From: a virus
Lineage: Duplodnaviria; Heunggongvirae; Uroviricota; Caudoviricetes
Reading direction: 5' to 3' (one strand)
IMG/VR virus record: IMGVR_UViG_2778261424_000010
Span: 1 to 41,171 of that record
Length of the DNA stretch: 41,171 bases
Part shown: piece by piece, positions 1 to 41,171 of the stretch
Layout: the number at the start of each line of letters is the position of its first letter
How positions within the stretch are numbered: position 1 is the stretch's first letter
The notes under the pieces: generated by a model
Told to the model about the DNA's origin: nothing
The model's database searches: none
What the model saw: the letters and a program-made list of their open reading frames with translations, nothing else
Translations under genes and position numbers: made by a program

Positions 1-1194
1 ATGATCACCGACACAAAGCTCAGGAAGGCGCTCGGCAAGAAAAGAGATGATATCGAGATTATTTCTGATTCGCACGGGCTCAACGCCAGAATCAGCCAGG
101 CCGGAAAAATATCATTTTTCTATCGGTATCGCTGGGCCGGTAAAGCGGTAAAACTCAATGTTGGTGATTATCCTGCAATGAGTATCACCCAGGCAAGAGA
201 GCGTCGCCAACAATTCAGAAACTGGTTAACTGAGGGACTGGATCCGCGAGAGCAGGTGAAGCTGGATAAGCAGACCCGACAGGAAGCGATGTCCGTTGCC
301 GAAGCGTTCAATTACTGGATTGAAAGGCACTGTATCGCTAACGGGCTAGTTAAAGTCGATTACTATCGCCAGGTGTTTGAGAAACATATCGCCGAACCGA
401 TGAAGAATGTCAAAGTCGATAACACAGCGAAAATGCACTGGATCAACGTCTTCGATTCTATAGAAAGCAGGGTGATGGCTCATTACATGCTTTCGCTGTG
501 CAAACGGGCGTTTAGGTTCTGCGTTAACAGAAGTGTGATCGCCTCAAACCCACTCGAGGGATTACTGCCATCTGATGTCGGGCAAAAGCCTAAAAAGAGA
601 ACTCGCAGGATGGACGATGACGATCTGCGCAAAATCTATCAGTGGTTGAAAAGCCATATGTCGATAGAGTCCGTTTTCCTGGTGAAATTTATTATGCTTA
701 CCGGATGCCGTACGGCTGAGATTCGACTTAGTGAGAGATCATGGTTTCGATTGGATGATAATGAGTGGGTCGTGCCTGCGGGCAGTTATAAAACTCGGGT
801 ACATATTAGAAGGGGACTCTCAGACGCCGCCGTTAACCTGGTCAGAAATCACCTCAAGAAAATAAACACCAATCACCTGGTGACTTCACAACGTAAAATT
901 GATGGCGGGATCAAAGATTCGCCCGTTCATTCACCTGTGGCATCCAATTACGCCCGTTCTATTTGGAATGGAACAGGTATGGCAGAGTGGTCGCTTCATG
1001 ATATGAGGCGGACGATAGCCACAAATCTCTCTGAGTTAGGTTGCCCGCCGCACGTAATTGAAAAGCTGCTCGGGCATCAGATGGTGGGGGTTATGGCGCA
1101 TTACAACCTTCATGACTATATCGATGATCAGAAACACTGGCTCCGCGTTTGGCAGAGCCATCTTGAAGAGATCATCGGAGAGCCCTTCAGTTAA
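1..1194 (+). CDS. int: Tyrosine recombinase / phage integrase (P4-type family)
   Basis: 397-aa ORF. The N-terminal segment [23 protein letters not shown] is typical of P4-like integrases. C-terminal catalytic residues are in TGCRTAEIR ... HDMRRT ... LLGH ... AHY. It sits at the prophage edge. Confidence 0.9.
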
Positions 1195-1388
1195 TTTATC
1201 TTCTTTTTATCCTCCCACTCTTTGATTGACTCAGAGCGCCAGCGGTTAGGGTTGCCGGGCCAGTCAGGGGGTGGGAACGGGCATACGAAGCCCCGAGGCA
1301 TTGTGTCTGCACTTTGCCATGACCAAAGGGTTTTGCGTGAAATTTTGTAGCGACTGGTCAGGTCTGACGTTACCAAAATATCATCCAT
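1191..1388 (-). CDS. AlpA/Xis-like excisionase or small DNA-binding protein
   Basis: 65 aa from the ATG at 1388, preceded by GGAGAGAGCT. The motif SRKTLWSW...W-x-x-x-x-IKEWE fits AlpA-type winged-helix proteins. The track's longer form starts at a TTG. It converges on int, and the two stop codons overlap (TTAA at 1191-1194). Confidence 0.6.
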
Positions 1389-1429
1389 AGCTCTCTCCAG
1401 TTGCCCGTTCGGGCCATTCAAAATCTTTT

Positions 1430-1672
1430 TCAACCAACCTGCCCGGGCAGGGAGCGGAGACGGCGCATGCCGGTCATCGCTGTGGCCACGTAGCTCGCCT
1501 TTCGGTTCACCACCTCCACCCAGACTTTCACGCCTTCAACCTTCACCGTATAAGTCTCTTTCATCTTGCTTCGCCCATAGTCGCCATATGTTTGCAAGTG
1601 AGCCGCCAGCGCAACATCGCAAGCGCGGCGACCAATAGGTGATTGCTTACTGCGATTAATCAGCTTCATCAT
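1430..1672 (-). CDS. Hypothetical early-left protein
   Basis: ORF of about 80 aa, co-oriented with the PL operon, with tandem start codons (GTG ATG ATG). I recognise no family. Confidence 0.4.
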   Translation of the reverse strand: MMKLINRSKQSPIGRRACDVALAAHLQTYGDYGRSKMKETYTVKVEGVKVWVEVVNRKASYVATAMTGMRRLRSLPGQVG

Positions 1673-1777
1673 CACTGCACTCCCAAAGTGGCTACGACAT
1701 CACTCGCTGTTTCGCGGGTACTGCCTTTGCTGGATATAGCCCGGTGCGCCCTGGCCTGCGGTAAAATGGTGTGCGTT

Positions 1778-2395
1778 TCATGCTGCACGCTCTGTGATTT
1801 TCTGAATTTCCGATTCCAGATCTGCAAGGAAGCTCTTAACCTCAGATTCGATTTCGCGCGCCAGCTCTTCATCGAAATGAATCCGCTTCTTGAAATAGGC
1901 GAGGTCAGGCGGCAGGCGATCATCGAAACTAACGAAATCACACCATTTCCGCCCGGTGCACATCATCTGTGCATGCATTTGCAGCATGTACTGGCGCTTT
2001 GGCTCACCAGTTTTCAGCGTTTCAAGATGGGTCCAGGTGTTGGGGCATTTGATTTCGATAAGCCCGTCGTCGTTGACAAGTCCGTCCGGGCTGGCTGCGA
2101 ATCCGGGTATGGTTGGGTGATCGATGAGCCCAACTTCAGTGATTGCCGCATTGAACTCATTCAGCGCGTACATTTCGCGTGCCACTGGCTCAAGTTCAGT
2201 GCCGCGCATCATCGCGGCATTCGAAAACCCTTCCTCCAGCTTCCCGGTCAGCCGTTGGCAAATCAGCTCGGCCATGTAGTTCTGGCGGCTGGTGGAGTAG
2301 CCCGACTTAGTCCGGGCCATGACATCAGCCAGGCGACTGGCTGTGACCTTGCCGCAGCGCGCAGCAAACCATTCAGGGGTGCGTTGCTCTATCAT
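1778..2395 (-). CDS. YqaJ-type viral recombinase exonuclease (PD-(D/E)XK)
   Basis: 205 aa. The N-terminus MIEQRTPEWFAARCGKVTASR and the core SPDGLV...GLIEIKCP are characteristic of YqaJ/lambda-Exo-like nucleases. Its start overlaps the bet stop by 4 nt. Confidence 0.85.
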   Translation of the reverse strand: MIEQRTPEWFAARCGKVTASRLADVMARTKSGYSTSRQNYMAELICQRLTGKLEEGFSNAAMMRGTELEPVAREMYALNEFNAAITEVGLIDHPTIPGFAASPDGLVNDDGLIEIKCPNTWTHLETLKTGEPKRQYMLQMHAQMMCTGRKWCDFVSFDDRLPPDLAYFKKRIHFDEELAREIESEVKSFLADLESEIQKITERAA

Positions 2396-3138
2396 TCAGC
2401 CTCCGTCTCTGCGACATTGACAGGTTCGGCGTTGTCGACAGCAAGACTCATGTCATACATGCGTCGTTTCTCAACTGCGCCGATCACCTGTTTCTCTTCG
2501 GCGCTCAGCGCCACCCAGAACTCCTGATACTTAACGGTTCCAAGGCGCGCGGCGGACTCACCTTTTGCGATCAGTTCCGGGCGGCGGCTATCTGATTCAT
2601 GGCCCGCATGAACCTCTGCCGTTGTTCCTTCAATTACTCGCTCTGCCTCGTCCTGGTCGAAGATGCCAGCGAAACCAAAGGCCAGACGCGCGCACTGGAT
2701 CAGCGTCTTGTGGCGAAGCATGCGGGTAGGGTGGGACTGCCATGGCTGAGTGTTGCGTTTGCACTCTCCCATGTACTCGGTGACGATGGTCGGGTGCTTA
2801 CGGTCTTTGCGGTAAATCTTGCAGGTACACGCGCCTTCCTCCTTGTCGTAAGAGAATTCCATGCCGTCAAACTGAGGATGTTCGTTGATAATGCGAGCCC
2901 ATCCATCAACGCCGACGACCGGGACAATCCCGCCTTTATCTGGAAAGGCATAAATCTCTTTGGTCCATGGGTTCAGGCCGTACTGGTTGGCGACGATTAG
3001 CAGGGCTGTAAATTGCTCGTCCGTGACGTTGCCACCTTTGAACGCTGTATTCTTCAGCGTATTCATCAGGTCTGTACCGGCATCCATGCCGAGGCGTGCG
3101 GCCAGTTTCCCGGCCATGGTGGAAAGTGCAGTACTCAT
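2392..3138 (-). CDS. bet: Bet (Red-beta) single-strand annealing protein
   Basis: From the ATG at 3138 the protein begins MSTALSTMAGKLAARLGMD...LLIVANQYGLNPWTKEIYAFPDKGGIVPVVGVDGWARIINE. This is near-colinear with lambda Bet as I remember it. The track's extra 5 codons start at a TTG. Confidence 0.9.
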   Translation of the reverse strand: MSTALSTMAGKLAARLGMDAGTDLMNTLKNTAFKGGNVTDEQFTALLIVANQYGLNPWTKEIYAFPDKGGIVPVVGVDGWARIINEHPQFDGMEFSYDKEEGACTCKIYRKDRKHPTIVTEYMGECKRNTQPWQSHPTRMLRHKTLIQCARLAFGFAGIFDQDEAERVIEGTTAEVHAGHESDSRRPELIAKGESAARLGTVKYQEFWVALSAEEKQVIGAVEKRRMYDMSLAVDNAEPVNVAETEAE

Positions 3139-3156
3139 TGTTAAATCCCTCAAAAA

Positions 3157-3441
3157 TTAAAACGGGCAGCCGGTACGGTGTTCCCAGTCGTATTCCGCCT
3201 GGGCGTAAGCAACTACCGAAATGAAATCGTTGTAGGCCTCGCCAGCTTTATCGCTGCGAAGCCCTTCGTATGGGCTGGAGTCTATCGGGATCGTGAAGTG
3301 GAAGAGGCCGGACGGCTCTTTAGGCATCATGTCGATGATTTTCTGCGCCCGGTCGTCGATCCACTTCTCTTTCTCGTCGGTGATCTGCTGCTCAGCCCAG
3401 CGCCGATCTTCGATGCGGTCGTAAGTGAGGTATGCGTTCAT
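3157..3441 (-). CDS. Gam-like protein (possible RecBCD inhibitor), divergent C-terminus
   Basis: 94 aa in the lambda gam position, immediately upstream of bet. The N-terminus MNAYLTYDRIEDRRWAEQQ resembles lambda GamS [21 protein letters not shown]. The rest is not recognisably similar. The SD GAGG lies 6 nt upstream. Confidence 0.45.
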   Translation of the reverse strand: MNAYLTYDRIEDRRWAEQQITDEKEKWIDDRAQKIIDMMPKEPSGLFHFTIPIDSSPYEGLRSDKAGEAYNDFISVVAYAQAEYDWEHRTGCPF

Positions 3442-3448
3442 GGTTGCC

Positions 3449-4420
3449 TCAGTAATGAATTTTCGCGCAGGGGATCAGGTCATCTTTCAGAGCGGTAAGC
3501 ACTTCGATAGCCTGCTCGCGGGTTAAGCTGGTTTGGCTGGTGAGCGCGTTAACGATGTTGGTGCCGACCGTCTTGCGGTGCTTAACGTCAGCTTCACGCT
3601 TTGCCTGCTCATCGGCGAGGCGCTTCTCTTCGGCCAGGCGGGCATCTTCGGCCTGTTTGGCCTTCAGGCGCTCGGCTTCAACCGCCGCGGCTTTTTCGCG
3701 TTCCGCCCTGGCTTCCGCTTCCTGCTTCTCGCGATCTGCACGCTGTTCCGCTTCGACGCGCTGGCGCTCCGCCAGTTCAGCGCGGGCTTTCTCTTCGGCT
3801 TCACGGCGCGCTGCGGCTTCAATCTCCGCTTTGTGCTTCGCTTCGGCATCGCGGCGGGCTTGTTCTGCCGCTTCCTGTTTCAGCCGCTCATCACGTTCAC
3901 GCTGAGCCTGTTCCGCCAGACGGCGCTGCTCTTCGCGGTCACGGTCAAAATCCTTGTTCATCAGTAGAGCCATTTCGTGGTCCGCTTCGAACTTGGCAGC
4001 CAGCTCCTGATCGAACCTGATGTTCATCTCCAGCGCTTCGGCGTGCATCGCGTTCATGGCTTCTTCAGCCTTAATGCGTTCCTGCTCGGCTTCCCATTCG
4101 GTGAGTGGGCGGCGGGTCGCATCGCGCAGCTCGTCGCAGGCATCAACGAATCGCTTAATTTCGGCCTCAGCCGGACGCACAGCCTCTTTCAGGCGCTTCA
4201 GGTACTCACGGCCCGGCTTTTCGATTGCCGTCTTGCTGCGGGACACCTGCGCTGCCAGAGAGGCAACACGGTCACGGCCTTTCTTCGTGGACAGGTCCGG
4301 CACTTCGTTTACAGCCTGGCGGATTTGCTCAAGGTACGCGTCAAGGCCGCCCGCTACGTAAAGCACTGGGGCCTGTTCCGGCTTGATTTCGATGACAGTT
4401 AAGTCCGTTACTTCGCTCAT
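3449..4420 (-). CDS. DUF1351-like phage protein with a long E/A/R/K-rich coiled-coil
   Basis: 323 aa with an AGGAG SD. The N-terminal third resembles DUF1351 proteins that accompany phage recombinases. Residues about 150-280 are almost pure E/A/R/K/Q repeats. Confidence 0.6.
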   Translation of the reverse strand: MSEVTDLTVIEIKPEQAPVLYVAGGLDAYLEQIRQAVNEVPDLSTKKGRDRVASLAAQVSRSKTAIEKPGREYLKRLKEAVRPAEAEIKRFVDACDELRDATRRPLTEWEAEQERIKAEEAMNAMHAEALEMNIRFDQELAAKFEADHEMALLMNKDFDRDREEQRRLAEQAQRERDERLKQEAAEQARRDAEAKHKAEIEAAARREAEEKARAELAERQRVEAEQRADREKQEAEARAEREKAAAVEAERLKAKQAEDARLAEEKRLADEQAKREADVKHRKTVGTNIVNALTSQTSLTREQAIEVLTALKDDLIPCAKIHY

Positions 4421-4490
4421 GGTTTCTCCTGAAATTTGGATGTGCAGATCCCGCCCGCGTAATGCCAGGCCGATCGGTTGAATAGGGTGG

Positions 4491-4688
4491 TTACTGCTGC
4501 GCGATGGATTTCGCCGGGAACTCGCCGTTGCGGATGATGCTTTCTACCGGCCAGCACTCAGCTGACACTTTCTGCTCTGTAGCTGCCAGGCTGCATTCCT
4601 GCTGGCTGTCGTAAACGCCGAGAATGACATCCTGATAATCACCGTTGGTCATTGCCACGGTCAGGACGAGTGCGAATAAAGTTTCCAT
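4491..4688 (-). CDS. Small hydrophobic-N-terminus protein (DUF1482-like)
   Basis: 65 aa from the internal ATG at 4688 (METLFALVLTVAMTNGDYQDV...). Its start shares one nucleotide with the stop of the upstream mini-gene. Confidence 0.5.
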   Translation of the reverse strand: METLFALVLTVAMTNGDYQDVILGVYDSQQECSLAATEQKVSAECWPVESIIRNGEFPAKSIAQQ

Positions 4689-4816
4689 CAGTGAAGAGTC
4701 CTCCCGATGGCGACGGCGTAAAGGCGTTTTGCTTCTTCCCACGCCGGAGCATTGCGATGGAGCACCGCGAACGACGCGAGCCGTTGGGCCTCTCTGATCT
4801 GCTGCTGGTTTACCAT
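4688..4816 (-). CDS. 42-aa hypothetical early-left protein (not in the ORF track)
   Basis: ATG at 4816 preceded by AGAGGAAATC. Translation: MVNQQQIREAQRLASFAVLHRNAPAWEEAKRLYAVAIGRTLH. The stop is coupled to the next start (TGATG). Confidence 0.35.
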   Translation of the reverse strand: MVNQQQIREAQRLASFAVLHRNAPAWEEAKRLYAVAIGRTLH

Positions 4817-4956
4817 GATTTCCTCTTGGCCTTATCGCGGCGAACGGAACGGTTAATACAAGACTTCAACGCATTTATTCAGTGTTTCAATGGGCGGTGG
4901 ATGGCCGCCGGTTGTCATAAATGGGCAGACTCGAAAATCTGCCTATGTATGGCCGA

Positions 4957-4978
4957 TAAAAAACCCGCCGGAGCGGGT
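4957..4978 (-). terminator. Rho-independent terminator directly after the 222-aa gene
   Basis: On the minus strand the hairpin ACCCGC-TCCG-GCGGGT (4978-4963) is followed by TTTTTTAT. It begins immediately after the TGA at 4978-4980. Confidence 0.7.
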
Positions 4979-5646
4979 CATTCATTCTTTGGTATGCCGC
5001 AAAGGGCGTTTAGCGTTTCAACGGGAATGGCAAGTGCGGTGCTGGTCGCTTCACGGCGTTCCACCTCAGGCAAATATGGCACTGCCTCAGGCCACATCTC
5101 AGCCAGTTTTTTAACAGTTGAGACTTTGGTTAGAGCACCTTTAACCTGCAATTGGAAGGCATCAACTTCATCGTAAAGAACGTTGATGGTTACCGTCGAT
5201 TCAGTGAGTCGGTCGTGTAATTTTCCAACTTTCTTCAGCGTGCTGTAACTTTCAGGAACGAAACCCGAATCAATTACAGGCGCGAAGGAAGCTCCGAAGA
5301 ACAGGTCGCTTTCAAGATCGTGCTTACCAATATGTTTTCCACGGTGGCGATAGCGATGATCCAAACCGTTCCTGGCTAATTCGTGATACTCACCATTAAT
5401 AATGACCTTTAAAATTGCAGTTTTAGCGCCGACCTTCATCTTGATGAAGGAGTTATCTTTGAAATCTTCCCGAGCCTTAGTTATTTGCTCATCGCTAGTG
5501 TTTTCCTGCTTGAGCAATGCCTGTCGAATTTCTTCAACAATTTTCGCCCTCTCATTAACCGCAGCTTTCGCTTTCTCAAACAATGGGGATGCGAGAAGCA
5601 GGTTATGGCATAGCTGATTTTTAATTTCGTTGTTAAGACGAATCAT
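4978..5646 (-). CDS. Orphan 222-aa protein, first cistron of the PL operon; function unknown
   Basis: Clean ORF with SD AGAGGG upstream of the ATG at 5646. GC content is lower than in the neighbours. Helical N-terminal third, mixed remainder, no TM segment. I cannot assign a family from sequence alone. Confidence 0.8.
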   Translation of the reverse strand: MIRLNNEIKNQLCHNLLLASPLFEKAKAAVNERAKIVEEIRQALLKQENTSDEQITKAREDFKDNSFIKMKVGAKTAILKVIINGEYHELARNGLDHRYRHRGKHIGKHDLESDLFFGASFAPVIDSGFVPESYSTLKKVGKLHDRLTESTVTINVLYDEVDAFQLQVKGALTKVSTVKKLAEMWPEAVPYLPEVERREATSTALAIPVETLNALCGIPKNE

Positions 5647-5692
5647 TGACTTACCCTCTGTCGTTACCCGCTGATGCGGGAGAAATGCTTTG

Positions 5693-5762
5693 TGGTGGAG
5701 TGCTACGGATTCGAACCGAAGTTTTCATGGGTGATCAGTCCATGCAGGCCCAGCCACACCCC
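5693..5762 (-). ncRNA. tRNA-like element (degenerate cloverleaf with encoded CCA) inside the PL leader
   Basis: Minus strand: GGGGUGU GGCUGGGCCUG CAUGG ACUGAUCAC CCAUG AAAAC UUCGG UUCGAAU CCGUA GCACUCC A CCA. It has a 7-bp acceptor stem (two G-U pairs) and a 5-bp anticodon-like stem with a 9-nt loop. The variable region is 5 nt. The T-arm has the canonical UUCGAAU loop and one U-U mismatch. The D-arm is reduced to an 11-nt stretch. Confidence 0.45.
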
Positions 5763-5917
5763 ATTACAAAACATTCCAGTTACGCACCATTGCCGCTCTC
5801 CCTGAGCCCGCCGGGCGTCCGACGCATGGTTTACTGTCGCGCCGTTCGACTGACCGAATCTCCACTTCGCCGCTGGCTAACTTCGCTCAGCTGTCGATGT
5901 TTCGTTTCGATGGGGTA

Positions 5918-5946
5918 AATTTAGCGTGATGCTAAATTATGCGCAA
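5918..5946 (-). promoter_or_regulatory. Candidate PL promoter
   Basis: Minus strand: TTGCGC (5946-5941), a 17-nt spacer, then TAAATT (5923-5918). Operator copies overlap it. It faces the leader and the 222-aa gene. Confidence 0.45.
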
Positions 5947-5994
5947 TAGCAAAATGCTAAATTGTTGAATGGTTTTATTTAGCGTATTGATTAA
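5920..5994. promoter_or_regulatory. OL operator cluster (three 17-bp sites)
   Basis: TTTAGCGTGATGCTAAA (5920-5936, perfect arms), AATAGCAAAATGCTAAA (5945-5961) and TTTAGCGTATTGATTAA (5978-5994). The same TTTAGC-N5-GCTAAA motif occurs at OR. Confidence 0.7.
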
Positions 5995-6033
5995 TAAGCG
6001 ATTAAAAATTTACAGCGAAGGAATTCGGGACGT

Positions 6034-6058
6034 AAAAAAGCCCGCGCGATGGCGGGCT
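6034..6058 (-). terminator. Rho-independent terminator downstream of cI
   Basis: On the minus strand the hairpin AGCCCGC-CATCGC-GCGGGCT is followed by TTTTTT. It lies 20 nt after the cI stop. Confidence 0.75.
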
Positions 6059-6077
6059 TGAGGGGTTTTGCGTGAGG

Positions 6078-6755
6078 TTATGGGATGTTTAGTATTTTGG
6101 CATCAACCACAACGCCGATGATTTTGCAGTTTCCATTAATTTCTAGCATTGGATATGCGGGGTTAAGGGGCTTTAGGAAGCGTCTGCCGGCATCGATTAC
6201 AAGCTTCTTAAAGGTCGCTTCGTTATCGCCTTCTAGCTTCGCGACAACCAGCTTTCCGTTGCGCGGCTCGACTTCAGGATCAACAAGTATCGCTGCTCCC
6301 TCGGGTATGCTCAGTCCAGCCGGGGAGGTCATAGAATCCCCTTTAACGTCCAGCCAGAATGAATCTTCTGAGCAGTCAACAGTCGTGTCATACCAGCGAT
6401 CTATCGCTCTTCGGTGATAAGGTTCTACAGCTTCCATCCATTGCCCCGCGCTTACCCAGCTGATTACAGGATAACTTCCTTTTGTCTCGTTCAGTCCTCG
6501 AAATGCAACGTTCGAAGGTTCTTCACTGGCGTGTAAAACATCCATCCAGCCAAAAGGCAGATCAAGCGCAGTTTCAATTTTGCGAGCCATCTTATCGCCG
6601 ATATTGCGATGAGGGTTTGGTCCCAGTAGCTGGCTAAGCGCAGCCGGACTTGTCTCGATGAGCTCGGCAAACTGCGCTTTGGTCATTCCAGACTCGTGCT
6701 GACGCTTCTCGTACAGCGCTTCCAGGTTGGCTTTTCTGATTTCTTTATTTTCCAT
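6078..6755 (-). CDS. cI: cI-type prophage repressor (HTH plus S24/LexA-like autopeptidase)
   Basis: 225 aa from the ATG at 6755. The C-terminal half is colinear with lambda cI. It has the candidate Ala-Gly cleavage site in VSAGQW, the Ser nucleophile in KGDSM, and the Lys in ATFKKL. Confidence 0.9.
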   Translation of the reverse strand: MENKEIRKANLEALYEKRQHESGMTKAQFAELIETSPAALSQLLGPNPHRNIGDKMARKIETALDLPFGWMDVLHASEEPSNVAFRGLNETKGSYPVISWVSAGQWMEAVEPYHRRAIDRWYDTTVDCSEDSFWLDVKGDSMTSPAGLSIPEGAAILVDPEVEPRNGKLVVAKLEGDNEATFKKLVIDAGRRFLKPLNPAYPMLEINGNCKIIGVVVDAKILNIP

Positions 6756-6773
6756 ACCTGCATTGTTACTGCT

Positions 6774-6839
6774 TTTAGCAAAATGATAAATGTGCAAATT
6801 GCTAAATGATGCTTGCGTAGTATTTAGCATAACGCTAAA
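6774..6839. promoter_or_regulatory. OR operator cluster
   Basis: TTTAGCAAAATGATAAA (6774-6790), a weaker ATGTGCAAATTGCTAAA (6790-6806) and TTTAGCATAACGCTAAA (6823-6839), all between divergent cI and cro. Confidence 0.7.
6799..6826 (+). promoter_or_regulatory. Candidate PR promoter
   Basis: TTGCTA (6799-6804), a 16-nt spacer, then TATTTA (6821-6826). The -10 hexamer overlaps the operator at 6823-6839. The cro SD GGAGA lies 7 nt before the ATG. Confidence 0.55.
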
Positions 6840-6871
6840 CTCCAAATCAAACGACTCACCCGGAGACACCA

Positions 6872-7105
6872 ATGAGCACTGAACTACACCGCTGGCGCAA
6901 GGCCGCCACTACCGACGAATGGGCGCAGCTCGCAAAGTTGGCTAACACGACGCCAGGTTACCTGGACCAGATCGCCTACGGAAATCGCCGGGCATCTCCA
7001 GAAATGGCATCTGCTATCGAGAAAGGCACGAAGAATTTTCACCGCCAGGCTCCGGTCCTAAAAGAAAGCCTGGTATTCGCATCGCCGCGTGATACTGCGG
7101 CCTAA
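6872..7105 (+). CDS. cro: Cro/YdaS-type small HTH regulator
   Basis: 77 aa, divergent from cI across the operator cluster. The HTH-like segment is WAQLAKLANTTPGYLDQIAYG. Confidence 0.75.
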   Translation: MSTELHRWRKAATTDEWAQLAKLANTTPGYLDQIAYGNRRASPEMASAIEKGTKNFHRQAPVLKESLVFASPRDTAA

Positions 7106-7122
7106 CCACGAAAGGGAAAGCA

Positions 7123-7665
7123 ATGCATTCACTTGCGTATCAACACAATACCGGAATACACCCGGGAGCGATGATAAACCGCGCTCAACCTAAGGCGGCG
7201 CCAGACCACGAAAAGATCCGCGATGCGGTCCGGGCATGGTCTTCGGCGCTGGACAATCAGGACGTCGTTTCGGCACTGATCATCAACGAATACCGGGAGC
7301 AGGGCGGTACCGCCATCAGCTTCCCGGAAGACATCAGCCGGGCGCGCCAGAAGCTGTTTCGCTTCCTCGATAACCGTTTCGACTCTGAGCAGTACCGCGA
7401 GAACGTGCGCCAGCTGACACCCGCAATCATGGCGGTCCTGCCGGTTGAGTATCGCACTCGCCTGATCGGTGCCGATTGCAAAATGTCTCGCCTGGCTGAG
7501 GCCGAGAAAGAACTCGCAGAGGCTAAACAGGCAGTGCTGCTGGACGCTCCAGAGCATCAGAAGCTGAAAGAGGTAAGCGAGGGTATAGCGTCGCTGTTCC
7601 GCCTCATGCCTGAGCAGGTAGGGCCGCTGATGACGATGGTTACGTCGATGCTGGGGGCTATGTGA
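7123..7665 (+). CDS. ydaT: YdaT-family protein in the cII position
   Basis: 180 aa. The segment EYREQGG...QLTPAIMAVLPVEYRTRL parallels Rac YdaT (EEYLRQGG...LIPAILAILPRELRHRL) as I remember it. It is the second gene of the PR operon. Confidence 0.65.
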   Translation: MHSLAYQHNTGIHPGAMINRAQPKAAPDHEKIRDAVRAWSSALDNQDVVSALIINEYREQGGTAISFPEDISRARQKLFRFLDNRFDSEQYRENVRQLTPAIMAVLPVEYRTRLIGADCKMSRLAEAEKELAEAKQAVLLDAPEHQKLKEVSEGIASLFRLMPEQVGPLMTMVTSMLGAM

Positions 7666-7901
7666 TGGGAAGTTTCAAAAATGGCGAAAGCCAGTCTGCG
7701 CTAACAGAACTGGCCTTCAGATGCAAATCGTGTGCACTCATTGCAGGAGGAATAATGGCAAAAAATCCACGCTATTACCATACCGCTGTACATAAAAACA
7801 TAACCCGCGACCGCTTCATCCGCTCGGTTAACCCGATTGTGGCAGAGAAGATGCGCGCCATCCTGGAAGAACTGAAACGTAAGGAGAGTGGCCGTGGGTA
7901 A
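7665..7901 (+). CDS. Hypothetical small protein (start uncertain)
   Basis: The ORF opens at GTG 7662 / ATG 7665. An internal ATG at 7755 has a much better SD (GCAGGAGGAATA) and would give 48 aa. Confidence 0.4.
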   Translation: MGSFKNGESQSALTELAFRCKSCALIAGGIMAKNPRYYHTAVHKNITRDRFIRSVNPIVAEKMRAILEELKRKESGRG

Positions 7902-8790
7902 CGTATCTAATTTAGCCGAAGCCAGAGAGGCCAGAAGGCTCCAGAAACCGCGCACGAATGACGGTAAGGGGTTTGCCTTGCTGCACCGTAAAATTATGGA
8001 TGTGCCGTTCTACAAGGATGCTGAGGCGGCTCATTTGTGGGTTCACCTGCTCCTGCGTGCCAATCACGAACAGACACTGGTATCCACGGATGTCGGCGAT
8101 GTGATCTGTGAACGCGGAGAGTTCATCACCGGGCGCAACACACTGGCAATGGAAACGGGTTTGACCGCTGATCGCGTTAAATCACTGCTCCGTAAATTCC
8201 AGAACCTGGGCATGATCACCACCAAATCGAACAACCGTTTTACTGTTCTAAAAGTGGTCAAATATGACGAATATCAGTCAAATTTTTGTCCAGCCGATGC
8301 CCAGCCAGTGTCCAGCGCAAACGCAGTTATATCAATGCCTGCGGAGGTGGAGTGTCCAGCCGATGTCCAGCCAGTGTCCACAGATAACAATATATTAAAT
8401 AACTCTCTTACTAACGTAAGAGAGTGTGCATCAGCAGCAGAAAAACCAGAGCAGAAAAAACCTTCTCTCAGCTGTGAGCAGGTAGTCGAGGTTTACCATC
8501 GCGTACTGCCTGAAGCCCAGAGCATCAGGATACTGACTGACAAGCGCCGTGCTCTGATCCGCACCTTCTGGCAGAAGGCCGGGAAAGTAACTCAGCAGCT
8601 CGACGGCCATAAGTTCACCTTGAGCGACTGGGAATCGTATCTGAGCTACATCGCCACTAACTGCCGCTGGATGCTGGAGAACCGCCCAGACCAGCGCACG
8701 GGACGCACATGGCGCCGCAAGGCTCTCGAATACTTCCTGAACGTGGATGTGTATGCCAAGACGCGCGAGGGGGCCTGTGATGACCTCTGA
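7888..8790 (+). CDS. Replication initiator (O-like; winged-helix N-domain plus conserved phage C-terminal domain)
   Basis: About 300 aa, with iterons embedded mid-gene. The C-terminal segment VVEVYHRVLP...FWQKAG...DWESYLSYIA is typical of the conserved phage C-terminus family. The likely true start is GTG 7894, 7 nt after AAGGAG. Confidence 0.8.
   Translation: MAVGNVSNLAEAREARRLQKPRTNDGKGFALLHRKIMDVPFYKDAEAAHLWVHLLLRANHEQTLVSTDVGDVICERGEFITGRNTLAMETGLTADRVKSLLRKFQNLGMITTKSNNRFTVLKVVKYDEYQSNFCPADAQPVSSANAVISMPAEVECPADVQPVSTDNNILNNSLTNVRECASAAEKPEQKKPSLSCEQVVEVYHRVLPEAQSIRILTDKRRALIRTFWQKAGKVTQQLDGHKFTLSDWESYLSYIATNCRWMLENRPDQRTGRTWRRKALEYFLNVDVYAKTREGACDDL
8287..8424. repeat. Putative origin of replication inside the initiator gene
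   Basis: The 28-bp unit TGTCCAGCCGATG(C/T)CCAGCCAGTGTCCA occurs at 8287-8314 and 8353-8380, each built from (G/C)CCAGCC / GTCCA sub-repeats. An AT-rich stretch follows at 8381-8402. It is followed by a perfect 9-bp inverted repeat CTCTCTTAC-TAAC-GTAAGAGAG (8403-8424). Confidence 0.6.
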
Positions 8791-10213
8791 AATCCTGACC
8801 GTACCCCACAACGTCGAAGCAGAGCAGAGCGTCATCGGCGGACTCCTGCTGGACGATGACAACAGCGAGCGTGTTCAAAAAGTGCTGGCAATGCTCAAGC
8901 CTGAGTCGTTTTACATCCGGGTTCATCAGATCGTCTTTGCTGAATTACGTGACATGTTCCGAGCTAACAAGCCAGTCGATGGGTTGACGCTTTTCGACTC
9001 TCTGGAAAGCAAAGGACTTACGGAGCAGATCGGCGGTTTCGCCTACATCGCGCAGATCGCAAAAAACACACCGAGCGCTGCAAACATCGTGGCATACGCT
9101 GCATCAGTCCGCGAAGCCGCAATGGAGCGCTATGGCATCAGCCGACTGACCGAAGCTACTGAGCTGCTGTATTCCCGCAATGGCATGAGCGCCACGCAGA
9201 AGTACGAGGCAATTCAGGGTGTTTTCACCCAACTCGCAGACCATTCAAAAACCGGAAGTCGTCGTGGGTTGCGGTCGTTCGGCGAGGTTATGGATGACTG
9301 GGTGGCAGATCTGGAGAAGCGATTTGACCCTTCAGGCGAACAGCGCGGAATGAGTACCGGAATCCCGTCACTCGACCGACTGCTGGCGCCGAAAGGTCTG
9401 GTTAAAGGCTCTCTGTTCGTGATTGGCGCAAGGCCAAAGATGGGCAAGACAACCCTATACGGGCAGATGGCGATCAACTGCGCGGTTCGTGAGAAAAAGC
9501 CAGCGCTGATGTTCAGCCTGGAAATGCCAGGCGACCAGATCCTCGAAAAACTGGTTGGTCAGAAGTCGGGCATTAACCCGAGCATTTTTTACATGCCCGC
9601 CACGGATGATGCCGATGACCAGTACCAGGGCGACTACGACGGCGACTTTAAGAAAGCGATCGCCACAGCCGGTCGGTTGAGTGAAATCGACATGCTATAC
9701 ATCGACGACACTCCAGGCCTGTCACTGGCGCACATCGTTAGCGAAAGCCGCCGAATCAAGCGCGAGAAGGGCTGCGTAGGAATGATTCTGGTTGACTACC
9801 TGACGCTGATGACCGCCGAAAAAGCCGACCGTAATGACCTGGCCTACGGGATGATCACCAAAGGTCTGAAGAATCTCGCAAAAGAGCTTGGCTGCGTCGT
9901 CGTGCTGCTGACCCAGCTCAACCGCGAACTGGAGAAGCGAGTGAATAAACGCCCGTTACCGAGCGATTCCCGCGACACAGGACAGATTGAGCAGGACTGC
10001 GACTACTGGGTTGGTATCCACCGGGAAGGTGCTTTCGATGACAGCGTGCCGCCGGGAGAAACCGAGTTAATCCTGCGACTCAATCGCCACGGCAGTACCG
10101 GAACGGTTTATTGCAATCAGATCAACGGGGCAATTTACGACACAGACCAGCAGGCCGCCGCCGCAGAACGCCGCGGGCGTGAGCAGCAGCCGAAAAAGAA
10201 AGGGGGATTCTGA
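8780..10213 (+). CDS. dnaB: DnaB-family replicative helicase
   Basis: 477 aa from ATG 8780. The N-terminus VPHNVEAEQSVIGGLLLD, the Walker A GARPKMGKTT, and the DnaB C-terminal motifs (LTQLNR) are present. Confidence 0.9.
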   Translation: MTSEILTVPHNVEAEQSVIGGLLLDDDNSERVQKVLAMLKPESFYIRVHQIVFAELRDMFRANKPVDGLTLFDSLESKGLTEQIGGFAYIAQIAKNTPSAANIVAYAASVREAAMERYGISRLTEATELLYSRNGMSATQKYEAIQGVFTQLADHSKTGSRRGLRSFGEVMDDWVADLEKRFDPSGEQRGMSTGIPSLDRLLAPKGLVKGSLFVIGARPKMGKTTLYGQMAINCAVREKKPALMFSLEMPGDQILEKLVGQKSGINPSIFYMPATDDADDQYQGDYDGDFKKAIATAGRLSEIDMLYIDDTPGLSLAHIVSESRRIKREKGCVGMILVDYLTLMTAEKADRNDLAYGMITKGLKNLAKELGCVVVLLTQLNRELEKRVNKRPLPSDSRDTGQIEQDCDYWVGIHREGAFDDSVPPGETELILRLNRHGSTGTVYCNQINGAIYDTDQQAAAAERRGREQQPKKKGGF

Positions 10214-10557
10214 TGACCATAACAATCCACGGGCAGATTCATGCAGCCCTGCGTAACAACCCGGGCCTGAACAGTGCTCGTATTGCCAGCATGATCGGCA
10301 TGACCACCAAAAAGATTTCCGGCCCGTTAAGCACGTTGTTTGCAGACGGCCTGATCGAGTTCGAAGGTAAGCATGGCCAGCGGCTGTATCGGCTGACCAG
10401 CTACGGAATGAAATACGCACCGGAAACCATACCTGCCATGCCGAAGGGTAATTCGAAGCTGGTGCAGCGCACAGAGAAAAACGTGATCTGCCAGGAGTGC
10501 CGCAACAGCGCGGCTATGAAGCGAGTATTGATGGTTTGGGGGAGGGCAGGGGTATGA
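10213..10557 (+). CDS. Hypothetical protein with a winged-helix-like N-terminus
   Basis: 114 aa with a start coupled to the dnaB stop (TGATG). LNSARIASMIGMTTKKISGPLSTLFADGLIE looks like a MarR-type wHTH. Confidence 0.55.
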   Translation: MTITIHGQIHAALRNNPGLNSARIASMIGMTTKKISGPLSTLFADGLIEFEGKHGQRLYRLTSYGMKYAPETIPAMPKGNSKLVQRTEKNVICQECRNSAAMKRVLMVWGRAGV

Positions 10558-10802
10558 GCGAATGGAGTGATTATCGCTGGATGGTTAGGACCATGGCGAA
10601 GGATAACGGTGTAACGCTCATCAGCATCGCCAAGCACTGCGGCGTATCGAACAGGAAACTTAATCAGATTCTCCAAGCGGGGCCATCCAAAGAACAGGAA
10701 GAACTCATAGCCGAAGCTCTGGGCTGCGCAGGGTGTGACCTTGCGGAAATCCACAGGCAAATGGGCGAGTTATCAGACAAGTACGGGAGGGCAGGGGTAT
10801 GA
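10554..10802 (+). CDS. Hypothetical small HTH-like protein
   Basis: 82 aa from ATG 10554 (ATGA coupling). An 18-bp direct repeat flanks it exactly. Confidence 0.5.
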   Translation: MSEWSDYRWMVRTMAKDNGVTLISIAKHCGVSNRKLNQILQAGPSKEQEELIAEALGCAGCDLAEIHRQMGELSDKYGRAGV

Positions 10803-11095
10803 AAATTTACATCGCAGGACCAATGACAGGTTACGAAAATTACAACCGTCCGATGTTTAACGCAGTAGCACAGCAGATGTTATCAGGTGGTCATGTGGCA
10901 TTAAATCCGGCCACGCTCCCGGATGGTTTATCTCAGCGTGAGTATATGGACATCTGCCTGGCGATGCTTCGCTGCGCCGACGCCATTCACATGCTGCATG
11001 GGTGGCAAGAGTCGGAAGGTGCCGTCGCTGAGCATGCCATGGCTAAAAAGCTGGGAATTAAAATTTCTTACCAATTTGAAGGAGCTGCCGCATGA
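10799..11095 (+). CDS. DUF4406-like protein (nucleoside 2-deoxyribosyltransferase-like fold)
   Basis: 98 aa. MKIYIAGPMTG...N...F matches the DUF4406 N-terminal signature as I remember it. Confidence 0.6.
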   Translation: MKIYIAGPMTGYENYNRPMFNAVAQQMLSGGHVALNPATLPDGLSQREYMDICLAMLRCADAIHMLHGWQESEGAVAEHAMAKKLGIKISYQFEGAAA

Positions 11096-11388
11096 AACCA
11101 ACATACGAAGAACTTGAAGCCAAGTGCGCGGCTCTGGCTGCGGAGAATGCGGGGCTGAATAACTTCATTAAGGCTGATTGCTGGGTCTGGGATGACAAAG
11201 CCGAAGAATATATCGACGCAGTTGATTGTATGCCAGAAATCCCGGCAACAGACGCTTTCCTGGCTGAAGTGCGGGCCAGCGGTGTGGAGATGCTTGCCAG
11301 AGAAACAGAAAAACTCGGATGGCATGAATCAACAGTAAGATTTGTGCTGAAGTTCGCTGCCCAAATTCGTAAAGGAGCGCAGTCATGA
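11092..11388 (+). CDS. Hypothetical nin-region protein
   Basis: 98 aa with ATGA-coupled starts at both ends and an N-terminal coiled-coil. Confidence 0.5.
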   Translation: MKPTYEELEAKCAALAAENAGLNNFIKADCWVWDDKAEEYIDAVDCMPEIPATDAFLAEVRASGVEMLARETEKLGWHESTVRFVLKFAAQIRKGAQS

Positions 11389-11570
11389 AAAACCGTAAAG
11401 CCAAAATCATCGTTCTTCGCGCTCTGAAAAACTGCTACCCGCGCCAATGGCTGAATGTAAGCAATCGACGCATGGTTCTCTTCACGCTCGGTGGTGTTAG
11501 CCGTGAAGGGCATCAATTCAAAAAGAGCGCAGCACAGAATCGCTGGAAGAATCATGTGAGGTTCCAATGA
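11385..11570 (+). CDS. Hypothetical small basic protein
   Basis: 61 aa, translationally coupled at both ends. Confidence 0.4.
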   Translation: MKNRKAKIIVLRALKNCYPRQWLNVSNRRMVLFTLGGVSREGHQFKKSAAQNRWKNHVRFQ

Positions 11571-12322
11571 GCAACATCGACAAACATGCCGTCCAAGCAG
11601 TTGCCGATTTGAAAGCTGGTTACACCCTCGGTCACGCTGATGTGGCAATCCTGAACGAGTTGGCGCGTATCGCGCTGGCATCGCTCGAAGCGGAGGCTGT
11701 GGCTGATGTTGTCGCATGGTCTTCGCCAAACGAAGAGCGAACCTGTGATATCCGTATGCGTCGTCATGATATCAAGCCTGGCTCGCTCTACACCGCACCG
11801 CCAGCGCCGGAATTCTACAAGATAGGTGACGCCACCATGCGCCACATCTTCACGCCCGCTGTCATAACTGATGTTTCTGACATGCAGGCTGTGTTTGACC
11901 AGATTGAAACCGTGTTGGCAGGAATGTGGCAGCCAGCACCGGTATCTGTGCCTGATGAGCTAACCCGCGAAGAGTACAAGCGTCGGTTCATGGAAGATGA
12001 CTCTTTTGATGACACTTTCCGAGGTGGCTGGAACGCCTGCCGCGCCGCCATGCTTCATGGTGCCGAACCTGTAAGTAATCGTGATGAGTTGACAGACGGT
12101 TGGGTGGCTTGCAGTAAGCGGATGCCAAGCCCATCAACAGGTGTGATAGTTGCTGCGCCATGGCAATCAGCTCCTGGCGGCTATGCAATGAAGTGGGCAA
12201 CAAATTGCCCTGGGCATCCGGATGCAGATATAGATGGCTGGATTATACCAGGAGCATCATGGAGCCCAACCCACTGGATGCCGCTGCCGGCAGCGCCGCA
12301 GCAGGAAGATATTATTTGCTGA
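11567..12322 (+). CDS. DUF551-domain protein
   Basis: 251 aa. The C-terminus GWVACSKRMP...THWMPLPAAP is the DUF551 signature common in lambdoid nin regions. Confidence 0.65.
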   Translation: MSNIDKHAVQAVADLKAGYTLGHADVAILNELARIALASLEAEAVADVVAWSSPNEERTCDIRMRRHDIKPGSLYTAPPAPEFYKIGDATMRHIFTPAVITDVSDMQAVFDQIETVLAGMWQPAPVSVPDELTREEYKRRFMEDDSFDDTFRGGWNACRAAMLHGAEPVSNRDELTDGWVACSKRMPSPSTGVIVAAPWQSAPGGYAMKWATNCPGHPDADIDGWIIPGASWSPTHWMPLPAAPQQEDIIC

Positions 12323-12323
12323 T

Positions 12324-12761
12324 CTAAGATGGTCTGTATGTAACAACCACCCCTAACTTACTGCCTACCGCATTGAGAGAATTAGAAATAGTTGTATAGG
12401 TTTCTTTGGGGGTGGTGTTTCTTCCTTCTTCTAAAATAGACGCAATAAGATTCAGATTCCACGAGGCCTTAAGGACATCTTTGTATCGAGGAAGGAGACG
12501 TAAAGTAGCCAACATTCCATACAAGGGTATGGCATTAGATTTTGACAACAGCAAAGCTGACGCCTGTTTGATTTCGTTTATTACTTCGCTTTTCGCATTG
12601 ATGCTAAGGATTTTATTTTGCTCACGCAGGAGAATGGCCGAAACCATCCCCAAATGTTCCTTGAATGAAATGTAAGGATCAAGCATGGATTTTACAAATA
12701 TCTGACCCAACACAAACACTGAAACACCAGTAATGACGGTAGTAAACACCCCATTATTCAT
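12324..12761 (-). CDS. Moron-encoded membrane-anchored protein, unknown function
   Basis: 145 aa. The N-terminal TM helix is VFTTVITGVSVFVLGQIFV, followed by a helical soluble part. The gene is AT-rich and antisense to the whole PR operon. Its stop lies 1 nt from the DUF551 stop. Confidence 0.7.
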   Translation of the reverse strand: MNNGVFTTVITGVSVFVLGQIFVKSMLDPYISFKEHLGMVSAILLREQNKILSINAKSEVINEIKQASALLLSKSNAIPLYGMLATLRLLPRYKDVLKASWNLNLIASILEEGRNTTPKETYTTISNSLNAVGSKLGVVVTYRPS

Positions 12762-12821
12762 AACCAGGCCATCCCTTCTGTTTTTTATCCCGATATCATA
12801 ATCTACGGATTGTTTAACAAG

Positions 12822-12959
12822 CTAGATCAAATCCAGCCTTCCCTGAAGTACTAATTGCAAATGTATTTTGTGAATCATCCCGGCGGGTAGAGATTTATAA
12901 ACCAGCATCAAGACACCAATGGCCTCTTCGAAGGCCTTTCTCTTATGTTGATTTTCCAT
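12822..12959 (-). CDS. Possible 45-aa upstream partner ORF
   Basis: MENQHKRKAFEEAIGVLMLVYKSLPAGMIHKIHLQLVLQGRLDLI from ATG 12959. The SD is weak. It shares the strand and the AT-rich island with the 145-aa gene. Confidence 0.25.
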   Translation of the reverse strand: MENQHKRKAFEEAIGVLMLVYKSLPAGMIHKIHLQLVLQGRLDLI

Positions 12960-13129
12960 AATCAACCAGCCATAATTTAACCGTCGTCGGAGTTGAACGC
13001 CCGACGGTAAGACTTCTGCGCATTTAAGGGGACTTAAATGCGACCACAATATGAACTTCTCACCTTGTCACAGATGCAGAAATGCACCTGCGATTTTCTG
13101 TATTCTGCGTTACCTCTCGGAGGTGGCGT

Positions 13130-13567
13130 ATGAAACAGCCTGTTTTCTACCTCCGCGACGAACGCGTTCGCGATAACCTCATCGACTACATCAGGAAGCT
13201 GCCTGTTAACGACGCTCTGCCGCTCGTGGTGAAGTTTTCTGAGGCTGACCGCACTCTCGCCCAAAACGACCTCTTCCACGCTCTCTGTGGCGATACAGCG
13301 AAGCAATTGCAATGGGCTGGCAAGTCGCGCGACCTCGCTTCATGGAAAGTCCTGTATGTCTCAGGCCATGCCATTGCCACCGGTAAGCCTGGTGAAGTGG
13401 TGCCGGGTCTGGAAGGGGAGTTCTGCGCCATCCGGGAAAGCACTGCGAAGATGGGCATCCGTCGCATGACCAGTCTCATCGAATACAGCCAGGCATTTGC
13501 TGTGCAAAACGGCGTGCAACTCCGTGAAGTTCGCTACTCAGGTGATTACTTCGGGAGGGTTGCGTAA
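13130..13567 (+). CDS. ninB: NinB recombination protein
   Basis: 145 aa from ATG 13130 (SD GGAGGTGG). LAQNDLFHALCGD...W...WK parallels lambda NinB (LDQNRKLWACLGD). Confidence 0.85.
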   Translation: MKQPVFYLRDERVRDNLIDYIRKLPVNDALPLVVKFSEADRTLAQNDLFHALCGDTAKQLQWAGKSRDLASWKVLYVSGHAIATGKPGEVVPGLEGEFCAIRESTAKMGIRRMTSLIEYSQAFAVQNGVQLREVRYSGDYFGRVA

Positions 13568-13737
13568 TGGCTAGCCCTCTCGCTCGCATCATCACCAACG
13601 AAATCTACCGGGTCCGGACACGCACTAAGCGCAAGCCTGAACTCAAGCCATCCGAAATCCCATCACTGCTCGGCTACACCGCGCGACTGACCCAGGTGAA
13701 ATGGGATCGCCTGAAAGCGCGGAGGTCACATGGCTAA
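13567..13737 (+). CDS. ninE: NinE-like small protein (not in the ORF track)
   Basis: 56 aa: [56 protein letters not shown]. The basic-KPxP and YTAxL...W..R...R pattern resembles DLP12/lambda NinE. Both ends are translationally coupled. Confidence 0.5.
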   Translation: MASPLARIITNEIYRVRTRTKRKPELKPSEIPSLLGYTARLTQVKWDRLKARRSHG

Positions 13738-14020
13738 TTTATGCAAAGCGGCACGCGGCCGCGATTGTCAGGTGCGGATCCCCGGCGTATGCAACGGCAA
13801 TCCTGAAACCTCAGTACTGGCTCACATACGTCTTGCTGGTCTATGCGGGACCGGAATCAAGCCGCCTGACCTGATCGCCACCATCGCATGCAGCAGTTGC
13901 CACGACGAGATTGATCGCCGCACCCGTCTGGTCGATGCGGAATTTGCAAAGGAGTGCGCGCTGGAAGGCATGGCTCGCACGCAGGTCATCTGGCTTAAAG
14001 AGGGGCTCGTGAAAGCATGA
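13730..14020 (+). CDS. ybcO: YbcO-like (DUF1364) protein
   Basis: 96 aa, near-identical in pattern to DLP12 YbcO ([29 protein letters not shown]...CHDEIDRRT). Confidence 0.8.
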
Positions 14021-14379
14021 ATGAATACCGCATTAGCCTCCCGTGGCCGCCGAGCAACAACCGCTACTACCGGCATAACCGCGGGCGCACGCACATCAGC
14101 ACAGAGGGGCAGGCGTACCGCGACAGTGTCGCCAGAATCATCAAAGACTCAATGCTGGATATCGGCCTGGCTACACCCGTGAAAATCCGCATTGAGTGCC
14201 ACATGCCGGATCGCCGTCGCCGTGACCTGGATAATCTGCAAAAGGCCGCTTTTGACGCACTCACCAAAGCAGGTTTCTGGCTGGACGATGCTCAGGTCGT
14301 TGATTATCGCGTTGTGAAGATGCCCGTTACCAAAGGTGGAAAGCTGGAACTGACAATCACCGGGCTGGAGGCCGTATGA
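14017..14379 (+). CDS. rusA: RusA Holliday-junction resolvase
   Basis: 120 aa. [19 protein letters not shown]...[28 protein letters not shown] matches E. coli RusA almost residue for residue. Confidence 0.92.
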
Positions 14380-14516
14380 CATTTGAATCCTGTTTTTCCG
14401 ATCACCTCCGCGTTCGCTGGCAGCGGCTTCGCTTATACCACTTTCCCGGCTCTGTGCTAACGGACTACCGGATACTGAAGAATTACGTGAAAACTTATGC
14501 TGGAGAAGCGCTATGA
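14376..14516 (+). CDS. ylcG: YlcG-like small protein (not in the ORF track)
   Basis: 46 aa: [46 protein letters not shown]. It has ATGA coupling to both rusA and Q, the same position as ylcG in DLP12. Confidence 0.45.
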
Positions 14517-15295
14517 ACCTTGAAAACACAGTGAAATACCACTTCGCTAAATCCACACTGATTAGCGATTCTCCGCGCGCTACCGCCTCCGATTCACTGA
14601 CCGGTACCGACATAATGGCTGCCATGGGCATGACGCAGGAACGCGCCGCAATGGGTTACAGCGCCTTCCTCGGCAAGATGGGCATAAGCAATAACGACCG
14701 GGATCGGGCGATCGGTCTGCTGGCTGAGTACGCGATGACAAAATGCGACAAGGTTGCCGCACTGCGTAAGCTCGGTGCCGCGGTTAAACCTCAGGTGATG
14801 CACCAGTTGGCCACCTTCGCTTTTGAGGACTATTCCCGCAGCGCTGCCAGCGTGAAGCAGTGCGATTGTTGTGACGGTCAGGGCTTCATTGAGGCTGACG
14901 TGTTTACCAATAAATTCCGTAAGCCAGAAGGGAGAATGACCGTGTCCGGGATGGTGAAGGTCAAAGAATCCATCAAAGTGCTATGCAAAAAGTGTAATGG
15001 CTCTGGTGTGGTTAGTGCTTCTTGCAGTGATTGCCATGGGCGCGGCAAGGCAGTGAACCAGGCTCTTACTGAGAAACAGGGCGTTCCTGTTCTGGCTGAC
15101 TGTAAGCGCTGCGGAGGGCGTGGGTATGAACGACTTCCGTCGACTGAAGCCTATGCTGCTGTATGCCAGATTACTGACGCCATTAGCCTGGACACCTGGA
15201 AAAAGTCTGTTAAGCCATTCTACGACCTGCTGATCACGAAATTTGATATCGAAGAGTCCTGGGCCGAAAAACAGCTTAAGCAGATAACGCGGTAA
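14513..15295 (+). CDS. Q: Late antiterminator Q (phage-82/DLP12 QuuD family) with four CxxCxGxG zinc-finger motifs
   Basis: 260 aa. The N-terminus [33 protein letters not shown] and the C-terminus TWKKSVKPFYDLL parallel QuuD. The central motifs are CDCCDGQG, CKKCNGSG, CSDCHGRG and CKRCGGRG. Confidence 0.85.
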   Translation: MNLENTVKYHFAKSTLISDSPRATASDSLTGTDIMAAMGMTQERAAMGYSAFLGKMGISNNDRDRAIGLLAEYAMTKCDKVAALRKLGAAVKPQVMHQLATFAFEDYSRSAASVKQCDCCDGQGFIEADVFTNKFRKPEGRMTVSGMVKVKESIKVLCKKCNGSGVVSASCSDCHGRGKAVNQALTEKQGVPVLADCKRCGGRGYERLPSTEAYAAVCQITDAISLDTWKKSVKPFYDLLITKFDIEESWAEKQLKQITR

Positions 15296-15394
15296 CGCCT
15301 ATAGCGATAGCCTATGATTTTGTCTTGGGCTATTTACTTTTCCCGAATCTGTGTTAATTTTGTCCCAACGATGGGTTAATGCCTTCGTTTCAAG

Positions 15395-15422
15395 CCCTGC
15401 GGATAACACCGTGGGGTTTTTT
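15395..15422 (+). terminator. tR'-like terminator downstream of Q
   Basis: CCCTGCGG-ATAACA-CCGTGGGG is followed by TTTTTT. It lies about 100 nt after the Q stop, analogous to the lambda 6S RNA terminator. Confidence 0.65.
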
Positions 15423-15499
15423 GCGTTTCTGGAGACAGCAATACCAAGGTTCGAGACATTCAGGTAAAATTGATGCATTACAGGATGTGAGGTTGGGGA

Positions 15500-16069
15500 A
15501 TGAATAATCTACCCGATGATTACTTTTTGGATGCGGACGACGAACTCGTTGCTTTTCTGGAGAAGCAGGGCGAGGATTGTATACGCGAAATTCACCAGTC
15601 CAACGCACTAAACAAAGAAAATGGCCAGAAGTTATTGAGTATACTCATTGCTGGCGTGGGCTCGTCATTTTTGTTATTAACGCAACGTACAGGTTTTGAT
15701 TACCTCACCGCTGGAATGTCTGTTTTTTTAGTCTACTGGGCAATGTGTGCGGCTTATCTTGTTCGCTGCGTCCTCGTTGTAAGGTCACGAGCTCTCGTGT
15801 CATCGACACCCTATGCGCTTTACCATGATGGCTATAAAGGGTTTACTGAAGATGATTACACTGGTTTTGAGTCGAAAGGATTTTCAGGAAAGCGTTCAAC
15901 ATTGAACGTCTTGCGGCGCTACCGGCTTGCGGATTTAACCAGAATGGCTGAAATGAGTAAAAAAGAGAATGCCAGAATAGGCCGAGAACTAGAAAGGGTA
16001 AGGATCGCTACAATCCTCACCCCTGTTTGTGCACTTGTAATCTCAGTACTTACTTACCTTTTTTTCTGA
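15500..16069 (+). CDS. Moron-encoded 3-TM membrane protein, unknown function
   Basis: 189 aa, SD GAGG. TM segments: LLSILIAGVGSSFLLL, MSVFLVYWAMCAAYLVRCVLVV and the C-terminal IATILTPVCALVISVLTYLFF. The gene is AT-rich and lies between tR' and the holin. Confidence 0.7.
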   Translation: MNNLPDDYFLDADDELVAFLEKQGEDCIREIHQSNALNKENGQKLLSILIAGVGSSFLLLTQRTGFDYLTAGMSVFLVYWAMCAAYLVRCVLVVRSRALVSSTPYALYHDGYKGFTEDDYTGFESKGFSGKRSTLNVLRRYRLADLTRMAEMSKKENARIGRELERVRIATILTPVCALVISVLTYLFF

Positions 16070-16199
16070 TGTTTTCAGCAGAATCGGCAACAAAGGTATA
16101 ACCTGTCCTCAGATTTCTTTCGGCTGGCTGTGGAGCCGGTTTAGGCTGTGGTGCGGGTTGAGGCTTATTTTCTCCAGATGGTTTGTTTGATTCACTCAT
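16050..16199 (-). CDS. 49-aa Pro-rich mini-protein converging on the 189-aa gene (not in the ORF track)
   Basis: ATG 16199 preceded by GGAGAATTAT. Translation: MSESNKPSGENKPQPAPQPKPAPQPAERNLRTGYTFVADSAENIRKKGK. The last 20 nt overlap the 3' end of the 189-aa ORF. Confidence 0.35.
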   Translation of the reverse strand: MSESNKPSGENKPQPAPQPKPAPQPAERNLRTGYTFVADSAENIRKKGK

Positions 16200-16291
16200 A
16201 TAATTCTCCATGTTTGATAGGGTTATTTTTGGCGATTTAACGATATCAAATACAGTGATTTGCTGCTAGAGCATGCACTTATCTATAACTC

Positions 16292-16317
16292 GCCCCGGCA
16301 CCCGCTGGGGCTTTTTT
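16292..16317 (+). terminator. Rho-independent terminator upstream of the lysis cassette
   Basis: GCCCCGG-CACCCG-CTGGGGC is followed by TTTTTTATTT. Confidence 0.65.
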
Positions 16318-16433
16318 ATTTCCGGCTCACGGTAATCATCCGCTACGTGCTTTGTTGATAAATCCAACCCGTGAAGCCTGAGCCTATTTCCCCTCATACC
16401 TGAGAGGACTCACAGCAATTAAGAGGGGGCTAA

Positions 16434-16820
16434 ATGTCCGATCCAATTTCCGGTACTGGGCTGGCTGGTGGTGCCCTGACGGGTGCCAGTGTTTATGGAC
16501 TGCTGACCGGAACTGATTACGGCGTTGTATTTGGCGCATTTGCAGGGGCTGTATTCTACATAGCAACAGCAGCGGATCTGAGCGCATCGCGCCGACTGGC
16601 ATATTTTATCGTGTCGTATATTGCCGGGATCCTTTGCTCTGGGTTGGTTGGCTCCAAGCTGGCAAGCTTGACCGGATACAGTGATAAACCTCTGGATGCC
16701 ATTGGTGCCGTAATCGTATCTGCTTTAGCCGTTAAGATCCTGACGTTCCTGAATAATCAGGATATCGGGTCGCTGGTGGCGCTCATAACGCGCCGGGGAG
16801 GTTCAGGTGGAGCTAAATGA
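16434..16820 (+). CDS. Holin-like Gly-rich multi-TM protein
   Basis: 128 aa with 3-4 predicted TM helices. It is the first gene of the lysis cassette. SD AGAGGGGG. Confidence 0.55.
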   Translation: MSDPISGTGLAGGALTGASVYGLLTGTDYGVVFGAFAGAVFYIATAADLSASRRLAYFIVSYIAGILCSGLVGSKLASLTGYSDKPLDAIGAVIVSALAVKILTFLNNQDIGSLVALITRRGGSGGAK

Positions 16821-17088
16821 CCCGACAGCAACTATAAACGCGCTGTTATGTGCTTGTGTTGTTATTACTCTGATGTTTTATCGTCGTGGTGATTCGCGGC
16901 ATCGTCCTTGGGTTTCACGTTTAGCCTGGCTGATTACTGTTACATACAGTGCTGTTCCGTTGGCCTATCTCTGTGGGATTTATCCCCATTCCTCATGGCC
17001 CATTATCGTGGCGAATACTATTTTTCTTTCCGTGCTGGTGGCCGTCAGAGGCAACGTTGCACGCCTGGTTGATCATCTGAGGCACTAA
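16807..17088 (+). CDS. Second holin/antiholin-like membrane protein
   Basis: 93 aa with 3 TM helices and a GTG start after GGGGAGG. It overlaps the previous gene and is coupled to the endolysin (TAATG). Confidence 0.5.
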   Translation: MELNDPTATINALLCACVVITLMFYRRGDSRHRPWVSRLAWLITVTYSAVPLAYLCGIYPHSSWPIIVANTIFLSVLVAVRGNVARLVDHLRH

Positions 17089-17702
17089 TGAACCAACAAT
17101 TATTTCAAAAGGCGGCTGGTATCAGCGCCGGACTGGCTGTGCGCTGGTTTCAACCAGTAGATGCAGCGATGAAAGAATTCGGCATTACAGCACCCGCGGA
17201 TCAGGCCATGTTCATCGCTCAGGTAGGTCATGAGTCAGGCGGCTTTAGCGCTGTAGTTGAAAATTTGAACTACACACCATCTGCGCTGGTGGCGACCTTC
17301 GGAAAGAGGATCACACAGCAGCAGGCTGATGCGCTTGGCAGAACAACCGAACACGCAGCCCGCCAGGATGCTATCGCCAATCTGGTGTATAGCAACCGCC
17401 TGGGTAACAAAGCGCCCGGCGACGGCTGGAAATATCGCGGCAGAGGGTTAATTCAAATCACTGGCCTCGACAATTATCGCACCTGCGGGGCTGCTCTGAA
17501 GTTAGATTTGGTGACTTCACCTGAACAACTGGAACAGGAACTACAGGCTGCGCGCTCAGCTGCATGGTTCTACACCTCTAAAGGCTGCATGATCTACGGT
17601 GCCGATATTAATCGTGTTACTCGCATCATTAACGGCGGTCTGAACGGTATTGAGGATCGTAAGGTCCGATACAACAAGGCGCGGGCGGCGCTGCTGGTAT
17701 GA
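17088..17702 (+). CDS. Endolysin, glycoside hydrolase family 19 (chitinase-like)
   Basis: 204 aa. FIAQVGHESGGF...YRGRGLIQITG...INGGLNG are classic GH19 endolysin motifs. Confidence 0.9.
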   Translation: MNQQLFQKAAGISAGLAVRWFQPVDAAMKEFGITAPADQAMFIAQVGHESGGFSAVVENLNYTPSALVATFGKRITQQQADALGRTTEHAARQDAIANLVYSNRLGNKAPGDGWKYRGRGLIQITGLDNYRTCGAALKLDLVTSPEQLEQELQAARSAAWFYTSKGCMIYGADINRVTRIINGGLNGIEDRKVRYNKARAALLV

Positions 17703-18091
17703 AGATGAGTTATTGGGCGCTCATTTTAACGTTTATTGCTTGTATTGCTGGTGGTCTTGTCTGGTCAGCGAATCATTACCATGGAAAGTTTCTGGAGGAA
17801 CAGCGGCGCGCTGACGATGCAGAACAGCGCGCTGATTCCTTTGAGACCATCACCGCGAATGTCCTGCGCACCGTAGCAATAACGAACATCATTCTGGAGA
17901 CAAATCAATATGCCAGGCAGCAGATCGCACTGGAGTCACAGAGAACCGAGAACGATATCAAGGCTGCTGTTGCGGATGATGATTGTGCTGTTCGTGTTGT
18001 GCCTGCTGGCGCAGTTAAGCGGCTGCACGAATACGCGAACGGTCTTCGTGCCGGTTCCGGTAGTTCCGTTACCAGCCAGCCTGACGGCTGA
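17699..18091 (+). CDS. Rz: i-spanin (Rz-like)
   Basis: 130 aa with an N-terminal TM anchor and a periplasmic coiled-coil. It follows the endolysin with ATGA coupling. Confidence 0.75.
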   Translation: MKMSYWALILTFIACIAGGLVWSANHYHGKFLEEQRRADDAEQRADSFETITANVLRTVAITNIILETNQYARQQIALESQRTENDIKAAVADDDCAVRVVPAGAVKRLHEYANGLRAGSGSSVTSQPDG

Positions 18092-18254
18092 AACACCCCA
18101 GCCAGATTTACCCGACCCGTTTACGTGGGGAGCAAGTCTTAACCTGAATGTCACGTTGCTGTCAGCGCTGGCGCAGTGCAACAGGGATAAGGCTGATATC
18201 AGGACTTTCGAGAACAACAGGGCAGGACAAACCGATGGCACGATTAAACGTTGA
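17976..18254 (+). CDS. Rz1: o-spanin (Rz1-like lipoprotein), overlapping architecture
   Basis: Read from ATG 17976, in the +1 frame inside Rz. It has the lipobox LAQLSGC, is Pro-rich, and extends past the Rz stop. Confidence 0.65.
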   Translation: MMIVLFVLCLLAQLSGCTNTRTVFVPVPVVPLPASLTAETPQPDLPDPFTWGASLNLNVTLLSALAQCNRDKADIRTFENNRAGQTDGTIKR

Positions 18255-18420
18255 AGTTATCCCACCAGACAGCGAGGCGCTGAACGGGATTTTTGCAGAG
18301 ATTGAGCGCAAATATGCGCGTCAGCCGCTGACACCAAAAGTAATTGATGAAATGCAACGCGAAGCGACGCGCCTTGTGCGGCGAATGATAACCACAAAGG
18401 TTACGTTCGTCCGGGACTGA
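18235..18420 (+). CDS. Hypothetical 61-aa protein
   Basis: MARLNVEVIPPDSEALNG... from ATG 18235. It overlaps the Rz1 end. Confidence 0.35.
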   Translation: MARLNVEVIPPDSEALNGIFAEIERKYARQPLTPKVIDEMQREATRLVRRMITTKVTFVRD

Positions 18421-18474
18421 CATTACAGAAGCCCTTCACTGAGGGGCTTCGATAATGGAGCACTGGAATTATTC

Positions 18475-19095
18475 ATGAACAGACCACACCCACCAGCGCA
18501 TTTTACGATGCCATCTGACCCGAAGCCTTACATCAGCATAATGCCCGCCAGTGACGTTGGCCAGTGGCTGAATCAGCACATCCTGAGTGATGAGGGTGAC
18601 CTCTACAACCCTGACCACCAGCATTTGCTTGAAGCGGATCTGTGCTTTCTCTGGGCGTCGAACGCTTTCGAGAAAAAAGGGCGTTCCGTGCTGGGACAGG
18701 CGGAAGAAGTGGCAATGCGGGCTGGAGGCTGGCAGAAAGCGCGGATGGAGCAACAGATGTATGAATGGTTCGGCAGGGTGCCGCAGTTCATCATCACGCT
18801 GGCCGCCGATTACTGTTCGCAATGTTCCGATCTGGAGTTCTGCGCGCTGATAGAGCACGAGCTTTATCACATCTGCCAGGCGACAGATGAATTTGGCGCG
18901 CCGAAGTTCACGCAGGAAGGGCAGCCAAAGCTGAAGCTGCGCGGCCATGACGTGGAAGAGTTTGTGGGCGTGGTTCGCCGTTACGGTGCGAGCCGTGATG
19001 TGCAGGAAATGATTGATGCGGCGAATCAGCCAGCGGAGGTTGCTCATCTCGATATTGCCAGAGCTTGCGGGACGTGCATGCTGCGACTGGCTTAA
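18475..19095 (+). CDS. Putative phage metallopeptidase-like protein (HExxH)
   Basis: 206 aa with ALIEHELYHI (HExxH) and a C-terminal CxxC. It sits immediately upstream of terS. Confidence 0.55.
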   Translation: MNRPHPPAHFTMPSDPKPYISIMPASDVGQWLNQHILSDEGDLYNPDHQHLLEADLCFLWASNAFEKKGRSVLGQAEEVAMRAGGWQKARMEQQMYEWFGRVPQFIITLAADYCSQCSDLEFCALIEHELYHICQATDEFGAPKFTQEGQPKLKLRGHDVEEFVGVVRRYGASRDVQEMIDAANQPAEVAHLDIARACGTCMLRLA

Positions 19096-19125
19096 AACTG
19101 GACTGAATAAGACGAATGGTGATTT

Positions 19126-19599
19126 ATGGCTGCATTAAAACCTGATGTGAAAGCCTTCATCATTCAGTCGCTTGCGTGCTATGACACGCCGACGCAGGTG
19201 GTTGAGGCTGTCCAAAAAGAATTCGGGATCAAGATCACCCGCCAGCAGGCTGAATCTCACGACCCCACGAAGGCCAGCGGTAAGACGCTCGCCAAAAAGT
19301 GGATCGAGATGTTCCACGCTACGCGCGAACGGTTCCTGACCGAAACCAGCGACATTCCGATCGCGAACAAATCCTATCGCCTCCGCGTGCTTGACCGCAT
19401 GGCAACCAAAACCGAGGGGATGAAAAACTTCTCCCTGACGGCGCAGCTGATTGAACAGGCCGCGAAAGAGGTTGGCGACGCTTACACCAATAAGCTGAAG
19501 GTTGAAAGCACTGGCAAGGATGGCGGCCCGATCAAGACCGAGACGACCAACCTCACCGCAGATCAGGCCGCAGAGATTTACCGCAAGATGATGGGGTGA
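19126..19599 (+). CDS. terS: Terminase small subunit (DUF2280-like)
   Basis: 157 aa. The N-terminus AFIIQSLACYDTPTQVVEAVQKEFG resembles DUF2280 small terminases. Its position upstream of terL fits. Confidence 0.65.
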   Translation: MAALKPDVKAFIIQSLACYDTPTQVVEAVQKEFGIKITRQQAESHDPTKASGKTLAKKWIEMFHATRERFLTETSDIPIANKSYRLRVLDRMATKTEGMKNFSLTAQLIEQAAKEVGDAYTNKLKVESTGKDGGPIKTETTNLTADQAAEIYRKMMG

Positions 19600-19618
19600 T
19601 AGCCGCATGTTGCGGCTA
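19600..19618. other. Hairpin between the convergent terS and HEAT-gene stops
   Basis: TAGCCGCA-TGT-TGCGGCTA, a perfect 8-bp stem with no U-tract on either strand. Confidence 0.4.
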
Positions 19619-19624
19619 TGGATT

Positions 19625-19837
19625 CTAGGCTTGTTTTGGTCGAGTAATACGGCCAAGAGCTTTAATTGCAGCGACTTTGACGTTGTGATTTAGATCCGAA
19701 GATAAATCAAGTAAGCGATTTACATGAGCTGGCGTTGCTGAAGCACTCTCGCCGAGAGCATAAATTGCAGACAATTTTACTTCGTTGTTAAGGTCGTTGG
19801 TTAATTCCAACAACTTAGCGCTAACTGCTGGTGTCAT
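19625..19837 (-). CDS. 70-aa protein made of two HEAT/PBS-lyase-type repeats; antisense moron between terS and terL
   Basis: ATG 19837 preceded by AGGAGG. The repeats are LTNDLNNEVKLSAIYALGE and LSSDLNHNVKVAAIKALGR (D-x-N-x-x-V-[KR]-x-x-A-[AI]-x-A-L-G). GC content is visibly lower than in the flanks. Confidence 0.65.
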   Translation of the reverse strand: MTPAVSAKLLELTNDLNNEVKLSAIYALGESASATPAHVNRLLDLSSDLNHNVKVAAIKALGRITRPKQA

Positions 19838-19908
19838 AAAACCTCCTGTAATTGGTACATAAACAATATCAACTTTGTTACGCAAAAACTCAATGCCTGG
19901 AATTGTTT

Positions 19909-21531
19909 ATGCCTCTTCCGTTTGAATTCGATTTCAGAAACCCTGATTACCAGATGGTTTTTGAATGGCGGATGGAGCGCTTACAGCGCATTCGCCAGAA
20001 CCCTGAAATGCTACCAGCGCTAAAGCAGTTTTATCGCACCAACCCGGCACAGTTCATCATCGACTGGGGTATGACTACTGACCCGCGTAACATCGATTAT
20101 GGCCTGCCGGTCACCATCCCTTTTCTGCTGTTCCCGAAACAGGAAGAGTGGATTCACTGGATCATGGAGCGGCGCGAACGACTGGAGAACGGCATCACCG
20201 AAAAGAGCCGCGAAATGGGGCTCAGTTGGACCGCGATCGGGCTGGCCTGCTCGCTTTGTCTCTTCAACAAAGAAATGGTTATCGGTTTCGGCTCCCGTAA
20301 AGAGGAATACGTCGACAGCACCGGTGACCCGAAGGCGCTGTTCTGGAAGGCGCGAAAGTTCGTGGAAACACTGCCCATCGAGTTTCGTGGTTCGTGGGAC
20401 GAGAAGAAGCATGCGCCGTATATGCGCGTTGAGTTTCCAGATACTGGCGCGGTTATCAAAGGCGAGGCTGGCGACAATATCGGACGTGGTGACCGTACCA
20501 CGCTCTACCTAGTGGATGAAGCTGCATTCCTCCAGCGTCCTCTGTTGATTGATGCGGCGCTGTCGCAAACCACCCGTTGCCGTATTGACCTGAGCTCGGT
20601 TAATGGCATGGCGAACCCGTTCGCGCAGAAGCGCCACGGCGGAAAGATACCAGTATTCACGTTCCACTGGCGAGATGACCCGCGCAAGGATGAAGAGTGG
20701 TATCGCAGGGAGTGCGAGAAAATCGACAATCCGGTGGTGGTGGCGCAGGAACTTGACCTGAACTACAGCGCATCTGCGGAAGGCGTCCTGATCCCGTCCG
20801 ACTGGGTACAGGCTGCCGTCGACGCGCATATCAAACTTGGTATTCAGCCAACGGGCAAGCGACTGGGCGCGATGGACGTCGCCGACGAAGGCCGGGACAA
20901 AAATGCCTTTTCGACCCGTCACGGCTTCCTTCTGGAGAACGTGCGTGAATGGTCCGGCGTTGGCAGCGACATTTACCAGTCTGTTGAGAAGGTCTTCGGC
21001 TTTTGCGAACAGGACAACCTCGAAGAGTTTCGCTTCGACGAGGACGGCCTGGGTGCTGGCGTTCGCGGCGATGCGCGCGCCATCAACGAACTGCGTTACG
21101 CAGCGCGCCGACCGTCAATACTCGCCACACCGTTTCGTGGTAGCGGCGCGGTATTTGATCCGGACGATGAAGCGGTGCGCGGGGACAACGGACAGGCCGC
21201 ACGCCTGAACAAGGACTTCTTCGCCAACGCCAAGGCCCAGAGCTGGTGGTGGCTACGCAAGCTTTTCCAGAACACCTATCGCGCCGTGGTTGAGGGCATG
21301 GCCTACAACCCGGACGAAATCATCTCAATCAGCAGCGCCATGGCGAGCAAAGACAAACTCATCATTGAGCTGTCGCAGCCGACCTACTCCATTAATGGCG
21401 TGGGGAAAATCGTTGTTGATAAACAGCCTGATGGCACCAAGTCGCCGAACCTCGCCGACTCGGTGATGATCAGCTACGCGCCAATGAATTCAGCCCTGAA
21501 CATCTGGGAGCTGCTAGGGAGACAGGCCTGA
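19909..21531 (+). CDS. terL: Terminase large subunit
   Basis: 540 aa from ATG 19909. It has the Walker-B-like LYLVDEAAF and a C-terminal nuclease region. The portal gene follows. Confidence 0.9.
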
Positions 21532-23000
21532 TGGCACGAAACAAGCAATCCTCTCAGCGAACGGCACAGGCCACCGCTGACGGCTACGAGAACTTCGTCG
21601 CCCGCGTTGGGATGCAGACGCCTAACCAGCATTCAGCATCGACCTACCGGGCGAACTTCACCAGCCGCAACCGCATGCTGGTGGAATGGTCATATCGCGG
21701 TTCGTGGGTTATCGGTGAAGCGGTCGACGCTATCCCGGACGATATGACCCGAAAGGGCATTCGCATCACTTCGGAGATTGACGCCAAAGACCGTGGCACC
21801 CTCGAAGCGCAACTGGATGAGTTGCAGATCTGGGATGCGCTGAACGACGTGCTGAAATGGTCGCGCCTCTACGGCGGCGCGGTCGGCTTCATCATGATCG
21901 AGGGGCAAGCACCAATGACCCCGCTGCGACTCGAAACCATTGGCGAGGGCAAGTTTAAGGGCATTCTCCCGCTCGACCGCTGGATGATTAACCCGGTGCT
22001 GACACGCCGCATTAAAGAGATGGGGCCGGACCTCGGCAAGCCTGAGTTTTACGACGTGGTGACCACCGCAACGGGCATTCCGGCCTGGCGCATCCATCAC
22101 AGCCGCCTGATCCGCTTTGATGGCGTCACGCTGCCATTCCAGCAGAAGATGACCGAAAACGAATGGGGAATGTCGGTTGTAGAGCGTATCTGGGATCGGC
22201 TTACTGCGTTCGATAGCGCTACTGTCGGCGCGGCGCAGCTGGTCTATAAAGCGCATCTGCGTACCTATAGCGTGGAGAAGTTGCGCGAGCTTATCGCGCT
22301 TGGAGGCCCGGCGTTCGAAGCGTTGCTGAAGAACATCGACCTGATCCGCCAGTTCCAGAGCAATGAAGGTATGACGCTCATGGACTCGCGGGATAAGTTC
22401 GAAACCCACCAGTACAGCTTTAGTGGTCTGGATGACATTCTTTCGCAGTTTGCTGAGCAGATCAGCGGTGCCGTTGGTATCCCGCTGGTACGCCTGTTCG
22501 GTCAATCCCCGAAAGGCTTCTCTACTGGTGATGCAGACCTCGCCAACTATTACGACCGGGTGAGCTCATTGCAGGAGCGCCGCTTACGGCTGCCGATGCG
22601 CCGGATACTGGACATTATGCACCGCTCGGAACTCGGAAAGCCGCTGCCGGACGATTTCACGTTTGAGTTTAACCCGCTATGGCAAATGTCAGACGTTGAC
22701 CGATCAACGGTGGCCGTAAACACCACCAACGCGATCAGTACCGCGCTGGGCGACGGATTGATGACGCGTAAGGCGGCGATGACCGACCTGCGCGAAAACT
22801 CTGACGTCACCGGCATCGGGGCATCCATTACCGACGAGGATATCGAGAATGCCGAAGACGAAGCGCCGCCAGGCATCGGCGAACTTGGCGACAAACCGCC
22901 AGAGCCGCCAGGCGGAGATCCGATATCGAACGAGCCTACGGCAGATAGCGCGGGCGGTCGGGGATATCGTAAATGGTCGCTACGATGGTTCAAACGATAG
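21531..23000 (+). CDS. Portal protein (DUF1073-like)
   Basis: 489 aa directly after terL (TGATG coupling), with an acidic C-terminal tail. Confidence 0.85.
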   Translation: MARNKQSSQRTAQATADGYENFVARVGMQTPNQHSASTYRANFTSRNRMLVEWSYRGSWVIGEAVDAIPDDMTRKGIRITSEIDAKDRGTLEAQLDELQIWDALNDVLKWSRLYGGAVGFIMIEGQAPMTPLRLETIGEGKFKGILPLDRWMINPVLTRRIKEMGPDLGKPEFYDVVTTATGIPAWRIHHSRLIRFDGVTLPFQQKMTENEWGMSVVERIWDRLTAFDSATVGAAQLVYKAHLRTYSVEKLRELIALGGPAFEALLKNIDLIRQFQSNEGMTLMDSRDKFETHQYSFSGLDDILSQFAEQISGAVGIPLVRLFGQSPKGFSTGDADLANYYDRVSSLQERRLRLPMRRILDIMHRSELGKPLPDDFTFEFNPLWQMSDVDRSTVAVNTTNAISTALGDGLMTRKAAMTDLRENSDVTGIGASITDEDIENAEDEAPPGIGELGDKPPEPPGGDPISNEPTADSAGGRGYRKWSLRWFKR

Positions 23001-23622
23001 CGTCACCGAAATAATGGATGCGCTGGAGCGCTACAGCGAAATCATCACCCCCTGGGCGACTAAGGTTGCTGAGAGCTTCACCGCCGACATTGCGCGCCAG
23101 AATGAAAAGCAGTGGCGTCAGCACAGTCGGAACATCAGCGCAGAACTACGCAACATGGTCGACCGCGCCCCGGTAGGCCAGGTGATGAAATCCATCGTCG
23201 CCGAGCAAATTAAGTACATCAAATCTCTGCCTCTTGAGGCCGCCGATCGGGTGTATGACATTCAGAACAAGGCCATCGAGGCTGTAGTAACTGGTGGCCG
23301 CGCTGAGCCATTCGCGAAAGAGATAGCTGATTCCGGTGACGTGTCACGCTCACGAGCGAACCTTATCGCCCGGACTGAGCTTGGGCGCGCAACCGGTGCA
23401 CTGGATCAGGCGCGTGCGCTGTCAATCGGCTCGAATGGTTATATCTGGCGTACAGCCGAAGATGGCGACGTCCGGCATTCTCATCGAGAGATGGAAGGGA
23501 AGTTTGTCGAATGGGGCCGACCTCCAACGCTTGACGGCATGACCGGTCACGCTGGCGAGCTCCCGAACTGCCGCTGTTACAAAGAAATCGTCTTCCCCAA
23601 CCCTCATTCTTATCTCGCCTGA
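22849..23622 (+). CDS. Head morphogenesis protein (Mu F / SPP1 gp7 family)
   Basis: 257 aa. ARTELGRA...W...DGDVRHSH...NCRC is the Mu-F-like signature. It overlaps the portal 3' end by about 150 nt if the first ATG is used. Confidence 0.8.
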   Translation: MPKTKRRQASANLATNRQSRQAEIRYRTSLRQIARAVGDIVNGRYDGSNDSVTEIMDALERYSEIITPWATKVAESFTADIARQNEKQWRQHSRNISAELRNMVDRAPVGQVMKSIVAEQIKYIKSLPLEAADRVYDIQNKAIEAVVTGGRAEPFAKEIADSGDVSRSRANLIARTELGRATGALDQARALSIGSNGYIWRTAEDGDVRHSHREMEGKFVEWGRPPTLDGMTGHAGELPNCRCYKEIVFPNPHSYLA

Positions 23623-23636
23623 ATCGCAGGTAAACC

Positions 23637-24869
23637 ATGAAATATTTTTTCAATACCCGGCTGGGGGAAACCCGTTATCAGCTGGCTGACGGCTCGCTAC
23701 TGTGCAAAGACGTGCCGATAGGTCGAACGGGTAAGCAGCTTTACGGCGCTGCCGATCTGCCAAACCTCAAACCCGACAAGCTCGGCGAGATAGTCGTAAC
23801 GCGCTCTCCTGATCAGGTATTCCATCCGGCCACGCTCGCCTCATTCGAAGGGATGAGCATCACGATCCTGCATCCTGAAGATGAAAACGGGAATGTGCGG
23901 CTGGTCAACCCCGAGAACTGGAAAGAGCTTGCGGTCGGGCATCTTCAGAACGTTCGGCGCGGGACTGGTGATCAGTCTGATTTGATGCTGGCTGACCTTA
24001 TCGTCAAAGACGAAAGCGCCATTCAGCTGATCGAAGATGGTCTGCGCGAAGTGTCGTGCGGCTATGACGCTGAGTACGAGCAGACCGAACCCGGAAAAGC
24101 CGAGCAGGTCGATATTACCGGAAACCATGTGGCTCTTGTCCCTAAAGGCAGAGCCGGAAATCGTTGTGCAATTGGAGACAGAGACACAATGGCAAATCAA
24201 AAGAAAAGCTGGTGGACCCGCATGCGCACGGCCATCAAAACGGGTGATGCTGACACCATGAACGAACTGCTGGACTCTGCGCCAGCGGCGGTAACGGGCG
24301 ATGAAGGGGATCTGCCGAGCGGCGTTAACCTCAACATTAATCTTTCACCGCAACAACCATTTCCGGACAAAAAGCCGGAAATGGGCGGAGAGCCAACCGG
24401 CGACGGCGAGGACGATATCAAAACCTTGCTCAAAGCCCTGCTGGCTAAGCTGGAAGGTACTGCAACGGGCGATAACGACGATAAGCCTGACGGCAAAGAT
24501 AACAAAGACCCTACCGGCGACGGTGAGGACGACGAAGAGGAAACCACGATTACCGGTGACGCTGCTTATCGTGCCGAAGTTATCGTTCCGGGTATCGATC
24601 TGAGCCGTAAGGTGAAACCGACCGCGTTCAAACGTGATGTGCTGTCCGCCGCTGACAAAACACTGGTTCGCCAGGTTGTCGGTGATGCAGATATCCGCAA
24701 ATTGCCCAAGCAATCGGTCGATATGGCGTTTAACGCCGTGTCTGAGATTGCCAAAGGGCGAAACACCCGCAGCACCACGGGCGATGCACAACGTCCAAAT
24801 ATGGGCATGACCAGCATCGCTTCCCTGAACAAACAAAACGCCGACTTCTGGTCTAACCGCAAAGGATAA
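23637..24869 (+). CDS. Scaffold/prohead-protease-like protein (DUF2213-like) with an acidic low-complexity centre
   Basis: 410 aa, positioned between the Mu-F-like and capsid genes. PTGDGEDD occurs twice in a D/E/G/K-rich linker. Confidence 0.55.
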   Translation: MKYFFNTRLGETRYQLADGSLLCKDVPIGRTGKQLYGAADLPNLKPDKLGEIVVTRSPDQVFHPATLASFEGMSITILHPEDENGNVRLVNPENWKELAVGHLQNVRRGTGDQSDLMLADLIVKDESAIQLIEDGLREVSCGYDAEYEQTEPGKAEQVDITGNHVALVPKGRAGNRCAIGDRDTMANQKKSWWTRMRTAIKTGDADTMNELLDSAPAAVTGDEGDLPSGVNLNINLSPQQPFPDKKPEMGGEPTGDGEDDIKTLLKALLAKLEGTATGDNDDKPDGKDNKDPTGDGEDDEEETTITGDAAYRAEVIVPGIDLSRKVKPTAFKRDVLSAADKTLVRQVVGDADIRKLPKQSVDMAFNAVSEIAKGRNTRSTTGDAQRPNMGMTSIASLNKQNADFWSNRKG

Positions 24870-24873
24870 TCCA

Positions 24874-25377
24874 ATGACTGCATATTTGTACCGGATGCCT
24901 GTTGGCATTGCCGGGGCTATCTCTCGCCCGCAGGACTTAACCGTCGAACCGGTGATCCTTAAATCCGCTAACGCCTTCGCTGCCTATGGTCTGGCTGGCA
25001 AATATGACGCTGACGGCTTTTTCGTGCCGCTGGCGGACGGTGACACCGCCGACAAGGTGAAGGGGATCTACGTTCGTCCGTATCCGACCACATCGCAGCC
25101 AGACATGGTTCGCCAGGTGGGGACGGATAAGAACTTCCCGGGTGACGCCATGAAGCGTGGCTACATGACCGTTAATCTCGGCTCTGATTTTGATGCCAGC
25201 ACCATCAAAAAAGGCGACCCGGTATACGTTGTCGTCTCCACTGATGAATCCATCAAAGTGCCGCTGGGCGGCTTCATGTCCACGTCCGTCAGTGGCAAAA
25301 ACGTGGCGCTGACCAACGCCGAATTCACAGGGGCCGGTGACGCTAACGGCAATGCAGAAATCTCCTGGAAGATTTAA
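24874..25377 (+). CDS. Head decoration/cement-like structural protein
   Basis: 167 aa, immediately upstream of the major capsid gene. Confidence 0.45.
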   Translation: MTAYLYRMPVGIAGAISRPQDLTVEPVILKSANAFAAYGLAGKYDADGFFVPLADGDTADKVKGIYVRPYPTTSQPDMVRQVGTDKNFPGDAMKRGYMTVNLGSDFDASTIKKGDPVYVVVSTDESIKVPLGGFMSTSVSGKNVALTNAEFTGAGDANGNAEISWKI

Positions 25378-25388
25378 GGAACAGACGA

Positions 25389-26330
25389 ATGATTACTTTT
25401 GATCAGGCAACCGTTGATAGCTCTGGTGCCTTTCTCATCGGGGAGCTGGAGCGACTCGACCAGACGCTGAACCTGCCGCTGGTGGGTTACACCTGGACCC
25501 GCGATATTCAGCTGCGTGAAGACGTTTCTATCGCAGATGACATTTCCAGCTGGACTAACACCAGTTTTGGCGCTGCTGGTACTGGCGCAAATCCGAACGG
25601 TAAAAACTGGGTAGGCAAAGACTCCACTGCTATTGCTGGCGTGAATGTTGATATCGGCAAAGACGGCAATCCGCTGAACCTCTGGGGCATGGAACTGGGC
25701 TGGACCGTTGTAGAGCTGGCAGCAGCTCAGCAGGTAGGTCGCCCGATTGATACCCAGAAGTACGACGGGATGCAGCTCAAATGGCAGATGGACAACGACG
25801 AGCAGGTTTACATTGGCGATGATGCGCTCGGCCTGAAAGGGCTGGCAAACCTTGTCGGTGTGACGCTGAACAATGCGCCGAAGACCTGGGCGAACTCCAC
25901 CAACGACGAGATTCTCGATAGCGTGAACAGCATTCTGTCGAATGCCTGGGCAGCATCCGGTTATTCCGTCGTGCCTTCTGATCTGCGCATTCCGCCAGAG
26001 CAGTATTCACTGCTGGCGAGCCGTAAGGTTTCCGAAGCGGGTAACCAGTCACTGCTGACCTATCTGGCCGTGAACACTATCGCTTTCCACCAGAACGGCG
26101 TTCCGCTGGAAATCAAAGCGGTTAAATGGCTGAAAGGGCGCGGGGTTGGCGGTAAAGACCGTATGGTCGCCTACACCAACGACAAGAAATATGTGCGCTA
26201 TCCGCTGGTGCCGTTGCAGAGCGTTCCTATCCAGTATCGCGGTCTGTACCAGATTGCGACCTACTACGGCAAGCTCGGTGCGGTTGAGCCAGTGTACAAA
26301 GAAACCCTGTCCTACGTGGACGGTATCTGA
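25389..26330 (+). CDS. Major capsid protein (DUF2184-like, HK97 fold)
   Basis: 313 aa. Position and length fit. A strong hairpin follows. Confidence 0.8.
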   Translation: MITFDQATVDSSGAFLIGELERLDQTLNLPLVGYTWTRDIQLREDVSIADDISSWTNTSFGAAGTGANPNGKNWVGKDSTAIAGVNVDIGKDGNPLNLWGMELGWTVVELAAAQQVGRPIDTQKYDGMQLKWQMDNDEQVYIGDDALGLKGLANLVGVTLNNAPKTWANSTNDEILDSVNSILSNAWAASGYSVVPSDLRIPPEQYSLLASRKVSEAGNQSLLTYLAVNTIAFHQNGVPLEIKAVKWLKGRGVGGKDRMVAYTNDKKYVRYPLVPLQSVPIQYRGLYQIATYYGKLGAVEPVYKETLSYVDGI

Positions 26331-26340
26331 TAACCAGAAC

Positions 26341-26356
26341 GGCCCCGAAAGGGGCC
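26341..26356 (+). other. GNRA-tetraloop hairpin after the capsid gene
   Basis: GGCCCC-GAAA-GGGGCC, 10 nt after the capsid stop, with no U-tract. It is probably an mRNA stabiliser or attenuator. Confidence 0.5.
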
Positions 26357-26371
26357 AGAAGGAAACTGAAA

Positions 26372-26761
26372 ATGGCGAAAGAAAAGCTGGTTACCATCCA
26401 TGTTCACACTCCGTTTACGCTGACGCTCGGCGATCAGTCAAAACAGGAGTTTGGCCGGGGGCGGCATAACGTACCGGAAGAGGTCGCGTCTCACTGGTTC
26501 ACCCAGGCGCACTCTGAGCTTTCCGAAAGCGTGATTAGCGACACCGATGATCTGCAACCCATTATCGACAGCCTGCAAGCGCAGATTGCCGACAAAGATA
26601 AGCAGATTGTCGATAAAGATCAGCTGATTGCCGATCTGAAAGAAGCGCTGCTCAAGCTGCAAGAGCAGAACGACAGCCTGCAAGCGCAGATTGCTGCCGC
26701 CCAGACTGGCGGTAATGGGGCGAAAGATGCCAAAGAATCAAAGCCTGCCAACAGTAAGTGA
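26372..26761 (+). CDS. Hypothetical coiled-coil head-associated protein
   Basis: 129 aa whose C-terminal half is heptad-like, with DSLQAQIA repeated. Confidence 0.55.
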
Positions 26762-27134
26762 TTTTCGCCGCGACTTCCCGCAGTTTGCTGACCCTGCCAA
26801 ATATCCCGAAGCGCAAATCGAGTTTCGTCTGAATCTGGCCGATGTGCTGCTAAGCGAAAAGGTCACCGGCAAAAAGTTGTTTCCGTATTTTGCCGAGTTG
26901 TTCGTTGCGCACTACATGACGCTTTGGGCGGCAGATAGCCGGGCGATGCTGGTTGGCGGCCCGGGCGGTTCAACCAATGGTGTTCAGTCCTCTAAGTCCG
27001 TTGACAAGGTAAGCGTCAGCTATGACACCAGCGCGACGCTAAACCCTGACGCAGGCTTCTGGAATAACACCCGATATGGCGCTGAATTTTATCAGCTGAT
27101 CACGATGTTTGGTGCGGGCGGTCGCCAGCTATGA
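26727..27134 (+). CDS. Head-tail connector protein (DUF4054-like)
   Basis: About 135 aa from ATG 26727. Position in the head-completion block. Confidence 0.5.
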
Positions 27135-27685
27135 GTTTCAAAAGCGGTGTGACAACGAGGGTGGATAACGCTCAGGCCATTCTGGATGCGCTCAAATCCA
27201 TCGGTAAAAAAGAAGTGCTGGTGGGCATCCCGGAAGAAGACAGCGAGCGTGAGGATGTTCCGTTTGGTAATGCCGGGATCGGTTACGTCAACGAATACGG
27301 CTCACCAGCGCAAAACATCCCCCCACGCCCGCACCTGATCCCCGGCGTTAAATCGGTAGAGGAACAGACAGTGCCGCAGCTTAAAGCAGCGGCGCAGGCT
27401 GCGCTTGATGGTAATGCGGCGGGTGCGGAAAGATCGCTCAACCGCGCCGGAACGCTGGCCGCTAATGGCGTCAGGCGTTACATGACTATTACCGGCTTTA
27501 CGCCGCTTGCTGACAGCACTGTTGAAGCCCGGGCTCGTCGGGGGCGCAAGGGGGCAACACTGGAACTTGCCCGGCGTGTTGCTGGCGAGCTCCCCGGAAC
27601 CGATCTGGTGAAACCATTAATTGACACCGGGCAATATCGCAGAGCCATTACCCACGTTGTGAGGGATAAAGATGCCGAATCTTGA
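27131..27685 (+). CDS. Head completion / neck protein
   Basis: 184 aa with ATGA coupling. Called by position. Confidence 0.45.
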
Positions 27686-28061
27686 TGTGACGGACGTACT
27701 TTTTGACCCCGATTTTTGCGACTTCAACCTGTGGGTAACGCGTCGCGTGCAAACGGTGGACGATGACGGGATCGGCAGCGACAGTGAAGTTAAAACGCAG
27801 TTTGCCGGAGTTGTTACCGTTGACCGCTCTCTCGAAAACCGACGTATGCAGTCCGGGCAGGTTATCAGTGGCGCGATTCTCATTGTGACAACTGAGCGGC
27901 TGACGCAGGGGCAGACTGGCCGTGATGCCGATATCGTGACGTATCAGAACCGTGATTACCGCGTGACATTCGTCGACCCGTATATAGCTTACGGTGCTGG
28001 CTTTGTCCAGGCACATTGCGAACTGTTGCCGTTTGATGGGGGAACTCCCGTTGAGCAATAA
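27672..28061 (+). CDS. Tail completion / neck protein
   Basis: 129 aa. Called by position. Confidence 0.45.
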   Translation: MPNLDVTDVLFDPDFCDFNLWVTRRVQTVDDDGIGSDSEVKTQFAGVVTVDRSLENRRMQSGQVISGAILIVTTERLTQGQTGRDADIVTYQNRDYRVTFVDPYIAYGAGFVQAHCELLPFDGGTPVEQ

Positions 28062-28599
28062 CACCAGCACAGAGCGCGGCTGGCTGACACCCACCAGCGG
28101 CGATCCGGATTATGACGAAGCGCTAGACAGGCTGTTAAGCCAGTGGATGCGCAACGTTTCCGGCTTGCCAGCTGGGATGGTTCGCCCGCGCTGGCAGAAA
28201 GATCAGCCGCCACTGCTGCCCATTGAAACGAACTGGTGCGCGTTCGGCGTTACCGGATGGCCCATTGATAACAGTCCTGCATTCACCAATCAGACCGACG
28301 AGGGCGCTGAGCTCTGGCGACATGAAACGTTCGAGTGCATGGCGTCGTTCTATGGCCCGGCTGGTATGTCTTATGCGTCCCGTTTTCGCGATGGCATATC
28401 TGTCCCGCAAAACAATGCTGAGCTGAACGCGCTTGGGCTGTCTCTTGGCGACTATACCGGTCTGACCCCTTTCCCCGAACTTATCAACCAGCAATGGGTT
28501 CGCCGCTACGACATGACGGTGCGCCTGCGCCGGAAGGTTGTGCGCGAGTACGGCATCAAATCGCTGGTGGAAGCGCCAGTCACCTTTTTTGGAGAATAA
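28036..28599 (+). CDS. Tail terminator/adaptor-like protein
   Basis: About 187 aa from ATG 28036, immediately upstream of the sheath gene. Confidence 0.45.
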   Translation: MGELPLSNNTSTERGWLTPTSGDPDYDEALDRLLSQWMRNVSGLPAGMVRPRWQKDQPPLLPIETNWCAFGVTGWPIDNSPAFTNQTDEGAELWRHETFECMASFYGPAGMSYASRFRDGISVPQNNAELNALGLSLGDYTGLTPFPELINQQWVRRYDMTVRLRRKVVREYGIKSLVEAPVTFFGE

Positions 28600-28602
28600 A
28601 CT

Positions 28603-29763
28603 ATGACGCAGGGTTTACCTGTATCCAACGTTGTAAACGTTGATGTGATCATCTCGCCGAAAGCGGCTACTGGTCGTAACTTCGGCGCGCTGCTGATCCT
28701 CGGTTCTTCCACTGTCATTCCGGTGCAGGAGCGCGTTCGCCTTTATGCGTCCGTTGAGGACATTGGCGAAGACTTCGGTGTCGACAGCCCGGAATATAAA
28801 GCAGCGCAGGTTTTCTTCAGCCAGTCACCGAAGCCGACACAGGTTTATGTTGGTCGCTGGGCGAAGACGCTGAGTTCTTCCGAGAGTGGAGATACTGAAA
28901 CTATCGTGCAAGCCGTTAATGCCTGCCTGCAATATACCAACTGGTATGGGCTGGTTGTCGCTGATGATGTTGTCGCTGGTGGCGATGTGCTTGATGCTGA
29001 TGACGTGATTGAGGTCGCCAAACTTATTGAAGCGTCCAGCCTTAGCCGTATCTTTGGTGTGACCTCTGCCGACGCCGAGATTATCAGCACGACTTCGACG
29101 ACCGATGTTGCGTCGAAATTAAAGGCTGGCAAGTATGCCCGTACCTTTATTCAGTATTCCACCAGCAGCCCTTACGCAGCGGTTTCTGCTTTCGGTCGTG
29201 CGTTTACTGTCAATTTCAACGGCAGCAATACCACCATTACCCTGAAGTTCAAACAGGAACCAAGCGTAACCTACGAAACGTTGACGGTAGGCCAGGCGGC
29301 TGCGGTGGATACGAAGAATGCGAACGTGTTCGTGTACTACGCCAACGACACGGCGATCCTGCAACAGGGTGTCATGGCGAACGGTGACTTCTTCGACGAG
29401 CGCCACGGGCTCGACTGGTTGCAGAACTACGTTCAGACCAACCTCTATAACCTGCTTTACACCAGCACCACCAAAATTCCGCAGACTGATGCCGGTGTGA
29501 CCCGTCTGCTTTCCAACGTTGAACAGTCCATGGATCAGTCCGTCACGAACGGTCTGGTAGCTGCTGGCGTGTGGAATGGTGGACCTATCGGACAGCTGAA
29601 TTCCGGCGATACGCTGACCAAAGGCTATTACGTGTATGCGCAACCGCTGTCCGAACAGGCGCAGGCCGACCGCGAAGCGCGCAAAGCACCGTTAATCCAG
29701 GTGGCCTGTAAGCTGGCTGGCGCAGTTCATTATGCCGATGTGCAGATCAACGTGGTTCGCTAA
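28603..29763 (+). CDS. Contractile tail sheath protein (DUF3383-like)
   Basis: 386 aa. The tube, chaperone and tape measure genes follow. Confidence 0.8.
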
Positions 29764-29773
29764 GGAGCGATAA

Positions 29774-30214
29774 ATGGCAACTTATTCTTTTCTCGATGTA
29801 ACCGCGTCGCTCACCGGGCCGACCGGCGTTATCGATCTTGGTCAGGGTTCTGCGAACTCTGAGGAAGGTATCACCCAGACCATGGGCGGCAACAAAAACA
29901 CCATGACCATCGGTGCCGATGGCGAGGTGATGCACAGCCTGCACGCCGATAAGTCAGGCACCATTACGGTGACGCTACTCAAAACCTCCCCGGTGAATAA
30001 AAAGCTGTCTCTGGCGTATAACGCGCAAAGCCAGTCCTCTGCCACCTGGGGCAATAACGTGATCGTCATTCGCAACACGGCATCGGGTGATATTTCTACT
30101 GCGCGTTCGTGTGCATTCCAGAAACAGCCTGATTTCAATAACGCTAAAGAGGGCGGAACCGTCGCCTGGGTATTCGACTGCGGCAAGATTGACCAGCTTC
30201 TCGGGGAGTTTTAA
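29774..30214 (+). CDS. Tail tube protein (DUF3277-like)
   Basis: 146 aa directly after the sheath gene. Confidence 0.75.
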   Translation: MATYSFLDVTASLTGPTGVIDLGQGSANSEEGITQTMGGNKNTMTIGADGEVMHSLHADKSGTITVTLLKTSPVNKKLSLAYNAQSQSSATWGNNVIVIRNTASGDISTARSCAFQKQPDFNNAKEGGTVAWVFDCGKIDQLLGEF

Positions 30215-30217
30215 CGC

Positions 30218-30643
30218 ATGGAATTCGAAATTAAAGGCGTGAAATATCGCACCGCAAAGCTCAGCGTTTTCGAACAGCTGAAGGTGTCCCGCAAGCTGTT
30301 GCCGGTTCTGGCCGGGATGGTTTCGGACTTCCGGAGCGTTCAGGAGAAGATCAGCAGCAAAGACACCGAAGGCGCGATGGCTACCATCCTGCCAAAGATT
30401 GCCAATGCTGTGTCCGATCTGAGTGATGGCGACGTGGACGCTATCCTGTTCCCCTGTCTTTCCGTTGTTTCACGCGAGCACATGAAAGGCTGGGTGCCGG
30501 TCTGCCAGCATGGCGAAATGGCGTTTGACGATATCGACCTGCTTACCATGCTGCAACTGGTGGCGCGGGTGGTCGCCGACTCTCTGGGAAATTTTTTGCA
30601 AGGACTCCCTACCAGCGAGACGCCCACCCCGCTAGCGGAATAA
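30218..30643 (+). CDS. Tail assembly chaperone (short form)
   Basis: 141 aa between the tube and tape measure genes. A slippery heptamer lies near the 3' end. Confidence 0.7.
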   Translation: MEFEIKGVKYRTAKLSVFEQLKVSRKLLPVLAGMVSDFRSVQEKISSKDTEGAMATILPKIANAVSDLSDGDVDAILFPCLSVVSREHMKGWVPVCQHGEMAFDDIDLLTMLQLVARVVADSLGNFLQGLPTSETPTPLAE

Positions 30644-30831
30644 CCTTCAACAGCCTGCCGGGCGGTGAAGATTTTATTCTTCGCCCGGCGCTTGCCTTCC
30701 ATATTGACCAGAAAGACCTTAACAGCGGTGCGGTAGACCTTTGCCGCATCGCGCTTCTCAATGACTACCTCGACATGCGCGAGGATAACGACGCCCGGGT
30801 AGATAAATGGAGAGCGGCCAATGAGCGGTAA
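30218..30831 (+). CDS. Tail assembly chaperone, -1 frameshift-extended form
   Basis: The -1 frame is open from the slip site to TAA 30829-30831, adding 78 aa (...FFARTPYQRD...DKWRAANER). This frame has no start codon of its own. It ends 10 nt into the tape measure gene. Confidence 0.6.
30589..30595 (+). promoter_or_regulatory. Programmed -1 ribosomal frameshift slippery heptamer
   Basis: A AAT TTT in the zero frame (X XXY YYZ), in the context GGG AAA TTT TTT G. Confidence 0.6.
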
Positions 30832-33088
30832 CGCAGATACGATTAAAGATTTCCTTGTTTCGCTGGGATTCGATATCGATCAGGCTGGCGCTAATAAGTT
30901 TGAAGCCGTGCTGAAAGGCGTTACAGCTAACGTTCTGAAGGTCGGCGCGGTGGTGGAAGGCGCAGCGCTGAGCATTGTCGGATTTACCACTCAGATCGCG
31001 AACGGTCTGGATAAAATTTACTGGGCATCCCAGCGGACGGGGGCCAGTGTCCAGGGCATCAAAGCGCTGGGATACGCCGCATCGCAAACCGGTGCCAGCG
31101 CCGAGTCGGCTATGTCCTCCCTCGAAGGGCTGGCCGGTTTCATGCGTAGCAATCCGGGCGCGGAAGGCTTCCTGAACCGCCTGGGCGTCCAGACTCGCGA
31201 TGCCAGCGGAAAGATGCGTGATACTGCGGCCATCTTTACTGGCGTTGGGCAAAAGCTCAACAACATGCCGTATTACCGCGCGAAACAATACGCGCAGATG
31301 CTTGGCATCGATGAAAACACGCTGATGGCGATGCGGCGCGGCATGAATGGCTTTACCGCCGATTACCAGTCGATGCTGCAAAAGACAGGGTTCAACGCTG
31401 ATAAAGCGGCTGTTCAGTCCAACAAATTCATGACGTCCATGCGCGGGCTTACGTCGCTGTTCGGCATCATGCGGGACAAGATCGGCTCAAACCTCGCTGG
31501 TGGCCTGGCTGGTTCGCTGGACAGCCTGCGGCGGCGCATCCTCGACAATTTCCCGAAGATTGAAGAGACGCTGACCAGAGTTATTAAAGGCGTGATCTGG
31601 CTTGCGAACGCATTCACGAGAATGGCGTGGCGGCTGATACAGGGCGCTGGCTCTGTCATCGACTGGTGGAAGCGTCTTGACGATGGCAGTAAAAATCTGC
31701 TGAAAATATTCGGTGCTCTACTTGTCGCATGGCGTCTGCTTAATTCTGCGTTCCTGAAATCCCCGATTGGAATTATCACCACGCTGATTCTGGCGATCGG
31801 ATTACTCTATGACGATTATCAGACGTGGAAAGAAGGCGGTAAAAGCCTGATTGACTGGTCCAAGTGGGAGCCTGCAATAGAAAAGGCGAAAAAGGCAATT
31901 CTCTGGCTGCGCGATAAGCTTCTGGGGCTGAAAGATTCTGTTGGTGGATGGCAGAACTCGCTGGAAATTTTGGCTACTTTCATCGCTGGGGTATGGGTAA
32001 CAAAAGTATTGGGAGCATTCGCAAAAATATCCGGTCTTCCGATACCTCCATGGCTTAAATTATGGGGAGCGTATGCTGGTTACCTGGTTTCAGATCGTGA
32101 AAACATAAAAGCCAGTGCTAAATCATCTTTGGACTATACCAAAAGGAACATTGGTGATGCTCTTGCTACGGTTGGCATCAAAACCGACCTTGGGCGAAAA
32201 GATGTTAGCGAGGTAAGAGAATGGCCCGCATGGATGGATTGGCTGCATGGTGGCCCAGGTAAGATTATTCGTCAGGCGCAAAGCAATGGCGTCGTTTATG
32301 GCGATAATGTTCAGCCTGACATTCCCGGGGCGGAACAGCATGTTCGTAGTAATGAAATTGCCCCGCATGAAAGAGATGAAATAAAAAACCGTCAGCAGGC
32401 TGCTAATGGTTATCTTGAAAAAATCTCAGACGGGATTGCCAAAATCGGTAATTTATTTTTCTCCCCGGTTGGAGCTGCTGAAATCTCTCCAAATATATCG
32501 GGTGACCCCTCCCAGTTTGCGCAATCAGTCAAACGTCCACAGGCCACAGCCCAGGGCAAAGTATTGCTCGACTGGATGGGGCCAATGTTCAATAAACTTG
32601 AGTCGCTTTATCAACTTCCAGCTGGTCTATTGAAAAGTGTGGCGATAACCGAGTCAGGTGGTAACCAGTTCGCCATGTCCGGCGCAGGCGCGAAAGGTCT
32701 GTTTCAGTTTATGGATGGTACGGCGCGCGACATGGGCCTTCGCGGAAACGATGTATTCGACCCGCAAAAGTCAGCTCAGGCCGCAGCTAAGTACCTCAGC
32801 CAGCTGTTGCGGCAGAACGGCGGAGACCTTAGCAAAGCACTGGCATCATATAACTGGGGGATCGGGAATGTTAAGCGCTATGGCATGGGGTTAATGCCGC
32901 AGGAAACGCGTAACTACATTCCGAAAGTAATGAGCAACATGCCCACCAGCGCCCCGGTGATTCAGCAGGAAACGAATATTAACATCCACGGCGTTTCCGA
33001 TCCGCGCGAGGCTGCCCGTTTGACTGTTGATCGTCAAAAGGGCGTGAATTCACAGTTAACCCAGCAACTCCCCGCAGGACCGAGATAA
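30821..33088 (+). CDS. Tape measure protein with a C-terminal lytic transglycosylase (SLT) domain
   Basis: 755 aa with central TM-like and helical segments. The SLT signature ITESGGNQ...GLFQFM...AAAKYL...YNWG lies at about nt 32627-32890. Confidence 0.9.
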   Translation: MSGNADTIKDFLVSLGFDIDQAGANKFEAVLKGVTANVLKVGAVVEGAALSIVGFTTQIANGLDKIYWASQRTGASVQGIKALGYAASQTGASAESAMSSLEGLAGFMRSNPGAEGFLNRLGVQTRDASGKMRDTAAIFTGVGQKLNNMPYYRAKQYAQMLGIDENTLMAMRRGMNGFTADYQSMLQKTGFNADKAAVQSNKFMTSMRGLTSLFGIMRDKIGSNLAGGLAGSLDSLRRRILDNFPKIEETLTRVIKGVIWLANAFTRMAWRLIQGAGSVIDWWKRLDDGSKNLLKIFGALLVAWRLLNSAFLKSPIGIITTLILAIGLLYDDYQTWKEGGKSLIDWSKWEPAIEKAKKAILWLRDKLLGLKDSVGGWQNSLEILATFIAGVWVTKVLGAFAKISGLPIPPWLKLWGAYAGYLVSDRENIKASAKSSLDYTKRNIGDALATVGIKTDLGRKDVSEVREWPAWMDWLHGGPGKIIRQAQSNGVVYGDNVQPDIPGAEQHVRSNEIAPHERDEIKNRQQAANGYLEKISDGIAKIGNLFFSPVGAAEISPNISGDPSQFAQSVKRPQATAQGKVLLDWMGPMFNKLESLYQLPAGLLKSVAITESGGNQFAMSGAGAKGLFQFMDGTARDMGLRGNDVFDPQKSAQAAAKYLSQLLRQNGGDLSKALASYNWGIGNVKRYGMGLMPQETRNYIPKVMSNMPTSAPVIQQETNINIHGVSDPREAARLTVDRQKGVNSQLTQQLPAGPR

Positions 33089-33690
33089 TGGATATTTTAT
33101 CAGCGATTTTTCGCCAGCAATCCCGGCGAATTGGCCTGCTGATCCCCAGCGTGGTCGTCTCCGAAAAGCATTCTGATGTGCTCGAAATTACTGAGCACCC
33201 GGTGGAGAAGCCAACAACGAATAGCGCTTCGGGCTTCATCGCCGATCATGCGTATAAGCGCCCCAGCGAAGTCACAATGGAATGCGGCTTCGCTGGTGGC
33301 GGTTCGTTGCTGGACTTCATTGATACATCTTCAATCGGCCTCAGCGCCGGACTTAGCCCGAAAGAGACCTATCAGCAACTACTGGATCTCCAGTCCTCTC
33401 GGGTGCCGTTCGATGTAGTGACCGGAAAGCGGGTTTACAGCAATATGCTGGTGCGAGCCATCGAGGTGACAACGGATAAAACCAGCGAGAACGTGCTGAA
33501 CTGCACGCTTACCCTGCGTGAAGTGATCATGTCGCAGACGCAGAGCGTTAGCGTTGCAGATAAATCAGATATGCAGGATGGCGTCAGCACATCGGCGGTG
33601 CAGAATTCCGGGATGAAATCCACTACACCGCCAAACGAATCCTTGCTGAGCCAGCTGGGCGGAAGCGTTACATCAGCATTCGGGGGATGA
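33088..33690 (+). CDS. Baseplate/tail tip protein
   Basis: 200 aa with TAATG coupling to the tape measure gene. Called by position. Confidence 0.45.
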   Translation: MDILSAIFRQQSRRIGLLIPSVVVSEKHSDVLEITEHPVEKPTTNSASGFIADHAYKRPSEVTMECGFAGGGSLLDFIDTSSIGLSAGLSPKETYQQLLDLQSSRVPFDVVTGKRVYSNMLVRAIEVTTDKTSENVLNCTLTLREVIMSQTQSVSVADKSDMQDGVSTSAVQNSGMKSTTPPNESLLSQLGGSVTSAFGG

Positions 33691-33691
33691 T

Positions 33692-33997
33692 ATGCAGTTT
33701 AACGAAATACCGCTTTCTCCTGACAATCAGCAGTTCCGCGTTTTGCTGGGCAATACCACGTATACACTCAGGATCATCTGGCGTGATGCGGCTGGCTGGA
33801 TTATGGACGTGATGGATAGCGGCGGTGCTGCGCTTCTTTCTGGCGTACCTCTCCTGACCGGCGTGAACCTATTACGACAATATCCACAGCTTGGCATTGA
33901 TGGCGCGCTGGTGGTGGCGACCGATAAGGGCGCACCAGACGAGCCCACCAAAACCAACCTCGGCACATACAGCCACCTCATTTTCGTACAGGAGTAG
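33692..33997 (+). CDS. Small baseplate/tail protein
   Basis: 101 aa. Called by position. Confidence 0.45.
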   Translation: MQFNEIPLSPDNQQFRVLLGNTTYTLRIIWRDAAGWIMDVMDSGGAALLSGVPLLTGVNLLRQYPQLGIDGALVVATDKGAPDEPTKTNLGTYSHLIFVQE

Positions 33998-33999
33998 AA

Positions 34000-35064
34000 A
34001 TGTCTCTTAACTGGATGCGCCATTTTGAGCTGCAACTGTTGGACCAGAACGGGCAGGGCGTTTCCCTGTCTGACTTTAAGGTCACGTTCCAGATCGAGTG
34101 GGCAGACACACGCTGGCCACGCGTGGCGAACGTGAAAATTTACAACCTTTCGACCGATACCACGAACAAGATACTGGGGCAGGAGTTTGCAAAAATTCGC
34201 ATCATTGCCGGGTATGACGGTATTGCGCCGGATGTTGATGCGAGCCAGGTTGGTGTCGCCCGGGAGATTTCACCAGACCAGGTAGGGCAGGTGAACGGTC
34301 AGAACTACGGCCTGATATTTGACGGTGATATTCGCTTCACCGTCACCGGGAAGGACAACATCACCGATTCCTGGGTGCTGATTCAGGCCATCAGTAACCA
34401 CGAAGCGTTCCTCTACGCGACTACCATCACCACGCTTGCCGCTGGTTATACCGTTGCGGACCTGCACCGGGCGACTATGCAGGATTTCAACGCGTTCGGC
34501 GTGACGCAGGGCATTACCGGTGACTTTCCTGATACCGTGTTTCCTCGTGGCCGTGCGATTTATTCATCCACCCGTAACGTGATGGATAATATTGCTGCGC
34601 AGTGCAAAGCGACATGGCAGCTGGTGGATGGTCAGGTCCAGATGGTGCCGGAGGATAAATATATTCACGAAGCCATTGTGTTGAATGCCGATACTGGCCT
34701 GATCGGTATGCCGCAACAAACGATGGGCGGCGGCGTAAACGTGCGGTGCCTGATAAACCCAAACATCCGTATTAATGGTCTTATCCAGCTCGATCAGGCT
34801 TCGGTGTACCGCGCCGCGCTCGGCAATAGCGAAATCGCACAGTCGCCCGGGCGTATCACCGAAACAGAAGAGAACGGCAACCGTGTGCTGACCGGCACGA
34901 CGTCACAGGCTGCCAGCATTGCGACGGATGGCGTTTATATCGTCAAAGCTATCGACTATACTGGCGACACCAGAGGTCAGGCGTGGTACATGGATTTGAT
35001 GTGTTTTGCGCGTGGCGCTCGTGATCTTTATAGCCCGAAAGCAATGCAAGGGACGACGAATTAG
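34000..35064 (+). CDS. Baseplate hub-like protein (Mu gp44 / P2 gpD-like position)
   Basis: 354 aa, upstream of the spike gene. Confidence 0.5.
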   Translation: MSLNWMRHFELQLLDQNGQGVSLSDFKVTFQIEWADTRWPRVANVKIYNLSTDTTNKILGQEFAKIRIIAGYDGIAPDVDASQVGVAREISPDQVGQVNGQNYGLIFDGDIRFTVTGKDNITDSWVLIQAISNHEAFLYATTITTLAAGYTVADLHRATMQDFNAFGVTQGITGDFPDTVFPRGRAIYSSTRNVMDNIAAQCKATWQLVDGQVQMVPEDKYIHEAIVLNADTGLIGMPQQTMGGGVNVRCLINPNIRINGLIQLDQASVYRAALGNSEIAQSPGRITETEENGNRVLTGTTSQAASIATDGVYIVKAIDYTGDTRGQAWYMDLMCFARGARDLYSPKAMQGTTN

Positions 35065-35076
35065 TGAGGTGGGGCC

Positions 35077-35421
35077 GTGAGACATTTACTTTGCACTGTT
35101 ACCGTGTTCGCGGTGCTTATATCAGCACCCGCTTTTGCGGATCAGCAATGTGGTGATTTTAAAATCCATTGGGCAGATGATGGCTTAGCCAGAATCAATG
35201 GCGCAAAGCCAGAAATGCAAAAAATCACCTTCCTGAAAAACAAAGGCGATTATAACAATATCAAGATGGATTGGCGTATGGCTACCGATCAGCCTGGAAG
35301 ATGGGTTGGTCTTGAGTACATCAATCGAAACGGCAAAGCCATTCTCAACGCACAGTGGTTGCAAGCCAGCATGGATTCGCCGCGTCAGTATGCAACATAC
35401 GACTGCCGAAAAGTAAAATAG
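35077..35421 (+). CDS. Moron-encoded secreted (periplasmic) protein, unknown function
   Basis: 114 aa with a GTG start after GAGGTGGGG. The signal peptide is MRHLLCTVTVFAVLISAPAFA|DQQ. Two Cys residues lie in the mature part. It is not a lipoprotein. Confidence 0.6.
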   Translation: MRHLLCTVTVFAVLISAPAFADQQCGDFKIHWADDGLARINGAKPEMQKITFLKNKGDYNNIKMDWRMATDQPGRWVGLEYINRNGKAILNAQWLQASMDSPRQYATYDCRKVK

Positions 35422-35439
35422 CCCGCCAGATAGGCGGGC
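35421..35439 (-). terminator. Hairpin terminator shared by the convergent moron genes
   Basis: GCCCGCC-AGATA-GGCGGGC. On the minus strand it is followed by TATTTTACTTTT. It overlaps the TAG of the plus-strand gene. Confidence 0.6.
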
Positions 35440-35444
35440 ATGCG

Positions 35445-35735
35445 TCAAAAATATTGAGCTTTAATTATAATAAACACAATAATTACGAACAGGATGTTTC
35501 TAATTATTTTTTGCTTATGAGTAAGTTGTTTTTTTTCTGTCGATTTCCCGGGAGAGTAAAGGTTAGTGGTATGCGACAGCCCCGTGCCGGGAAGGCCATT
35601 TGTCATCTTTACGCCTTTTTTTCCGATGTTAATGGTGGAACCTTTACCACCAATTGAAGTGCTTACTCCGCTTTTACTAATGTTGATCGCGAGTCCGGGC
35701 GCAATCCGGATTCTTTTACGAAATCTAAATCCCAT
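35445..35735 (-). CDS. DUF4236-like protein with a C-terminal TM anchor
   Basis: 96 aa, SD AGGAG. The N-terminus MGFRFRKRIRIAPGLAINISKSGVSTSIGGKG matches the DUF4236 signature as I remember it. The C-terminus IIRNILFVIIVFIIII is hydrophobic. The gene is very AT-rich. Confidence 0.65.
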   Translation of the reverse strand: MGFRFRKRIRIAPGLAINISKSGVSTSIGGKGSTINIGKKGVKMTNGLPGTGLSHTTNLYSPGKSTEKKQLTHKQKIIRNILFVIIVFIIIKAQYF

Positions 35736-35924
35736 TTGTTACTCCTGTAGTCAATAATGCGATGGTGCAGGTCCACTCTATGGCGGCTTCATGGCTGAAA
35801 TTGATTTTCAATGCTTACTTGTTGCAAACATATCCTAATACACCTTGTGAATGTGTGCCATTGCAGCGGAAAAGCCTTACTTCACACTGATGTAGCTTAG
35901 TTACTAAGAGATAATTGATACCAA

Positions 35925-35947
35925 ACCAGCTTCGGCTGGTTTTTTTA
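35925..35947 (+). terminator. Rho-independent terminator 10 nt upstream of the spike gene
   Basis: ACCAGC-TTCG-GCTGGT is followed by TTTTTTAT. I could not find a plus-strand gene or a clear promoter between it and the DUF4236-like gene. Confidence 0.55.
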
Positions 35948-35957
35948 TGGGGGTTTT

Positions 35958-36695
35958 ATGCCAATTCCAACTCAATCACAGATCGGGGGTGAGCAGCAGA
36001 CCGCGCAGGCCATTGCCGATTCGGTGTCTACCCAGATGCGCGTAGCGATGCCCGGCATCATTCAGTCGTTCGATCCTGACACTGTTACCTGCACAGTAGA
36101 GGTAGCGCTTCGCGGTATTGTTGGCGATGGCTCCACCGAATTAAAACCGCTGGTGGATGTGCCGGTTATCTTCCCGCGCGGCGGCGGTTGCACGCTGACC
36201 TTTCCGGTAAAAGAAGGCGACGAGTGCCTGCTGATCTTTGCCGACCGTTGCATCGATTTCTGGTGGCAGAGCGGCGGCGTTCAGGAGACCGTCGACCCGC
36301 GCCAGCATGACTTATCTGATGCGTTCGCCATCGTTGGCCCGCAGTCGAAAGCGCAGAAAATAAGCGGTATCAGTACCAGCGCCGCGCAGCTGCGCAGCGA
36401 CGACGGAAGCTCGTTCTTTGAGCTCAACCCCACTACGCAGAAAATTAAAATCGTAGCGCCTGGCGGTCTGGAAGTGGTTACCCCGCTGGCCGACTTCTCG
36501 GCGAAAGTTACCATTCACGGGCTCCTTTCCTGGCTTGGTGGAATGGTGGGTTCTGTTGCTTCTGGCGTTGCATCCAAAATCACTGGCGCTGTCGAGTTTA
36601 TCGGCACCGTTAAAGCTAACGGTAAGTCAATTGATGATACGCACACTCATGGAGGCGTGCAGCATGGCACCAGCAACACAGACGGGGTGAACTGA
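35958..36695 (+). CDS. Baseplate central spike protein (Mu gp45 / gp138-N-like)
   Basis: 245 aa. MPGIIQSFDP...VDVPVIFPRGGG...GDECLLIFADR is typical of gpV/gp45-type spikes. Confidence 0.7.
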   Translation: MPIPTQSQIGGEQQTAQAIADSVSTQMRVAMPGIIQSFDPDTVTCTVEVALRGIVGDGSTELKPLVDVPVIFPRGGGCTLTFPVKEGDECLLIFADRCIDFWWQSGGVQETVDPRQHDLSDAFAIVGPQSKAQKISGISTSAAQLRSDDGSSFFELNPTTQKIKIVAPGGLEVVTPLADFSAKVTIHGLLSWLGGMVGSVASGVASKITGAVEFIGTVKANGKSIDDTHTHGGVQHGTSNTDGVN

Positions 36696-37048
36696 TGCGA
36701 TACAGACGTGAAGACGCCGACGGTGATTACACTTTCGGGCAGGGTGACGATACTTTCCTTATCGACAGTCCGGAATGTGTCGCCCAGGCAGTAAAAACCC
36801 GCTTCGAGCTGTGGCGCGGTCAGTGGTTTCTCGATCTGACGGAAGGCACGCCGTATGTTCAGTCGGTGCTTGGTAAACAGCGATCTGACGTCTACATCCT
36901 GGCTATACGTGAACGCATACAGGACACACCGGGCGTTCTGTCGATTCTTTCCTTCGATACCAATTATGACGGCACCAGCCGTCGCGTCACCTTCACTTCC
37001 TCCATTGACACAATCTACGGCCAGACGACTGTAACAAGCGAGGCATAA
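36695..37048 (+). CDS. Baseplate wedge protein (gp25/W-like)
   Basis: 117 aa, positioned between the spike and the J-like protein. Confidence 0.5.
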   Translation: MRYRREDADGDYTFGQGDDTFLIDSPECVAQAVKTRFELWRGQWFLDLTEGTPYVQSVLGKQRSDVYILAIRERIQDTPGVLSILSFDTNYDGTSRRVTFTSSIDTIYGQTTVTSEA

Positions 37049-38248
37049 ATGGCTTTGAACCTCGACACGCTGGGGCTATCGGCAACGGTAACCGCCCAGG
37101 GGATTAGTGCGCCTGATTACCAGACAATCCTTGATACACTGACCAGCTATTTCAGGCAGATTTACGGTAGTGATGCCTACCTCGAACCAGACAGCAAAGA
37201 TGGGCAAATGGTCGCGCTGGTGGCTCTTGCGGTGCATGACGCTAACAATACCGCTATCGAGATCTACAACTCTTTTTCACCGACGACAGCGCAGGCCGCA
37301 GCGCTTAGCAACAATGTGAAAATTAACGGGATCACGCGAAAAGTAGCGACAAACTCTACTGCTGACCTTCTGTTAACCGGTACGGCAGGCACGACTATCA
37401 CGAATGGCTCCGCACGGGATAAAAACGGCATTATCTGGAATTTTCCAGCGAGTGTGGCGATCGGCGTTGATGGTACTGTGCTGGTGACGGCCACATGTGC
37501 GAATAGCGGTTCGGTTGCGGCGCTGGCCGGGACTATTACCACTATCAACACCCCGACCCGAGGTTGGGTGTCGGTAACCAATCCAGTTGCGGCTACTGTC
37601 GGTTCACCAGCCGAAACCGACGCAGAGCTGCGCATTCGGCAGGGGCAAAGCGTCGCGCTACCATCGATCACACCGTTTGAAGGTGTCGACGGTGCTATCG
37701 CTAATGTTGCTGGCGTGACACGTCACAAACTATATGAGAACGACACTGGGGCAACCGACAGCAACGGGCTGCCGCCACACTCTATTTCCGCCATCGTCGA
37801 TGGAGGGGATGTTACCGAGATAGCCCAGACCATCAGGGGGAATAAAGGGCAGGGAACCGCAACTTACGGTAAAACTTCTGTCACAGTGCCGGATACTTAT
37901 GGTAATCCTCACGTCATCAGTTTTTCGCGCTCTACCGATGTGCCAATTTTCGTAGCCATTACCCTGAAAGTTTTTACCGGCTATACCTCTCAAATCGGCG
38001 AGCAGATTAAACAGGCTGTTGCCGATTATATAAATGGCCTAACAATTGGCGACGACGTTCTGCTGAGCCGTATTTATTCCCCGGCAAACCTCGGCGTTGT
38101 GAGCGGCGGGAATGCCCGCTATTACGATATTACCGACCTGCTGATCGGTAAGTCGTCTGGCAGCGTATCGGCATCAAACATTGATATTGCCTATGATGCT
38201 TCAGCGTCCTGTAGCACCGCGAATATCAGTATCACGGTGACCTCATGA
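37049..38248 (+). CDS. Baseplate J-like protein
   Basis: 399 aa. Size and position fit, and the motif ETDAELRIR is typical of the J family. Confidence 0.7.
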   Translation: MALNLDTLGLSATVTAQGISAPDYQTILDTLTSYFRQIYGSDAYLEPDSKDGQMVALVALAVHDANNTAIEIYNSFSPTTAQAAALSNNVKINGITRKVATNSTADLLLTGTAGTTITNGSARDKNGIIWNFPASVAIGVDGTVLVTATCANSGSVAALAGTITTINTPTRGWVSVTNPVAATVGSPAETDAELRIRQGQSVALPSITPFEGVDGAIANVAGVTRHKLYENDTGATDSNGLPPHSISAIVDGGDVTEIAQTIRGNKGQGTATYGKTSVTVPDTYGNPHVISFSRSTDVPIFVAITLKVFTGYTSQIGEQIKQAVADYINGLTIGDDVLLSRIYSPANLGVVSGGNARYYDITDLLIGKSSGSVSASNIDIAYDASASCSTANISITVTS

Positions 38249-38925
38249 GCAAATACACCGAACTGATCACTAACTACCACGCTACCAAGCCACTCTTTTT
38301 TGACCATATAGATCTGAGCACCCGCCCGCTGATTGATGTGTCCAGCACTATGTCAGGGCTTATAACAGCCTTCGATATCGATACTGCTGTCGGTGTACAG
38401 CTCGACATCCTCGGTCTGTGGATCGGACGCAGTCGCATAGTCAGCCAGCCAATTGGCGGAGTTTATTTCAGCTGGGACACTGACGGGCTTGGGTATGACC
38501 AGGGCATCTGGCAAGGGCCATATGATCCTGATTCTGGCTATACGACGCTAAGCGATGAGACGTACCGCATCATTCTGAAAGCGAAAATCGCTATCAACAA
38601 CTGGGACGGTCGGAACGACTCTCTGCCTCCCATCCTTGACGCTGCTACCGCAGGCTCAGGCCTGAGGATGCAGATCGTCGACAACCAGGACATGACGATT
38701 TCGGTCTGGGTTTTCCCTGAAACTGATATTTCTGATGTGTCTCTCGAACTGATCGCCGCTATCAAACAGGGCTATCTCACCGTTAAATCAGCTGGCGTAT
38801 GGGCCGGTGATGTTGAAACGCCTTCGGTAGAAACACCGTCAGAAGGCTCTAAATTCTTTGGGTTTGATATGGATAACGAATACATCGGCGGGTTCGATGT
38901 TGGAGCATGGGGGACAATACTCTAA
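38245..38925 (+). CDS. Baseplate/tail-fibre adaptor protein (DUF2612 / gpI-like)
   Basis: 226 aa, between the J-like protein and the fibre. Confidence 0.5.
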   Translation: MSKYTELITNYHATKPLFFDHIDLSTRPLIDVSSTMSGLITAFDIDTAVGVQLDILGLWIGRSRIVSQPIGGVYFSWDTDGLGYDQGIWQGPYDPDSGYTTLSDETYRIILKAKIAINNWDGRNDSLPPILDAATAGSGLRMQIVDNQDMTISVWVFPETDISDVSLELIAAIKQGYLTVKSAGVWAGDVETPSVETPSEGSKFFGFDMDNEYIGGFDVGAWGTIL

Positions 38926-39824
38926 TGGCAATAAACAACTTTAAACCTTTCGCGCTTGATCCGAACGCTAACGTCACCTCACAAGCTGACTGGGAAGCAC
39001 TTCCGGCTCTGCTTTCAGGGTTTACGGCAGGTAAAGCATCCAGCGCACAGGTCAACAAAGCTATTCGGCAAGCCAGCTTTATCGCGGCAGCGTTGGCGCA
39101 GTACACCGCCAACAAAAGCGGGCTGGATGTGCTTGATGATGGAGACCTGAACGGGTTTATATCCAAAATGGGGACCGCTTTCGGGAAAGATTTCCAGGCG
39201 CTTGATGCCACGCTGTCGGCATTAGCTGGGCTCGCAACAGGTGCAAATAAACTCCCATATTTCACTGGAAATGATACAGCAGCGCAGACTGATTTAACTT
39301 CTGTTGGCCGTGACATTATTGGGAAAAATACTATTGCTGACATTCTCACATACCTTGGTTTGGGAGAAACGATAAATAAAGCCTCCGGAGCTATGCAGAA
39401 ATCGGCTAATGGAGCTGATATTTCTGATGTATCAGCCTTCCGAAATGCGCTCCAGTTAGGGACCGCAGCAACACGAGATGTTGGAGCAGATAATGCCTCG
39501 AAGTTACTGGATTTAGACAGCTTCAGGTCAATGATGTCAGGGAATGGCTACATCTACATTCCATGCATTGCGACGACAGGAAACCCGGTGAAACTTATGT
39601 TGCAGTGGGGAACGGTGGCAACACAAAAGGGAGCTGATGCTGGATATGCCTTACCATTTGCTTTTCCCTATGCAGGCTTATTTGCGACCGGAAACCGTGG
39701 AACATCTGGCTACAATGCCGCGATGAATGTGCGTATTGCCAGCAGAACGCATATCAGTATTCAGAACTGGTCGCCATCCGGAGAGGGCACCGAAGATTGT
39801 TGTTTTATCGCGCTGGGGTATTAA
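38925..39824 (+). CDS. Tail fibre protein (constant N-part plus currently expressed variable C-part)
   Basis: 299 aa from ATG 38925 (TAATG coupling). An invertase crossover site lies at codons 140-148. Its C-terminal domain resembles the inverted cassette at 40265-40570. Confidence 0.8.
   Translation: MAINNFKPFALDPNANVTSQADWEALPALLSGFTAGKASSAQVNKAIRQASFIAAALAQYTANKSGLDVLDDGDLNGFISKMGTAFGKDFQALDATLSALAGLATGANKLPYFTGNDTAAQTDLTSVGRDIIGKNTIADILTYLGLGETINKASGAMQKSANGADISDVSAFRNALQLGTAATRDVGADNASKLLDLDSFRSMMSGNGYIYIPCIATTGNPVKLMLQWGTVATQKGADAGYALPFAFPYAGLFATGNRGTSGYNAAMNVRIASRTHISIQNWSPSGEGTEDCCFIALGY
39343..39368. repeat. Hin/Gin-family crossover site 1 (inside the fibre gene)
   Basis: TTCTCACATACC TT GGTTTGGGAGAA: two 12-bp half-sites (10/12 symmetric) around a 2-bp core. 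The reverse complement reads TTCTCCCAAACC AA GGTATGTGAGAA. Confidence 0.75.
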
Positions 39825-39826
39825 GA

Positions 39827-40237
39827 ATGAATAAATTTTATAAAGGCTCTTTCTATCCGAAAGCACTAAAAGAGGTATATATCAGCGCCGGTTCATGGCC
39901 TGAAAATGGCGTTGATGTTGATGATGAAACAATGGCAATTTACACAGGCGTAGCGCCACAAGGCAAAACGCTGGGGGCTGATAAAAATGGTAATCCTGCG
40001 TGGATTGATATCCCGCCACTCTCCGCTGAACAACAGATTATTCAGGCTGAACAGAAAAGAACGGTATTGCGTTCTATGGCTGATAAGGAAATAGTCTGGA
40101 GACAGGATGCTTTTGATGCGGAAATCGCGACGGCAGAAGAAACCGCCGCGTTATCTGAATGGAAAAAATACCGGGTGCTGCTGATGCGCGTTGATACCTC
40201 AAAAGCCCCCGATATTCTGTGGCCTCCGCAACCGTAA
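39827..40237 (+). CDS. Tail fibre assembly protein (Tfa/U-like)
   Basis: 136 aa from ATG 39827. The C-terminus WKKYRVLLMRVDTSKAPDILWPPQP is the typical Tfa ending. Confidence 0.8.
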   Translation: MNKFYKGSFYPKALKEVYISAGSWPENGVDVDDETMAIYTGVAPQGKTLGADKNGNPAWIDIPPLSAEQQIIQAEQKRTVLRSMADKEIVWRQDAFDAEIATAEETAALSEWKKYRVLLMRVDTSKAPDILWPPQP

Positions 40238-40266
40238 CAAAAAGCCGCTGTTTGCGGCTTTCTCTT
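40238..40266. terminator. Bidirectional terminator in the middle of the invertible segment
   Basis: AAGCCGC-TGTTT-GCGGCTT. It is followed by TCTCTTAT on the plus strand and by TTTTTG on the minus strand. Confidence 0.55.
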
Positions 40267-40570
40267 ATATCCCCAGCGCAAGATAGGTGTAGCTGTCAAT
40301 ATTGTTTGCCGTACCGTTTCCACCCCAGCCATAGAGACTAAACCCGGTCTGCGTGTAATTAACAGATGTTACATACCGATGGTCAGCTGTGATTTTATGC
40401 GGAAGAACGATAAATGGGGTGACATTAAACGGTTTTTTAAAGCTTACCGTAGCATTGGTCGCCTGAACCGAGCCGTGCCCCCATTGCAGCAGCAATCCTC
40501 CCGGTAATTCAAAGTACCCATCAGCCTCCAGTAACCGTTCTCCAAATCCAACCTTTTTTATAACCATCAA
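40265..40570 (-). CDS. Silent alternative tail-fibre C-terminal cassette
   Basis: The cassette contains LLLQWGHGSV...YTYLALGI, compared with LMLQWGTVAT...CCFIALGY in the expressed fibre. Its first codons (KKVGFGE) carry crossover site 2. It would be expressed only after inversion. Confidence 0.65.
   Translation of the reverse strand: MMVIKKVGFGERLLEADGYFELPGGLLLQWGHGSVQATNATVSFKKPFNVTPFIVLPHKITADHRYVTSVNYTQTGFSLYGWGGNGTANNIDSYTYLALGI
40538..40563. repeat. Hin/Gin-family crossover site 2
   Basis: TTCTCCAAATCC AA CCTTTTTTATAA. The left half matches the reverse complement of site 1 at 10/12 positions. The core dinucleotide is inverted relative to site 1. Confidence 0.7.
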
Positions 40571-40622
40571 AAATCTGGTGATGCTTCGCCGTTTCTCCTG
40601 TTTTCATAACAGGAGAAATCCC

Positions 40623-41171
40623 ATGATTTACGGTTATGCCCGAGTATCAACAAACCACCAGGACACTGAATTGCAACTAACGGCGCTCAAGTCAGCGGGT
40701 TGTGAGAAAATTTTTGAAGAGCATGCCAGCGGGAGGAAATCGAATCGGCCGGTTCTAAAACGGCTGATCGCCACTATGCAGCCGGGGGATGAACTGGTGG
40801 TCTGGAAGCTGGACAGGATAGGCCGCAACGTTCTGCATGCGCTGTTGATGTTCCAGCAGTTACAGGAAAAGGGTATCAACTTCCGCAGTATTACCGATGG
40901 CGTGGATCTCAAAACAGCCAGCGGCCGCTATAACTTTCGTAACATCCTTTCCGCAGCACAATATGAATCTGATCTTAATAGCGAACGTACCTTAGCAGGG
41001 CTGGCCGTAGCCAGGGCAAAAGGGCGAGTTGGTGGTCGCAGGCCTAAGTTCACGGATGAGCAATGGCGGGAAATGGGGGAGCGGATGGCAACCGGTGAAT
41101 CACGACAAAGCGTATCAAAAACGTATGGAGTAGGGCTCTCAACTCTGTATAAAAAGTTTCCAGCTAGCTGA
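40623..41171 (+). CDS. Serine DNA invertase (Hin/Gin/Pin/Cin family)
   Basis: 182 aa from ATG 40623. MIYGYARVSTNHQD carries the catalytic Ser. VWKLDRIGRN and the C-terminal HTH (SKTYGVGLSTLYKKF) are also present. The stop is at the window end. Confidence 0.92.
   Translation: MIYGYARVSTNHQDTELQLTALKSAGCEKIFEEHASGRKSNRPVLKRLIATMQPGDELVVWKLDRIGRNVLHALLMFQQLQEKGINFRSITDGVDLKTASGRYNFRNILSAAQYESDLNSERTLAGLAVARAKGRVGGRRPKFTDEQWREMGERMATGESRQSVSKTYGVGLSTLYKKFPAS

What the first reader, a model, noticed from the sequence alone, without database searches (positions are those of the whole stretch)
4957..5646. Orphan 222-aa gene is the first PL cistron and is closed off by its own strong terminator
In the position where lambdoid phages carry N, ral, sieB or rex, this phage has one 222-aa ORF that I cannot place in any family. 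The long structured leader precedes it. A textbook terminator follows, with the hairpin abutting the stop codon and then T6. It is therefore the only protein made from PL without antitermination, that is, in the first minute of infection or from leaky PL in a lysogen. That expression logic fits an anti-defence or superinfection-exclusion factor better than a housekeeping phage gene. Its GC content is lower than that of the recombination genes downstream.
Basis: partly seen in the sequence, partly recalled or inferred. Interest (0 to 1): 0.6.

Follow-up and report, generated by a model that had tools for sequence, protein, structure and literature searches.

The report
Nmad5 gene in the put/nun slot

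Summary
The physical features are real. There is a 222-aa ORF (4978-5646, minus strand), first after PL. A strong hairpin-T6 terminator overlaps its stop codon. A 265-nt leader precedes it, and its GC is lower than that of the downstream genes.

1. The ORF is not an orphan. It is a full-length Nmad5 protein (Pfam PF18757, E=1e-30; phrog_1965).
2. The leader carries an HK022-type putL antiterminator RNA (100 bits with a covariance model; strong covariation). The critical residues listed in the cryo-EM paper are conserved. There is no N gene. PL transcripts should therefore be antiterminated in cis, and the terminator should not isolate the gene.

The hotspot idea is right. The ORF sits in the slot that holds nun in HK022. 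Among 113 put-bearing loci I found 93 cargo architectures and about 125 cargo families. Nmad5 was present in 3.

Function is unsolved. The family has no invariant catalytic residue and no fold match. Elsewhere it usually sits in or at the head of replication/recombination modules. In Dhillonvirus, a missense change at the Lys equivalent to K180 escapes Tmn defence.

Most likely it is a dispensable, non-enzymatic early accessory protein. It is a new member of known kinds and of modest interest.

The parts
4978..5646 (-). Nmad5-family gene, 222 aa, first cistron of the PL operon. It is cargo of the put-to-terminator ('nun') slot.
   Evidence: ORF. Pfam PF18757 E=9.8e-31, full length. phrog_1965 E=2.7e-49. 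NCBI names near-identical proteins 'Nmad5 family putative nucleotide modification protein'. GC 44.8%.
4956..4979 (-). Intrinsic terminator (GACCCGC-UCCG-GCGGGUU plus U run) overlapping the TGA stop. It is the conserved downstream boundary of the cargo slot.
   Evidence: It is 100% identical to HK639, where terminators are annotated. The same terminator, with at most 2 mismatches, occurs in 48 of 113 put loci, 324-1848 nt after put. HK022 has a similar hairpin after nun.
5647..5692 (-). Conserved proximal 5'UTR block with a small hairpin (CCCGC-AUCA-GCGGG, 5680-5667) and the RBS GAGGG (5658-5654). It is the upstream boundary shared by many different cargo genes.
   Evidence: It is present in 54 of 113 put loci. 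The same block precedes HK639_44, KO-TP1 gp28, CobraSix gp50 and a phi80 gene.
5693..5762 (-). tRNA-like block in the leader: a 7-bp acceptor stem, a canonical T arm GGTTCGAATCC, an ACCA end and a truncated D arm. Its significance is unknown.
   Evidence: ARAGORN. No Rfam hit. The fold is no better than shuffles. It is rare: 1 of 5426 E. coli genomes and 4 of 113 put loci.
5780..5852 (-). putL-type antiterminator RNA (HK022 family), two stem-loops.
   Evidence: 84% identity over 61 nt to HK022 putL. It overlaps the 'putL-like antiterminator RNA' annotated in HK639. Covariance model score 100.5 bits. Covariation: 8 pairs with changes on both sides, 93.9% of cells paired, 0 of 500 shuffles as high.
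5918..5946 (-). Putative PL promoter TTGCGC-17 nt-TAAATT; transcription start near 5911.
   Evidence: Read from the sequence. The -10 ends at the position that aligns with the end of HK639's annotated pL. The simple consensus scan did not call it.
5919..5995 (.). Three OL operator-like sites (ATTTAGC-N5-GCTAAAT). The site at 5919-5937 is a perfect match.
   Evidence: 9 matches in the window against 1.6 expected. The others cluster at 6773-6840 (OR).
6038..6059 (-). Intrinsic terminator after the repressor gene. It insulates PL and the leader from PRM transcripts.
   Evidence: 8-bp stem, 6 GC pairs, then T6.
6078..6872 (-). CI-like repressor (HTH + S24 peptidase). The true start is probably downstream of the longest-ORF start.
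   Evidence: Pfam Peptidase_S24 2.3e-29 and HTH_3. OR-like operators lie inside the longest ORF.

Best explanation
The window is a lambdoid prophage of the HK022/HK639 type.

Expression. Leftward early transcription starts at PL (about 5911). It crosses a putL antiterminator RNA (5852-5780) that binds the transcribing RNA polymerase in cis and makes it terminator-resistant. It then enters a cassette slot bounded by a conserved 5'UTR block and a conserved intrinsic terminator. In HK022 this slot holds nun. Here it holds a 222-aa Nmad5-family gene of lower GC, acquired by cassette exchange. Because put lies upstream, the gene is made together with the downstream genes (DUF1482 protein, a 323-aa protein, Gam-like, RecT, exonuclease) as soon as PL is derepressed. 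It is not made alone. The terminator mainly stops polymerases that are not put-modified. It should be silent in the lysogen.

What is shown and what is inferred. Shown: family membership, the put RNA, the slot and its variability. Inferred: read-through at this particular terminator.

Function (inferred, low confidence). Nmad5 is a non-catalytic, dispensable early protein. It probably acts by binding a partner in DNA replication/recombination or host takeover, through its conserved C-terminal T-V-x-K-L...W-P-E...L-N-x-x-x-G-x-P module. It probably does not modify nucleotides itself.
For: Family:
- Pfam Nmad5, full length; phrog_1965.
- 131 representative clusters at 50% identity, nearly all single-domain proteins of about 200 aa.

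put RNA:
-. As a control, the model also found HK022 putR, which was not in its training set.
- By my numbering from the alignment, the residues PMC9378689 reports as critical or important (A8, A9, U21, C25, U28, U32, G35, G43, A64, U68) are all conserved (paper read).
- No ORF of 40 aa or more, and so no N gene, lies between the repressor and the ORF.

Slot and variability:
-.
- HK022 nun lies between putL and a similar terminator.

No lysogenic expression:
- Terminator after the repressor gene, and no promoter-like site in the leader.
- A distant homologue could not be cloned because of apparent toxicity (PMC11846954).

Non-catalytic:
- Only W185, P186 and N213 are invariant across 40 diverse members. 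No invariant acidic, His or Cys residue.
- No fold match to any enzyme.

Link to replication/recombination:
- A 31%-identical member is again the first PL gene before GamL-RecT-YqaJ.
- An 81%-identical member lies in an N-type PL operon before Kil, Erf and SSB.
- The largest distant cluster lies in the order DUF2800 nuclease, Enc34 SSB, Nmad5, PolA.
- In Guernseyvirinae it heads the exonuclease / SSB / DNA polymerase operon.

Dispensable:
- Present in 3 of 113 put loci.
- A Dhillonvirus nmad5 deletion phage was viable enough to be spot-tested.
Against: - Read-through of this terminator was not measured.
- King et al. 2011, the paper on HK639 putL, could not be read here. For HK639 I rely on the GenBank annotation and on my memory of that paper.
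- The same Nmad5 gene with the same PL occurs in E. coli YPE10 behind a different, put-less leader. So put is not obligatory for this cassette.
- In Dhillonvirus the gene lies on the opposite strand inside the head-gene cluster. That does not fit a replication/recombination role.
- In M6-like phages it heads a thymidine hypermodification cassette (PMC9476957).
- The AF2 model is only moderate (pLDDT 73).
- No binding partner has been identified.
- Hotspot location and low GC fit an anti-defence cargo equally well.
Confidence: 0.55

Rival explanations
1. Anti-defence factor. Nmad5 is made early to neutralise a host immune system, and it is exchanged in the slot as part of the arms race.
For: - Hypervariable slot: 125 cargo families, 88 of them seen once.
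- Low GC.
- Earliest position in the operon.
- In Dhillonvirus, a K-to-E change at the conserved Lys (SM_A8 K216, which aligns with window K180) lets the phage escape Tmn, while deleting the gene does not. The authors suggest a gain of function (PMC11846954).
- The slot holds the exclusion gene nun in HK022.
Against: - No anti-defence activity has been shown for any wild-type Nmad5.
- In many distant phages the gene holds a fixed position in replication modules rather than a variable island.
- The Tmn data equally fit Nmad5 being sensed by the defence, not inhibiting it.
- No library of anti-defence proteins was available for comparison. PADLOC, which holds defence proteins, gave nothing.
Confidence: 0.25
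2. Nucleotide or DNA-modification accessory, as the family name implies. It would target or assist enzymes that modify phage DNA bases.
For: - The Pfam and NCBI names.
- In M6-like phages it is the first gene of the thymidine hypermodification cassette (PMC9476957).
- A nucleotide kinase and a Mom-like gene lie near homologues in Guernseyvirinae.
- Methyltransferase genes lie downstream in L144 and L145.
Against: - I scanned 39 other ORFs of the window against Pfam: the PL operon, the immunity region, the replication and nin regions, and the lysis/terminase start. None was a methyltransferase, aGPT-Pplase, kinase, DpdA or glycosyltransferase. The only nucleotide-related hit is a DUF4406 protein at 10799-11092, in another operon.
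- No invariant catalytic residue.
- Hypermodification cassettes sit next to the DNA polymerase gene, so the association may simply reflect the replication module.
Confidence: 0.1
3. Lysogen-expressed superinfection exclusion factor, like Nun. It would be made from the prophage and insulated from kil and the recombination genes by its own terminator.
For: - It occupies the same slot as nun, with the same kind of terminator behind it.
- A terminator after the gene would make sense for a gene with its own promoter downstream of put.
Against: - No promoter-like site lies between put and the ATG on either strand.
- PL carries three operators.
- A strong terminator follows the repressor gene.
- No sequence similarity to Nun: they fall in separate families in all-against-all BLASTP.
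- A homologue is toxic when cloned.
Confidence: 0.07

Closest known systems
Nmad5 family (Pfam PF18757, 'nucleotide modification associated domain 5'; phrog_1965), e.g. Dhillonvirus SM_S22 / SM_A8 Nmad5
   Same: Full-length match to the family profile. 24-26% identity over the whole length to the Dhillonvirus proteins. Same conserved T-x-x-K-L..WPE and C-terminal LNxxxGxP motifs. The Lys changed in Tmn-escape mutants is conserved as K180.
   Different: Here it is a solo gene in the first slot of a lambdoid PL operon with no modification genes nearby. In Dhillonvirus it lies on the opposite strand among head genes. In M6-like phages it lies in a hypermodification cassette. No member has a known biochemical function.
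HK022 PL - putL - nun - terminator arrangement
   Same: The same order: repressor, OL/PL, put RNA, one cargo slot, an ACCCGC..GCGGGT-type terminator, then the early-left genes. The put RNA is homologous (84% identity, 100 vs 99 bits).
   Different: The cargo is Nmad5, not Nun, and the two show no similarity. put lies about 60 nt downstream of the start rather than at it. A terminator separates the repressor gene from PL here; none is evident in the HK022 stretch I read. No putR was found anywhere in the window.
Phage HK639 early-left region (NC_016158: pL, putL-like RNA, HK639_45, HK639_44, two terminators)
   Same: The leader is 93-97% identical in blocks, including the 5' part of put, the tRNA-like block and the proximal UTR. 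The terminator region is 100% identical.
   Different: HK639 carries two other cargo genes: a 115-aa ECs_2282-type protein inserted after put, and a 149-aa protein in the Nmad5 position. Stem II of put differs by compensatory changes. The immunity region differs.
Lambda N/nutL system and the early-left accessory genes (ral, sieB, rex)
   Same: Same map position, and the same general idea of accessory genes near PL. An 81%-identical Nmad5 does occur in an N-type lambdoid downstream of an N_peptide gene.
   Different: This window has no N gene at PL.

Membership tests
Nmad5 (PF18757) | Profile match above the curated gathering score over the whole domain | tested here: met
   107.9 bits against a cut-off of 27, E=9.8e-31; residues 2-219 match profile positions 1-206 of 206. 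phrog_1965 E=2.7e-49.
Nmad5 (PF18757) | Family signature motifs: T-V-x-K-L-x-x-x-W-P-E and the C-terminal L-N-x-x-x-G-x-P | tested here: met
   T177, K180, L181, W185, P186, E187, L212, N213, G217 and P219 are present. W185, P186 and N213 are invariant across 40 diverse members.
Nmad5 (PF18757) | Genomic association with nucleotide or DNA-modification genes (the basis of the family name) | tested here: not met
   None among the 39 other window ORFs scanned against Pfam. This is a contextual feature, not a requirement of the Pfam model.
HK022-type put antiterminator RNA | Sequence and structure homology to putL, with two stem-loops supported by covariation | tested here: met
   84% identity over 61 nt to HK022 putL. 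Covariance model: 100.5 bits, E=2.5e-19. 8 of 17 pairs show changes on both sides; covariation score 0.344 against 0.101 in shuffles (0 of 500 as high) and at most 0.082 with partners slid.
HK022-type put antiterminator RNA | Conservation of residues shown by mutagenesis and cryo-EM to matter (A9-G35 pair, U28 in the -10-like AACCAU, A64, G43, U68) | tested here: met
   All are identical in the window when numbered from the alignment to HK022 putL. The residue list comes from PMC9378689. The numbering transfer is my own.
HK022-type put antiterminator RNA | Location downstream of an early promoter and upstream of terminators, with no phage antitermination protein | tested here: met
   put lies about 60 nt after the predicted PL start and 134 nt before the ORF. 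A terminator lies at 4956-4979. No N-like ORF is present.
HK022-type put antiterminator RNA | Promotes terminator read-through that depends on the beta' zinc-binding domain of RNA polymerase | not testable with these tools
   This needs reporter fusions in wild-type and rpoC mutant hosts.
Lambda N / nut antitermination | An N gene as first PL cistron | tested here: not met
   No minus-strand ORF of 40 aa or more lies between the repressor gene and the Nmad5 ORF. For contrast, relative L143 has a PF25694 N_peptide gene there.
Nun (HK022 exclusion protein) | Sequence similarity to Nun | tested here: not met
   Nun-like proteins (F13, 7 loci) and Nmad5 (F37) form separate families in all-against-all BLASTP at E=1e-5.
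Known anti-phage defence proteins (PADLOC-DB) | Match to any model | tested here: not met
   0 families at E up to 1.
Known anti-defence proteins | Homology to a characterised inhibitor of a defence system | not testable with these tools
   No anti-defence library was available. The PDB profile search gave only noise: the best hit had E=0.27, and AcrIF23 appeared at E=0.94.
Intrinsic terminator | GC-rich hairpin followed directly by a U tract | tested here: met
   7-bp stem with 5 GC pairs, 4-nt loop, T6. MFE -16.1 kcal/mol, z = -2.5.

The most novel reading that the evidence does not exclude
Nmad5 is a small non-enzymatic hub protein of early phage DNA metabolism that host immunity watches. 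Its conserved Lys-WPE surface (K180 here) would be what Tmn-type defences sense, or what the phage uses to block a host nuclease or defence. Put-type lambdoids would then swap it in and out of the nun slot as counter-defence cargo. This would give the first function for a family now labelled 'nucleotide modification associated' by neighbourhood alone.
Probability: 0.25. Interest if true: 0.6.

Novelty: new member of a known kind. Interest (0 to 1): 0.3.

Why it matters
For this locus, the result corrects the expression logic. In put-type lambdoids nothing in the PL operon is 'pre-antitermination', so position before a terminator is not evidence of a special early or lysogenic role.

More broadly, two things may be useful.

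1. The interval from put to the first terminator is a sharply bounded exchange site with conserved junctions. It carries more than a hundred mostly unknown gene families, including nun. That makes it a convenient place to mine phage accessory genes.

2. Nmad5 is widespread and uncharacterised, and its name probably misleads. The family lacks catalytic signatures, tracks replication/recombination modules, and carries the residue whose mutation defeats Tmn defence. This E. coli prophage copy is a tractable member for finding its partner.

Tried and rejected
- Rfam, whole window at gathering thresholds and leader at E up to 10: nothing meaningful. put RNAs did not match any Rfam family.
- Whole-leader folding: not better than shuffles.
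- tRNA reading of the ARAGORN hit: rejected as a real tRNA gene. The D arm is truncated, there is no Rfam tRNA hit, and the energy is not better than shuffles.
- PDB sequence-profile search: noise only. PADLOC: nothing.
- King et al. 2011 (HK639 put) could not be opened by DOI or PMC id.
- The search for related loci with the 40-sequence alignment failed for lack of a conserved stretch. A closer alignment worked.
- The put-less alternative leader of YPE10 / KO-TP1 / phi80: no Rfam hit, folding z = -1.1, no put by covariance model. It remains unexplained.
- dN/dS of the ORF: only 16 codons differ from L028 (10 synonymous, 6 non-synonymous). This is too few for a firm statement.
- DefensePredictor paper (PMC13092281): it mentions an 'NMAD' domain in defence units but does not say which Nmad family. 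I did not use it as evidence.

Full report
OBSERVATION

The ORF is real. It spans 4978..5646 on the minus strand, starts with ATG, and encodes 222 aa. A GAGGG Shine-Dalgarno sequence lies 7 nt upstream. The N-terminus coincides with position 1 of the family profile.

A CI-like repressor gene (HTH + S24 peptidase) lies upstream on the same strand at 6078-6872, followed by a strong terminator at 6059-6038. Next come three operator-like sites ATTTAGC-N5-GCTAAAT at 5919-5995, with three more at 6773-6840. The window has 9 matches against 1.6 expected. A TTGCGC-17-TAAATT promoter has its -10 ending at 5918. By alignment this is the position where the HK639 record ends its annotated pL.

No minus-strand ORF of 40 aa or more lies between the repressor and the 222-aa ORF, so it is the first PL cistron.

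The terminator is as described. It has a 7-bp stem (5 GC pairs) and a 4-nt loop, the stem begins inside the TGA stop, and a T6 run follows. MFE is -16.1 kcal/mol, z = -2.5.

GC is 44.8% (GC3 45%), against 54.5-59.9% (GC3 63-73%) for the five downstream PL genes.

THE GENE IS NOT AN ORPHAN

Pfam gives Nmad5 (PF18757) at E=9.8e-31: 107.9 bits against a cut-off of 27, over residues 2-219. PHROGs gives phrog_1965, of unknown function, at E=2.7e-49. RefSeq annotates near-identical E. coli proteins as 'Nmad5 family putative nucleotide modification protein'.

An exhaustive HMMER search of 1.84 billion representative proteins finds 131 clusters at E up to 1e-3. Nearly all are single-domain proteins of about 200 aa. 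tblastn finds relatives in 177 phage records, mostly Dhillonvirus.

Across 40 diverse members only W185, P186 and N213 are invariant. G85, G94, T177, L181, P193, L212, G217 and P219 are nearly so. No invariant acidic, His or Cys residue suggests catalysis.

THE LEADER CONTAINS A put ANTITERMINATOR RNA

The nearest phage records are HK639, CobraSix and KO-TP1. HK639 annotates a 'putL-like antiterminator RNA' and two terminators in the corresponding places. Window 5789-5919 aligns with the 5' part of that RNA and its upstream leader at 93%. Window 4893-4978 aligns with the terminator region at 100%.

Directly, window 5848-5788 is 84% identical over 61 nt to the sequence just downstream of HK022 PL, which is putL and lies upstream of nun.

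The exact core pattern AAACCATGCGTCGG-N6-GGCGGG-N-TCAGG found 9 loci among one-genome-per-species contigs and at least 120 IMG/VR contigs. That gave 135 instances and 71 sequence variants.

On 23 distinct variants, 8 of 17 proposed pairs show changes on both sides and 93.9% of cells are paired. The covariation score is 0.344, against 0.101 in shuffles (0 of 500 as high) and at most 0.082 when partners are slid.

A covariance model built from these scores the window element (5852-5780) at 100.5 bits. HK022 putL scores 99 and HK639 scores 94. The model also finds HK022 putR (38 bits), which was not in the training set. It finds no second put in the window.

Numbering from the HK022 alignment, all residues that the cryo-EM and mutagenesis paper reports as critical or important are identical in the window. 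These are A8, A9, U21, C25, U28 in the -10-like AACCAU, U32, G35, G43, A64 and U68. The differences are compensatory or fall at U20, the position where that paper found all its inert mutations (PMC9378689; numbering is mine).

That paper states that put RNAs act without any phage protein. They suppress intrinsic and rho-dependent terminators, and they stay with the elongation complex for at least 10 kb.

I therefore infer that polymerases leaving PL are already modified when they reach the ORF and its terminator. The ORF would then be co-expressed with the downstream DUF1482, 323-aa, Gam-like, RecT and YqaJ-exonuclease genes.

Read-through at this terminator was not measured here, and I could not read King et al. 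2011.

As a whole the leader is not unusually structured (z = -1.05).

THE LOCUS IS A CASSETTE HOTSPOT: THE nun SLOT

In HK022, nun lies between putL and a hairpin ACCCGCTCAGGCGGGTTT. This is the counterpart of the window's ACCCGCTCCGGCGGGTTTTTT.

The same flanks hold different genes in different relatives:
- HK639: HK639_45 and HK639_44.
- CobraSix: a 212-aa protein.
- KO-TP1: a 65-aa protein.
- E. coli EM18-18-42: TerB + DUF3927.
- E. coli GN04979: a BRO-N protein.
- phi80 (in NEB 5-alpha): a 98-aa protein.

The flanks occur in 127 of 5426 complete E. coli genomes. Only 8 hold most of the query including the gene.

In 113 put-bearing loci with at least 1.5 kb downstream, I grouped sense-strand ORFs by all-against-all BLASTP. 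I defined a recurrent 'backbone' heuristically (small proteins, kil, DUF1482, GamL, the 323-aa protein). Between put and that backbone there are 93 different cargo architectures and 125 cargo families, 88 of them seen once. Nmad5 occurs in 3.

Recurrent cargo includes HNH_3+AP2 proteins, ECs_2282-type proteins, a 149-aa protein of the HK639_44 type that looks membrane-associated from its sequence, DUF551, Nun, TerB and DUF2528.

A conserved 5'UTR block (hairpin CCCGC-AUCA-GCGGG plus GAGGG) precedes the cargo in 54 of 113 loci. The conserved terminator follows in 48 of 113, 324-1848 nt after put.

The Nmad5 cassette itself is 97-100% identical in loci with different immunity regions and different mid-leaders.

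WHAT Nmad5 MIGHT DO

No biochemical function is known. I found four kinds of context.

1. Lambdoid early-left operons.
   - An 81%-identical copy lies downstream of an N_peptide gene and upstream of Kil, Erf and SSB.
   - A 31%-identical member is again the first gene after the repressor, ahead of GamL-RecT-YqaJ.
2. Replication modules. The order is DUF2800 PD-(D/E)XK nuclease, Enc34-type SSB, Nmad5, family-A DNA polymerase. This includes the largest distant cluster sampled in IMG/VR.
3. Guernseyvirinae. It lies at the head of the exonuclease / SSB / polymerase operon.
4. Exceptions.
   - In Dhillonvirus it lies on the opposite strand among head genes.
   - In M6-like phages it is the first gene of the thymidine hypermodification cassette upstream of the polymerase (PMC9476957).

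This window has no recognisable DNA-modification enzyme among the 39 other ORFs I scanned against Pfam.

The one experimental thread is PMC11846954. Tmn-escape mutants of two Dhillonviruses carry K216E or K296E in Nmad5. Reverting the change restores sensitivity. Deleting the gene does not give escape. The gene could not be cloned because of apparent toxicity. SM_A8 K216 aligns with window K180 in the T-V-K-K-L..WPE motif, the most conserved part of the family.

I therefore favour a dispensable, non-catalytic early protein that binds a partner in DNA replication/recombination or host takeover. A dedicated anti-defence role is the main rival. A modification accessory or a Nun-like lysogenic exclusion factor is less likely. 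Against the last:
- No promoter-like site lies between put and the ATG.
- PL carries operators.
- The repressor gene has its own terminator.
- The protein is unrelated to Nun.

VERDICT

The physical observation is confirmed. 'Orphan' is wrong. The expression logic is undermined by put. The hotspot idea is confirmed. The anti-defence idea remains open.

This is a new member of known kinds: the Nmad5 family, and the HK022/HK639 put-nun architecture. Interest is modest.

Noticed in passing
window 5693-5762 (-): There is a tRNA-like block inside the PL leader. It has a 7-bp acceptor stem, a canonical T arm (GGTTCGAATCC), a discriminator plus CCA, and a truncated D arm. ARAGORN calls it tRNA-Ile(GAT). 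Rfam does not match it, and its fold is no better than shuffles. It is shared with HK639 but rare: 1 of 5426 E. coli genomes and 4 of 113 put loci. It could be a relic of a tRNA or att site, or an RNase P processing site between put and the message.
   Followed up: partly
L005 (E. coli YPE10) 6843-7165, L002 (KO-TP1) 4330-4678, L008 (phi80 in NEB 5-alpha) about 2966-3287: Relatives with the same first ~50 nt of leader as the window (YPE10 also has the same PL and the same Nmad5 gene) lack put. In its place they carry a different insert of about 320 nt. It begins with a terminator-like hairpin and U run (GGCGGACAGCAAGTCGCC-TGCTTTTT). The put covariance model does not match it, Rfam does not match it, and its folding z is -1.1. 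How these phages get past their PL terminators is unexplained.
   Followed up: partly
L013-L141 (put-bearing loci), the region 0-2.5 kb downstream of put: The interval from put to the first terminator is a sharply bounded hypervariable slot. There are 93 cargo architectures and about 125 protein families in 113 loci. Most have no Pfam domain. Nun is only one of them (7 loci).
   Followed up: yes
window 5667-5680 and 4963-4978 (-): The hairpin in the conserved 5'UTR block (CCCGC-AUCA-GCGGGU) and the terminator hairpin (CCCGC-UCCG-GCGGGU) share the same stem sequence as direct repeats flanking the cargo gene. These might be the exchange points for cassettes. This is speculative.
   Followed up: no
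window, whole (41 kb): With filters off, the put covariance model detects HK022 putR but finds no putR-like element in this window. A lambda-Q-type antiterminator gene is present at 14513-15292. How the PR operon passes terminators before Q is open.
   Followed up: partly
window 6755-6872: The longest repressor ORF (TTG start at 6872) contains the three OR-like operators (6773-6840). The real start is probably a downstream Met (around 6755, MENKEIRK...), although relatives are annotated with a 250-aa product.
   Followed up: no
window 3449-4420 (-): This is a 323-aa protein rich in Glu, Ala and Arg, probably coiled-coil, with no Pfam match. It recurs as a backbone gene of PL operons in 24 put loci and in several Nmad5-bearing lambdoids.
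   Followed up: no
window 10799-11092 (+): A DUF4406 protein lies in the nin region (E=3e-34). From memory, not tested here, this family belongs to the nucleoside 2-deoxyribosyltransferase-like superfamily. It is the only nucleotide-related gene I found, and it is not linked to the Nmad5 gene.
   Followed up: no
L143 4409-4657: An 81%-identical Nmad5 gene sits in an N-type lambdoid, downstream of a PF25694 N_peptide gene. The cassette therefore moves between put-type and N-type phages.
   Followed up: partly

What the first reader, a model, noticed from the sequence alone, without database searches (positions are those of the whole stretch)
5647..5918. No N-like gene and no obvious nut site: a 260-nt untranslated leader may act as an RNA-based (put-like) antiterminator
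From the candidate PL (-10 at 5923-5918) to the first start codon (5646) there are about 260 nt with no minus-strand ORF of 60 aa or more. I could not find a boxA (CGCTCTT-like) motif. The right operon has only 17 nt between cro and the next gene, leaving no room for a nutR. Yet the recombination genes lie behind the terminator at 4957-4978, so some read-through mechanism is needed. The leader is GC-rich and full of local hairpins. One is GCUGA-GCGAAG-UUAGC, and a second GCGAAGU motif lies 16 nt later. Others are GCCC-GGC-GGGC, a longer-range ACCAU...AUGGU pairing, and CCCGC-AUCA-GCGGG just before the SD. HK022 shows that a cis-acting RNA alone can make polymerase terminator-resistant.
Basis: inference. 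Interest (0 to 1): 0.55.

Follow-up and report, generated by a model that had tools for sequence, protein, structure and literature searches.

The report
Put antiterminator RNA in prophage leader

Summary
Window 5782-5851 (minus strand) is a put-family antiterminator RNA. It is 95% identical to the annotated putL-like RNA of phage HK639 and 82% identical to HK022 putL. A covariance model scores it 99 bits, with no second site in the window. Across 29-35 homologues the cryo-EM-derived fold is 94-97% paired, with nine pairs changed on both sides.

No N-like protein or boxA is present. The terminator behind the first gene matches HK639's annotated one. Late genes have their own Q.

Only about 70 of the 260 nt is put.

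The rest of the leader is modular. It has a 5' hairpin, put, and then a conserved 12-bp stem holding a swappable structured cassette. At least 17 unrelated cassette types occupy that stem in other phages. The window's type is a tRNA-like fold with alanine identity features (G3.U70, A73, CCA). Another type mimics 16S rRNA helix 11.

This module also occurs in phi80 and without put, so it is not part of the antiterminator. Its function is unknown. An RNase III processing site is my leading guess.

The parts
5918..5946 (-). Candidate PL promoter: -35 TTGCGC (5946-5941), 17-nt spacer, -10 TAAATT (5923-5918). It is overlapped by the operator-like inverted repeat TTTAGC-ATCAC-GCTAAA (5936-5920). The transcript start is inferred near 5911.
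   Evidence: Read directly from the sequence. In about 90 related loci, unrelated operator/promoter sequences give way to the conserved leader 5-8 nt after a -10-like hexamer. HK639 annotates 'putative pL' at the equivalent place. The strict consensus scan did not call it, so the promoter is inferred.
5853..5911 (-). 5' leader hairpin closed by AUCGAA (5911-5906) / UUCGGU (5858-5853), with a ~40-nt insert.
   Evidence: Predicted fold. Other put loci have a short version, AUCGAAAC-AACACAGC-GUUUCGGU, with a compensated variant AUCGAGAC/GUCUCGGU. The first 47 nt are identical in phi80, which uses N. Variants of the insert hairpin (UUAAC, GCUGC, GCUGU, ACUGA) break pairs.
5782..5851 (-). put antiterminator RNA core (HK022 putL numbering A3-C72). 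It comprises the 5' duplex 3-7/15-19, stem I 10-14/30-34, unpaired/A9-paired G35, and stem II 36-72 with its internal loop and the U68 bulge.
   Evidence: 95% identity to HK639 putL-like RNA and 82% to HK022 putL. Covariance model hit at 5780-5853, 99.2 bits, E = 1.5e-21. Covariation support. Residues shown essential in PMC9378689 (A9, U28, G35, G45, A64, U68) are all present.
5682..5777 (-). Stem-cassette module. The outer stem is GGAAUGUUUUGU (5777-5766) / ACAAAGCAUUUC (5693-5682) and encloses a variable structured cassette. It is not part of put.
   Evidence: Conserved flanks enclose at least 17 unrelated cassette types in IMG/VR loci. Every type has a 6-11 bp terminal helix, against about 3 bp in shuffles. 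The module is present in phi80 between nutL and N, and in 41 of 62 module loci no put was detectable.
5693..5762 (-). The window's cassette: a 70-nt tRNA-like element. Its acceptor stem is G1-C72, G2-C71, G3.U70, G4-C69, U5-A68, G6-C67, U7.G66, followed by A73 and CCA. It has a T-arm with GGUUCGAAUCC, an anticodon-like arm (loop with GAU), and a D-arm reduced to GGC-UGG-GCC.
   Evidence: ARAGORN calls it 'tRNA-Ile(GAT), anticodon at position 27'. The same call is made in HK639 and about 20 IMG/VR loci. The majority variant has a cloverleaf as its minimum-energy fold. No Rfam tRNA or tmRNA hit appears even at E<=10. The window and E. coli PEC148 carry a U for G change that makes a U.U mismatch in the T-stem.
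5667..5680 (-). Conserved hairpin CCCGC-AUCA-GCGGG just upstream of the ribosome-binding site. It has no U-tract, so it is not a terminator.
   Evidence: Read from the sequence. It is identical in HK639, CobraSix, PEC148 and phi80, where it precedes N.
5644..5658 (-). Shine-Dalgarno GAGGG (5658-5654) and the ATG (5646-5644) of the first PL gene.
   Evidence: Read from the sequence and the ORF list.
4978..5646 (-). First gene of the left operon, 222 aa, Nmad5 family (PF18757). It occupies a hypervariable accessory-gene slot.
   Evidence: Pfam E = 1e-30 and phrog_1965. In 79 related loci the gene in this position falls into 34 unrelated clusters.
4962..4979 (-). Intrinsic terminator tL (GACCCGCUCCGGCGGGUU followed by UUUUUAU) that put-modified polymerase must read through to reach the DUF1482, gamL, recT, exonuclease and xis genes.
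   Evidence: Terminator scan. It is identical, together with the following ~60 nt, to the first terminator annotated in HK639.

Best explanation
Transcription from PL (start near 5911) first produces a 5' hairpin and then the ~70-nt put RNA (5851->5782). By homology with HK022 putL and HK639 putL, this RNA folds co-transcriptionally into a V-shaped two-stem structure. It binds the zinc-binding domain of the beta' subunit of the RNA polymerase that made it and stays bound. The polymerase then resists pausing and both intrinsic and Rho-dependent termination.

The modified polymerase reads through the terminator at 4979-4962 and any later ones into the gam/recT/exonuclease/xis genes. No phage protein is needed. 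The phage has one put site, on the left only, as annotated for HK639. The early right operon has no strong intrinsic terminator, and the late genes are controlled by a separate Q protein.

Shown here: homology, conserved fold with covariation, conserved essential residues, operon anatomy, and absence of N and nut. Inferred from the family: binding to beta' and actual read-through.

The remaining ~190 nt of the leader is not the antiterminator. It consists of a 5' hairpin and a separate stem-cassette module, which is tRNA-like in this phage, placed between put and the first ribosome-binding site. My best guess for the module (about 40%) is an RNase III processing hairpin like the one in the lambda N leader.
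For: Homology:
- blastn gives 95% identity to the HK639 feature annotated 'putL-like antiterminator RNA' and 82% to HK022/HK75/O276 putL.
- A covariance model built only from putL-type sequences scores the window site at 99.2 bits (E = 1.5e-21). It recovers HK022-type putR as a positive control at 41.6 bits. Nothing else in the window scores above 11 bits.

Fold:
- On a MAFFT alignment of 29 distinct homologues, the cryo-EM fold is 93.9% paired, against 23-49% when partners are slid. Nine pairs change on both sides, and the covariation score is 0.354 against <=0.081.
- On 31 distinct sequences including putR types and species-representative genomes, the figures are 96.7% paired and 0.472 against <=0.092.
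- Between HK022 and the window, pairs 5-17, 36-72, 37-71, 40-67 and 48-58 are all swapped compensatorily.

Functional residues and literature:
- A9, U28, G35, G45, A64 and the U68 bulge are needed for activity or for the beta' zinc-binding-domain contact (PMC9378689). All are present in the window.

Anatomy:
- The terminator after the first gene is identical to HK639's annotated terminator.
- No N-like family, Arg-rich N-terminal protein or boxA was found.
- phi80, which has a related immunity region, carries nutL and N exactly where the window carries put.
- A Q-like protein and tR'-like terminators account for late control.
Against: - No functional test was possible, so read-through and beta' dependence are inferred from relatives.
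- The paper that tested HK639 putL (King et al. 2011, J Bacteriol 193:5784, cited in PMC9378689) could not be read here. HK639's experimental status therefore rests on the GenBank annotation and my memory.
- Unlike HK022 putL, which starts at about +3 of the transcript, this put starts near +61. The sigma-dependent pause proposed to help HK022 putL fold (a -10-like AACCAU at +23 to +28) would sit at about +81 here, if it operates at all.
- The thermodynamic stability of the put segment alone is no better than shuffled sequence (z = +0.26). That is expected for a fold with many non-canonical pairs, but it gives no independent support.
- The promoter is inferred and was not called by the consensus scan.
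Confidence: 0.88

Rival explanations
1. A small N-like protein encoded elsewhere in the prophage, acting at an unrecognised nut site, provides antitermination. The put homology would then be a relic.
For: ORF 4491-4742 (minus strand) begins MGRSKTPLRRRHRE, an Arg-rich N-terminus. N proteins are too divergent for homology searches to exclude them completely.
Against: - That Arg-rich stretch is a GTG-start extension upstream of the DUF1482 family's normal start at M19 (Pfam and PHROG matches cover residues 19-78). PGAP annotates the shorter protein in PEC148.
- The ORF lies behind the terminator it would have to overcome.
- No PHROG or Pfam N family appears among the left-operon genes.
- There is no boxA in the leader.
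- In phi80, nutL and N occupy the same joints where the window has put, so the two are alternatives rather than partners.
- Put is under clear purifying and compensatory selection.
Confidence: 0.03
2. The whole 260-nt leader, including the tRNA-like element and the flanking hairpins, is one large antiterminator RNA that goes beyond put.
For: All the parts are co-transcribed and structured. The arrangement of 5' hairpin, put and module is 95-98% conserved in CobraSix-like and HK639-like phages.
Against: - The stem-cassette module occurs without any detectable put in 41 of 62 loci, and in the N-dependent phage phi80.
- In HK639 a 115-codon gene separates put from the module.
- The cassette is replaced by at least 17 unrelated sequences behind the same put.
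- The first 47 nt of the leader are shared with phi80.
- HK022 putL works with neither extension (PMC9378689).
Confidence: 0.05
3. No antitermination is needed. The terminator at 4962-4979 is leaky, and the leader is simply a long 5' UTR or encodes a small or antisense protein.
For: A 90-codon ORF on the plus strand spans 5646-5918, and CobraSix annotates a hypothetical protein (gp51) on that strand across its put. Terminator strength was not measured.
Against: - The plus-strand ORF has no PHROG match.
- Variation in the region follows RNA base-pairing, with compensatory double changes rather than a reading frame.
- Whole cassettes are swapped inside that ORF.
- The terminator is a 7-bp GC-rich stem followed by six U residues, and HK639's authors annotated it as a terminator.
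Confidence: 0.04

Closest known systems
HK639 putL-like antiterminator RNA (GenBank NC_016158 34187-34312; King et al. 2011, J Bacteriol 193:5784)
   Same: - The leader is 95% identical, with the same 5' hairpin, the same put stem I and the same position about 60 nt into the PL transcript.
- There is a single put, on the left only.
- The first terminator is identical.
- The same tRNA-like cassette and the same SD hairpin lie downstream.
   Different: - The lower part of stem II differs with compensation: ACGCCC...GGUGCGU in the window against ACCAUA...UUAUGGC in HK639.
- HK639 has an extra gene (gp45) between put and the stem-cassette module.
- The first gene after the module and the immunity region both differ.
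HK022 putL and putR (cryo-EM structure PDB 7XUE, PMC9378689)
   Same: The core is 82% identical. All the helices and all the residues shown to matter (A9, U28, G35, G45, A64, U68) are shared. Both phages lack N, and the role in early-operon terminator read-through is the same.
   Different: - HK022 putL starts at about +3 of the transcript, while the window's put starts near +61 behind a 5' hairpin.
- HK022 has a second site, putR, between cro and cII. The window has none.
- HK022 follows putL with nun. The window follows it with the stem-cassette module and an Nmad5 gene.
phi80 PL leader with nutL and N
   Same: The cI/cII region is related (about 89% identity). The first 47 nt of the PL transcript are identical, a stem-cassette module occupies the same place, and the CCCGCAUCAGCGGG hairpin and SD are identical.
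   Different: phi80 has boxA and boxB where the window has put, and N is the first gene. It therefore uses protein-dependent rather than RNA-only antitermination.
RNase III-processed hairpin of the lambda N leader (my own knowledge; not verified in the held library)
   Same: A long irregular stem of about 20 bp lies between the antitermination site and the ribosome-binding site of the first PL gene. That is the position and form of the window's stem-cassette module.
   Different: There is no sequence similarity, and cleavage is untested. The apex here is a set of interchangeable, complex cassettes, some mimicking tRNA or 16S rRNA. This has not been described for lambda.
tRNA-Ala acceptor / tmRNA tRNA-like domain, and tRNA-like processing elements such as mascRNA
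   Same: The window's cassette has G3.U70, A73, G1-C72, G2-C71, G4-C69, an encoded CCA and a T-arm with the UUCGAAU loop. This is the set that AlaRS recognises in tRNA-Ala, tmRNA and minihelices (established knowledge; the sequence was read).
   Different: - There is no proper D-arm, and the anticodon-like loop has 9 nt.
- Neither the Rfam tRNA model nor the tmRNA model matches.
- ARAGORN finds no tmRNA and no tag reading frame.
- In the primary transcript the CCA is paired within the outer stem.
- Charging is untested.

Membership tests
put antiterminator RNA (HK022 putL/putR, HK639 putL) | Sequence homology to experimentally defined put RNAs | tested here: met
   95% identity to HK639 putL-like RNA and 82% to HK022 putL. 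The covariance model scores 99.2 bits, E = 1.5e-21.
put antiterminator RNA (HK022 putL/putR, HK639 putL) | Two-stem V-shaped fold: stem I 10-14/30-34, and stem II 36-72 with an internal loop and the U68 bulge | tested here: met
   94-97% of cells are paired, against 23-49% for slid controls. Nine pairs change on both sides. Every one of these pairs can form in the window sequence (alignment).
put antiterminator RNA (HK022 putL/putR, HK639 putL) | 5' duplex A3-G7 / C15-U19 seen in the cryo-EM structure | tested here: met
   Four of the five pairs form in the window. Pair 5-17 is U-A where HK022 has A-U. Pair 3-19 is A.A in the window subtype (PMC9378689).
put antiterminator RNA (HK022 putL/putR, HK639 putL) | Residues required for activity or for beta' zinc-binding-domain contact (A9, U28, G35, G45, A64, U68 bulge) | tested here: met
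   All are present in the window and were compared with the mutagenesis in PMC9378689. Positions 21-35 and 42-47 were fixed by my search pattern. Their invariance across the sample is therefore uninformative, but their presence in the window is real.
put antiterminator RNA (HK022 putL/putR, HK639 putL) | Located in cis in an early transcript, downstream of the promoter and upstream of terminators, in a phage without N | tested here: met
   The order is PL, then put, then the first gene, then tL. No N or boxA was found.
put antiterminator RNA (HK022 putL/putR, HK639 putL) | Promotes terminator read-through, and does so dependent on the beta' zinc-binding domain | not testable with these tools
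   This needs reporter fusions, in vitro transcription, and rpoC mutant hosts.
HK022-type arrangement specifically | Two sites (putL and putR), with putL starting at the 5' end of the PL transcript | tested here: not met
   The window has only one model hit, and put begins near +61. This matches the HK639 arrangement instead. Seven other loci do have both sites.
lambda-type N/nut antitermination | An N protein with an Arg-rich motif, plus boxA/boxB in the leader | tested here: not met
   There are no N family hits. The only Arg-rich N-terminus is an artefactual ORF extension behind the terminator. No boxA lies in the leader.
canonical tRNA (for the element at 5693-5762) | Cloverleaf with D-arm, 7-nt anticodon loop, T-arm, acceptor stem and CCA, matching the tRNA covariance model | tested here: not met
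   ARAGORN calls it, but with the anticodon at position 27. The acceptor, T-arm and CCA are present, the D-arm is reduced to a 3-bp hairpin, and the anticodon-like loop has 9 nt. There is no Rfam tRNA hit at E<=10. It is tRNA-like, not a tRNA.
tmRNA (for the element at 5693-5762) | tRNA-like domain plus a tag reading frame and pseudoknots | tested here: not met
   ARAGORN reports no tmRNA, and there is no Rfam tmRNA hit. The element is only 70 nt.
RNase III leader hairpin (lambda N-leader type) for the module 5682-5777 | About 20 bp of near-continuous duplex between the antitermination site and the first RBS, cleaved by RNase III | tested here: inconclusive
   The duplex is present: a 12-bp outer stem plus a 6-11 bp inner stem in all 17 cassette types, and the position matches. 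Cleavage cannot be tested here.

The most novel reading that the evidence does not exclude
Between put and the first ribosome-binding site, the leader carries a member of an undescribed family of interchangeable structured-RNA cassettes held in a conserved stem. There are at least 17 unrelated types. The window's type is a tRNA-like RNA with the alanine identity set (G3.U70, A73, CCA). Other types include a 16S rRNA helix-11 mimic and further T-arm-bearing folds.

The novel reading is that these cassettes are cut out of the early transcript, by RNase III and/or RNase P, to give abundant small RNAs that mimic host RNAs. Such RNAs could act as decoys or sponges for a synthetase, SmpB or EF-Tu, a ribosomal protein, or an RNA-targeting defence nuclease. 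On this reading the cassettes are more than a neutral apex on a processing hairpin.
Probability: 0.25. Interest if true: 0.7.

Novelty: new member of a known kind. Interest (0 to 1): 0.33.

Why it matters
For the finding as posed, it matters little. It adds one more unannotated copy of a mechanism described for HK022 in the 1990s, extended to HK639 in 2011 and solved by cryo-EM in 2022.

Three by-products are useful:
- This put subtype turns out to be common. There are more than 120 IMG/VR contigs, and prophages in 16 species representatives across Enterobacterales and Gilliamella. It is combined with at least 15 immunity regions, and it is routinely unannotated or overlaid by a spurious ORF, as in CobraSix gp51.
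- Natural variation independently supports the cryo-EM fold, including the unexpected 3-7/15-19 duplex.
- put and nutL+N are exchanged between fixed joints in otherwise related leaders.

The stem-cassette module is the part that could repay experiments. If the tRNA-like and rRNA-like cassettes are processed and active, they would be a new class of phage-encoded RNA mimics made at the very start of infection.

Tried and rejected
- **Rfam:** it has no put family. Gathering-threshold and permissive scans of the window and leader gave only noise (AgvB at 18 bits, mir-320, Trp_leader).
- **King et al. 2011:** I could not retrieve it by DOI or PMC id. The supplement of PMC9378689 does not name its ten put sequences.
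- **tmRNA idea:** I first suspected a small tmRNA because GGAGAUUCGGUCAGUCGAACGG resembles a tmRNA 5' end. I rejected this because that stretch is the 5' side of put, and neither ARAGORN nor Rfam finds a tmRNA.
- **Exact-match scan:** the window's tRNA-like 3' 25-mer has no exact match in IMG/VR, because the window carries a rare U variant. ARAGORN then found the G variant in about 20 loci.
- **Covariation in the tRNA-like element:** not possible, because the copies are nearly invariant.
- **Cognate RNA-protein pair:** rejected. The cassette does not track the downstream gene. The same cassette precedes at least 10 different genes, and there are 34 first-gene clusters in 79 loci.
rejected.
- **Thermodynamic z-scores:** uninformative for every piece.
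- **Literature searches:** searches for a tRNA-like element in lambdoid leaders and for the lambda N-leader RNase III site found nothing relevant in the held library.
Full report
**What is at the coordinates**

The window is a lambdoid prophage.
- A cI-like repressor (S24 peptidase plus HTH) lies at 6078-6872 on the minus strand.
- A cro-like gene lies at 6872-7105 and a cII/YdaT-like gene at 7123-7665, both on the plus strand.
- The leftward early operon runs down from about 5911 through an Nmad5 gene (4978-5646), DUF1482, a 323-aa protein, GamL, RecT, a YqaJ exonuclease and Xis. The integrase is at 1-1194.

It has -35 TTGCGC at 5946-5941, a 17-nt spacer and -10 TAAATT at 5923-5918, and it is overlapped by an operator-like inverted repeat. 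Independent support comes from about 90 related loci. There, unrelated operator/promoter regions give way to a conserved leader 5-8 nt after a -10-like hexamer, which places the start near 5911.

The transcribed strand has no open stretch longer than 57 codons. No boxA-like site lies in the leader or in the cro-cII gap, and the window-wide count equals chance. A strong intrinsic terminator follows the first gene at 4979->4962. The descriptive part of the observation therefore holds. 'GC-rich' is true only of the put core (0.671), not of the whole leader (0.559 against 0.530 for the window).

**The leader contains put**

blastn of the leader against 50,697 phage records gave three informative results:
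- 95% identity to the HK639 feature annotated 'putL-like antiterminator RNA'.
- 98% identity to Enterobacter phage CobraSix, where the region is unannotated and overlaid by a hypothetical ORF on the wrong strand.
- 82% identity between a core at about 5784-5851 and HK022/HK75/O276 putL.

Aligned to HK022 putL, the window element runs from A3 (5851) to C72 (5782) with the same numbering.

I collected more than 120 IMG/VR loci and 16 species-representative genomes carrying the putL-type core. The genomes span Enterobacter, Escherichia, Kluyvera, Siccibacter, Erwinia, Pantoea, Winslowiella, Izhakiella, Symbiopectobacterium and Gilliamella. About 50-60 distinct sequences resulted.

- On a MAFFT alignment of 29 distinct sequences, 93.9% of cells are paired, against 23-49% when the 3' partners are slid by 1-3 columns. 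Nine pairs change on both sides, and the covariation score is 0.354 against at most 0.081.
- On a model-based alignment of 31 distinct sequences that adds putR types and the genome copies, the figures are 96.7% paired and 0.472 against at most 0.092.
- Between HK022 and the window, pairs 5-17, 36-72, 37-71, 40-67 and 48-58 are all exchanged compensatorily. The 5-17 swap supports the 3-7/15-19 duplex that the cryo-EM study found unexpectedly.
- The residues that study found essential (A9, U28, G35, G45, A64, the U68 bulge) are all present.

Positions 21-35 and 42-47 were fixed by my search pattern. Their invariance across the sample is therefore not evidence. Positions 6-16 and 60-65 were free and are also invariant.

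**One site only**

A covariance model built solely from putL-type sequences scores the window site at 99.2 bits (E = 1.5e-21). It detects HK022-type putR as a positive control at 41.6 bits. Nothing else in the 41-kb window scores above 11 bits.

The window therefore has the HK639 arrangement (left site only) rather than the HK022 arrangement. Seven other loci do have both sites.

The right operon shows no strong plus-strand intrinsic terminator until after a Q-like gene (14513-15295). Two strong terminators (15392-15419 and 16292-16311) precede the lysis genes. Late read-through is therefore Q's job, and nothing on the right calls for a put.

**No N**

Pfam and PHROG scans of all left-operon genes and of the leader ORFs gave no N family.

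An Arg-rich-motif screen of every ORF flagged only 4491-4742 (MGRSKTPLRRRHRE...) in a plausible place. Those 18 residues are a GTG-start extension upstream of the DUF1482 family's normal start. PGAP annotates the shorter protein in a near-identical E. coli prophage, and the ORF lies behind the terminator.

The terminator at 4979->4962 and the about 60 nt after it are identical to HK639's first annotated terminator. HK639's second terminator keeps its hairpin here but loses its U-tract.

**Mechanism**

By homology, the nascent put RNA folds, binds the beta' zinc-binding domain at the RNA exit channel and stays bound. [quoted passage not shown]

The inferred steps are binding and read-through in this phage. 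The shown steps are homology, fold, essential residues, anatomy and the absence of the alternative system.

**The rest of the leader**

Only about 70 of the 260 nt is put.

The 5' part (5911-5853) is a hairpin closed by AUCGAA/UUCGGU. Other put loci have a short version of it with a compensated variant (AUCGAAAC/GUUUCGGU against AUCGAGAC/GUCUCGGU). HK022 has none.

- Its natural variants break pairs without compensation.
- The first 47 nt of the leader, hairpin included, are identical in phi80, which uses N.

phi80 has a related immunity region and gives a natural comparison. Between the same two joints it carries nutL boxA/boxB where the window carries put, and N is its first gene.

**An unexpected module**

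ARAGORN calls a 70-nt 'tRNA-Ile(GAT)' with its anticodon at the abnormal position 27, at 5693-5762 on the transcribed strand. Its features are:
- A 7-bp acceptor stem reading G1-C72, G2-C71, G3.U70, G4-C69, U5-A68, G6-C67, U7.G66, followed by A73 and CCA.
- A T-arm with GGUUCGAAUCC.
- A D-arm reduced to a 3-bp hairpin.

G3.U70 with A73 is the alanine identity set of tRNA-Ala and tmRNA (established knowledge). The Rfam tRNA and tmRNA models do not match, so the element is tRNA-like and not a tRNA.

The same element, nearly invariant, is in HK639, in one of 5,426 complete E. coli genomes (strain PEC148), and in about 20 IMG/VR loci. In HK639 it lies 450 nt beyond put, after an inserted gene. The window and PEC148 carry a U for G change that weakens the T-stem.

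The element is the insert of a larger module. A conserved outer stem (GGAAUGUUUUGU at 5777-5766 pairing with ACAAAGCAUUUC at 5693-5682) holds completely different structured cassettes of 63-157 nt in other phages. There are at least 17 unrelated types. Each has its own 6-11 bp terminal helix, against about 3 bp in shuffles, and a multi-branched interior.
- Four types have a UUCGAnU T-loop hairpin next to the 3' strand.
- One (L186) is called tRNA-Ser-like by ARAGORN.
- One (L089/L071) contains a 47-nt match to bacterial 16S rRNA helix 11 (Rfam, 37 bits, E = 3e-7).
- The other types match no Rfam family.

The module is not part of put. In 41 of 62 module-bearing loci no put was detectable, and phi80 has the module between nutL and N.

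The module is not a cognate partner of the next gene either.
- The window's cassette precedes at least 10 different genes.
- The first-gene slot holds 34 unrelated protein clusters in 79 loci.
- One immunity region is found combined with at least four cassettes.

The module's position, between the antitermination site and the first ribosome-binding site, and its form, about 20 bp of duplex, match the RNase III hairpin of the lambda N leader (my own knowledge, not verified here). That is my leading explanation. Whether the cassettes are neutral apices, mosaic joints or active host-RNA mimics is open.

**Verdict**

The mechanism is known, and a near-identical copy is already annotated in HK639. 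The window's element is therefore a new member of a known kind, of low to moderate interest. The stem-cassette module, with its alanine-type tRNA-like insert, is the unexplained part worth following.

Noticed in passing
window 5682-5777 (-), insert 5693-5762: A conserved 12-bp stem encloses a swappable structured cassette. Here the cassette is a 70-nt tRNA-like fold with G3.U70, A73, CCA and a GGUUCGAAUCC T-arm. At least 17 unrelated cassette types occupy the same stem in other phages. The module also occurs without put and in phi80.
   Followed up: partly
L089:2026-2072 and L071:4192-4238 (the cassette in the same slot): One cassette type contains a 47-nt copy of bacterial 16S rRNA helix 11 (Rfam SSU model positions 237-283, 37 bits, E = 3e-7). 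Its closing pairs have been remodelled.
   Followed up: partly
L186:10026-10096; L105 and L068 cassettes: Other cassette types are also tRNA-like. L186 is called tRNA-Ser(TGA)-like by ARAGORN and has U8-A9, a D-arm with GG, and ACCA. L105 and L068 end in T-arm hairpins (GCUGGUUCGACUCCAGC and GGGGUUCGAUUCCUC).
   Followed up: partly
window 4978-5646 (-): The first PL gene is an Nmad5-family protein (PF18757, 'nucleotide modification associated domain 5'). In related phages this position is a hypervariable accessory slot, with 34 unrelated protein clusters in 79 loci. E. coli PEC148 has a DUF551 gene there.
   Followed up: partly
window 5646-5918 (+); L003:2544-2900 (+): A 90-codon plus-strand ORF overlies the put leader. 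CobraSix annotates the equivalent as hypothetical protein gp51. It has no family match, and the region varies by RNA pairing and cassette swapping, so the ORF is almost certainly spurious.
   Followed up: yes
window 4491-4742 (-): The ORF begins with the Arg-rich stretch MGRSKTPLRRRHRE from a GTG start, upstream of the DUF1482 family's usual start at M19. It looks N-like at first sight, but it is an ORF-extension artefact and lies behind the terminator.
   Followed up: yes
L207 (phi80 31800-34400): phi80's PL transcript shares its first 47 nt and its last ~50 nt (hairpin plus SD) with the window. It carries nutL where the window carries put. This is a clean module swap between fixed joints in phages with related immunity regions.
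   Followed up: yes
window 6038-6059 (-): A strong intrinsic terminator (AAGCCCGCCAUCGCGCGGGCUU followed by UUUUU) lies just after the cI stop codon. It insulates PL from repressor-gene transcription.
   Followed up: no
window 14513-15295 (+), 15392-15419 (+), 16292-16311 (+): A Q-like late antiterminator gene is followed by two strong terminators ahead of the holin and endolysin genes. A 189-aa gene of unknown function (phrog_11870) lies between the two terminators.
   Followed up: partly
L111:2026-2105 and L027:343-422: Two aberrant put copies. L111 has an insertion of about 20 nt in the apical part of stem II. L027 has the 5' half of stem I replaced (ACCGCGCAUUAACGCGAC...) and may be inactive.
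   Followed up: no
L124 (E. coli PEC148 chromosome 2739091-2751228): A near-identical prophage leader in a pig isolate. Its recT is interrupted by two IS3-family elements, so that prophage is probably recombination-defective.
   Followed up: no
L008:8444-8588: A put-bearing IMG/VR contig ends in host SraC/RyeA-SdsR/RyeB sRNA genes. This suggests that the prophage is integrated next to that locus.
   Followed up: no

Follow-up and report, generated by a model that had tools for sequence, protein, structure and literature searches.

The window, the whole 41,171-nt stretch of phage DNA analysed here, carries a 70-nt tRNA-like element (nt 5762–5693, minus strand; type A below) in what reads from the sequence as the PL early-left leader. 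The element is most likely a cutting signal for RNase P, not a working tRNA, and we put at roughly 55% the probability that it is a tRNA-derived, non-decoding RNA of the PL transcript whose cleavage by RNase P punctuates or insulates the early transcript. Judged by sequence comparison, it belongs to a family of tRNA-derived RNAs, each with an acceptor-type stem and CCA, that phi80/HK639-type phages carry in their early leftward leader. This slot family comprises about 130 loci and at least nine structural types, displays clear covariation, and is unannotated in GenBank, RefSeq and Rfam. A sequence-only reading had proposed three roles for the element (a processing signal for RNase P, a nuclease decoy, and a ligand of tRNA-binding proteins), and the first fits all the comparative evidence best.

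Structure and detection of the type A element

All parts of the tRNA-like shape described in that reading were found at nt 5762–5693. The acceptor stem (GGGGUGU/GCACUCC) has 7 bp, including G3.U70 and U7.G66, and is followed by A73 and an encoded CCA. The T-arm of the window copy is UUCGG-UUCGAAU-CCGUA, the variable region is AAAAC, the D region has 11–12 nt, and the anticodon-like hairpin consists of the stem CAUGG/CCAUG and the loop ACUGAUCAC. Position N(-1) is T5763 (U in the RNA). The 7-bp acceptor, the 5-bp T-stem and the T-loop matching UUCRANY are those of a canonical tRNA, whereas the core is not: U33 is present, but position 8 is G instead of U, and position 37 is C instead of a purine. 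The D-arm is vestigial, with two Watson–Crick pairs and a U.U in the ARAGORN drawing, and the anticodon loop either is closed by an A.C pair or has 9 nt. Type A is tRNA-like, but it is a non-canonical tRNA.

The T-arm had been described as having a canonical loop and a U-U mismatch. Both are present, and the mismatch is a private G->T change found only in the window and in a prophage of E. coli PEC148; all other type A copies have CCGGA, giving U.G. The cloverleaf is the minimum-energy structure of the type A consensus, but not of the window copy with its T-stem mismatch, for which a non-cloverleaf fold is preferred. Folding stability compared with shuffled sequences was unremarkable for both (z = -0.7 for the consensus and 0.0 for the window copy).

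ARAGORN called a 70-nt tRNA-Ile(GAT) at exactly 5762–5693 on the minus strand, against a background of one call per 4.1 Mb in 100 dinucleotide shuffles of the window. It also called a tRNA-like fold in HK639 and in 18 of 19 related IMG/VR contigs. This shuffle statistic takes account of neither the encoded CCA nor the conservation of the element, which add to the evidence. The Rfam tRNA model RF00005 (gathering threshold 29 bits) gave no match at E ≤ 10 on 96 nt from the window or 101 nt of the HK639 consensus, and a search in gathering mode returned nothing in the window or in nine representative loci. Of the tRNA and tmRNA similarity that the sequence-only reading had looked to Rfam for, what remained was a weak resemblance of the T-arm, 3' acceptor and ACCA to the beta_tmRNA 3' end (11.9 bits; gathering score 84). 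A reduced D region is a further likeness to tmRNA, but type A fails both Rfam models and has neither a tmRNA body nor a tag ORF, and ARAGORN called no tmRNA in the window.

The GAT anticodon called by ARAGORN would suit a working tRNA-Ile(GAU) with which the phage supplements translation or makes good a host tRNA lost to cleavage by a defence nuclease; there are known cases of phage tRNAs counteracting defences aimed at tRNAs. This reading is close to refuted. RF00005 does not match even the consensus copy, and PGAP annotates no tRNA at the identical PEC148 element. G8, C37, a D-stem of 2–3 pairs and the A.C closing pair or 9-nt loop are all unfavourable, and the acceptor is of the Ala type, not the Ile type. 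Moreover, GAU reads the commonest Ile codons, so that no supplementation is needed, and an anticodon arm is missing from sister elements of the slot. The proposal of a decoy for anticodon nucleases is not supported, as most family members lack an anticodon-arm mimic. The earlier statements that the element matches no host tRNA and is unlikely to be an att remnant are both supported.

The PL leader and its modules

On the minus strand, the modules from promoter to terminator are as follows.

5915–5960, minus: PL promoter/operator region, its predicted position taken from alignment to the annotated phi80 pL -10 and the shared leader start AUCGAAACGAAACAUCGA
About 5924–5919, minus: predicted -10, with predicted transcription start at about A5911
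5845–5911, minus: common 5' leader of the PL transcript, with about 50 nt at 98–100% identity to phi80, HK225, KO-TP1 and Enterobacter phages
5784–5844, minus: put (polymerase-utilisation) antiterminator RNA folding into two stem-loops; identity to HK022 putL is 82% over 68 nt
5764–5790, minus: mini-ORF MVRNWNVL* of 8 codons (ATG 5790, TAA 5766–5764, GGGAGAG 5802–5796)
5763–5777, minus: 5' junction and pre-element leader, GGAATGTTTTG + TAAT (consensus TAGT), invariant across seven architectures
5693–5762, minus: type A tRNA-like element called by ARAGORN, without an Rfam tRNA hit; 70/70 positions conserved in about 30 loci except for 3 private changes
5680–5692, minus: 3' junction and trailer CAAAGCAUUUCUC, A/U-rich and single-stranded, invariant across architectures and also in phi80
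5644–5680, minus: portable 5' UTR with hairpin CCCGC-AUCA-GCGGG (5680–5667), SD GAGGG (5658–5654) and cargo ATG (5646–5644)
4978–5646, minus: cargo gene for a 222-aa Nmad5-family protein (Pfam PF18757, E = 1e-30)
4962–4979, minus: tL-like intrinsic terminator from a terminator scan, a 7-bp GC-rich stem followed by TTTTAT

The placement of the element in the early (PL) leader with an encoded CCA, as first proposed, is borne out by the sequence and by comparison with phi80 and HK639. A strict consensus scan made no call for the PL promoter. The leader at 5845–5911 is common to nut-type (phi80) and put-type phages. From its homology to putL, its two predicted stem-loops and its place just downstream of PL, the RNA at 5844–5784 is taken as a complete HK022-type put antiterminator. 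The matching putL is annotated as 'putL: antiterminator RNA' in phage O276 and as 'putL site' in HK75, and 51 of 56 positions are identical to the 5' half of the putL-like feature of HK639. A longer put (5916–5790) was rejected on the alignment to HK022 putL, which gives 5844–5784 and leaves the upstream 67 nt as the leader shared with nut phages. A search for a second, putR-like copy of put found none.

The element begins 21 nt downstream of put and lies 47 nt upstream of the Nmad5 gene. The mini-ORF ending just before it had been described as having a strong SD. It exists, with GGGAGAG at 5802–5796, but a functional role is not borne out: its 'SD' and ATG lie within put stem-loop II, the ATG being a conserved put nucleotide also found in HK022 putL. 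Moreover, it occurs only in the 147-nt architecture in which put abuts the element and is absent from four of five architectures; HK639 and other architectures have the same frame without a start codon. The mini-ORF is probably an accident of juxtaposition and not a gene. The idea that 'NWNVL*' represents a C-terminus was also rejected.

Downstream of the element, the trailer contains GC|AUU, a candidate RNase E site, the cleavage motif of this enzyme being RN|WUU. The portable 5' UTR is 100% identical to the sequence directly upstream of phi80 gene N, and is found ahead of at least 13 different cargo genes. The put-modified polymerase would need to read through the terminator at 4962–4979.

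A family of elements in a fixed slot

Phage HK639 has a type A copy, as does a single genome among 5426 complete ones of E. coli; about 30 viral or metagenomic contigs carry the element altogether, and the copies are unannotated. They sit in a fixed slot between GGAATGTTTTG and CAAAGCATTTC. A scan anchored on the junctions only, with the 5' junction as anchor and the insert unconstrained, yielded 136 loci with 49 distinct inserts of about nine types, nearly all with a closing stem and (G)ACCA. The family was defined by location between GGAATGTT(T/A)TG and (C)AAAGCATTTC in the PL transcript, a closing stem starting with G-C, and R-CCA immediately 3', and the window element has all of these. Members occur in HK639, phi80 (in which the anchor is the variant GGAATGTTATG), KO-TP1 and Enterobacter phages. 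The phi80 member has 124 nt (L145, 2379–2502; phi80 JX871397, complement(32835..32958)) and lies between nutL and N, with the stem GAUGUGGU/ACCACAUC and GCCA; downstream of it come a 3' junction, a hairpin and an SD identical to those of the window. The KO-TP1 insert was considered as a 34-aa ORF, which was rejected, as it carries the closing stem and GCCA frame of the family.

The closing stem covaries across the family. It is 97.4% paired, a figure somewhat inflated by picking the 5'-strand register for maximal pairing; double changes occur at six of the seven pairs, and none of 500 shuffles was as good. Slid registers were 31–64% paired. The first pair is always G-C and the CCA is invariant, and ACCA stays next to the stem even where its place relative to the 3' anchor moves by 2 nt. 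Compensatory changes were also found in the internal helices within type E and, by eye, within type G, and the T-stem is fully compensated between type A and the slot occupant L023. One type D occupant gave a genuine RF00005 match (36.3 bits against the gathering score of 29) in a local search, lost to filters in Rfam gathering mode, which points to a tRNA origin of the family.

The element might instead be a decaying tRNA gene or a recombination linker without present function, persisting between conserved junctions that mediate module exchange. Consistent with this are the degenerate D-arm and anticodon loop, the T-stem mismatch of the window copy, a stem-breaking change in another copy (L004), and the presence of the element in just a single complete E. 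coli genome. Its substitution density is also not below that of its neighbours, with 3 variable columns in 70 nt for the element, against 3 in 125 for put and 2 in 43 for the UTR. Neutral decay would not, however, keep the closing stem and RCCA through extensive turnover, with compensatory changes across about nine types and phi80, nor would it compensate the internal helices or make ACCA follow the stem and not the anchor. In L006, a 6-nt leader deletion likewise leaves U(-1) and G(+1) in place. We regard decay as very unlikely.

The types combine freely with put or nut leaders, at least five spacings and at least 13 cargo genes, and in several architectures ORFs lie between put and the element. 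This independence from neighbouring modules bears on a further alternative, in which RNase P would release the element as an antisense RNA of the kind represented by P1/P7 C4 and P4 CI, whose loops pair with a phage or host target to control translation or termination, the core types being different specificities. The design matches: C4 and CI are carved by RNase P, and like the slot RNAs they lie in an operon leader next to the immunity region and have an acceptor-like stem, a CCA homologue and a variable structured core (PMC5499578, PMC10731613). The slot cores also differ between types while being conserved and structurally compensated within a type. On the other hand, C4 and CI have no T-loop, no sequence or covariance-model similarity to the element was found (Rfam C4 matched none of the types), and no cis antisense target was evident. 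No type had consistent complementarity of at least 10 nt between core and transcript from -2.5 to +5 kb, and complementary 10-mers across the 41-kb window were fewer than for shuffled elements. Neither in cis nor in trans did complementarity exceed chance. Since types are uncoupled from the upstream leader and the downstream cargo, there is no linked cis target. The antisense alternative seems to us improbable to a high degree.

Outside the slot, an exact-pattern scan of GTDB for the T-arm and acceptor returned a single, unrelated match; it would agree with the 3' end of an actinobacterial tmRNA, although ARAGORN was silent there. The pattern GGGGTG...GTTCGAATC...CTCCACCA with a longer gap gave only an unrelated 84-nt tmRNA-TLD-like element. 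A literature search with literal sequences, and with keywords on RNase P or tRNA-like RNAs in the leaders of lambdoid phages, brought up no relevant work.

Proposed RNase P processing and the putative released RNA

RNase P recognizes a 12-bp acceptor/T stack, a T-loop, a single-stranded 3' RCCA and U(-1)/G(+1) (PMC10731613), and type A has all of these determinants (7 + 5 bp, UUCGAAU, ACCA and U5763/G5762). Host RNase P would meet a near-ideal substrate and would be expected to cut at U5763|G5762 (G5762 corresponds to position 33763 in HK639). Put, still bound to the polymerase, and whatever ORFs precede the element would thus be parted from the message downstream. Another cleavage, for which RNase E is the probable enzyme, would take place in the A/U-rich trailer. 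It would free a stable RNA of about 70 nt, and the cargo mRNA would keep a standardised 5' UTR that is short and capped by a hairpin. In this way the cassette would punctuate the transcript or act as an insulator for a mosaic operon, which is the presumed physiological benefit. The RNase P role fits best: an acceptor-like stem starting with G-C, followed by R-CCA, is all that the slot occupants have in common, and the free mixing of types with leaders, spacings and cargo is as expected of a context-independent processing module. Because put action needs no RNA tether (PMC9378689), a cut 21 nt after put would be compatible with antitermination. As a counterpoint, G(-2)U(-1) of the consensus leader could pair with A73C74, and in types C–H the two G at the 5' end could engage the CC of CCA. 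Pairing of the leader with ACCA is a known RNase P anti-determinant. The unremarkable folding energy, and the T-stem mismatch and non-cloverleaf preference of the window copy, also weigh against the RNase P reading.

If RNase P processing is correct, lambdoid phages of the phi80/HK639/HK022-put type carry a modular tRNA-derived cassette that punctuates the antiterminated early-left transcript and gives swapped cargo genes a standard 5' end, a natural counterpart to the tRNA- and ribozyme-based insulators of synthetic biology. RNase P would also join RNase III as a processor beside nut and put sites. RNase III reportedly processes the lambda N leader downstream of nutL, and the HK022 leader just after putL. 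These sites have the same position as the element, between nut or put and the first translated gene, and presumably the same uncoupling effect; they differ in that RNase III acts there on a long duplex, whereas RNase P, the predicted enzyme here, would act on a tRNA-like structure. The element can further be compared with tRNA punctuation, as in thrU-tufB, ileZ-argN-argO upstream of stx in 933W, mitochondrial tRNAs, the MALAT1 mascRNA and synthetic tRNA insulators, the likeness being a tRNA-shaped unit excised by host tRNA-processing enzymes from a longer, antiterminated transcript. The thrU-tufB and 933W tRNAs are functional decoding tRNAs, however, whereas the slot element has a degenerate structure and many of its slot partners lack a tRNA shape altogether.

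Phage phi80 makes an RNase P-cleaved small RNA, M3. The slot family is possibly kin to this classical RNA, a comparison based on the phi80 slot member and on the description of M3. The likeness is that M3 is phi80-specified and cut by RNase P, and that phi80 carries a slot member with the stem and GCCA; in contrast, M3 is described as hairpin-like and without a T-loop, whereas type A has a canonical T-arm and only 70 nt. If the kinship holds, M3, an orphan for 50 years, would gain a genomic home and a testable role. The slot family itself is a candidate for curation as an RNA family in its own right.

The type A acceptor is of the tRNA-Ala type (G1-C72, G2-C71, G3.U70, G4-C69, A73 and CCA), and the same acceptor is present in phage tRNA-Ala(UGC) genes retrieved by the same 3' pattern. 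Type A also shares the T-arm with tRNA-Ala, but lacks the UGC anticodon. G3:U70 is the established major identity element of AlaRS, and minihelices bearing G3:U70 are reported to be charged. With the AlaRS identity elements G3:U70, A73 and G2:C71 all present in its sequence, type A might be alanylated, a simple and potentially surprising biochemical prediction; the acceptor type predicts AlaRS rather than IleRS.

The released RNA, and not the cut, could accordingly be the product: a tRNA-Ala or tmRNA-TLD mimic charged by AlaRS and acting in trans, for instance as a sink for AlaRS, EF-Tu or SmpB, as a donor in non-ribosomal aminoacyl transfer, or as a tRNA that misreads Ile codons. The acceptor, A73 and CCA identical to those of the phage tRNA-Ala(UGC) genes and the tmRNA-like T-arm, acceptor and ACCA are in line with such a product, as are the vestigial D region resembling the tRNA-like domain of tmRNA, the retention of G3:U70 in L023 while the T-stem and pair 7 co-vary, and the conserved internal helices across the family. 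We nevertheless hold it to be unlikely. Beyond type A and L023, G3:U70 does not occur: the roughly 100 remaining slot occupants have U3-A70 or other pairs, so that alanine identity cannot be the family-wide function. ARAGORN found no tmRNA at type A, and decoding on the ribosome is disfavoured by G8, C37 and the collapsed D-arm. No gene that would use an alanylated RNA is associated, since the cargo varies. A broader version, in which excised type A would be an alanine-accepting mimic acting in trans on translation or rescue, or would place Ala at Ile codons, while other cores would be other trans-acting RNAs and the whole family, phi80 M3 included, early host-manipulating small RNAs, appears quite unlikely.

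Against the preferred reading of the element as simply an RNase P substrate, the kept internal helices and the very high conservation within types hint that the RNA, once released, may do more than be cut.

The early left leader and its tRNA-like element

The window represents a lambdoid phage or prophage, and its virion genes are ~98% identical to those of Citrobacter phage Omnitron. The tRNA-like element lies in the PL (early left) leader, among the following features.

1-1194: int
leftward operon: YqaJ, RecT and DUF1482 genes
6078-6872: LexA-type cI, followed by cro, cII and replication genes
5911..5845, minus strand: shared PL leader, 67 nt upstream of put, common even to the N/nut phage phi80
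5844..5784, minus strand: complete HK022-type put antiterminator RNA just downstream of PL, 82% identity over 68 nt to HK022 putL
5762..5693, minus strand: tRNA-like element, GGGGUGUGGCUGGGCCUGCAUGGACUGAUCACCCAUGAAAACUUCGGUUCGAAUCCGUAGCACUCCACCA
3' of the element, in order: CAAAGCAUUUCUC, hairpin CCCGC-AUCA-GCGGG, SD GAGGG, ATG at 5646
4978-5646, minus strand: Nmad5-family cargo gene, 222 aa, ATG at 5646
4979-4962: strong intrinsic terminator behind the Nmad5-family gene

This order gives the layout PL - put - tRNA-like - gene - tL, with G1 of the element 21 nt 3' of the final put nucleotide. Homologs of HK022 putL carry the labels 'putL: antiterminator RNA' (phage O276) and 'putL site' (HK75), and the window put is identical at 51/56 positions to the 5' half of the HK639 'putL-like antiterminator RNA'. 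That GenBank feature (126 nt; positions 3573-3698 of HK639 locus L001) is homologous to HK022 putL in its 5' half only; its 3' half extends ~70 nt past the homology and overlaps the ORF45 start. No N-like gene was found in the window leader, and a search of the window allowing up to 3 mismatches to the put core turned up no putR-like second copy. N/nut and put phages share 98-100% identity over the opening ~50 nt of the PL transcript (AUCGAAACGAAACAUCGACAGCUGAGCGAAGUUAGCCAGCGGCG), a start common to window 5845-5911(-), phi80, HK225, KO-TP1 and Enterobacter phages. In the PL operator region (5934-5978, minus strand), a weak Rfam match to AgvB, a prophage anti-sRNA (18 bits against a gathering score of 56, E = 0.9), is probably noise.

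The features of the cloverleaf described in the sequence-only reading are all present at 5762..5693(-). ARAGORN, proposed there as a check, independently called a 70-nt tRNA-Ile(gat) with ends at exactly 5762/5693. Dinucleotide-preserving shuffling of the window (100 replicates, 4.1 Mb, both strands) yielded a single call, so that ~0.01 chance calls are expected per window, and the encoded ACCA is a further coincidence on top of the call. Under stricter criteria the element is not a tRNA. It has no match in Rfam at the gathering threshold, and the suggested search with the tRNA model gave no RF00005 match at E<=10 in a search space of only 96 nt; the intact consensus copy in HK639 was likewise without a match. 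The sole Rfam signal was a partial alignment (11.9 bits) to tmRNA models at their 3' end, covering the T-arm, the 3' strand of the acceptor and the ACCA. G occupies position 8 and C position 37, the D-stem contains two Watson-Crick pairs, and A.C closes the anticodon stem in the ARAGORN drawing. This anatomy, the Rfam results and the sister elements described below contradict a working tRNA-Ile. The folding energy is unremarkable (consensus z = -0.7, window copy z = 0.0), and the cloverleaf is the minimum-energy structure of the consensus sequence.

The same reading had placed an 8-codon mini-ORF with a strong SD just upstream. The frame exists, but it is not a conserved partner, lacking a start codon in HK639 and three other architectures. 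Its GGGAGAG (5802-5796) and ATG (5790) belong to put stem-loop II, and the corresponding positions of HK022 putL read GGAUGAA...AAUGCUGC. The mini-ORF arises as a side effect of put directly adjoining the element.

Copies of the element and other occupants of its slot

Homologs were compared over a 91-nt stretch containing the element (type A). The stretch is 97.8% identical in HK639, unannotated between genes 45 and 44, and 100% identical in E. coli PEC148, the one carrier among 5426 complete E. coli genomes, where PGAP annotates no tRNA; IMG/VR holds it in 19 contigs. In HK639 the element occupies 33694-33763, with no entry in the annotation. The T-stem U.U mismatch reported in the sequence-only reading is indeed present in the window, but is a private mutation of the window/PEC148 lineage, other copies having CCGGA. 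Further private changes are C34A in L004, which breaks a stem pair and abolishes the ARAGORN call, C42U in L012, and the loss of 6 nt of the leader in L006, with U(-1)/G(+1) kept. The element lies 147, 448, 614, 634 or 1642 nt from the leader/put core, always downstream on the same strand. In a 12-sequence alignment, put, element and UTR form a ~255-nt block with 9 variable columns, flanked by unalignable immunity regions and cargo genes; conservation of the element is not above that of put.

The junctions GGAATGTTTTG(TAGT) and CAAAGCATTTCTC are common to seven architectures. A scan with these two anchors only, leaving the insert unconstrained, retrieved 94 loci from viral and 42 from metagenomic sequences, with 49 different inserts among them. 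A handful are chance matches, as expected from a metagenome collection of this size. The remaining inserts sort into about nine types, 62-85 nt long, type A accounting for 31 loci including the window. In nearly all occupants (G)ACCA goes with a closing stem and a core with two or three hairpins.

Covariation was assessed for the 7-bp closing stem over 11 distinct stems, including those of phi80 and L023, a distant type A relative. Paired cells amounted to 97.4%, a figure favored by our choice of the 5' register by best pairing; sliding the 3' partner lowered pairing to 31-64%. Both sides changed in 6/7 pairs, and 0/500 shuffles equaled the observed values. The first pair is G-C and R-CCA follows directly 3' in every case. 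In types A and B, the ACCA is 2 nt farther from the 3' anchor than in other types, indicating that its position follows the stem and not the anchor. The type E internal helices are 100% paired over 16 pairs, two of them doubly compensated, and several compensated pairs, as judged by eye, distinguish type G1 from G2. L023 retains the acceptor and T-loop, with its T-stem changed from UUCGG/CCGGA to GGGGG/CCCCC, fully compensated. The covariation speaks against a functionless relic, a reading that is thereby contradicted. We consider the element a real, selected, structured RNA, with a probability of about 0.9.

The L023 element (109-185, 77 nt) lies at the edge of an unrelated-looking contig and has a tRNA-Ala-type acceptor, ACCA and one long hairpin (z = -2.05), without a D-stem.

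Type D is a true match to the Rfam tRNA model (36.3 bits, gathering score 29, E = 1e-6), combining U8-A9, a D-arm and a T-arm with the common family acceptor GGUGUGG/CCACACC-A-CCA. The slot family therefore looks tRNA-derived, with cores remodeled to varying extent. The type D match in L074 (8704-8771) came from a local search and is absent from the whole-locus gathering-mode scan, apparently through filter loss; ARAGORN labels it tRNA-Ser(tga), and its anticodon arm is irregular. Type B is carried by Enterobacter phages BHUENT3, BHUENT6 and ENT1, and KO-TP1 has a longer member with stem GGAUUGGAUG/CCAUCCAAUC and GCCA. In L025-L027 (IMG/VR 3300042286_000072 and relatives), an 84-nt element (GGGGTGGATTGGTTTCGA...GAGTTCGAATCTCGGCACTCTCCACCA; L025 2157-2240) has a 5' end like the tmRNA tRNA-like domain, with only a short hairpin in place of the tmRNA body.

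The element is a free-standing mosaic module. Every type was found with put-type and nut-type leaders at numerous spacings, at least 13 different cargo genes follow type A, and identical cargo also stands behind differing types. Metagenomic locus L121 (JADHEE010000005.1) is a recombinant, its type A leader and 5' strand (TAGTGGGGTG) fused to a type C core; the exchange falls inside the conserved GGGGTG stretch.

A proposed RNase P punctuation mark

The features common to all occupants, a helix starting with G1-C72 and a single-stranded RCCA, are exactly what bacterial RNase P needs, and type A has the full set given in PMC10731613 (12-bp acceptor/T stack, T-loop, U(-1)/G(+1)). On these grounds we propose RNase P cutting. 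The sequence-only reading had listed an RNase P processing signal among possible roles; its determinants are in place and the stem with RCCA is general to the slot, the cleavage itself being predicted. RNase P would cut between U5763 and G5762, and a second cut in the A/U-rich trailer would release the 70-nt RNA, leaving the cargo mRNA with a short, hairpin-capped leader. GC/AUU in the trailer may serve for the second cut, as it fits the RNase E motif RN/WUU (slash, cut site).

RNase III cuts just after putL in HK022, and after nutL in the lambda N leader, affecting N translation; the cassette would be the RNase P counterpart. A cut directly after put would be compatible with antitermination, because put RNA is active without a nascent-RNA tether, as stated in the part of PMC9378689 that cites Sloan 2007. 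An insulator role, making the 5' end of the downstream gene independent of context, is attractive since cassette, hairpin and SD precede so many different genes. We hold this punctuation or insulator mechanism to be slightly better than an even bet.

Genuine phage tRNA-Ala(UGC) genes have exactly the acceptor end of type A, including G3:U70 and A73, so that charging by AlaRS, not IleRS, would be predicted. A trans-acting, alanine-accepting tRNA mimic nonetheless has a low, though not negligible, probability, G3:U70 being missing from other slot types. For a C4/CI-like antisense RNA, target searches found no antisense target and there was no covariance-model match. The earlier suggestion of a decoy for anticodon nucleases fares poorly, as most slot members lack an anticodon-arm mimic.

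Neither the element nor the slot family is annotated in GenBank or RefSeq or represented in Rfam, and our literature search found no paper on either. Their kind is already known, either as RNase P substrates inside phage leaders, such as M3, C4 and CI, or as tRNAs co-transcribed with mRNA.

The phi80 insert and the cargo genes

The UTR 3' of the element, CAAAGCATTTCTCCCGCATCAGCGGGTAACGACAGAGGGTAAG, matches the stretch immediately upstream of phi80 gene N at 100% identity. In phi80 (JX871397), a 124-nt insert (positions 2379-2502 of locus L145) lies in the same frame between nutL and that UTR, placing the cassette exactly between nutL and N. Its anchor is the variant GGAATGTTATG, and its stem GAUGUGGU/ACCACAUC is followed by G-CCA; it is structured, and the phi80 genome record has no annotation for it. 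M3 RNA is a small RNA induced by phi80 and a classical natural substrate of RNase P, classed together with the P4 CI and P1/P7 C4 RNAs (PMC10731613, PMC5499578, PMC11143913). We hypothesize that the phi80 slot element is a candidate for M3 RNA.

Cargo behind the cassette is highly variable (Nmad5 in the window, DUF551 in PEC148, at least 13 N-termini overall). All cargo genes, in the window, L024, HK639 and other loci, stand under the same hairpin and SD 5' UTR, which in phi80 serves gene N.

Follow-up and report, generated by a model that had tools for sequence, protein, structure and literature searches.

An antisense single-gene moron in front of the ninB leader of a tailed phage carries a small membrane-protein gene of a widespread family

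What is a short AT-rich stretch, read against its surroundings, doing at the entrance to a phage nin operon, and what might the gene that it carries be for? The question is raised by a 41,171-nucleotide stretch of DNA from a virus of the Caudoviricetes (IMG/VR record IMGVR_UViG_2778261424_000010; hereafter the window), in which a minus-strand gene lies between two plus-strand genes, a convergent DUF551 gene (11567–12322; Pfam DUF551, E=2.2e-12) and ninB (13130–13567; Pfam NinB, E=5.5e-39). The original prediction described an antisense cassette of about 800 bp, composed of a membrane-anchored 145-aa protein, a possible 45-aa partner, a 10-bp palindrome and a second hairpin, and proposed a role in superinfection exclusion or abortive infection. 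The listed features are all present at the positions given, yet they are not one unit. The stretch from 12323 to about 12915 reads best as a horizontally acquired single-gene moron, residing in a variable slot of a lambdoid prophage between the DUF551 gene and the module that opens the nin operon, whose product may protect the lysogen from other phages; the probability that both parts of this reading hold is put at roughly 0.45.

The insertion boundaries were sought by comparison with relatives, as had been suggested, and could be placed at 12322 and about 12915: in blastn comparisons, similarity to cassette-free relatives (L011, L012, and L013) ends at 12306–12322 and restarts at 12912–12921. 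The AT-rich island, which comprises one minus-strand gene and its upstream control region, is therefore about 600 bp long (12323–12915) rather than 800 bp, while its low GC content was correctly described, at 0.39–0.41 across ~12300–12950 versus 0.54–0.58 in either flank. In cassette-free relatives, the slot holds a plus-strand ORF of ~80 aa instead. Among 5426 complete E. coli genomes, the full island occurs in just 12 and the adjacent ninB leader in 1205; the island is therefore not a constant component of the nin region. The phage is mosaic, as ~98% identity to the KL53 prophage is confined to positions 12026–14379 of the window.

A moron, as Juhala et al. are said to have defined it in 2000, is an additional unit of transcription that separates two genes found side by side in relatives. 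The island corresponds to this description in that the modules on its two sides are adjacent, or the slot between them is otherwise filled, in related phages, and in its base composition, which is unlike that of the flanks. It shares with lambdoid morons its absence from close relatives, the variable slot, and an orientation independent of the flanking operon, and it has a candidate promoter-like element; it differs from them in that no terminator-like minus-strand site was detected in 12000–13400, and in that the gene ends directly at its convergent neighbor. The TGA stop codon of the DUF551 gene occupies 12320–12322 and the stop codon of the minus-strand gene occupies 12324–12326, leaving the single base between them that had been reported. 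On its left the slot is bordered by the last early-right accessory gene, which encodes the DUF551 protein, and on its right by a conserved module of terminator, promoter, and leader with which the nin operon begins. The view that a single antisense gene of foreign composition has been inserted sporadically between early accessory genes and ninB is borne out; the island is an ordinary moron, and its cargo is a good uncharacterized candidate gene.

The stretch at 12921–13129, with both hairpins, had been counted as part of the island, but it is conserved and is found in cassette-free phages as well. It opens with a plus-strand terminator-like hairpin, GGCCTCTTCGAAGGCC followed by TTTCTCTTAT (12921–12945), at the position of lambda tR2; in several loci from IMG/VR, the same GAGGCC+TTTCTCTT motif closely precedes the promoter of the leader. 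The promoter-like element TTGATT-17-CATAAT (12948–12976, plus strand) comes next and would start the leader in the sense of ninB rather than serve the cassette; the equivalent hexamers are annotated as putative −35 and −10 signals in the phage 82 record X92588. The element overlaps a palindrome, TTGATT-N6-AATCAA, which was considered as an immunity operator and discarded because it occurs only once in the window.

Four plus-strand hairpins follow. Hairpin A (12980–13008), the second hairpin of the original prediction, has the arms ACCGTCG (12980–12986) and CGACGGT (13002–13008), and its stem varies in sequence by lineage while pairing is kept, with double changes in four of the five pairs of helix 1; X92588 labels it a "possible regulator-binding site". 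Hairpin B (13019–13042), known from phi80 as "IR4", is the 10-bp palindrome, a perfect inverted repeat of CGCATTTAAG (13019–13028) and CTTAAATGCG (13033–13042) around a nearly invariant GGGA loop of the GNRA type. By our own estimate, ~0.01 such repeats would be expected by chance in 841 bp, and compensatory stem changes appear as double changes in all four pairs of helix 3. Hairpin C (13067–13094) carries a GAAA loop, and the closing pair of its stem, helix 4, covaries (UGCA-GAAA-UGCA to UGCU-GAAA-AGCA). In hairpin D (13106–13130), the ninB Shine–Dalgarno sequence GGAGGTG is paired with an upstream TTACCTC; double changes affect three of the six pairs of helix 6, and the stem varies according to which gene lies downstream. 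The covariation indicates that hairpins A–D form a conserved four-hairpin leader RNA of the nin operon, read in the direction of ninB, and it is the same sequences that are marked in the phi80 "IR4" and phage 82 annotations. In lambda, tR2 takes the same position directly 5' of the first nin gene, but it is a plain intrinsic terminator without a match to the four-hairpin model. A search of 12200–13300 with the Rfam 15 covariance models returned only a chance match to a plastid intron (E=3.1). The prophage sRNAs AgvB and AsxR were considered as the identity of the leader and ruled out, since both are located at the PR' moron site (PMC4104026).

The palindrome and the second hairpin therefore exist as described, but as hairpins B and A of the ninB leader rather than as control elements of the cassette. 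This bears directly on the composite model, in which the 145-aa and 45-aa genes form a two-gene cassette under the control of the palindrome and the second hairpin, in the role of an operator or terminator for antisense transcription. Every element of such a unit does exist, and on the minus strand they precede the gene; nevertheless, the model is very improbable. Both hairpins are found in phi80, phage 82, HK225, and HK639, all of which have the leader without the cassette, and the leader is present in the 1205 E. coli genomes mentioned above. G–U pairs in the hairpins (UG:85, GU:89, and others) are possible in the plus-strand, ninB-sense RNA alone, and cassettes of the Atlantibacter type have just 94 nt upstream, with no leader.

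The supposed partner fares no better. The 45-aa ORF (12822–12959, minus strand) does exist, running from an ATG at 12959 to 12822 within a 75-aa ORF with a TTG start, but it crosses the right-hand boundary of the island, so that its first 13 codons fall within the leader/promoter module shared with cassette-free phages. Its ATG is ATT in Enterobacter cassettes, the upstream sequences of the diverged cassettes encode no peptide related to it, and the closest protein family, phrog_24589, matches it at E=0.34. The ORF was consequently rejected both as a gene and as a part of the cassette, and no conserved neighbor takes its place elsewhere in the family.

Within the island, the region upstream of the 145-aa gene retains signs of a promoter of its own. 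The minus-strand hexamer TATGAT (12800–12795), noted earlier in front of the gene, is the likely −10, as the TAnnAT pattern recurs at an unchanged position in several diverged cassette lineages, in the forms TATGAT, TACGAT, TACCAT, TAAAAT, and TAGGAT. Eighteen nucleotides upstream lies a weak but conserved −35-like hexamer, TAGCTT (12819–12824, minus strand), which matches TTGACA at two of six positions; most of the compared lineages of the cassette have T[AC]GC[CT]T at this 18-nt spacing, and one has AAGCTA. A simple consensus scan found no minus-strand promoter. Further upstream, the sequences of the cassette lineages show a conserved block, ACATTTGCAATTAGT (12850–12864, minus strand), which in the Atlantibacter-type cassette is a perfect palindrome, CTATTTGCAAATAG, and is possibly a regulator-binding site.

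The gene itself (12324–12761, minus strand) is present as predicted and encodes a 145-aa protein that appears to be a bitopic inner-membrane protein. Profile and structure searches, which had been proposed as a check, found one family and no informative fold. Residues 1–143 align with positions 1–140/141 of the phrog_7512 profile (E=1.3e-57, 195 bits), and this PHROG is without functional annotation, so that membership provides a name and not a function. The statement that no family could be recognized therefore holds for the curated libraries only: the best Pfam-A match is DUF7456 at E=0.13 and 12.3 bits, against a cut-off of 27, NCBIfam matches are all at E>0.1, and none of the 5027 models of PADLOC-DB v2.0.0 matches at E≤10. 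A profile search of PDB sequences gave nothing below E=0.05, and fold searches returned generic four-helix bundles only. Ten diverse relatives, including longer fusion forms, likewise match no Pfam, NCBIfam, or PADLOC family, and the source names in ten family clusters are all "hypothetical protein". Literature searches on the accession, the PHROG, nin-region defense genes, and phi80 IR4, with the phi80 genome paper outside their coverage, yielded nothing specific.

The AlphaFold2 model (pLDDT 78.5) agrees with the predicted N-terminal transmembrane helix and all-helical remainder. It contains helices at residues 3–46, 58–77, 93–113, and 119–136, of which approximately residues 5–24 are predicted to span the membrane, followed by a cytoplasmic four-helix bundle. 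Lysine and arginine residues average 0.30 ahead of the transmembrane helix versus 2.55 over the 15 residues past it, a bias that fits an N-out, C-in topology. The transmembrane segment is the best-conserved segment of the family, with a mean of 2.71 bits per position; Gly12, Gln20, and Pro29 are retained in 97%, 94%, and 98% of the members, respectively. Thr8, Gly12, Gly19, and Gln20 form a conserved face of the helix, which is followed by a juxtamembrane K-x3-(D/E)-P motif.

Such conservation argues that the gene is real and under constraint. That it could be a hitch-hiking, non-functional ORF in AT-rich junk DNA is a notion to which its lack of a known domain, weak promoter, and missing terminator might lend some color, but it is hardly credible for a protein conserved over its full length, with near-invariant residues, in hundreds of diverged clusters, and kept as the sole content of integron cassettes.

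A profile search recovered 1585 representative clusters at E≤1e-3, of which 694 have E≤1e-10, spanning Proteobacteria, Bacteroidota, and Cyanobacteria. Orthologues of 62–87% identity occur in Enterobacter, Kosakonia, Leclercia, and Atlantibacter. Relatives in mobile elements are invariably lone genes, carried by lambdoid prophages, P1-like phages, phage-plasmids, and integron cassettes. In lambdoid prophages, they lie antisense at the replication/nin junction, with DUF551, DnaB, or small-ORF genes on the left, and with the leader and ninB, the leader and an 88-aa gene, or DUF1367 without a leader on the right. In P1-like phages, including phage D6, the relative sits after humD; orf109 of D6 is 42% identical to the 145-aa protein over 125 residues. 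Within the Enterobacteriaceae, the gene is almost confined to accessory slots of temperate phages.

In Marinobacter and Pseudoalteromonas, family members are flanked by attC sites. An ORF counts here as an integron cassette when attC sites with ...AAC and GTTRRRY ends enclose it and it belongs to an array in which the cassettes share a strand, and it is these relatives, not the copy in the window, that have this form. In locus L161, the family ORF (632–1078) lies between repeats at ~542–616 and 1071–1168, and in L159 (8001–8444) between repeats at 7491–7575 and 8441–8525; the attC repeats of both begin with TAACAAG and end with GCGTTA. The Pseudoalteromonas cassette measures 552 nt and contains nothing but the family ORF. 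No conserved neighboring partner was found in lambdoid, P1-like, phage-plasmid, integron, or chromosomal contexts, and the family is autonomous as a single gene, with no partner gene needed.

Transcribed against the PR operon from its own candidate promoter, the cassette gene could be expressed in the lysogen while PR is repressed, since its promoter is independent of, and antisense to, that operon; during lytic growth, convergent transcription from PR would probably silence it. The product would reside in the inner membrane with ~4 residues outside, a single transmembrane helix, and the helical bundle in the cytoplasm, and it may shield the lysogen from other phages at the inner membrane. Contacts of the transmembrane helix with a membrane component of the host or the phage could block genome entry, as in superinfection exclusion, or oligomerization upon infection could damage the membrane, as in abortive infection. 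Genomic context suggests one of these prophage-expressed activities as the most likely function. An antisense Abi_alpha (PF14337)/PADLOC PDC-S47 gene fills the slot of the cassette gene, immediately 5' of the ninB leader, in IMG/VR locus L144; its product is an unrelated protein of 244 aa, and the 145-aa protein does not match the Abi_alpha models. A relative in Synechococcus is flanked on one side by TerB and HigB genes and on the other by genes for a 1631-aa type IIG restriction–modification protein and an SNF2 helicase. Both integron cassettes and prophage morons are documented as reservoirs of small proteins that act against phages, and a transmembrane segment is all that can be recognized in some of these (10.1101/2024.07.02.601686, 10.1101/2024.07.02.601719, PMC10883804). 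The 42 proteins encoded next to 13 chromosomal relatives are mixed, being mostly housekeeping, transposase, and phage tail proteins with few defense matches, and no enrichment in defense genes is therefore claimed.

Three characterized proteins can be compared with the 145-aa protein by description. Searches of PADLOC, Pfam, NCBIfam, and PDB gave no significant match that would link it to an experimentally tested defense protein. P22 SieA is a prophage-expressed inner-membrane superinfection-exclusion protein of 162–164 aa that is sufficient alone; it has three predicted transmembrane helices (three or four in its type) and the motif FxRYPxEAxxFNK (PMC10883804). As a small inner-membrane protein encoded by a single prophage gene, SieA plausibly illustrates how DNA entry might be blocked, but the 145-aa protein differs from it in having one transmembrane helix and a cytoplasmic helical bundle. 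The SieA motif is absent from the 145-aa sequence, no relationship to SieA was detected, and no named PHROG matches besides phrog_7512. Brigantia is a transmembrane-only anti-phage protein of the Vibrio cholerae chromosomal integron (10.1101/2024.07.02.601686), and Deva/brcWGS21, from mobile integrons, is described as a pore-like octamer that interferes with injection of the T7 genome (10.1101/2024.07.02.601719). Both resemble the family as single, small, integron-borne proteins in which a transmembrane segment is the sole recognizable feature, whereas the pore-like octamer and the interference with T7 injection belong to the description of Deva.

The protein might instead act in the phage's own cycle, as a toxic or lysis protein of the holin, antiholin, spanin, or addiction-toxin kind. 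Proteins with nothing but a transmembrane segment can form pores, lambda Rz is close in size to the 145-aa protein, the single-helix architecture would suit, and in P1-like elements the gene adjoins phd-doc. Such a role is improbable, however, for a gene that lies at the replication/nin junction, outside the lysis cassette and antisense to the lytic operon, when the related KL53 prophage encodes a holin and a lysozyme of its own, downstream of Q. The predicted C-in topology is the opposite of that of an i-spanin, no embedded or adjacent partner such as an o-spanin gene is found, and the family also occurs in integron arrays and at chromosomal sites with no phage nearby.

A weightier alternative is that the gene is lysogenic-conversion cargo unrelated to phages, which would modulate an inner-membrane protein of the host, or else a process of the envelope or of stress, and so bring a benefit, under some environmental conditions, to the host or to the mobile element. 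Single-gene inserts amid housekeeping genes (gdh|x|pyrD; beside hrpA, fur, or bamE) without defense neighbors account for many of the relatives, most integron cassettes have unknown and not necessarily antiviral functions, and the conserved face of the transmembrane helix would be compatible with binding to a host membrane protein. Copies in the Enterobacteriaceae are nonetheless nearly all in temperate phage slots, one of which also hosts Abi_alpha, and no domain points to a metabolic or regulatory role; we consider this explanation unlikely, if worth keeping in view. Protection of the lysogen from other phages can also be given a more ambitious form. The 145-aa protein may be the founding member, from the viewpoint of this window, of a widespread, autonomous one-protein anti-phage system, in which the Thr8/Gly12/Gly19/Gln20 face would block genome translocation or nucleate a lethal pore, borne on a ~0.5-kb cassette that moves among lambdoid prophages, P1-like phage-plasmids, and chromosomal integrons; this extension is offered tentatively, at less than even odds.

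Irrespective of the function of the gene, antisense cargo recurs in lambdoid prophages in the slot directly 5' of the ninB leader, and the palindrome near ninB is part of a leader RNA, present in about one-fifth of complete E. coli genomes and absent from Rfam, rather than a control element of that cargo. If phage exclusion proves to be the function, the 145-aa protein would be a very compact, partner-free, membrane-acting addition to the antiviral repertoire, with a distribution already mapped through the 1585 clusters of Proteobacteria, Bacteroidota, and Cyanobacteria, and it would link three reservoirs of small defense genes: prophage morons, phage-plasmids, and integron cassettes.

The 145-aa ORF occupies positions 12324-12761 on the minus strand and converges on the DUF551 gene (11567-12322), with a single base separating its stop codon from the DUF551 TGA. 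GC content is 0.39-0.41 over approximately 12300-12950, against 0.54-0.58 in both flanks. These features, together with a perfect 10-bp inverted repeat (13019-13028/13033-13042), a 7-bp inverted repeat (12980-12986/13002-13008), a minus-strand TATGAT hexamer (12800-12795), and a 45-aa ORF running from 12959 to 12822, are all present in the sequence, as originally noted. The AT-rich insert stands, but its proposed length of about 800 bp shrinks to about 600 bp when its junctions are placed by blastn against prophages that lack the cassette: similarity on the left reaches 12306, at the end of the DUF551 gene (stop at 12322), and the right junction lies at 12912-12921. The full 841-bp region, expected in all relatives if the island were part of the nin region, occurs in 12 of the 5426 complete E. 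coli genomes, whereas its right-hand ~220 bp occurs in 1205 of them, as well as in phi80, HK225, HK639, and other phages without the gene. Because of this disparity, the junctions in cassette-less relatives, and the plus-strand ORF of ~80 aa that fills the same space in those prophages, the island is sporadic cargo and no fixed component of the nin region. Compared with the E. coli KL53 prophage, the window is mosaic: the two are ~98% identical only over 12026-14379 (~2.35 kb around the cassette and the first part of the nin region), with short patches of similarity elsewhere. ARAGORN predicts a tRNA-Ile (anticodon GAT) on the minus strand at 5693-5762.

The palindrome and the second hairpin, which had been assigned to the cassette, belong instead to a structured leader RNA in the ninB sense. 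The leader, present in 1205 of the 5426 E. coli genomes, lies directly upstream of ninB (12948-13132, plus strand) and consists of a promoter-like element followed by four covarying hairpins, two of which carry GNRA-type loops. The order of promoter-like element and hairpins is common to the leader loci. The promoter-like element (TTGATT-17-CATAAT, 12948-12976) uses as its -35 one half of the palindrome TTGATT-N6-AATCAA, and is preceded by a terminator-like plus-strand hairpin (12921-12945). The stem of hairpin A (12980-13008) varies freely in sequence between lineages, hairpin B (13019-13042) has a nearly invariant GGGA loop, hairpin C (13067-13094) has a GNRA loop, and the last hairpin, 3' of C, pairs the Shine-Dalgarno sequence of whatever gene follows, which in the window is that of ninB.

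A 17-nt core pattern picks out 119 IMG/VR loci; pooled with previously collected loci, these amount to 116 distinct versions. Of the 31 pairs predicted by RNAalifold, 12 show compensatory changes, and a covariance model of the leader yields 99 matches in 100 sources and no match in lambda, which has tR2 at this place. In an alignment fitted to that model, which biases it toward the structure, pairing reaches 98.6% of cells, compared with 90.5% in shuffles, and none of the 500 shuffles attains the observed value; the covariation scores are 0.287 and 0.135, respectively, and slid controls are 28-39% paired. The frequent G-U pairs (UG:85, GU:89, GU:85, UG:90) would become C-A mismatches on the other strand, so the structure is that of a plus-strand RNA and not of a cassette transcript. 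Annotation of this element has so far been loose: phi80 labels the palindrome "IR4", upstream of the gene in the ninB position and with no antisense cassette nearby, and the phage 82 record (X92588) has a putative -35/-10 and a "possible regulator-binding site" over the corresponding sequence. The Rfam search returned no matching family; a put-like antitermination element and a translational control element are both possible roles. One IMG/VR contig carries two ninB-type leaders ~4 kb apart (L087, 6841-7003 and 10944-11106; 121.5 and 116.4 bits). The "orf33" of phage 82, annotated in 1996 (L197, 134-235), spans hairpins B-D and is probably not protein-coding, since conservation there is at the RNA level.

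The proposed 45-aa partner was likewise rejected as a gene. The conserved module that occurs without the island includes its first 13 codons, its ATG reads ATT in Enterobacter cassettes, and in eight diverged cassette lineages translation of the upstream 400 nt yields no related peptide (best local score ≤47, against 225 for self). The composite picture of partner ORF, palindrome, and hairpin thus fails, and the cassette is a single-gene unit. In six Enterobacter loci, a 65% identical orthologue lies between a convergent DUF551 gene and a divergent ninB, with no gene called in the 361-nt spacer. Kosakonia copies occupy the same type of junction and, in another prophage, a position between an 88-aa gene and early genes. 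Atlantibacter copies have P or DnaB on one side and a DUF1367 gene on the other, and their upstream region is just 94 nt long. More distant relatives follow humD in phage D6 and P1-like phage-plasmids, adjoin an HTH gene on a phage-plasmid-like contig of ~48 kb, lie within a P2/P4-like region in Pseudoalteromonas, are flanked in Synechococcus by TerB/HigB genes and a 1631-aa type IIG restriction-modification gene, or form a lone insert between gdh and pyrD. Relatives in Marinobacter daepoensis and Pseudoalteromonas aliena are integron cassettes bounded by attC sites (L159, 7491-8525; L161, 542-1168), the P. aliena cassette being of 552 nt with the relative's ORF as its sole content. No neighbouring gene is shared across the lambdoid, P1-like, phage-plasmid, integron, and chromosomal contexts compared. 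The two integron cassettes start nearly identically (GTTATAACTCA.GGAGAGTT), which suggests recent cassette exchange between the genera. In a Kosakonia cowanii prophage (L015/L016, 2375-3447), cassette and leader stand in a non-lambdoid arrangement: downstream of the leader come an 88-aa gene and then SLT lysozyme and Dit-like tail genes; the leader is therefore not confined to ninB-type operons.

The slot immediately upstream of the leader was surveyed in ~90 leader-bearing IMG/VR loci gathered independently of the 145-aa protein. Most carry small plus-strand ORFs there, and about one in ten carries antisense ORFs instead. These comprise a member of the 145-aa protein's family (L131), a 244-aa Abi_alpha/PDC-S47 protein 79-813 nt upstream of the leader -10 (L144; Pfam E=2.7e-33), a 266-aa TM and coiled-coil protein, a possible two-gene pair of 125 and 161 aa (the latter multi-TM), and several smaller uncharacterised ORFs; loci with antisense slot ORFs include L054, L134, L097/L107, L065/L085, and L120. 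Support beyond mere ORF status exists only for the Abi_alpha ORF and for a 125-aa ORF matching Phage_Gp111 (L120; E=5.7e-07). As the antisense ORFs differ between contigs, the slot appears to be a cargo hotspot in lambdoid phages.

The TATGAT hexamer is a probable -10 element of the 145-aa gene. A simple consensus scan found neither a promoter nor a terminator on the minus strand. Several diverged lineages keep TAnnAT at the TATGAT position (TACGAT, TACCAT, TAAAAT, TAGGAT) and the 18-nt spacer upstream of it, a pattern of invariant T, A, and T around a free middle that would be expected of a working -10 element. Most lineages also have a weak -35-like block, T[AC]GC[CT]T (12824-12819 in the window), and an upstream block, ACATTTGCAATTAGT (12864-12850), recurs in one lineage besides the Atlantibacter-type one. 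On these comparative grounds the gene is likely to be transcribed independently; with no intrinsic terminator on the minus strand, termination must rely on something else.

The 145-aa protein matches phrog_7512, which has no functional annotation, over its full length (E=1.3e-57), and has no significant match in Pfam, NCBIfam, PADLOC, or PDB. The 21 relatives returned by a word-indexed search are confined to Enterobacteriaceae and P1-like elements. An exhaustive profile search at E≤1e-3 extends the family to 1585 representative clusters, of which 694 also pass E≤1e-10; with few exceptions their length is 135-160 aa, and named members belong to Gammaproteobacteria, Deltaproteobacteria, Bacteroidota, and Cyanobacteria. 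This large family is named by no curated library, and a literature search found no mention of it. The AlphaFold2 model (pLDDT 78.5) is all-helical, with the TM segment inside a long first helix (3-46) that continues into a four-helix bundle; structure comparison returned generic helical bundles only. In an alignment of 229 members, conservation peaks in the TM segment (5-24; 2.71 bits per position), where T8, G12 (97%), V13, V15, F16, G19, and Q20 (94%) are near-invariant; K24, D/E28-P29 (98%), P91, N104, L136, and Y142 are further conserved positions. The conserved glycine/glutamine face suggests that the TM helix packs against another helix, in a second copy of the protein or in a partner membrane protein. 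K+R rises from a mean of 0.30 in the N-terminal flank, whose median length is 4 residues, to 2.55 across the 15 residues past the TM helix, from which an N-out, C-in topology is predicted, in agreement with the helical cytoplasmic part originally proposed.

The gene is thus autonomous, mobile, and constrained, encodes a bitopic inner-membrane protein, and lies antisense in a prophage cargo slot behind a conserved -10. The 145-aa protein, made from the prophage, would act at the inner membrane against superinfecting phages, either by blocking genome entry, as SieA does (PMC10883804), or by triggering membrane damage. We place the probability of an anti-phage role at roughly 0.45. No homology links the protein to a tested system, and defence genes are a minority among the immediate neighbours of 13 chromosomal relatives. 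A membrane function unrelated to phages is a less probable explanation. In kind, the cassette is an ordinary moron, an extra transcription unit inserted between phage genes. The 145-aa gene may reasonably be put forward as a candidate new one-protein membrane defence; by description, it is alike in form to TM-only proteins of integron cassettes, for which protection against phages has recently been demonstrated (10.1101/2024.07.02.601686; 10.1101/2024.07.02.601719).

Follow-up and report, generated by a model that had tools for sequence, protein, structure and literature searches.

Prophage morons are among the main sources from which new functions in defence, exclusion and virulence arise, and Shiga toxin is carried in the slot behind the late terminator tR'. 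In the window, which is the whole 41,171-nt stretch of viral DNA that was analysed and is an E. coli prophage with lambdoid regulation, this slot holds a gene for a 189-aa membrane protein and, on the opposite strand, a 49-aa mini-gene that runs into its 3' end. Is the mini-gene a gene at all, and what might the two genes do together? A copy with 99.9% identity over the cassette region is present in strain AR_0119, where both ORFs are hypothetical in RefSeq (accession of the mini-protein WP_162842358.1). Literature searches by accession, PHROG identifier and topic yielded no account of either family.

The cassette and its insertion site

The features of the locus, in the order of their positions, are the following.

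15333-15381, plus strand: lambda-type late promoter PR' with the qut/pause block, from the lambda alignment; context, not cargo
15392-15425, plus strand: tR'-like intrinsic terminator, the first after PR', from the terminator scan and folding
15459-15487, plus strand: conserved block, putative promoter and 5' UTR of the big gene, from an alignment of 29 diverse loci
15500-16069, plus strand: big gene, 189-aa inner-membrane protein, from the ORF list, hydropathy, AlphaFold2 and phrog_11870
16050-16199, minus strand: mini-gene, 49-aa Pro-rich protein MSESNKPSGENKPQPAPQPKPAPQPAERNLRTGYTFVADSAENIRKKGK, from the ORF list, phrog_14506 and the coding test
16206-16209, minus strand: Shine-Dalgarno (SD) motif GGAG of the mini-gene, read from the sequence
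16222-16269, minus strand: putative promoter block of the mini-gene, from alignments
16292-16317, plus strand: intrinsic terminator ending the plus-strand unit, from the scan and folding; the variable slot ends here

The gene upstream of the slot (14513-15295) encodes a Q antiterminator that matches PF03589 and contains a DnaJ-type zinc-finger insert, and the genes downstream encode two holins (PF16931 and PF05449) and a GH19 endolysin. The late promoter PR' has a -35 element TTTACT at 15333-15338 and a -10 element around 15354-15360, and the qut/pause block CAACGATGGGTTAAT is situated at 15367-15381. The DNA behind the Q gene can be aligned with positions 44510-44600 of lambda, CAACGATGGGTTAAT included, and HK225, mEp237 and E. 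coli KL53 have a conserved PR'/qut region as well. The Q gene, the qut similarity and the terminator together show that the cassette is inserted at a lambda-type late-operon entry (PR'-qut-tR').

The same three relatives also delimit the insert. The left flank (15296-15434) and the right flank (16311-16390) match HK225, mEp237 and KL53; conservation stops at 15434 and resumes at 16311, and thus the variable region extends from about 15435 to 16310. Between the flanks, these relatives have unrelated genes of 137 aa or 213 aa, or no gene and a mere 250 nt or so. Every cargo in the slot brings its own terminator stem. The GC content is 0.43-0.46 in the cassette versus 0.52-0.59 in the flanks. Inside the cassette the reading frames of the big gene and the mini-gene converge and overlap by 20 nt at their 3' ends (16050-16069). 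A sequence-only reading of this DNA had described an AT-rich 189-aa gene in the tR'-holin slot used by Stx phages, and the ORF list, the lower GC content, the Q and holin profile matches and the lambda alignment all agree with it. The minus-strand Pro-rich 49-aa ORF with a good SD motif, as well as the 20-nt convergent overlap, had likewise been recognized correctly, as verified by the ORF list, the GGAG motif and the coordinates.

The cassette is found in additional contexts. A Q gene is located upstream on the same strand in 73 of the 88 intact enterobacterial loci, and these Q genes belong to three Pfam families. At two loci (L050 and L056) the cassette follows major-tail, Rha or tail-chaperone genes, at a further one (L031) it lies between cII/replication genes and a holin gene, and the beta-proteobacterial relatives are found near tail or terminase genes. 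In every context checked, the big gene has the same orientation as the late genes. Plasmids seldom carry the family (2 of 72,556 records). Three of the four features of a moron were found, i.e. insertion between genes or sites that adjoin each other in related phages, deviant composition, and an own terminator. For the fourth, an own promoter that works in the lysogen, a conserved TAAAAT motif is present for the big gene and a TGnTAnnnT motif for the mini-gene, while a sigma-70 scan gave no site. Judged by these sequence features, the cassette is a horizontally mobile, self-contained two-gene accessory unit of prophages, that is, a moron, with strictly linked genes and a conserved 3' overlap. 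Lambdoid morons in the sense of Hendrix and Juhala, including the stx slot between PR', tR' and the holin gene, are likewise discrete inserts of low GC content with an own terminator and promoter-like motifs, and they likewise move between unrelated phage backbones and positions. However, a classical moron is a single promoter-gene-terminator unit, whereas here a second coding gene and its putative promoter are nested in antisense orientation between the stop codon and the terminator.

The two proteins and the linkage of their genes

The 189-aa protein has a net charge of -8 in residues 1-43 and of +5 in the loop from 95 to 166. Of the three hydrophobic stretches, the one at about 44-62 is marginal on the Kyte-Doolittle scale, and the others span about 70-93 and 169-187. 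An AlphaFold2 model based on a 32-sequence alignment (pLDDT 81.5) contains helices at 14-61, 68-92 and 134-188. Hydropathy, charge and model fit the predicted layout that the sequence-only reading had proposed, i.e. an acidic cytoplasmic N-terminus, a TM1-TM2 hairpin, a basic and presumably cytoplasmic loop of about 70 aa, and a C-terminal TM3. The loop carries an invariant RRYRL-type motif (R140-x-R142-L143). The family comprises 115 clusters at 90% identity, all of about 189 aa and every one annotated as hypothetical, from Escherichia, Klebsiella, Salmonella, Citrobacter, Enterobacter, Serratia, Yersinia, Proteus, Morganella, Providencia, Pantoea, Pectobacterium and others.

Database searches did not reveal a function. 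The sole PHROGs match of the 189-aa protein was phrog_11870 (function unknown). Pfam, searched with the query and 32 members at E <= 5, and NCBIfam contained no family for it, and neither of the two proteins matched a profile of PADLOC-DB 2.0 at E <= 1. Fold searches with the 189-aa protein retrieved generic helical bundles and no informative fold. Holin profiles were not matched by any of the 32 members (Pfam, E <= 5), whereas the neighbouring genes matched holin profiles clearly. In its architecture, the protein bears only a loose resemblance to SLATT-type 2TM effectors; the SLATT Pfam profiles were absent from the weak matches of the 32 members.

The minus-strand ORF from 16050 to 16211 encodes 53 aa. 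An internal ATG at 16199 yields the 49-aa protein, and the ATG at 16211 is an alternative upstream start. Of 66 distinct cassettes, nearly all have an SD-like run of purines in front of the ATG; the exceptions were one assembly artefact (L087) and one locus (L048) with an assigned start that lacks an SD motif. The mini-protein family consists of 78 clusters of 47-64 aa from the same taxa as the big protein. It matches phrog_14506 (function unknown), while no family was found in Pfam or NCBIfam, and the mini-protein alone is predicted to be disordered (pTM 0.14). Conserved elements are an N-terminal MS(E/Q)xNKP, a Pro/Gln-rich spacer, the C-terminal motif F-x-V-G-R-x-x-V-G-D-S-A, with the general form (D/R)(F/N)xx(G/R)Rxx(V)GDSA(D/E), and a basic Lys-rich tail.

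The coding capacity of the mini-ORF was analysed with 30 cassettes whose big proteins are less than 90% identical. In pairwise comparisons, the first, second and third codon positions diverged by 0.42, 0.34 and 0.59, respectively. Single-base codon changes comprised 4120 synonymous versus 3319 non-synonymous ones, and the C-terminal peptide motif is maintained through differing codons. The mini-ORF frame is free of stops, whereas each of the five alternative frames contains 1.2-5.5 of them per sequence. By this substitution pattern, the mini-ORF is a genuine protein-coding gene.

Both genes are strictly linked. Among loci from the window and phage records, GTDB genomes and IMG/VR, a convergent mini-ORF overlapping the 3' end of the big gene by 20-35 nt was present in 88 of 88 intact enterobacterial loci. 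The sequence-only reading had named the big gene occurring without its partner in most homologues as a refutation; it was never met without the mini-gene. In the 66 distinct cassettes the overlap was 20 nt in 40 cases, 32 nt in 11, 26 nt in eight, 35 nt in five and 23 nt in two. A truncated mini-ORF in one locus (L087) turned out to be an N/homopolymer sequencing artefact and not a real loss, and two loci with a frameshifted (L010) or truncated (L009) big gene are unusable as evidence for decay. Reverse searches starting from two mini-protein clusters led to the 189-aa gene with the 20-nt overlap wherever the flanking sequence sufficed, each time between a Q gene and a holin gene, whose families vary.

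A full HMM scan with the big-protein family found 97 representative clusters, down to relatives of 160-190 aa with about 25% identity, with Achromobacter, Burkholderia and Sulfuritalea among the named sources. The gamma- and beta-proteobacterial big proteins are homologous (hhalign probability 99.1%, E = 5.5e-19). An unannotated convergent mini-ORF was present in 13 of 13 beta-proteobacterial loci (L094, L096, L098 and L102-L111). These mini-ORFs encode Pro-rich proteins of 29-47 aa with the consensus M(S/T)SSNNKPVVPxPQPVYRGPxKDGFNK, and they overlap the big gene by 30-65 nt. The comparison of gamma- with beta-proteobacterial mini-proteins reached an hhalign probability of only 22%, confined to the N-terminal MSxSNKP, and they are therefore called positional analogues. 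Position, orientation, overlap, composition and an SNNKP-like N-terminal start are common to both groups.

Putative transcription signals

Upstream of the big gene, the conserved block contains a -10-like TAAAAT at 15465-15470 and CATTACAGGATG at 15476-15487; the SD motif GAGG follows at 15489-15492. In most loci, TTCAGGTAAAAT is found at a distance of 34-42 nt from the ATG, and the TAAAAT of the window corresponds to it. A TAnnAT motif was present 34-53 nt before the ATG of the big gene in 24 of 30 loci, mostly at 34-42 nt, and was missing in about six.

The block in front of the mini-gene contains a putative extended -10 element TGATATCGT at 16240-16248 and a weak -35-like CTAGCAG at 16263-16269, which would place the transcription start near 16233. 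Across loci the block has the consensus CTGGCGG-N-TCTGATATCGTTAAATCGCCAAAAGTAAC and is more conserved than the coding DNA. A TGnTAnnnT motif was found 39-57 nt before the mini-gene ATG in 26 of 30 diverse loci, mostly at 46-50 nt. The reading frame across the block varies between loci, and thus conservation acts at the DNA level. A generic sigma-70 scan of 15200-16500 gave no promoter, and both putative promoters were therefore assigned by conservation. LexA boxes as well as CRP and IHF sites were considered for the mini-gene promoter block and rejected on inspection by eye.

Two strong intrinsic terminators were identified at the borders of the cassette, one with a stem at 15392-15419 followed by a T-run and one with a stem at 16292-16311 followed by TTTTTT. 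Both act on the plus strand. The terminator scan found five sites in total, compared with 1.4 expected from shuffled sequences. Folding yielded -19.1 kcal/mol (z = -3.5) for the first and -17.5 kcal/mol (z = -3.9) for the second, and a plus-strand terminator was present at the equivalent place in 21 of 30 diverse cassettes. The proposal that the cassette is bounded by terminators was right as to their presence, but they do not serve one gene each. Because both are on the plus strand, the mini-gene and its putative promoter are in effect inside the 3' UTR of the big gene. The second terminator lies upstream of the mini-gene promoter and is therefore unable to end the mini-gene transcript, for which the scan and folding gave no terminator or significant structure. 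The sequence-only reading had also concluded that the two mRNAs are antisense to one another at their 3' ends. The conserved convergent overlap is in accordance with this, but the extent was too modest, as a plus-strand transcript reaching 16292-16317 would oppose the whole mini-gene together with its promoter. A role of the 3' overlap as a bidirectional terminator or structured element was rejected (z of about 0 on both strands). Rfam contained no family matching the window or the cassette; a sub-threshold match to NsiR1 falls on the terminator and was treated as chance.

Possible functions of the pair

Our preferred reading, which we put forward tentatively, is that a membrane effector is kept under control by the antisense mini-gene, in a module resembling toxin-antitoxin, abortive-infection or exclusion systems. 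A plus-strand transcript would start at the -10-like promoter of the big gene or result from read-through from PR', cross the 189-aa gene, run antisense over the entire mini-gene and its promoter, and end at 16292-16317. The mini-gene would fire in the opposite direction from its extended -10 element, and its transcript would enter the 3' end of the big gene. In the lysogen, the mini-gene could hold the membrane protein in check by interference of convergent transcription and by antisense pairing, and the disordered basic mini-protein would probably also bind the acidic portion of the membrane protein that faces the cytoplasm. Labile antitoxins are often disordered and have a basic tail. When this restraint is lost, or when Q-modified polymerase arrives from PR' at induction, the membrane protein would accumulate and act on the inner membrane, and the pair might then work as a toxin-antitoxin, abortive-infection or exclusion module. 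The sequences show the gene pair, its linkage and architecture, the coding nature of the mini-ORF and the mobility of the cassette; the promoters, the transcript extents, any toxicity, any contact between the proteins and any defence phenotype are inferred.

Strict linkage, a coding mini-ORF, an autonomous unit, a cytoplasmic helical domain and a disordered basic mini-protein were counted in favour of this mechanism. Counted against it were the lack of homology to known toxins, antitoxins, holins or defence proteins in Pfam, NCBIfam and PADLOC, the empty sigma-70 scan, the missing TAAAAT motif in about six of 30 loci, and the mini-gene transcript without a terminator. A 189-aa toxin with a protein-coding antisense partner is also outside the definitions of type I and type II systems, and this was counted against the mechanism as well.

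The comparison with type I toxin-antitoxin pairs, i.e. Fst/RNA II of Enterococcus par and bsrG/SR4, txpA/RatA and yonT/SR6 of Bacillus prophages, shows how far the likeness goes. Those systems are likewise prophage-borne and have a membrane-targeted product encoded on one strand, and the transcript of their convergent partner pairs with the 3' region of the mRNA for this product; here, the two reading frames are convergent, with overlaps of 20-35 nt (30-65 nt in beta-proteobacteria). However, type I toxins are single-helix peptides of less than 60 aa, whereas the protein described here has 189 aa, three helices and a cytoplasmic domain. Furthermore, a type I antitoxin is a non-coding antisense RNA, whereas here the partner encodes a conserved protein of 47-64 aa, and there is no sequence relationship between these pairs and the cassette. 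Type II systems are co-transcribed bicistronic operons whose antitoxin binds DNA and whose toxin is an enzyme, in contrast to the convergent genes and the disordered mini-protein found here; no DNA-binding or toxin domain was detected in either protein with Pfam and NCBIfam.

Small polytopic inner-membrane proteins also occur as prophage accessory functions in lambda RexA/RexB, P22 SieA, SieB and HK97 gp15, and RexAB likewise adds a cytoplasmic partner. The genes of these systems are co-directional and occupy other genome positions, and the partners are folded proteins, in contrast to a disordered Pro-rich peptide; no homology was found with PHROGs and PADLOC. Lastly, in the Listeria excludons a coding transcript is antisense to a neighbour of divergent function, which results in either/or expression, and the putative transcripts of the cassette would have a comparable arrangement. 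However, excludons are long chromosomal antisense RNAs that cover whole genes, whereas the cassette is a compact mobile element of about 0.85 kb.

A wider interpretation, which we consider doubtful, is that the cassette represents an ancient, undescribed phage module, kept from enterobacterial to beta-proteobacterial temperate phages. A disordered Pro-rich mini-gene, antisense in the 3' UTR of a 3-TM effector gene, would enforce either/or expression, and type I-like control by RNA and type II-like control by protein would be combined on a membrane-acting defence or killing function. Should a defence or toxin-antitoxin role be borne out, the pair would form a new family between the definitions of type I and type II. 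The architecture is unusual in any case, with a coding antisense gene and its putative promoter within the 3' UTR of the partner and an overlap of the coding sequences kept over a large evolutionary distance. It may offer a compact model for convergent-transcription switches and for the control of membrane effectors by small proteins. The cassette is also widespread, with more than 100 protein clusters at 90% identity in many genera of Enterobacterales and relatives in Burkholderia- and Achromobacter-type phages, and it has no functional annotation.

Alternatively, the two proteins could form a non-toxic cooperative pair for lysogenic conversion or superinfection exclusion, consisting of a membrane anchor or gate and a cytoplasmic adaptor that are made together in the lysogen, and the overlap would then reflect compact packaging. 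We regard this as unlikely. Promoter-like motifs are conserved for both genes, the linkage is strict, and the cassette resembles a moron; exclusion is the typical role of morons that prophages target to the inner membrane, as with HK97 gp15 and P22 SieA. However, convergent promoters about 770 bp apart without an intervening terminator should interfere and not allow co-expression. In addition, the overlap has been kept over a very large evolutionary distance although the intergenic lengths vary, which suggests that the overlap itself matters, and no similarity to known Sie proteins was found with PHROGs and PADLOC.

A function in the late phase of the phage itself is, in our estimation, rather improbable. 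The membrane protein would be produced by Q-dependent read-through and affect the timing of lysis, alter the membrane ahead of the holin, or mediate late exclusion, and the mini-gene would silence leaky expression in the lysogen. This is consistent with the co-orientation with the late operon in all contexts checked, with the Q gene upstream in 73 of 88 loci, most of them directly before the holin gene, and with the position of the big gene as the first one behind tR', where leakage would be highest. The roughly six of 30 loci that lack the -10 motif of the big gene must rely on read-through, which was also counted in favour. However, close phage relatives lack the cassette or have unrelated cargo in the slot, and it is therefore not a core lysis function. 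The cassette is also accompanied by several unrelated holin and endolysin families and occurs in tail modules far from lysis genes, and a silencer that encodes a conserved protein would be left unexplained.

Very improbable is the alternative that RNA is the active product, either as an antisense regulator or as an Hfq-type sRNA from the plus-strand 3' UTR ending at 16292-16317, with incidental translation of the mini-ORF. In Stx phages, this slot is known to encode regulatory RNAs. Moreover, the contiguous block of about 29 nt at 16222-16250 is the most conserved non-coding DNA of the cassette, it is followed by the plus-strand terminator, and other loci also contain a hairpin and terminator. 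Against this stand the open ORF with an SD motif in nearly all loci, the highest variability at codon position 3, the synonymous excess, the retention of the C-terminal peptide motif through different codons, and the absence of an Rfam family.

The simplest possibility, that the mini-ORF is a chance ORF or an annotation artefact beside an ordinary hypothetical membrane gene, is favoured by its length of only 49 aa and by a tblastn search of the phage collection that found no match, probably owing to the low-complexity filter, but it is refuted, as far as sequence evidence reaches, by 78 protein clusters, by its presence in 88 of 88 loci and by the clear coding signature. The mini-gene is uncalled in many genomes, and even if the pair is not a defence or toxin-antitoxin module, it is a clear example of the under-annotation of small genes in phages.

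Content of the tR'-holin slot

The stretch from tR' to the holin gene is a variable slot and a recombination hotspot. Its flanks (window 15296-15434 and 16311-16390) are common to the window and three relatives, namely HK225 (L011), E. coli KL53 (L012) and mEp237 (L013), and in these relatives the slot holds three alternative contents: a 137-aa gene on the minus strand, a 213-aa gene on the plus strand, or no gene. When the window was compared with L011-L013, the stem of the slot terminator varied with each content, while the T-run and the sequence 3' of it were kept.

The following genes flank the cassette in the window:

14513-15295, Q antiterminator (PF03589) that includes a zinc-finger segment of the DnaJ type, CXXCXGXG (PF00684, E = 6e-9)
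16434-17088, Phage_holin_8 gene (128 aa) and then Phage_holin_3_7 gene (93 aa), consecutive and overlapping
17088-17702, GH19-type endolysin gene, directly after the two holin-family genes

The combination of PF03589 and PF00684 was found again in 5 of 27 genes that neighbour the cassette on its upstream side in the various loci. The two holin-family genes may encode a holin with its antiholin, or else two holins.

Variation within the cassette

In Leclercia adecarboxylata NCTC13032 (L010, 4001-4572), the gene for the membrane protein is broken into three frames and the mini-ORF is intact. The split could be due to real decay of the membrane-protein gene, or to homopolymer errors in long reads.

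Most cassettes, including those of L003-L008 and L010, contain an additional conserved hairpin, GCCAGA-N7-TCTGGC, between the promoter block of the mini-gene and the plus-strand terminator (e.g. at about 3745-3765 of locus L003). This hairpin overlaps the -35-like CTGGCGG of the putative mini-gene promoter. The window's cassette lacks the hairpin and has CTAGCAG at this place.

Additional observations on the prophage and related records

According to the annotation that RefSeq gives for L100, the E. coli record matching the window, the immunity and replication region of the prophage contains a 'toxin YdaT family protein' gene (30951-31508; window about 9664-10221), which adjoins a small transcriptional regulator gene; RecE/RecT genes lie farther along.

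One record carrying the cassette, PP818812.1 ('Actinobacillus phage vB_Apl-pPE4', 47,508 bp; L002), has a late region that is typically enterobacterial lambdoid, and its tblastn score and identity are identical to those of CP100067.1 (H37), an E. coli 'plasmid' of 47,704 bp. Either the host assignment of PP818812.1 or the plasmid label of CP100067.1 looks doubtful. In the Achromobacter phage relative (L096), a tRNA-like sequence (…GGTTCGATTCCCGCAGCCCGCTCCA) was spotted by eye directly downstream of the cassette, at about 4700-4790.

What the first reader, a model, noticed from the sequence alone, without database searches (positions are those of the whole stretch)
19600..19908. A 70-aa two-HEAT-repeat gene inserted antisense between the small and large terminase genes
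terS and terL are normally adjacent or overlapping. Here they are split by about 310 bp of lower-GC DNA carrying a minus-strand gene with a consensus SD (AGGAGG, 5-nt spacer). Its product is essentially two PBS-lyase/HEAT-type repeats (LTNDLNNEVKLSAIYALGE and LSSDLNHNVKVAAIKALGR). It converges on terS across a perfect 8-bp hairpin (19600-19618). Because it is antisense to the late operon, it should be made in the lysogen rather than during lytic growth. A free-standing mini-HEAT protein is a pure protein-binding module. Given the location, it could bind and block an incoming phage's or satellite's packaging or other machinery. It could equally modulate this phage's own terS/terL expression through transcriptional collision. 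I know of no described function for such a gene.
Basis: partly seen in the sequence, partly recalled or inferred. Interest (0 to 1): 0.6.

Follow-up and report, generated by a model that had tools for sequence, protein, structure and literature searches.

The report
Antisense mini-HEAT moron between terminase genes
A small self-contained gene cassette encoding a 70-residue, two-HEAT-repeat protein sits backwards between a prophage's two DNA-packaging genes. It belongs to an unstudied family carried by enterobacterial prophages and IncI conjugative plasmids, so it is most likely an accessory gene expressed by the resident element, not part of the packaging machinery.

Summary
A 309-bp low-GC insert (19600-19908) replaces the 2-nt terS-terL junction found in near-identical phages. 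It carries a minus-strand 70-codon ORF (19628-19837) with an AGGAGG Shine-Dalgarno sequence, a conserved sigma-70-like promoter and a 9-bp hairpin. The product scores above Pfam HEAT thresholds. AlphaFold2 models it as four helices, two repeats (pLDDT 92). It is under purifying selection (dN/dS about 0.05).

Three findings change the interpretation:
- The terS-terL junction of this TerL family is an insertion hotspot. Other lineages carry DUF2158, DUF6953 or YafQ/RelB genes there, all antisense.
- The family has at least 131 clusters, 66-72 aa, all named members Enterobacterales. It also sits antisense between the lysis genes and terS of unrelated terminase types. It also occurs on 1,215 plasmids, almost all conjugative; in those examined (IncI type) it lies next to excA.
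- Phages lacking the insert have 100% identical TerL.

So the position reflects a permissive moron site, not a packaging role. The architecture matches the published prophage defence genes Tab, Tai and TerI. There is no homology to Tab or Tai, and no cognate anti-defence gene.

Best reading: a resident-expressed, protein-binding accessory gene, possibly anti-phage. This makes it a new member of a known kind, of moderate interest.

The parts
19600..19908 (-). 309-bp inserted accessory cassette (moron); replaces the 2-nt terS-terL junction of insert-free relatives
   Evidence: Alignment with Citrobacter phage Omnitron. GC 0.37-0.45 against 0.55-0.60 in the flanks. The same insert is 96-100% identical in 5 E. 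coli genomes, behind two different terS genes.
19628..19837 (-). 70-codon CDS for the two-repeat mini-HEAT protein (stop codon 19625-19627)
   Evidence: Pfam HEAT_2 and HEAT above their cutoffs. AF2 model pLDDT 92 with helices 3-12, 18-29, 36-45 and 51-65. dN/dS 0.04-0.05. Family alignment.
19842..19847 (-). Shine-Dalgarno AGGAGG, 4 nt before the ATG
   Evidence: Read from the sequence. AGGAG(G) is kept in most diverged homologues.
19865..19893 (-). Predicted sigma-70 promoter: -35 TTGAGT (19893-19888), 17-nt spacer, -10 GATATT (19870-19865)
   Evidence: TTGAnn-17-(C/G)ATATT lies 26-30 nt upstream of the ATG in window, L004, L006, L008, L180, L181, L184, L185 and L200, while the spacer sequence is not conserved. 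It matches only 8 of 12 consensus positions, so the strict scan did not list it. No expression data.
19599..19619 (.). 9-bp GC-rich hairpin between the convergent terS and HEAT stop codons; likely 3'-end or stability element, no U-tract
   Evidence: dG -13.3, z=-4.95. A hairpin is kept at this place with compensatory changes in L006 (AAGCCGCC/GGCGGCTT) and L008. L095, L185 and L189 have T-runs after it.
19858..19911 (.). 10-nt perfect inverted repeat (19858-19867 / 19902-19911). It brackets the promoter, and its right arm includes the terL start codon.
   Evidence: One arm carries a substitution in the 97% identical copies. Significance unknown.
19126..19599 (+). Flanking gene: DUF2280 protein in the terS position (late operon)
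   Evidence: Pfam DUF2280, E=9e-50. Its C-terminal 32-39 aa (69 in L180) match other terS types at 35-77% identity, and these genes end in the conserved ATGATGGG-stop (MMG*).
19909..21531 (+). Flanking gene: terL (large terminase), followed by portal 21531-23000
   Evidence: PHROG 2 terminase large subunit, E=2.4e-31. RefSeq name 'TerL protein'. Portal Pfam Phage_portal_3.

Best explanation
The insert is an autonomous accessory cassette, a phage 'moron'. It consists of promoter, SD, 70-codon ORF and hairpin. It is dropped backwards into the Q-dependent late operon exactly between the terS stop and the terL start, at a junction that is a recurrent insertion hotspot.

Its product is a free-standing two-repeat HEAT (alphaRep-like) mini-solenoid. 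It belongs to a family of 66-72-aa proteins carried by Enterobacterales prophages, always antisense, at the terS-terL or lysis-terS junction. The family is also carried by IncI-type conjugative plasmids, convergent with excA.

Proposed mechanism:
1. The gene is transcribed from its own sigma-70 promoter while the element is resident (lysogen or plasmid-bearing cell). (Inferred.)
2. It is opposed by convergent late transcription after induction. (Inferred.)
3. The protein acts stoichiometrically. It binds a partner through the conserved helix-B face (Y26, E30, K59, R63, R66). (Inferred.)
4. The most likely role is protecting the carrier cell or element against an incoming phage or competing element, in the manner of Tab, Tai and TerI. 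The target is not specifically the terminase. (Inferred.)

Shown here: the insertion, the coding status, the fold class, the hotspot and the family distribution.

Layered confidence:
- Autonomous accessory cassette unrelated to the phage's own packaging: about 0.85.
- Acts by protein binding: about 0.6.
- Anti-phage or anti-element defence: about 0.35.
For: - Insertion: precise, low-GC, and absent from near-identical phages. In 74 of 78 evaluable viral loci with at least 96% identical TerL, the terS-terL gap is 2-4 nt.
- Hotspot: alternative antisense cargo occupies the same junction: DUF2158, DUF6953, YafQ/RelB.
- Coding status: purifying selection. Conserved SD, promoter-like motif and hairpin.
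- Fold: HEAT Pfam hits above cutoff. AF2 pLDDT 92. alphaRep binders are the best PDB matches.
- Binding face: surface residues Y26 (16/18), E30 (18/18), K59 (16/18), R63 (18/18) and R66 (16/18) are conserved.
- Family: at least 131 clusters, of which nearly all are 66-72 aa and all named sources are Enterobacterales.
- Other sites: antisense upstream of terS of Terminase_6-type phages.
- Plasmids: 1,215 plasmid records, 1,201 of them predicted conjugative. In the plasmid loci examined the gene is next to excA.
- Mobility: the plasmid and prophage cassettes are 71-75% identical at the nucleotide level, including 50-110 nt upstream. HEAT identity does not track TerL identity, e.g. L181 has TerL 96% and HEAT 62%. 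This points to cassette exchange.
- Own terminase: TerL is 100% and TerS 99.4% identical in insert-free phages.
- Precedents for antisense, own-promoter small defence genes in or beside packaging modules: Tab, Tai, TerI.
- Precedent for sense transcription lowering the antisense defence transcript: reported for terI.
Against: - No expression data of any kind.
- The promoter matches only 8 of 12 consensus positions and was not called by the strict scan.
- The hairpin lacks a U-tract.
- No specific hit to any PADLOC defence protein. The only matches are to generic HEAT repeats in a 1,972-position profile.
- Tab, Tai and TerI each come with a cognate anti-defence gene on the sense strand. This insert has no room for one, and no conserved plus-strand ORF exists.
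- No homologue in 50,697 deposited phage genomes, and no literature on the family.
- The partner protein is unknown.
- Presence on plasmids fits a host-directed function equally well.
Confidence: 0.4

Rival explanations
1. Host-directed modulator (lysogenic or plasmid conversion). The mini-HEAT protein binds a conserved Enterobacterales host protein and tunes host physiology to the benefit of any resident mobile element. It would not target invaders. Small plasmid- and phage-borne adaptor proteins such as the Hha family work this way (own knowledge).
For: The same family is a near-backbone gene of IncI-type conjugative plasmids as well as of prophages. It is restricted to Enterobacterales. Its surface residues are conserved across elements with unrelated machinery. 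There is no cognate anti-gene, as expected if the resident element is not itself a target.
Against: No similarity to Hha or any known host-modulator family. The hotspot neighbours include a toxin-antitoxin pair, and the architecture matches known defence genes. No host partner has been identified.
Confidence: 0.25
2. Packaging-directed function. The protein binds TerS, TerL or portal of incoming phages or satellites (TerI-like), or it modulates the carrier's own terminase.
For: Most prophage lineages of the family that I examined place the gene directly beside terS or terL, across at least two unrelated terminase families. TerI shows that a 65-aa antisense prophage protein can block packaging by binding TerS. 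All terS types at this junction share a conserved C-terminal tail, which is a plausible common ligand.
Against: Homologues at 41-42% identity, with the same length and the same signature motifs, sit on 1,215 plasmids that have no packaging genes. The junction carries unrelated cargo in other lineages. The lysis-terS site is the classical moron and defence site (lambda bor, own knowledge; Tai in phi80). Tab sits between terS and terL yet targets the tape-measure protein. The carrier's TerL and TerS are the same as in insert-free phages, and there is no anti-gene, so a block of this terminase type would hit the carrier itself.
Confidence: 0.1
3. Cis-acting role. What matters is convergent transcription or antisense RNA across the terS 3' end and the terL start. 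This would include the 10-nt inverted repeat that can sequester the terL AUG, setting the TerS:TerL ratio or timing. The protein would be incidental.
For: The promoter abuts the terL start codon. Without a U-tract terminator the transcript should run antisense into terS. The inverted repeat 19858-19867 / 19902-19911 includes the terL ATG. The insert removes the tight 2-nt terS-terL junction.
Against: Strong purifying selection acts on the protein, with conserved length and surface residues. The same protein is found at other sites and on plasmids. The inverted repeat is already broken in 97% identical copies. Over 95% of phages with this terL do without the insert.
Confidence: 0.07
4. Neutral passenger or decaying fragment of a larger HEAT protein, with no function.
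For: It is rare among carriers of this terL: 5 of 352 E. coli genomes. A profile search mostly recovers giant multi-repeat HEAT proteins.
Against: dN/dS is about 0.05. The 66-72-aa length, start, SD and promoter are kept over at least 131 clusters. It is maintained on over 1,200 plasmids.
Confidence: 0.04

Closest known systems
Tab (tail assembly blocker) of Pseudomonas aeruginosa phage JBD26 (Patel et al. 2024, PMC10884400)
   Same: A small protein (83 aa) encoded between terS and terL, on the minus strand, with its own promoter. It is a 'moron' expressed from the prophage (JBD26 gp31 located).
   Different: No sequence relationship (hhalign probability 0.3%). The JBD26 terL is unrelated. Tab always comes with a plus-strand anti-Tab gene overlapping terS, which is absent here. 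Tab targets the tape-measure protein; the target here is unknown.
Tai (tail assembly inhibitor) of E. coli and Salmonella prophages, e.g. phi80 orf63 (He et al. 2024, PMC11364771)
   Same: An antisense gene interrupting the Q-dependent late operon just upstream of the packaging module (a 'non-contiguous operon'). This is the second site used by the mini-HEAT family.
   Different: Tai is 204 aa and unrelated (hhalign probability 0.1%). It has a sense-strand anti-Tai partner.
TerI of the Listeria comK prophage phi10403S (bioRxiv 10.1101/2025.02.27.640495)
   Same: A 65-aa protein encoded antisense inside a lytic module and transcribed constitutively. Its locus is a hotspot with alternative cargo. 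Sense transcription lowers its transcript.
   Different: It lies in the early module of a Firmicutes phage, binds TerS, and has two anti-TerI genes.
Classical lambdoid morons (lambda bor and lom; the HK97 moron concept of Juhala and Hendrix)
   Same: An extra gene with its own promoter and terminator-like hairpin and a deviant GC content. It is inserted between two genes that are adjacent in relatives, and is expected to be expressed from the prophage. The cited examples are from own knowledge; the features were tested here.
   Different: A different protein family. Expression was not measured here.
PBS-lyase / alphaRep-type HEAT-like repeats (Pfam HEAT_2, HEAT_PBS; artificial alphaRep binders, PDB 3ltj, 4jw2, 4jw3)
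   Same: The repeat sequence pattern ...D.N..V+.AA..ALG.. and the helix-turn-helix repeat fold. TM-score 0.78-0.83 at 1.3-2.3 Å rmsd.
   Different: Natural members are long solenoids: the top profile hits are 492-3,007 aa with 4-30 matched stretches. This one is only two repeats, has no capping repeats, and stands alone.

Membership tests
HEAT repeat proteins (Pfam PF13646 HEAT_2 / PF02985 HEAT) | Profile score above the curated gathering threshold | tested here: met
   HEAT_2 35.1 bits against 27.7. HEAT 31.0 bits against 23.5. Homologues also pass.
HEAT repeat proteins (Pfam PF13646 HEAT_2 / PF02985 HEAT) | Tandem units of about 30-35 residues, each a pair of antiparallel helices | tested here: met
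   AF2 model pLDDT 92 with helices 3-12/18-29 and 36-45/51-65. alphaRep matches at TM about 0.8.
HEAT repeat proteins (Pfam PF13646 HEAT_2 / PF02985 HEAT) | Extended solenoid of many repeats (typical of the family) | tested here: not met
   Only two repeats. Length is fixed at 66-72 aa across the family, whereas the general profile hits are 492-3,007 aa.
Phage moron | Present between two genes that are directly adjacent in closely related phages | tested here: met
   Omnitron and 74 of 78 viral loci have a 2-4-nt terS-terL junction.
Phage moron | Nucleotide composition different from the flanking phage genes | tested here: met
   GC 0.37-0.45 against 0.55-0.60.
Phage moron | Own promoter and terminator | tested here: inconclusive
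   A conserved TTGAnn-17-(C/G)ATATT motif and a conserved hairpin are present. The strict promoter and terminator scan called neither. There is no U-tract in this copy.
Phage moron | Expressed from the repressed prophage | not testable with these tools
   Needs strand-specific RNA-seq or a reporter fusion.
Tab/anti-Tab system | Small minus-strand gene between terS and terL | tested here: met
Tab/anti-Tab system | Sequence homology to Tab | tested here: not met
   hhalign probability 0.3%. No Pfam family in common.
Tab/anti-Tab system | Cognate anti-defence gene on the sense strand directly after terS | tested here: not met
   The 309-nt insert is filled by the HEAT cassette, and no conserved plus-strand ORF exists in 10 lineages.
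Tab/anti-Tab system | Blocks tail assembly of invading phages through the tape-measure protein | not testable with these tools
   Needs plating assays and electron microscopy.
Tai/anti-Tai system | Sequence homology to Tai (phi80 orf63) | tested here: not met
   hhalign probability 0.1%.
Tai/anti-Tai system | Antisense gene interrupting the Q-dependent late operon near the packaging module | tested here: met
   A Q antiterminator, lysis genes, terS and terL are all on the plus strand in the 100%-matching E. coli prophage, with the HEAT gene on the minus strand. Other family members sit between lysis and terS.
Known anti-phage defence proteins (PADLOC-DB 2.0) | Specific match to a defence-system protein model | tested here: not met
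   Only weak local matches to generic HEAT repeats within a 1,972-position HEAT-ARM profile (E=9e-5 to 1.7e-7), plus weak matches at E=0.0015-0.026 (Csn2, OloA).

The most novel reading that the evidence does not exclude
The mini-HEAT family is a previously unrecognised single-gene defence or exclusion factor shared by enterobacterial prophages and IncI conjugative plasmids. It would be a natural two-repeat 'alphaRep' that binds and neutralises a conserved protein of incoming phages or competing elements. It would work without a cognate anti-defence gene. The carrier would be spared because its own homologue of the target is insensitive, or because convergent late transcription shuts the gene off.
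Probability: 0.2. Interest if true: 0.7.

Novelty: new member of a known kind. Interest (0 to 1): 0.45.

Why it matters
- It adds an uncharacterised cargo family to the antisense accessory-gene hotspots at the packaging-module boundary of temperate phages. That class of site has recently yielded Tab, Tai and TerI.
- The terS-terL junction of a TerL family present in 352 of 5,426 complete E. coli genomes turns out to be such a hotspot.
- The same 66-72-aa protein is conserved on more than 1,200 plasmids, almost all conjugative, which are important vehicles of resistance genes. Its function therefore probably concerns a shared problem of resident mobile elements.
- The protein is tiny and confidently modelled. 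It could be tested with a simple plasmid clone, a phage panel and a pull-down.
- If it binds a defined target, it would be the smallest natural HEAT-type binder known to me.

Tried and rejected
- DNA search of the insert against 50,697 deposited phage genomes found nothing, and so did tblastn of the protein.
- Rfam found nothing at gathering threshold in eight related loci. In the window region the only hit was a chance sub-threshold snoRNA match.
- The strict promoter and terminator scan found no promoter. Its single terminator-like site lies inside the CDS, at the chance rate.
- PHROGs gave only marginal hits to families of unknown function. NCBIfam gave nothing meaningful. PADLOC gave only generic HEAT similarity.
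- The exhaustive profile search returned 15,259 hits dominated by giant multi-repeat HEAT proteins, so it was uninformative about function.
- Foldseek against viral structures found no significant analogue.
- Homology to Tab and to Tai was tested and rejected.
- A plus-strand anti-defence ORF inside the insert was looked for in 10 lineages. Only non-conserved mirror-frame ORFs with weak start codons turned up.
- Target-site duplications at the insert ends: none seen.
- Literature searches for HEAT repeat plus prophage, moron, anti-phage or IncI1, and for the three RefSeq accessions, found nothing on this family.
- R64 (AP005147) is not in the plasmid collection, so no historical gene name could be recovered.
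- A complex prediction (HEAT with TerS, TerL, portal or host proteins) could not be run with the tools available.

Full report
**1. What is in the sequence**

The minus strand of 19600-19908 carries an ORF with ATG at 19837 and a TAG stop at 19625-19627 (70 aa). AGGAGG lies at 19842-19847, four T's before the ATG.

The product scores above the curated Pfam thresholds for HEAT_2 (35.1 against 27.7 bits) and HEAT (31.0 against 23.5 bits).

The flanking plus-strand genes are:
- a DUF2280 protein (19126-19599) in the terS position;
- terL (19909-21531; PHROG 2);
- a portal gene (21531-23000; Phage_portal_3).

A 9-bp GC-rich hairpin (19599-19607 / 19611-19619) lies between the convergent stop codons. 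Its dG is -13.3 kcal/mol, with z=-4.95 against shuffles. It has no U-tract on either strand.

**2. It is an insertion**

Citrobacter phage Omnitron is 98.7% identical in the flanks and reads terS-TGA-TC-ATG-terL. So 309 nt replace 2 nt here. GC falls to 0.37-0.45 in the insert, from 0.55-0.60 in the flanks.

Among 78 evaluable viral contigs with TerL at least 96% identical, 74 have a 2-4-nt junction, three have this 309-nt insert, and one has a 176-nt gap.

In complete E. coli genomes this terL occurs in 352 of 5,426 genomes. The insert occurs in five.

Insert-free phages have TerL 100% identical, TerS 99.4% identical and a portal N-terminus 100% identical to the window. The insert is therefore dispensable, and it comes with no adaptation of the packaging proteins.

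**3. It is a real gene with its own signals**

The same insert is 96-97% identical behind a different terS (190 aa) in other E. coli prophages, while the terS 3' end has diverged. Between these copies dN/dS is 0.04-0.05. For distant pairs that could be computed it is 0.18-0.51, with saturated dS.

Homologues at 60-62% identity in Yersinia and Salmonella prophages occupy the same antisense position, behind a Terminase_2-type or a DUF2280-type terS.

The upstream regions have otherwise diverged. Even so, TTGAnn-17 nt-(C/G)ATATT lies 26-30 nt before the ATG in nine lineages. In the window this is -35 at 19893-19888 and -10 at 19870-19865. Most also keep an AGGAG(G) SD and a post-stop hairpin with compensatory changes.

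This is a phylogenetic footprint of a sigma-70 promoter, not proof. The motif matches only 8 of 12 consensus positions, and the strict scan did not list it.

RefSeq's 86-aa TTG-start version is not supported by the homologues, which all begin at the aligned ATG.

**4. Structure**

AlphaFold2 on a five-sequence alignment gives pLDDT 92 and four helices, that is two helix-turn-helix repeats. The best PDB matches are artificial alphaRep HEAT-like binders, with TM 0.78-0.83 at 1.3-2.3 Å. No viral structure matches significantly.

Across 18 diverse members the invariant or nearly invariant residues fall into two groups:
- the small core residues of helix B: A24, A27, A57, A60;
- surface positions: Y26 (16/18), E30 (18/18), K59 (16/18), R63 (18/18), R66 (16/18).

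From my own knowledge of alphaRep library design, these helix-B positions form the binding face. A conserved ligand is therefore an inference, not a result.

**5. The junction is a hotspot**

Other lineages of the same TerL family carry different cargo at this junction, all on the minus strand and in lower-GC DNA:
- DUF2158 (YodC-like) proteins;
- DUF6953 proteins;
- a YafQ/RelB toxin-antitoxin pair;
- in L160, DUF6953 together with a mini-HEAT gene.

Many further lineages carry a conserved ORF-less element of about 200 nt there. HEAT identity does not follow TerL identity. L181 has TerL 96% but HEAT 62%, and L184 has 91% and 50%. This points to cassette exchange.

**6. The family is much wider than the packaging module**

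A pattern scan of viral contigs found 31 loci.
- Sixteen of them lie between terS and this TerL family.
- In others the gene lies antisense just upstream of terS of unrelated terminases (Terminase_6N/6C). That is between the lysis cassette and terS, the position of phi80 Tai. Two further contexts are different again.

A profile search of 5.8 billion proteins found 131 clusters at E<=1e-8. Nearly all are 66-72 aa, and every named source is Enterobacterales.

The most abundant members are 41-42% identical to the window protein, with the same length and the same AIYALGE / AIKALGR signatures. They are on IncI-type conjugative plasmids (IncI-gamma/K1 in the record examined), convergent with the entry-exclusion gene excA at the end of the traW-traX-traY-excA gene run.

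tblastn finds the gene on 1,215 of 72,556 plasmid records, of which 1,201 are predicted conjugative. The plasmid cassette is 71-75% identical in DNA to the prophage cassettes of the lysis-terS site, including 50-110 nt upstream of the ATG. Promoter and gene therefore move together between kinds of element.

**7. Comparison with what is known**

The architecture has clear precedents.
- Tab of P. aeruginosa phage JBD26 is an 83-aa protein encoded between terS and terL, on the minus strand, with its own promoter. It is expressed from the prophage and blocks tail assembly of invaders. An anti-Tab gene follows terS on the sense strand (locus).
- Tai of E. coli and Salmonella prophages is antisense within the Q-dependent late operon, upstream of the packaging module. 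It also has a sense-strand antidote.
- TerI of a Listeria prophage is a 65-aa antisense protein that binds TerS, with two antidotes. Sense transcription lowers its transcript.

The mini-HEAT protein is not homologous to Tab or Tai, and the JBD26 terL is unrelated. The insert contains no conserved sense-strand ORF that could be an antidote. It matches no PADLOC defence model specifically. I found no paper on this family.

**8. Interpretation**

Shown:
- a self-contained, selected, mobile accessory cassette sits at a recurrent insertion site;
- its product is a minimal two-repeat HEAT protein;
- the family is shared by prophages and conjugative plasmids of Enterobacterales.

Inferred:
- it is expressed from its own promoter in the resident state, and convergent Q-antiterminated late transcription opposes it after induction;
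- it acts by binding a protein through the conserved helix-B face;
- its role is in conflict with incoming phages or elements (about 0.35) or in modulating a host factor (about 0.25).

A packaging-specific target (about 0.1) is weakened by the plasmid homologues, by the heterogeneous hotspot cargo, by the Tab precedent (same position, tail target), and by the unchanged terminase of the carrier. A purely cis-acting role (about 0.07) and a neutral remnant (about 0.04) are disfavoured by the purifying selection and by the family-wide conservation of length and surface residues.

**9. Verdict**

It is a new member of a known kind, the antisense accessory gene in the late operon of temperate phages. 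The family is uncharacterised and surprisingly widespread. Interest is moderate (0.45). It would rise to about 0.7 if a defence or exclusion function without an antidote were demonstrated.

Noticed in passing
L203-L207 and L211 (5001-5210); IncI-type plasmids, e.g. NC_019044.1 46904-47113: Mini-HEAT homologues (68-69 aa, 41-42% identical to the window protein) lie convergent with the entry-exclusion gene excA, in the excA-pnd(hok)-trbA region of IncI-type conjugative plasmids. tblastn finds them on 1,215 of 72,556 plasmid records, 1,201 of them predicted conjugative. All are annotated only as 'HEAT repeat domain-containing protein'.
   Followed up: partly
L096, L100, L103, L113, L118, L133, L134, L160 (terS-terL gaps just upstream of locus position 2501): The same terS-terL junction holds other minus-strand cargo in other lineages: DUF2158 (YodC-like) small proteins, DUF6953 proteins (often paired with DUF2158, and once with a mini-HEAT gene), and a YafQ/RelB toxin-antitoxin pair. 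The junction is an accessory-gene hotspot.
   Followed up: partly
L093, L097-L099, L101, L102, L104-L106, L108-L111, L117, L119, L120, L158 (about 200-230 nt before the terL start): A conserved ORF-less element fills the terS-terL gap in many lineages whose TerL is 68-94% identical to the window's. It has three TATGCA repeats (TATGCA ... TTTATGCA ... TTTATGCA) and a highly conserved ATTATGTTAAA box about 30-50 nt before the terL start codon. There is no Rfam match. It could be a promoter with activator sites, or a terS/pac-related DNA site.
   Followed up: partly
window 19480-19599; terS genes of L004, L006, L177-L184, L200: At least four different terS types (DUF2280 of 157 aa, 190-aa, 318-351-aa Terminase_2-type, and others) share only a conserved C-terminal segment ending ...MMG-stop. 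This segment lies directly before terL. terS is therefore mosaic: a variable N-terminal part joined to a constant tail, presumably the part that contacts TerL.
   Followed up: no
window 19858-19867 and 19902-19911: A perfect 10-nt inverted repeat (CATAAACAAT / ATTGTTTATG) brackets the predicted HEAT promoter. Its right arm contains the terL start codon. On the late mRNA it could pair and occlude the terL AUG. One arm is mutated in the 97% identical E. coli copies, so it may be fortuitous.
   Followed up: partly
window 19625-19885 (minus strand); RefSeq WP_136769304.1 in NZ_CP020048.1: RefSeq annotates the gene as 86 aa from an upstream TTG in AR_0118 and LR-33, but as 70 aa (WP_032214630.1) in other genomes. 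The homologues support the 70-aa ATG start behind the SD.
   Followed up: yes
window about 17088-17702, compared with L003 17464-17985: The 100% match to E. coli AR_0118 was obtained only for a 317-nt query spanning the insert. The lysis region differs: the window has a 204-aa endolysin-like ORF, while AR_0118 has a 173-aa lysozyme. The window prophage is therefore a mosaic relative of the AR_0118 prophage, not the same element. Viral contigs L173 and L175 match its terL and portal at 100%.
   Followed up: no
L189/L190 (516-2398) and L194-L198, L212-L214 (ORF just upstream of the HEAT gene): In some prophages the mini-HEAT gene lies next to a DUF4411 plus Peptidase_M78 (ImmA/IrrE-like) pair. 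In others it is preceded on the same strand by an uncharacterised 145-159-aa ORF, suggesting multi-gene antisense islands at the lysis-terS site.
   Followed up: no
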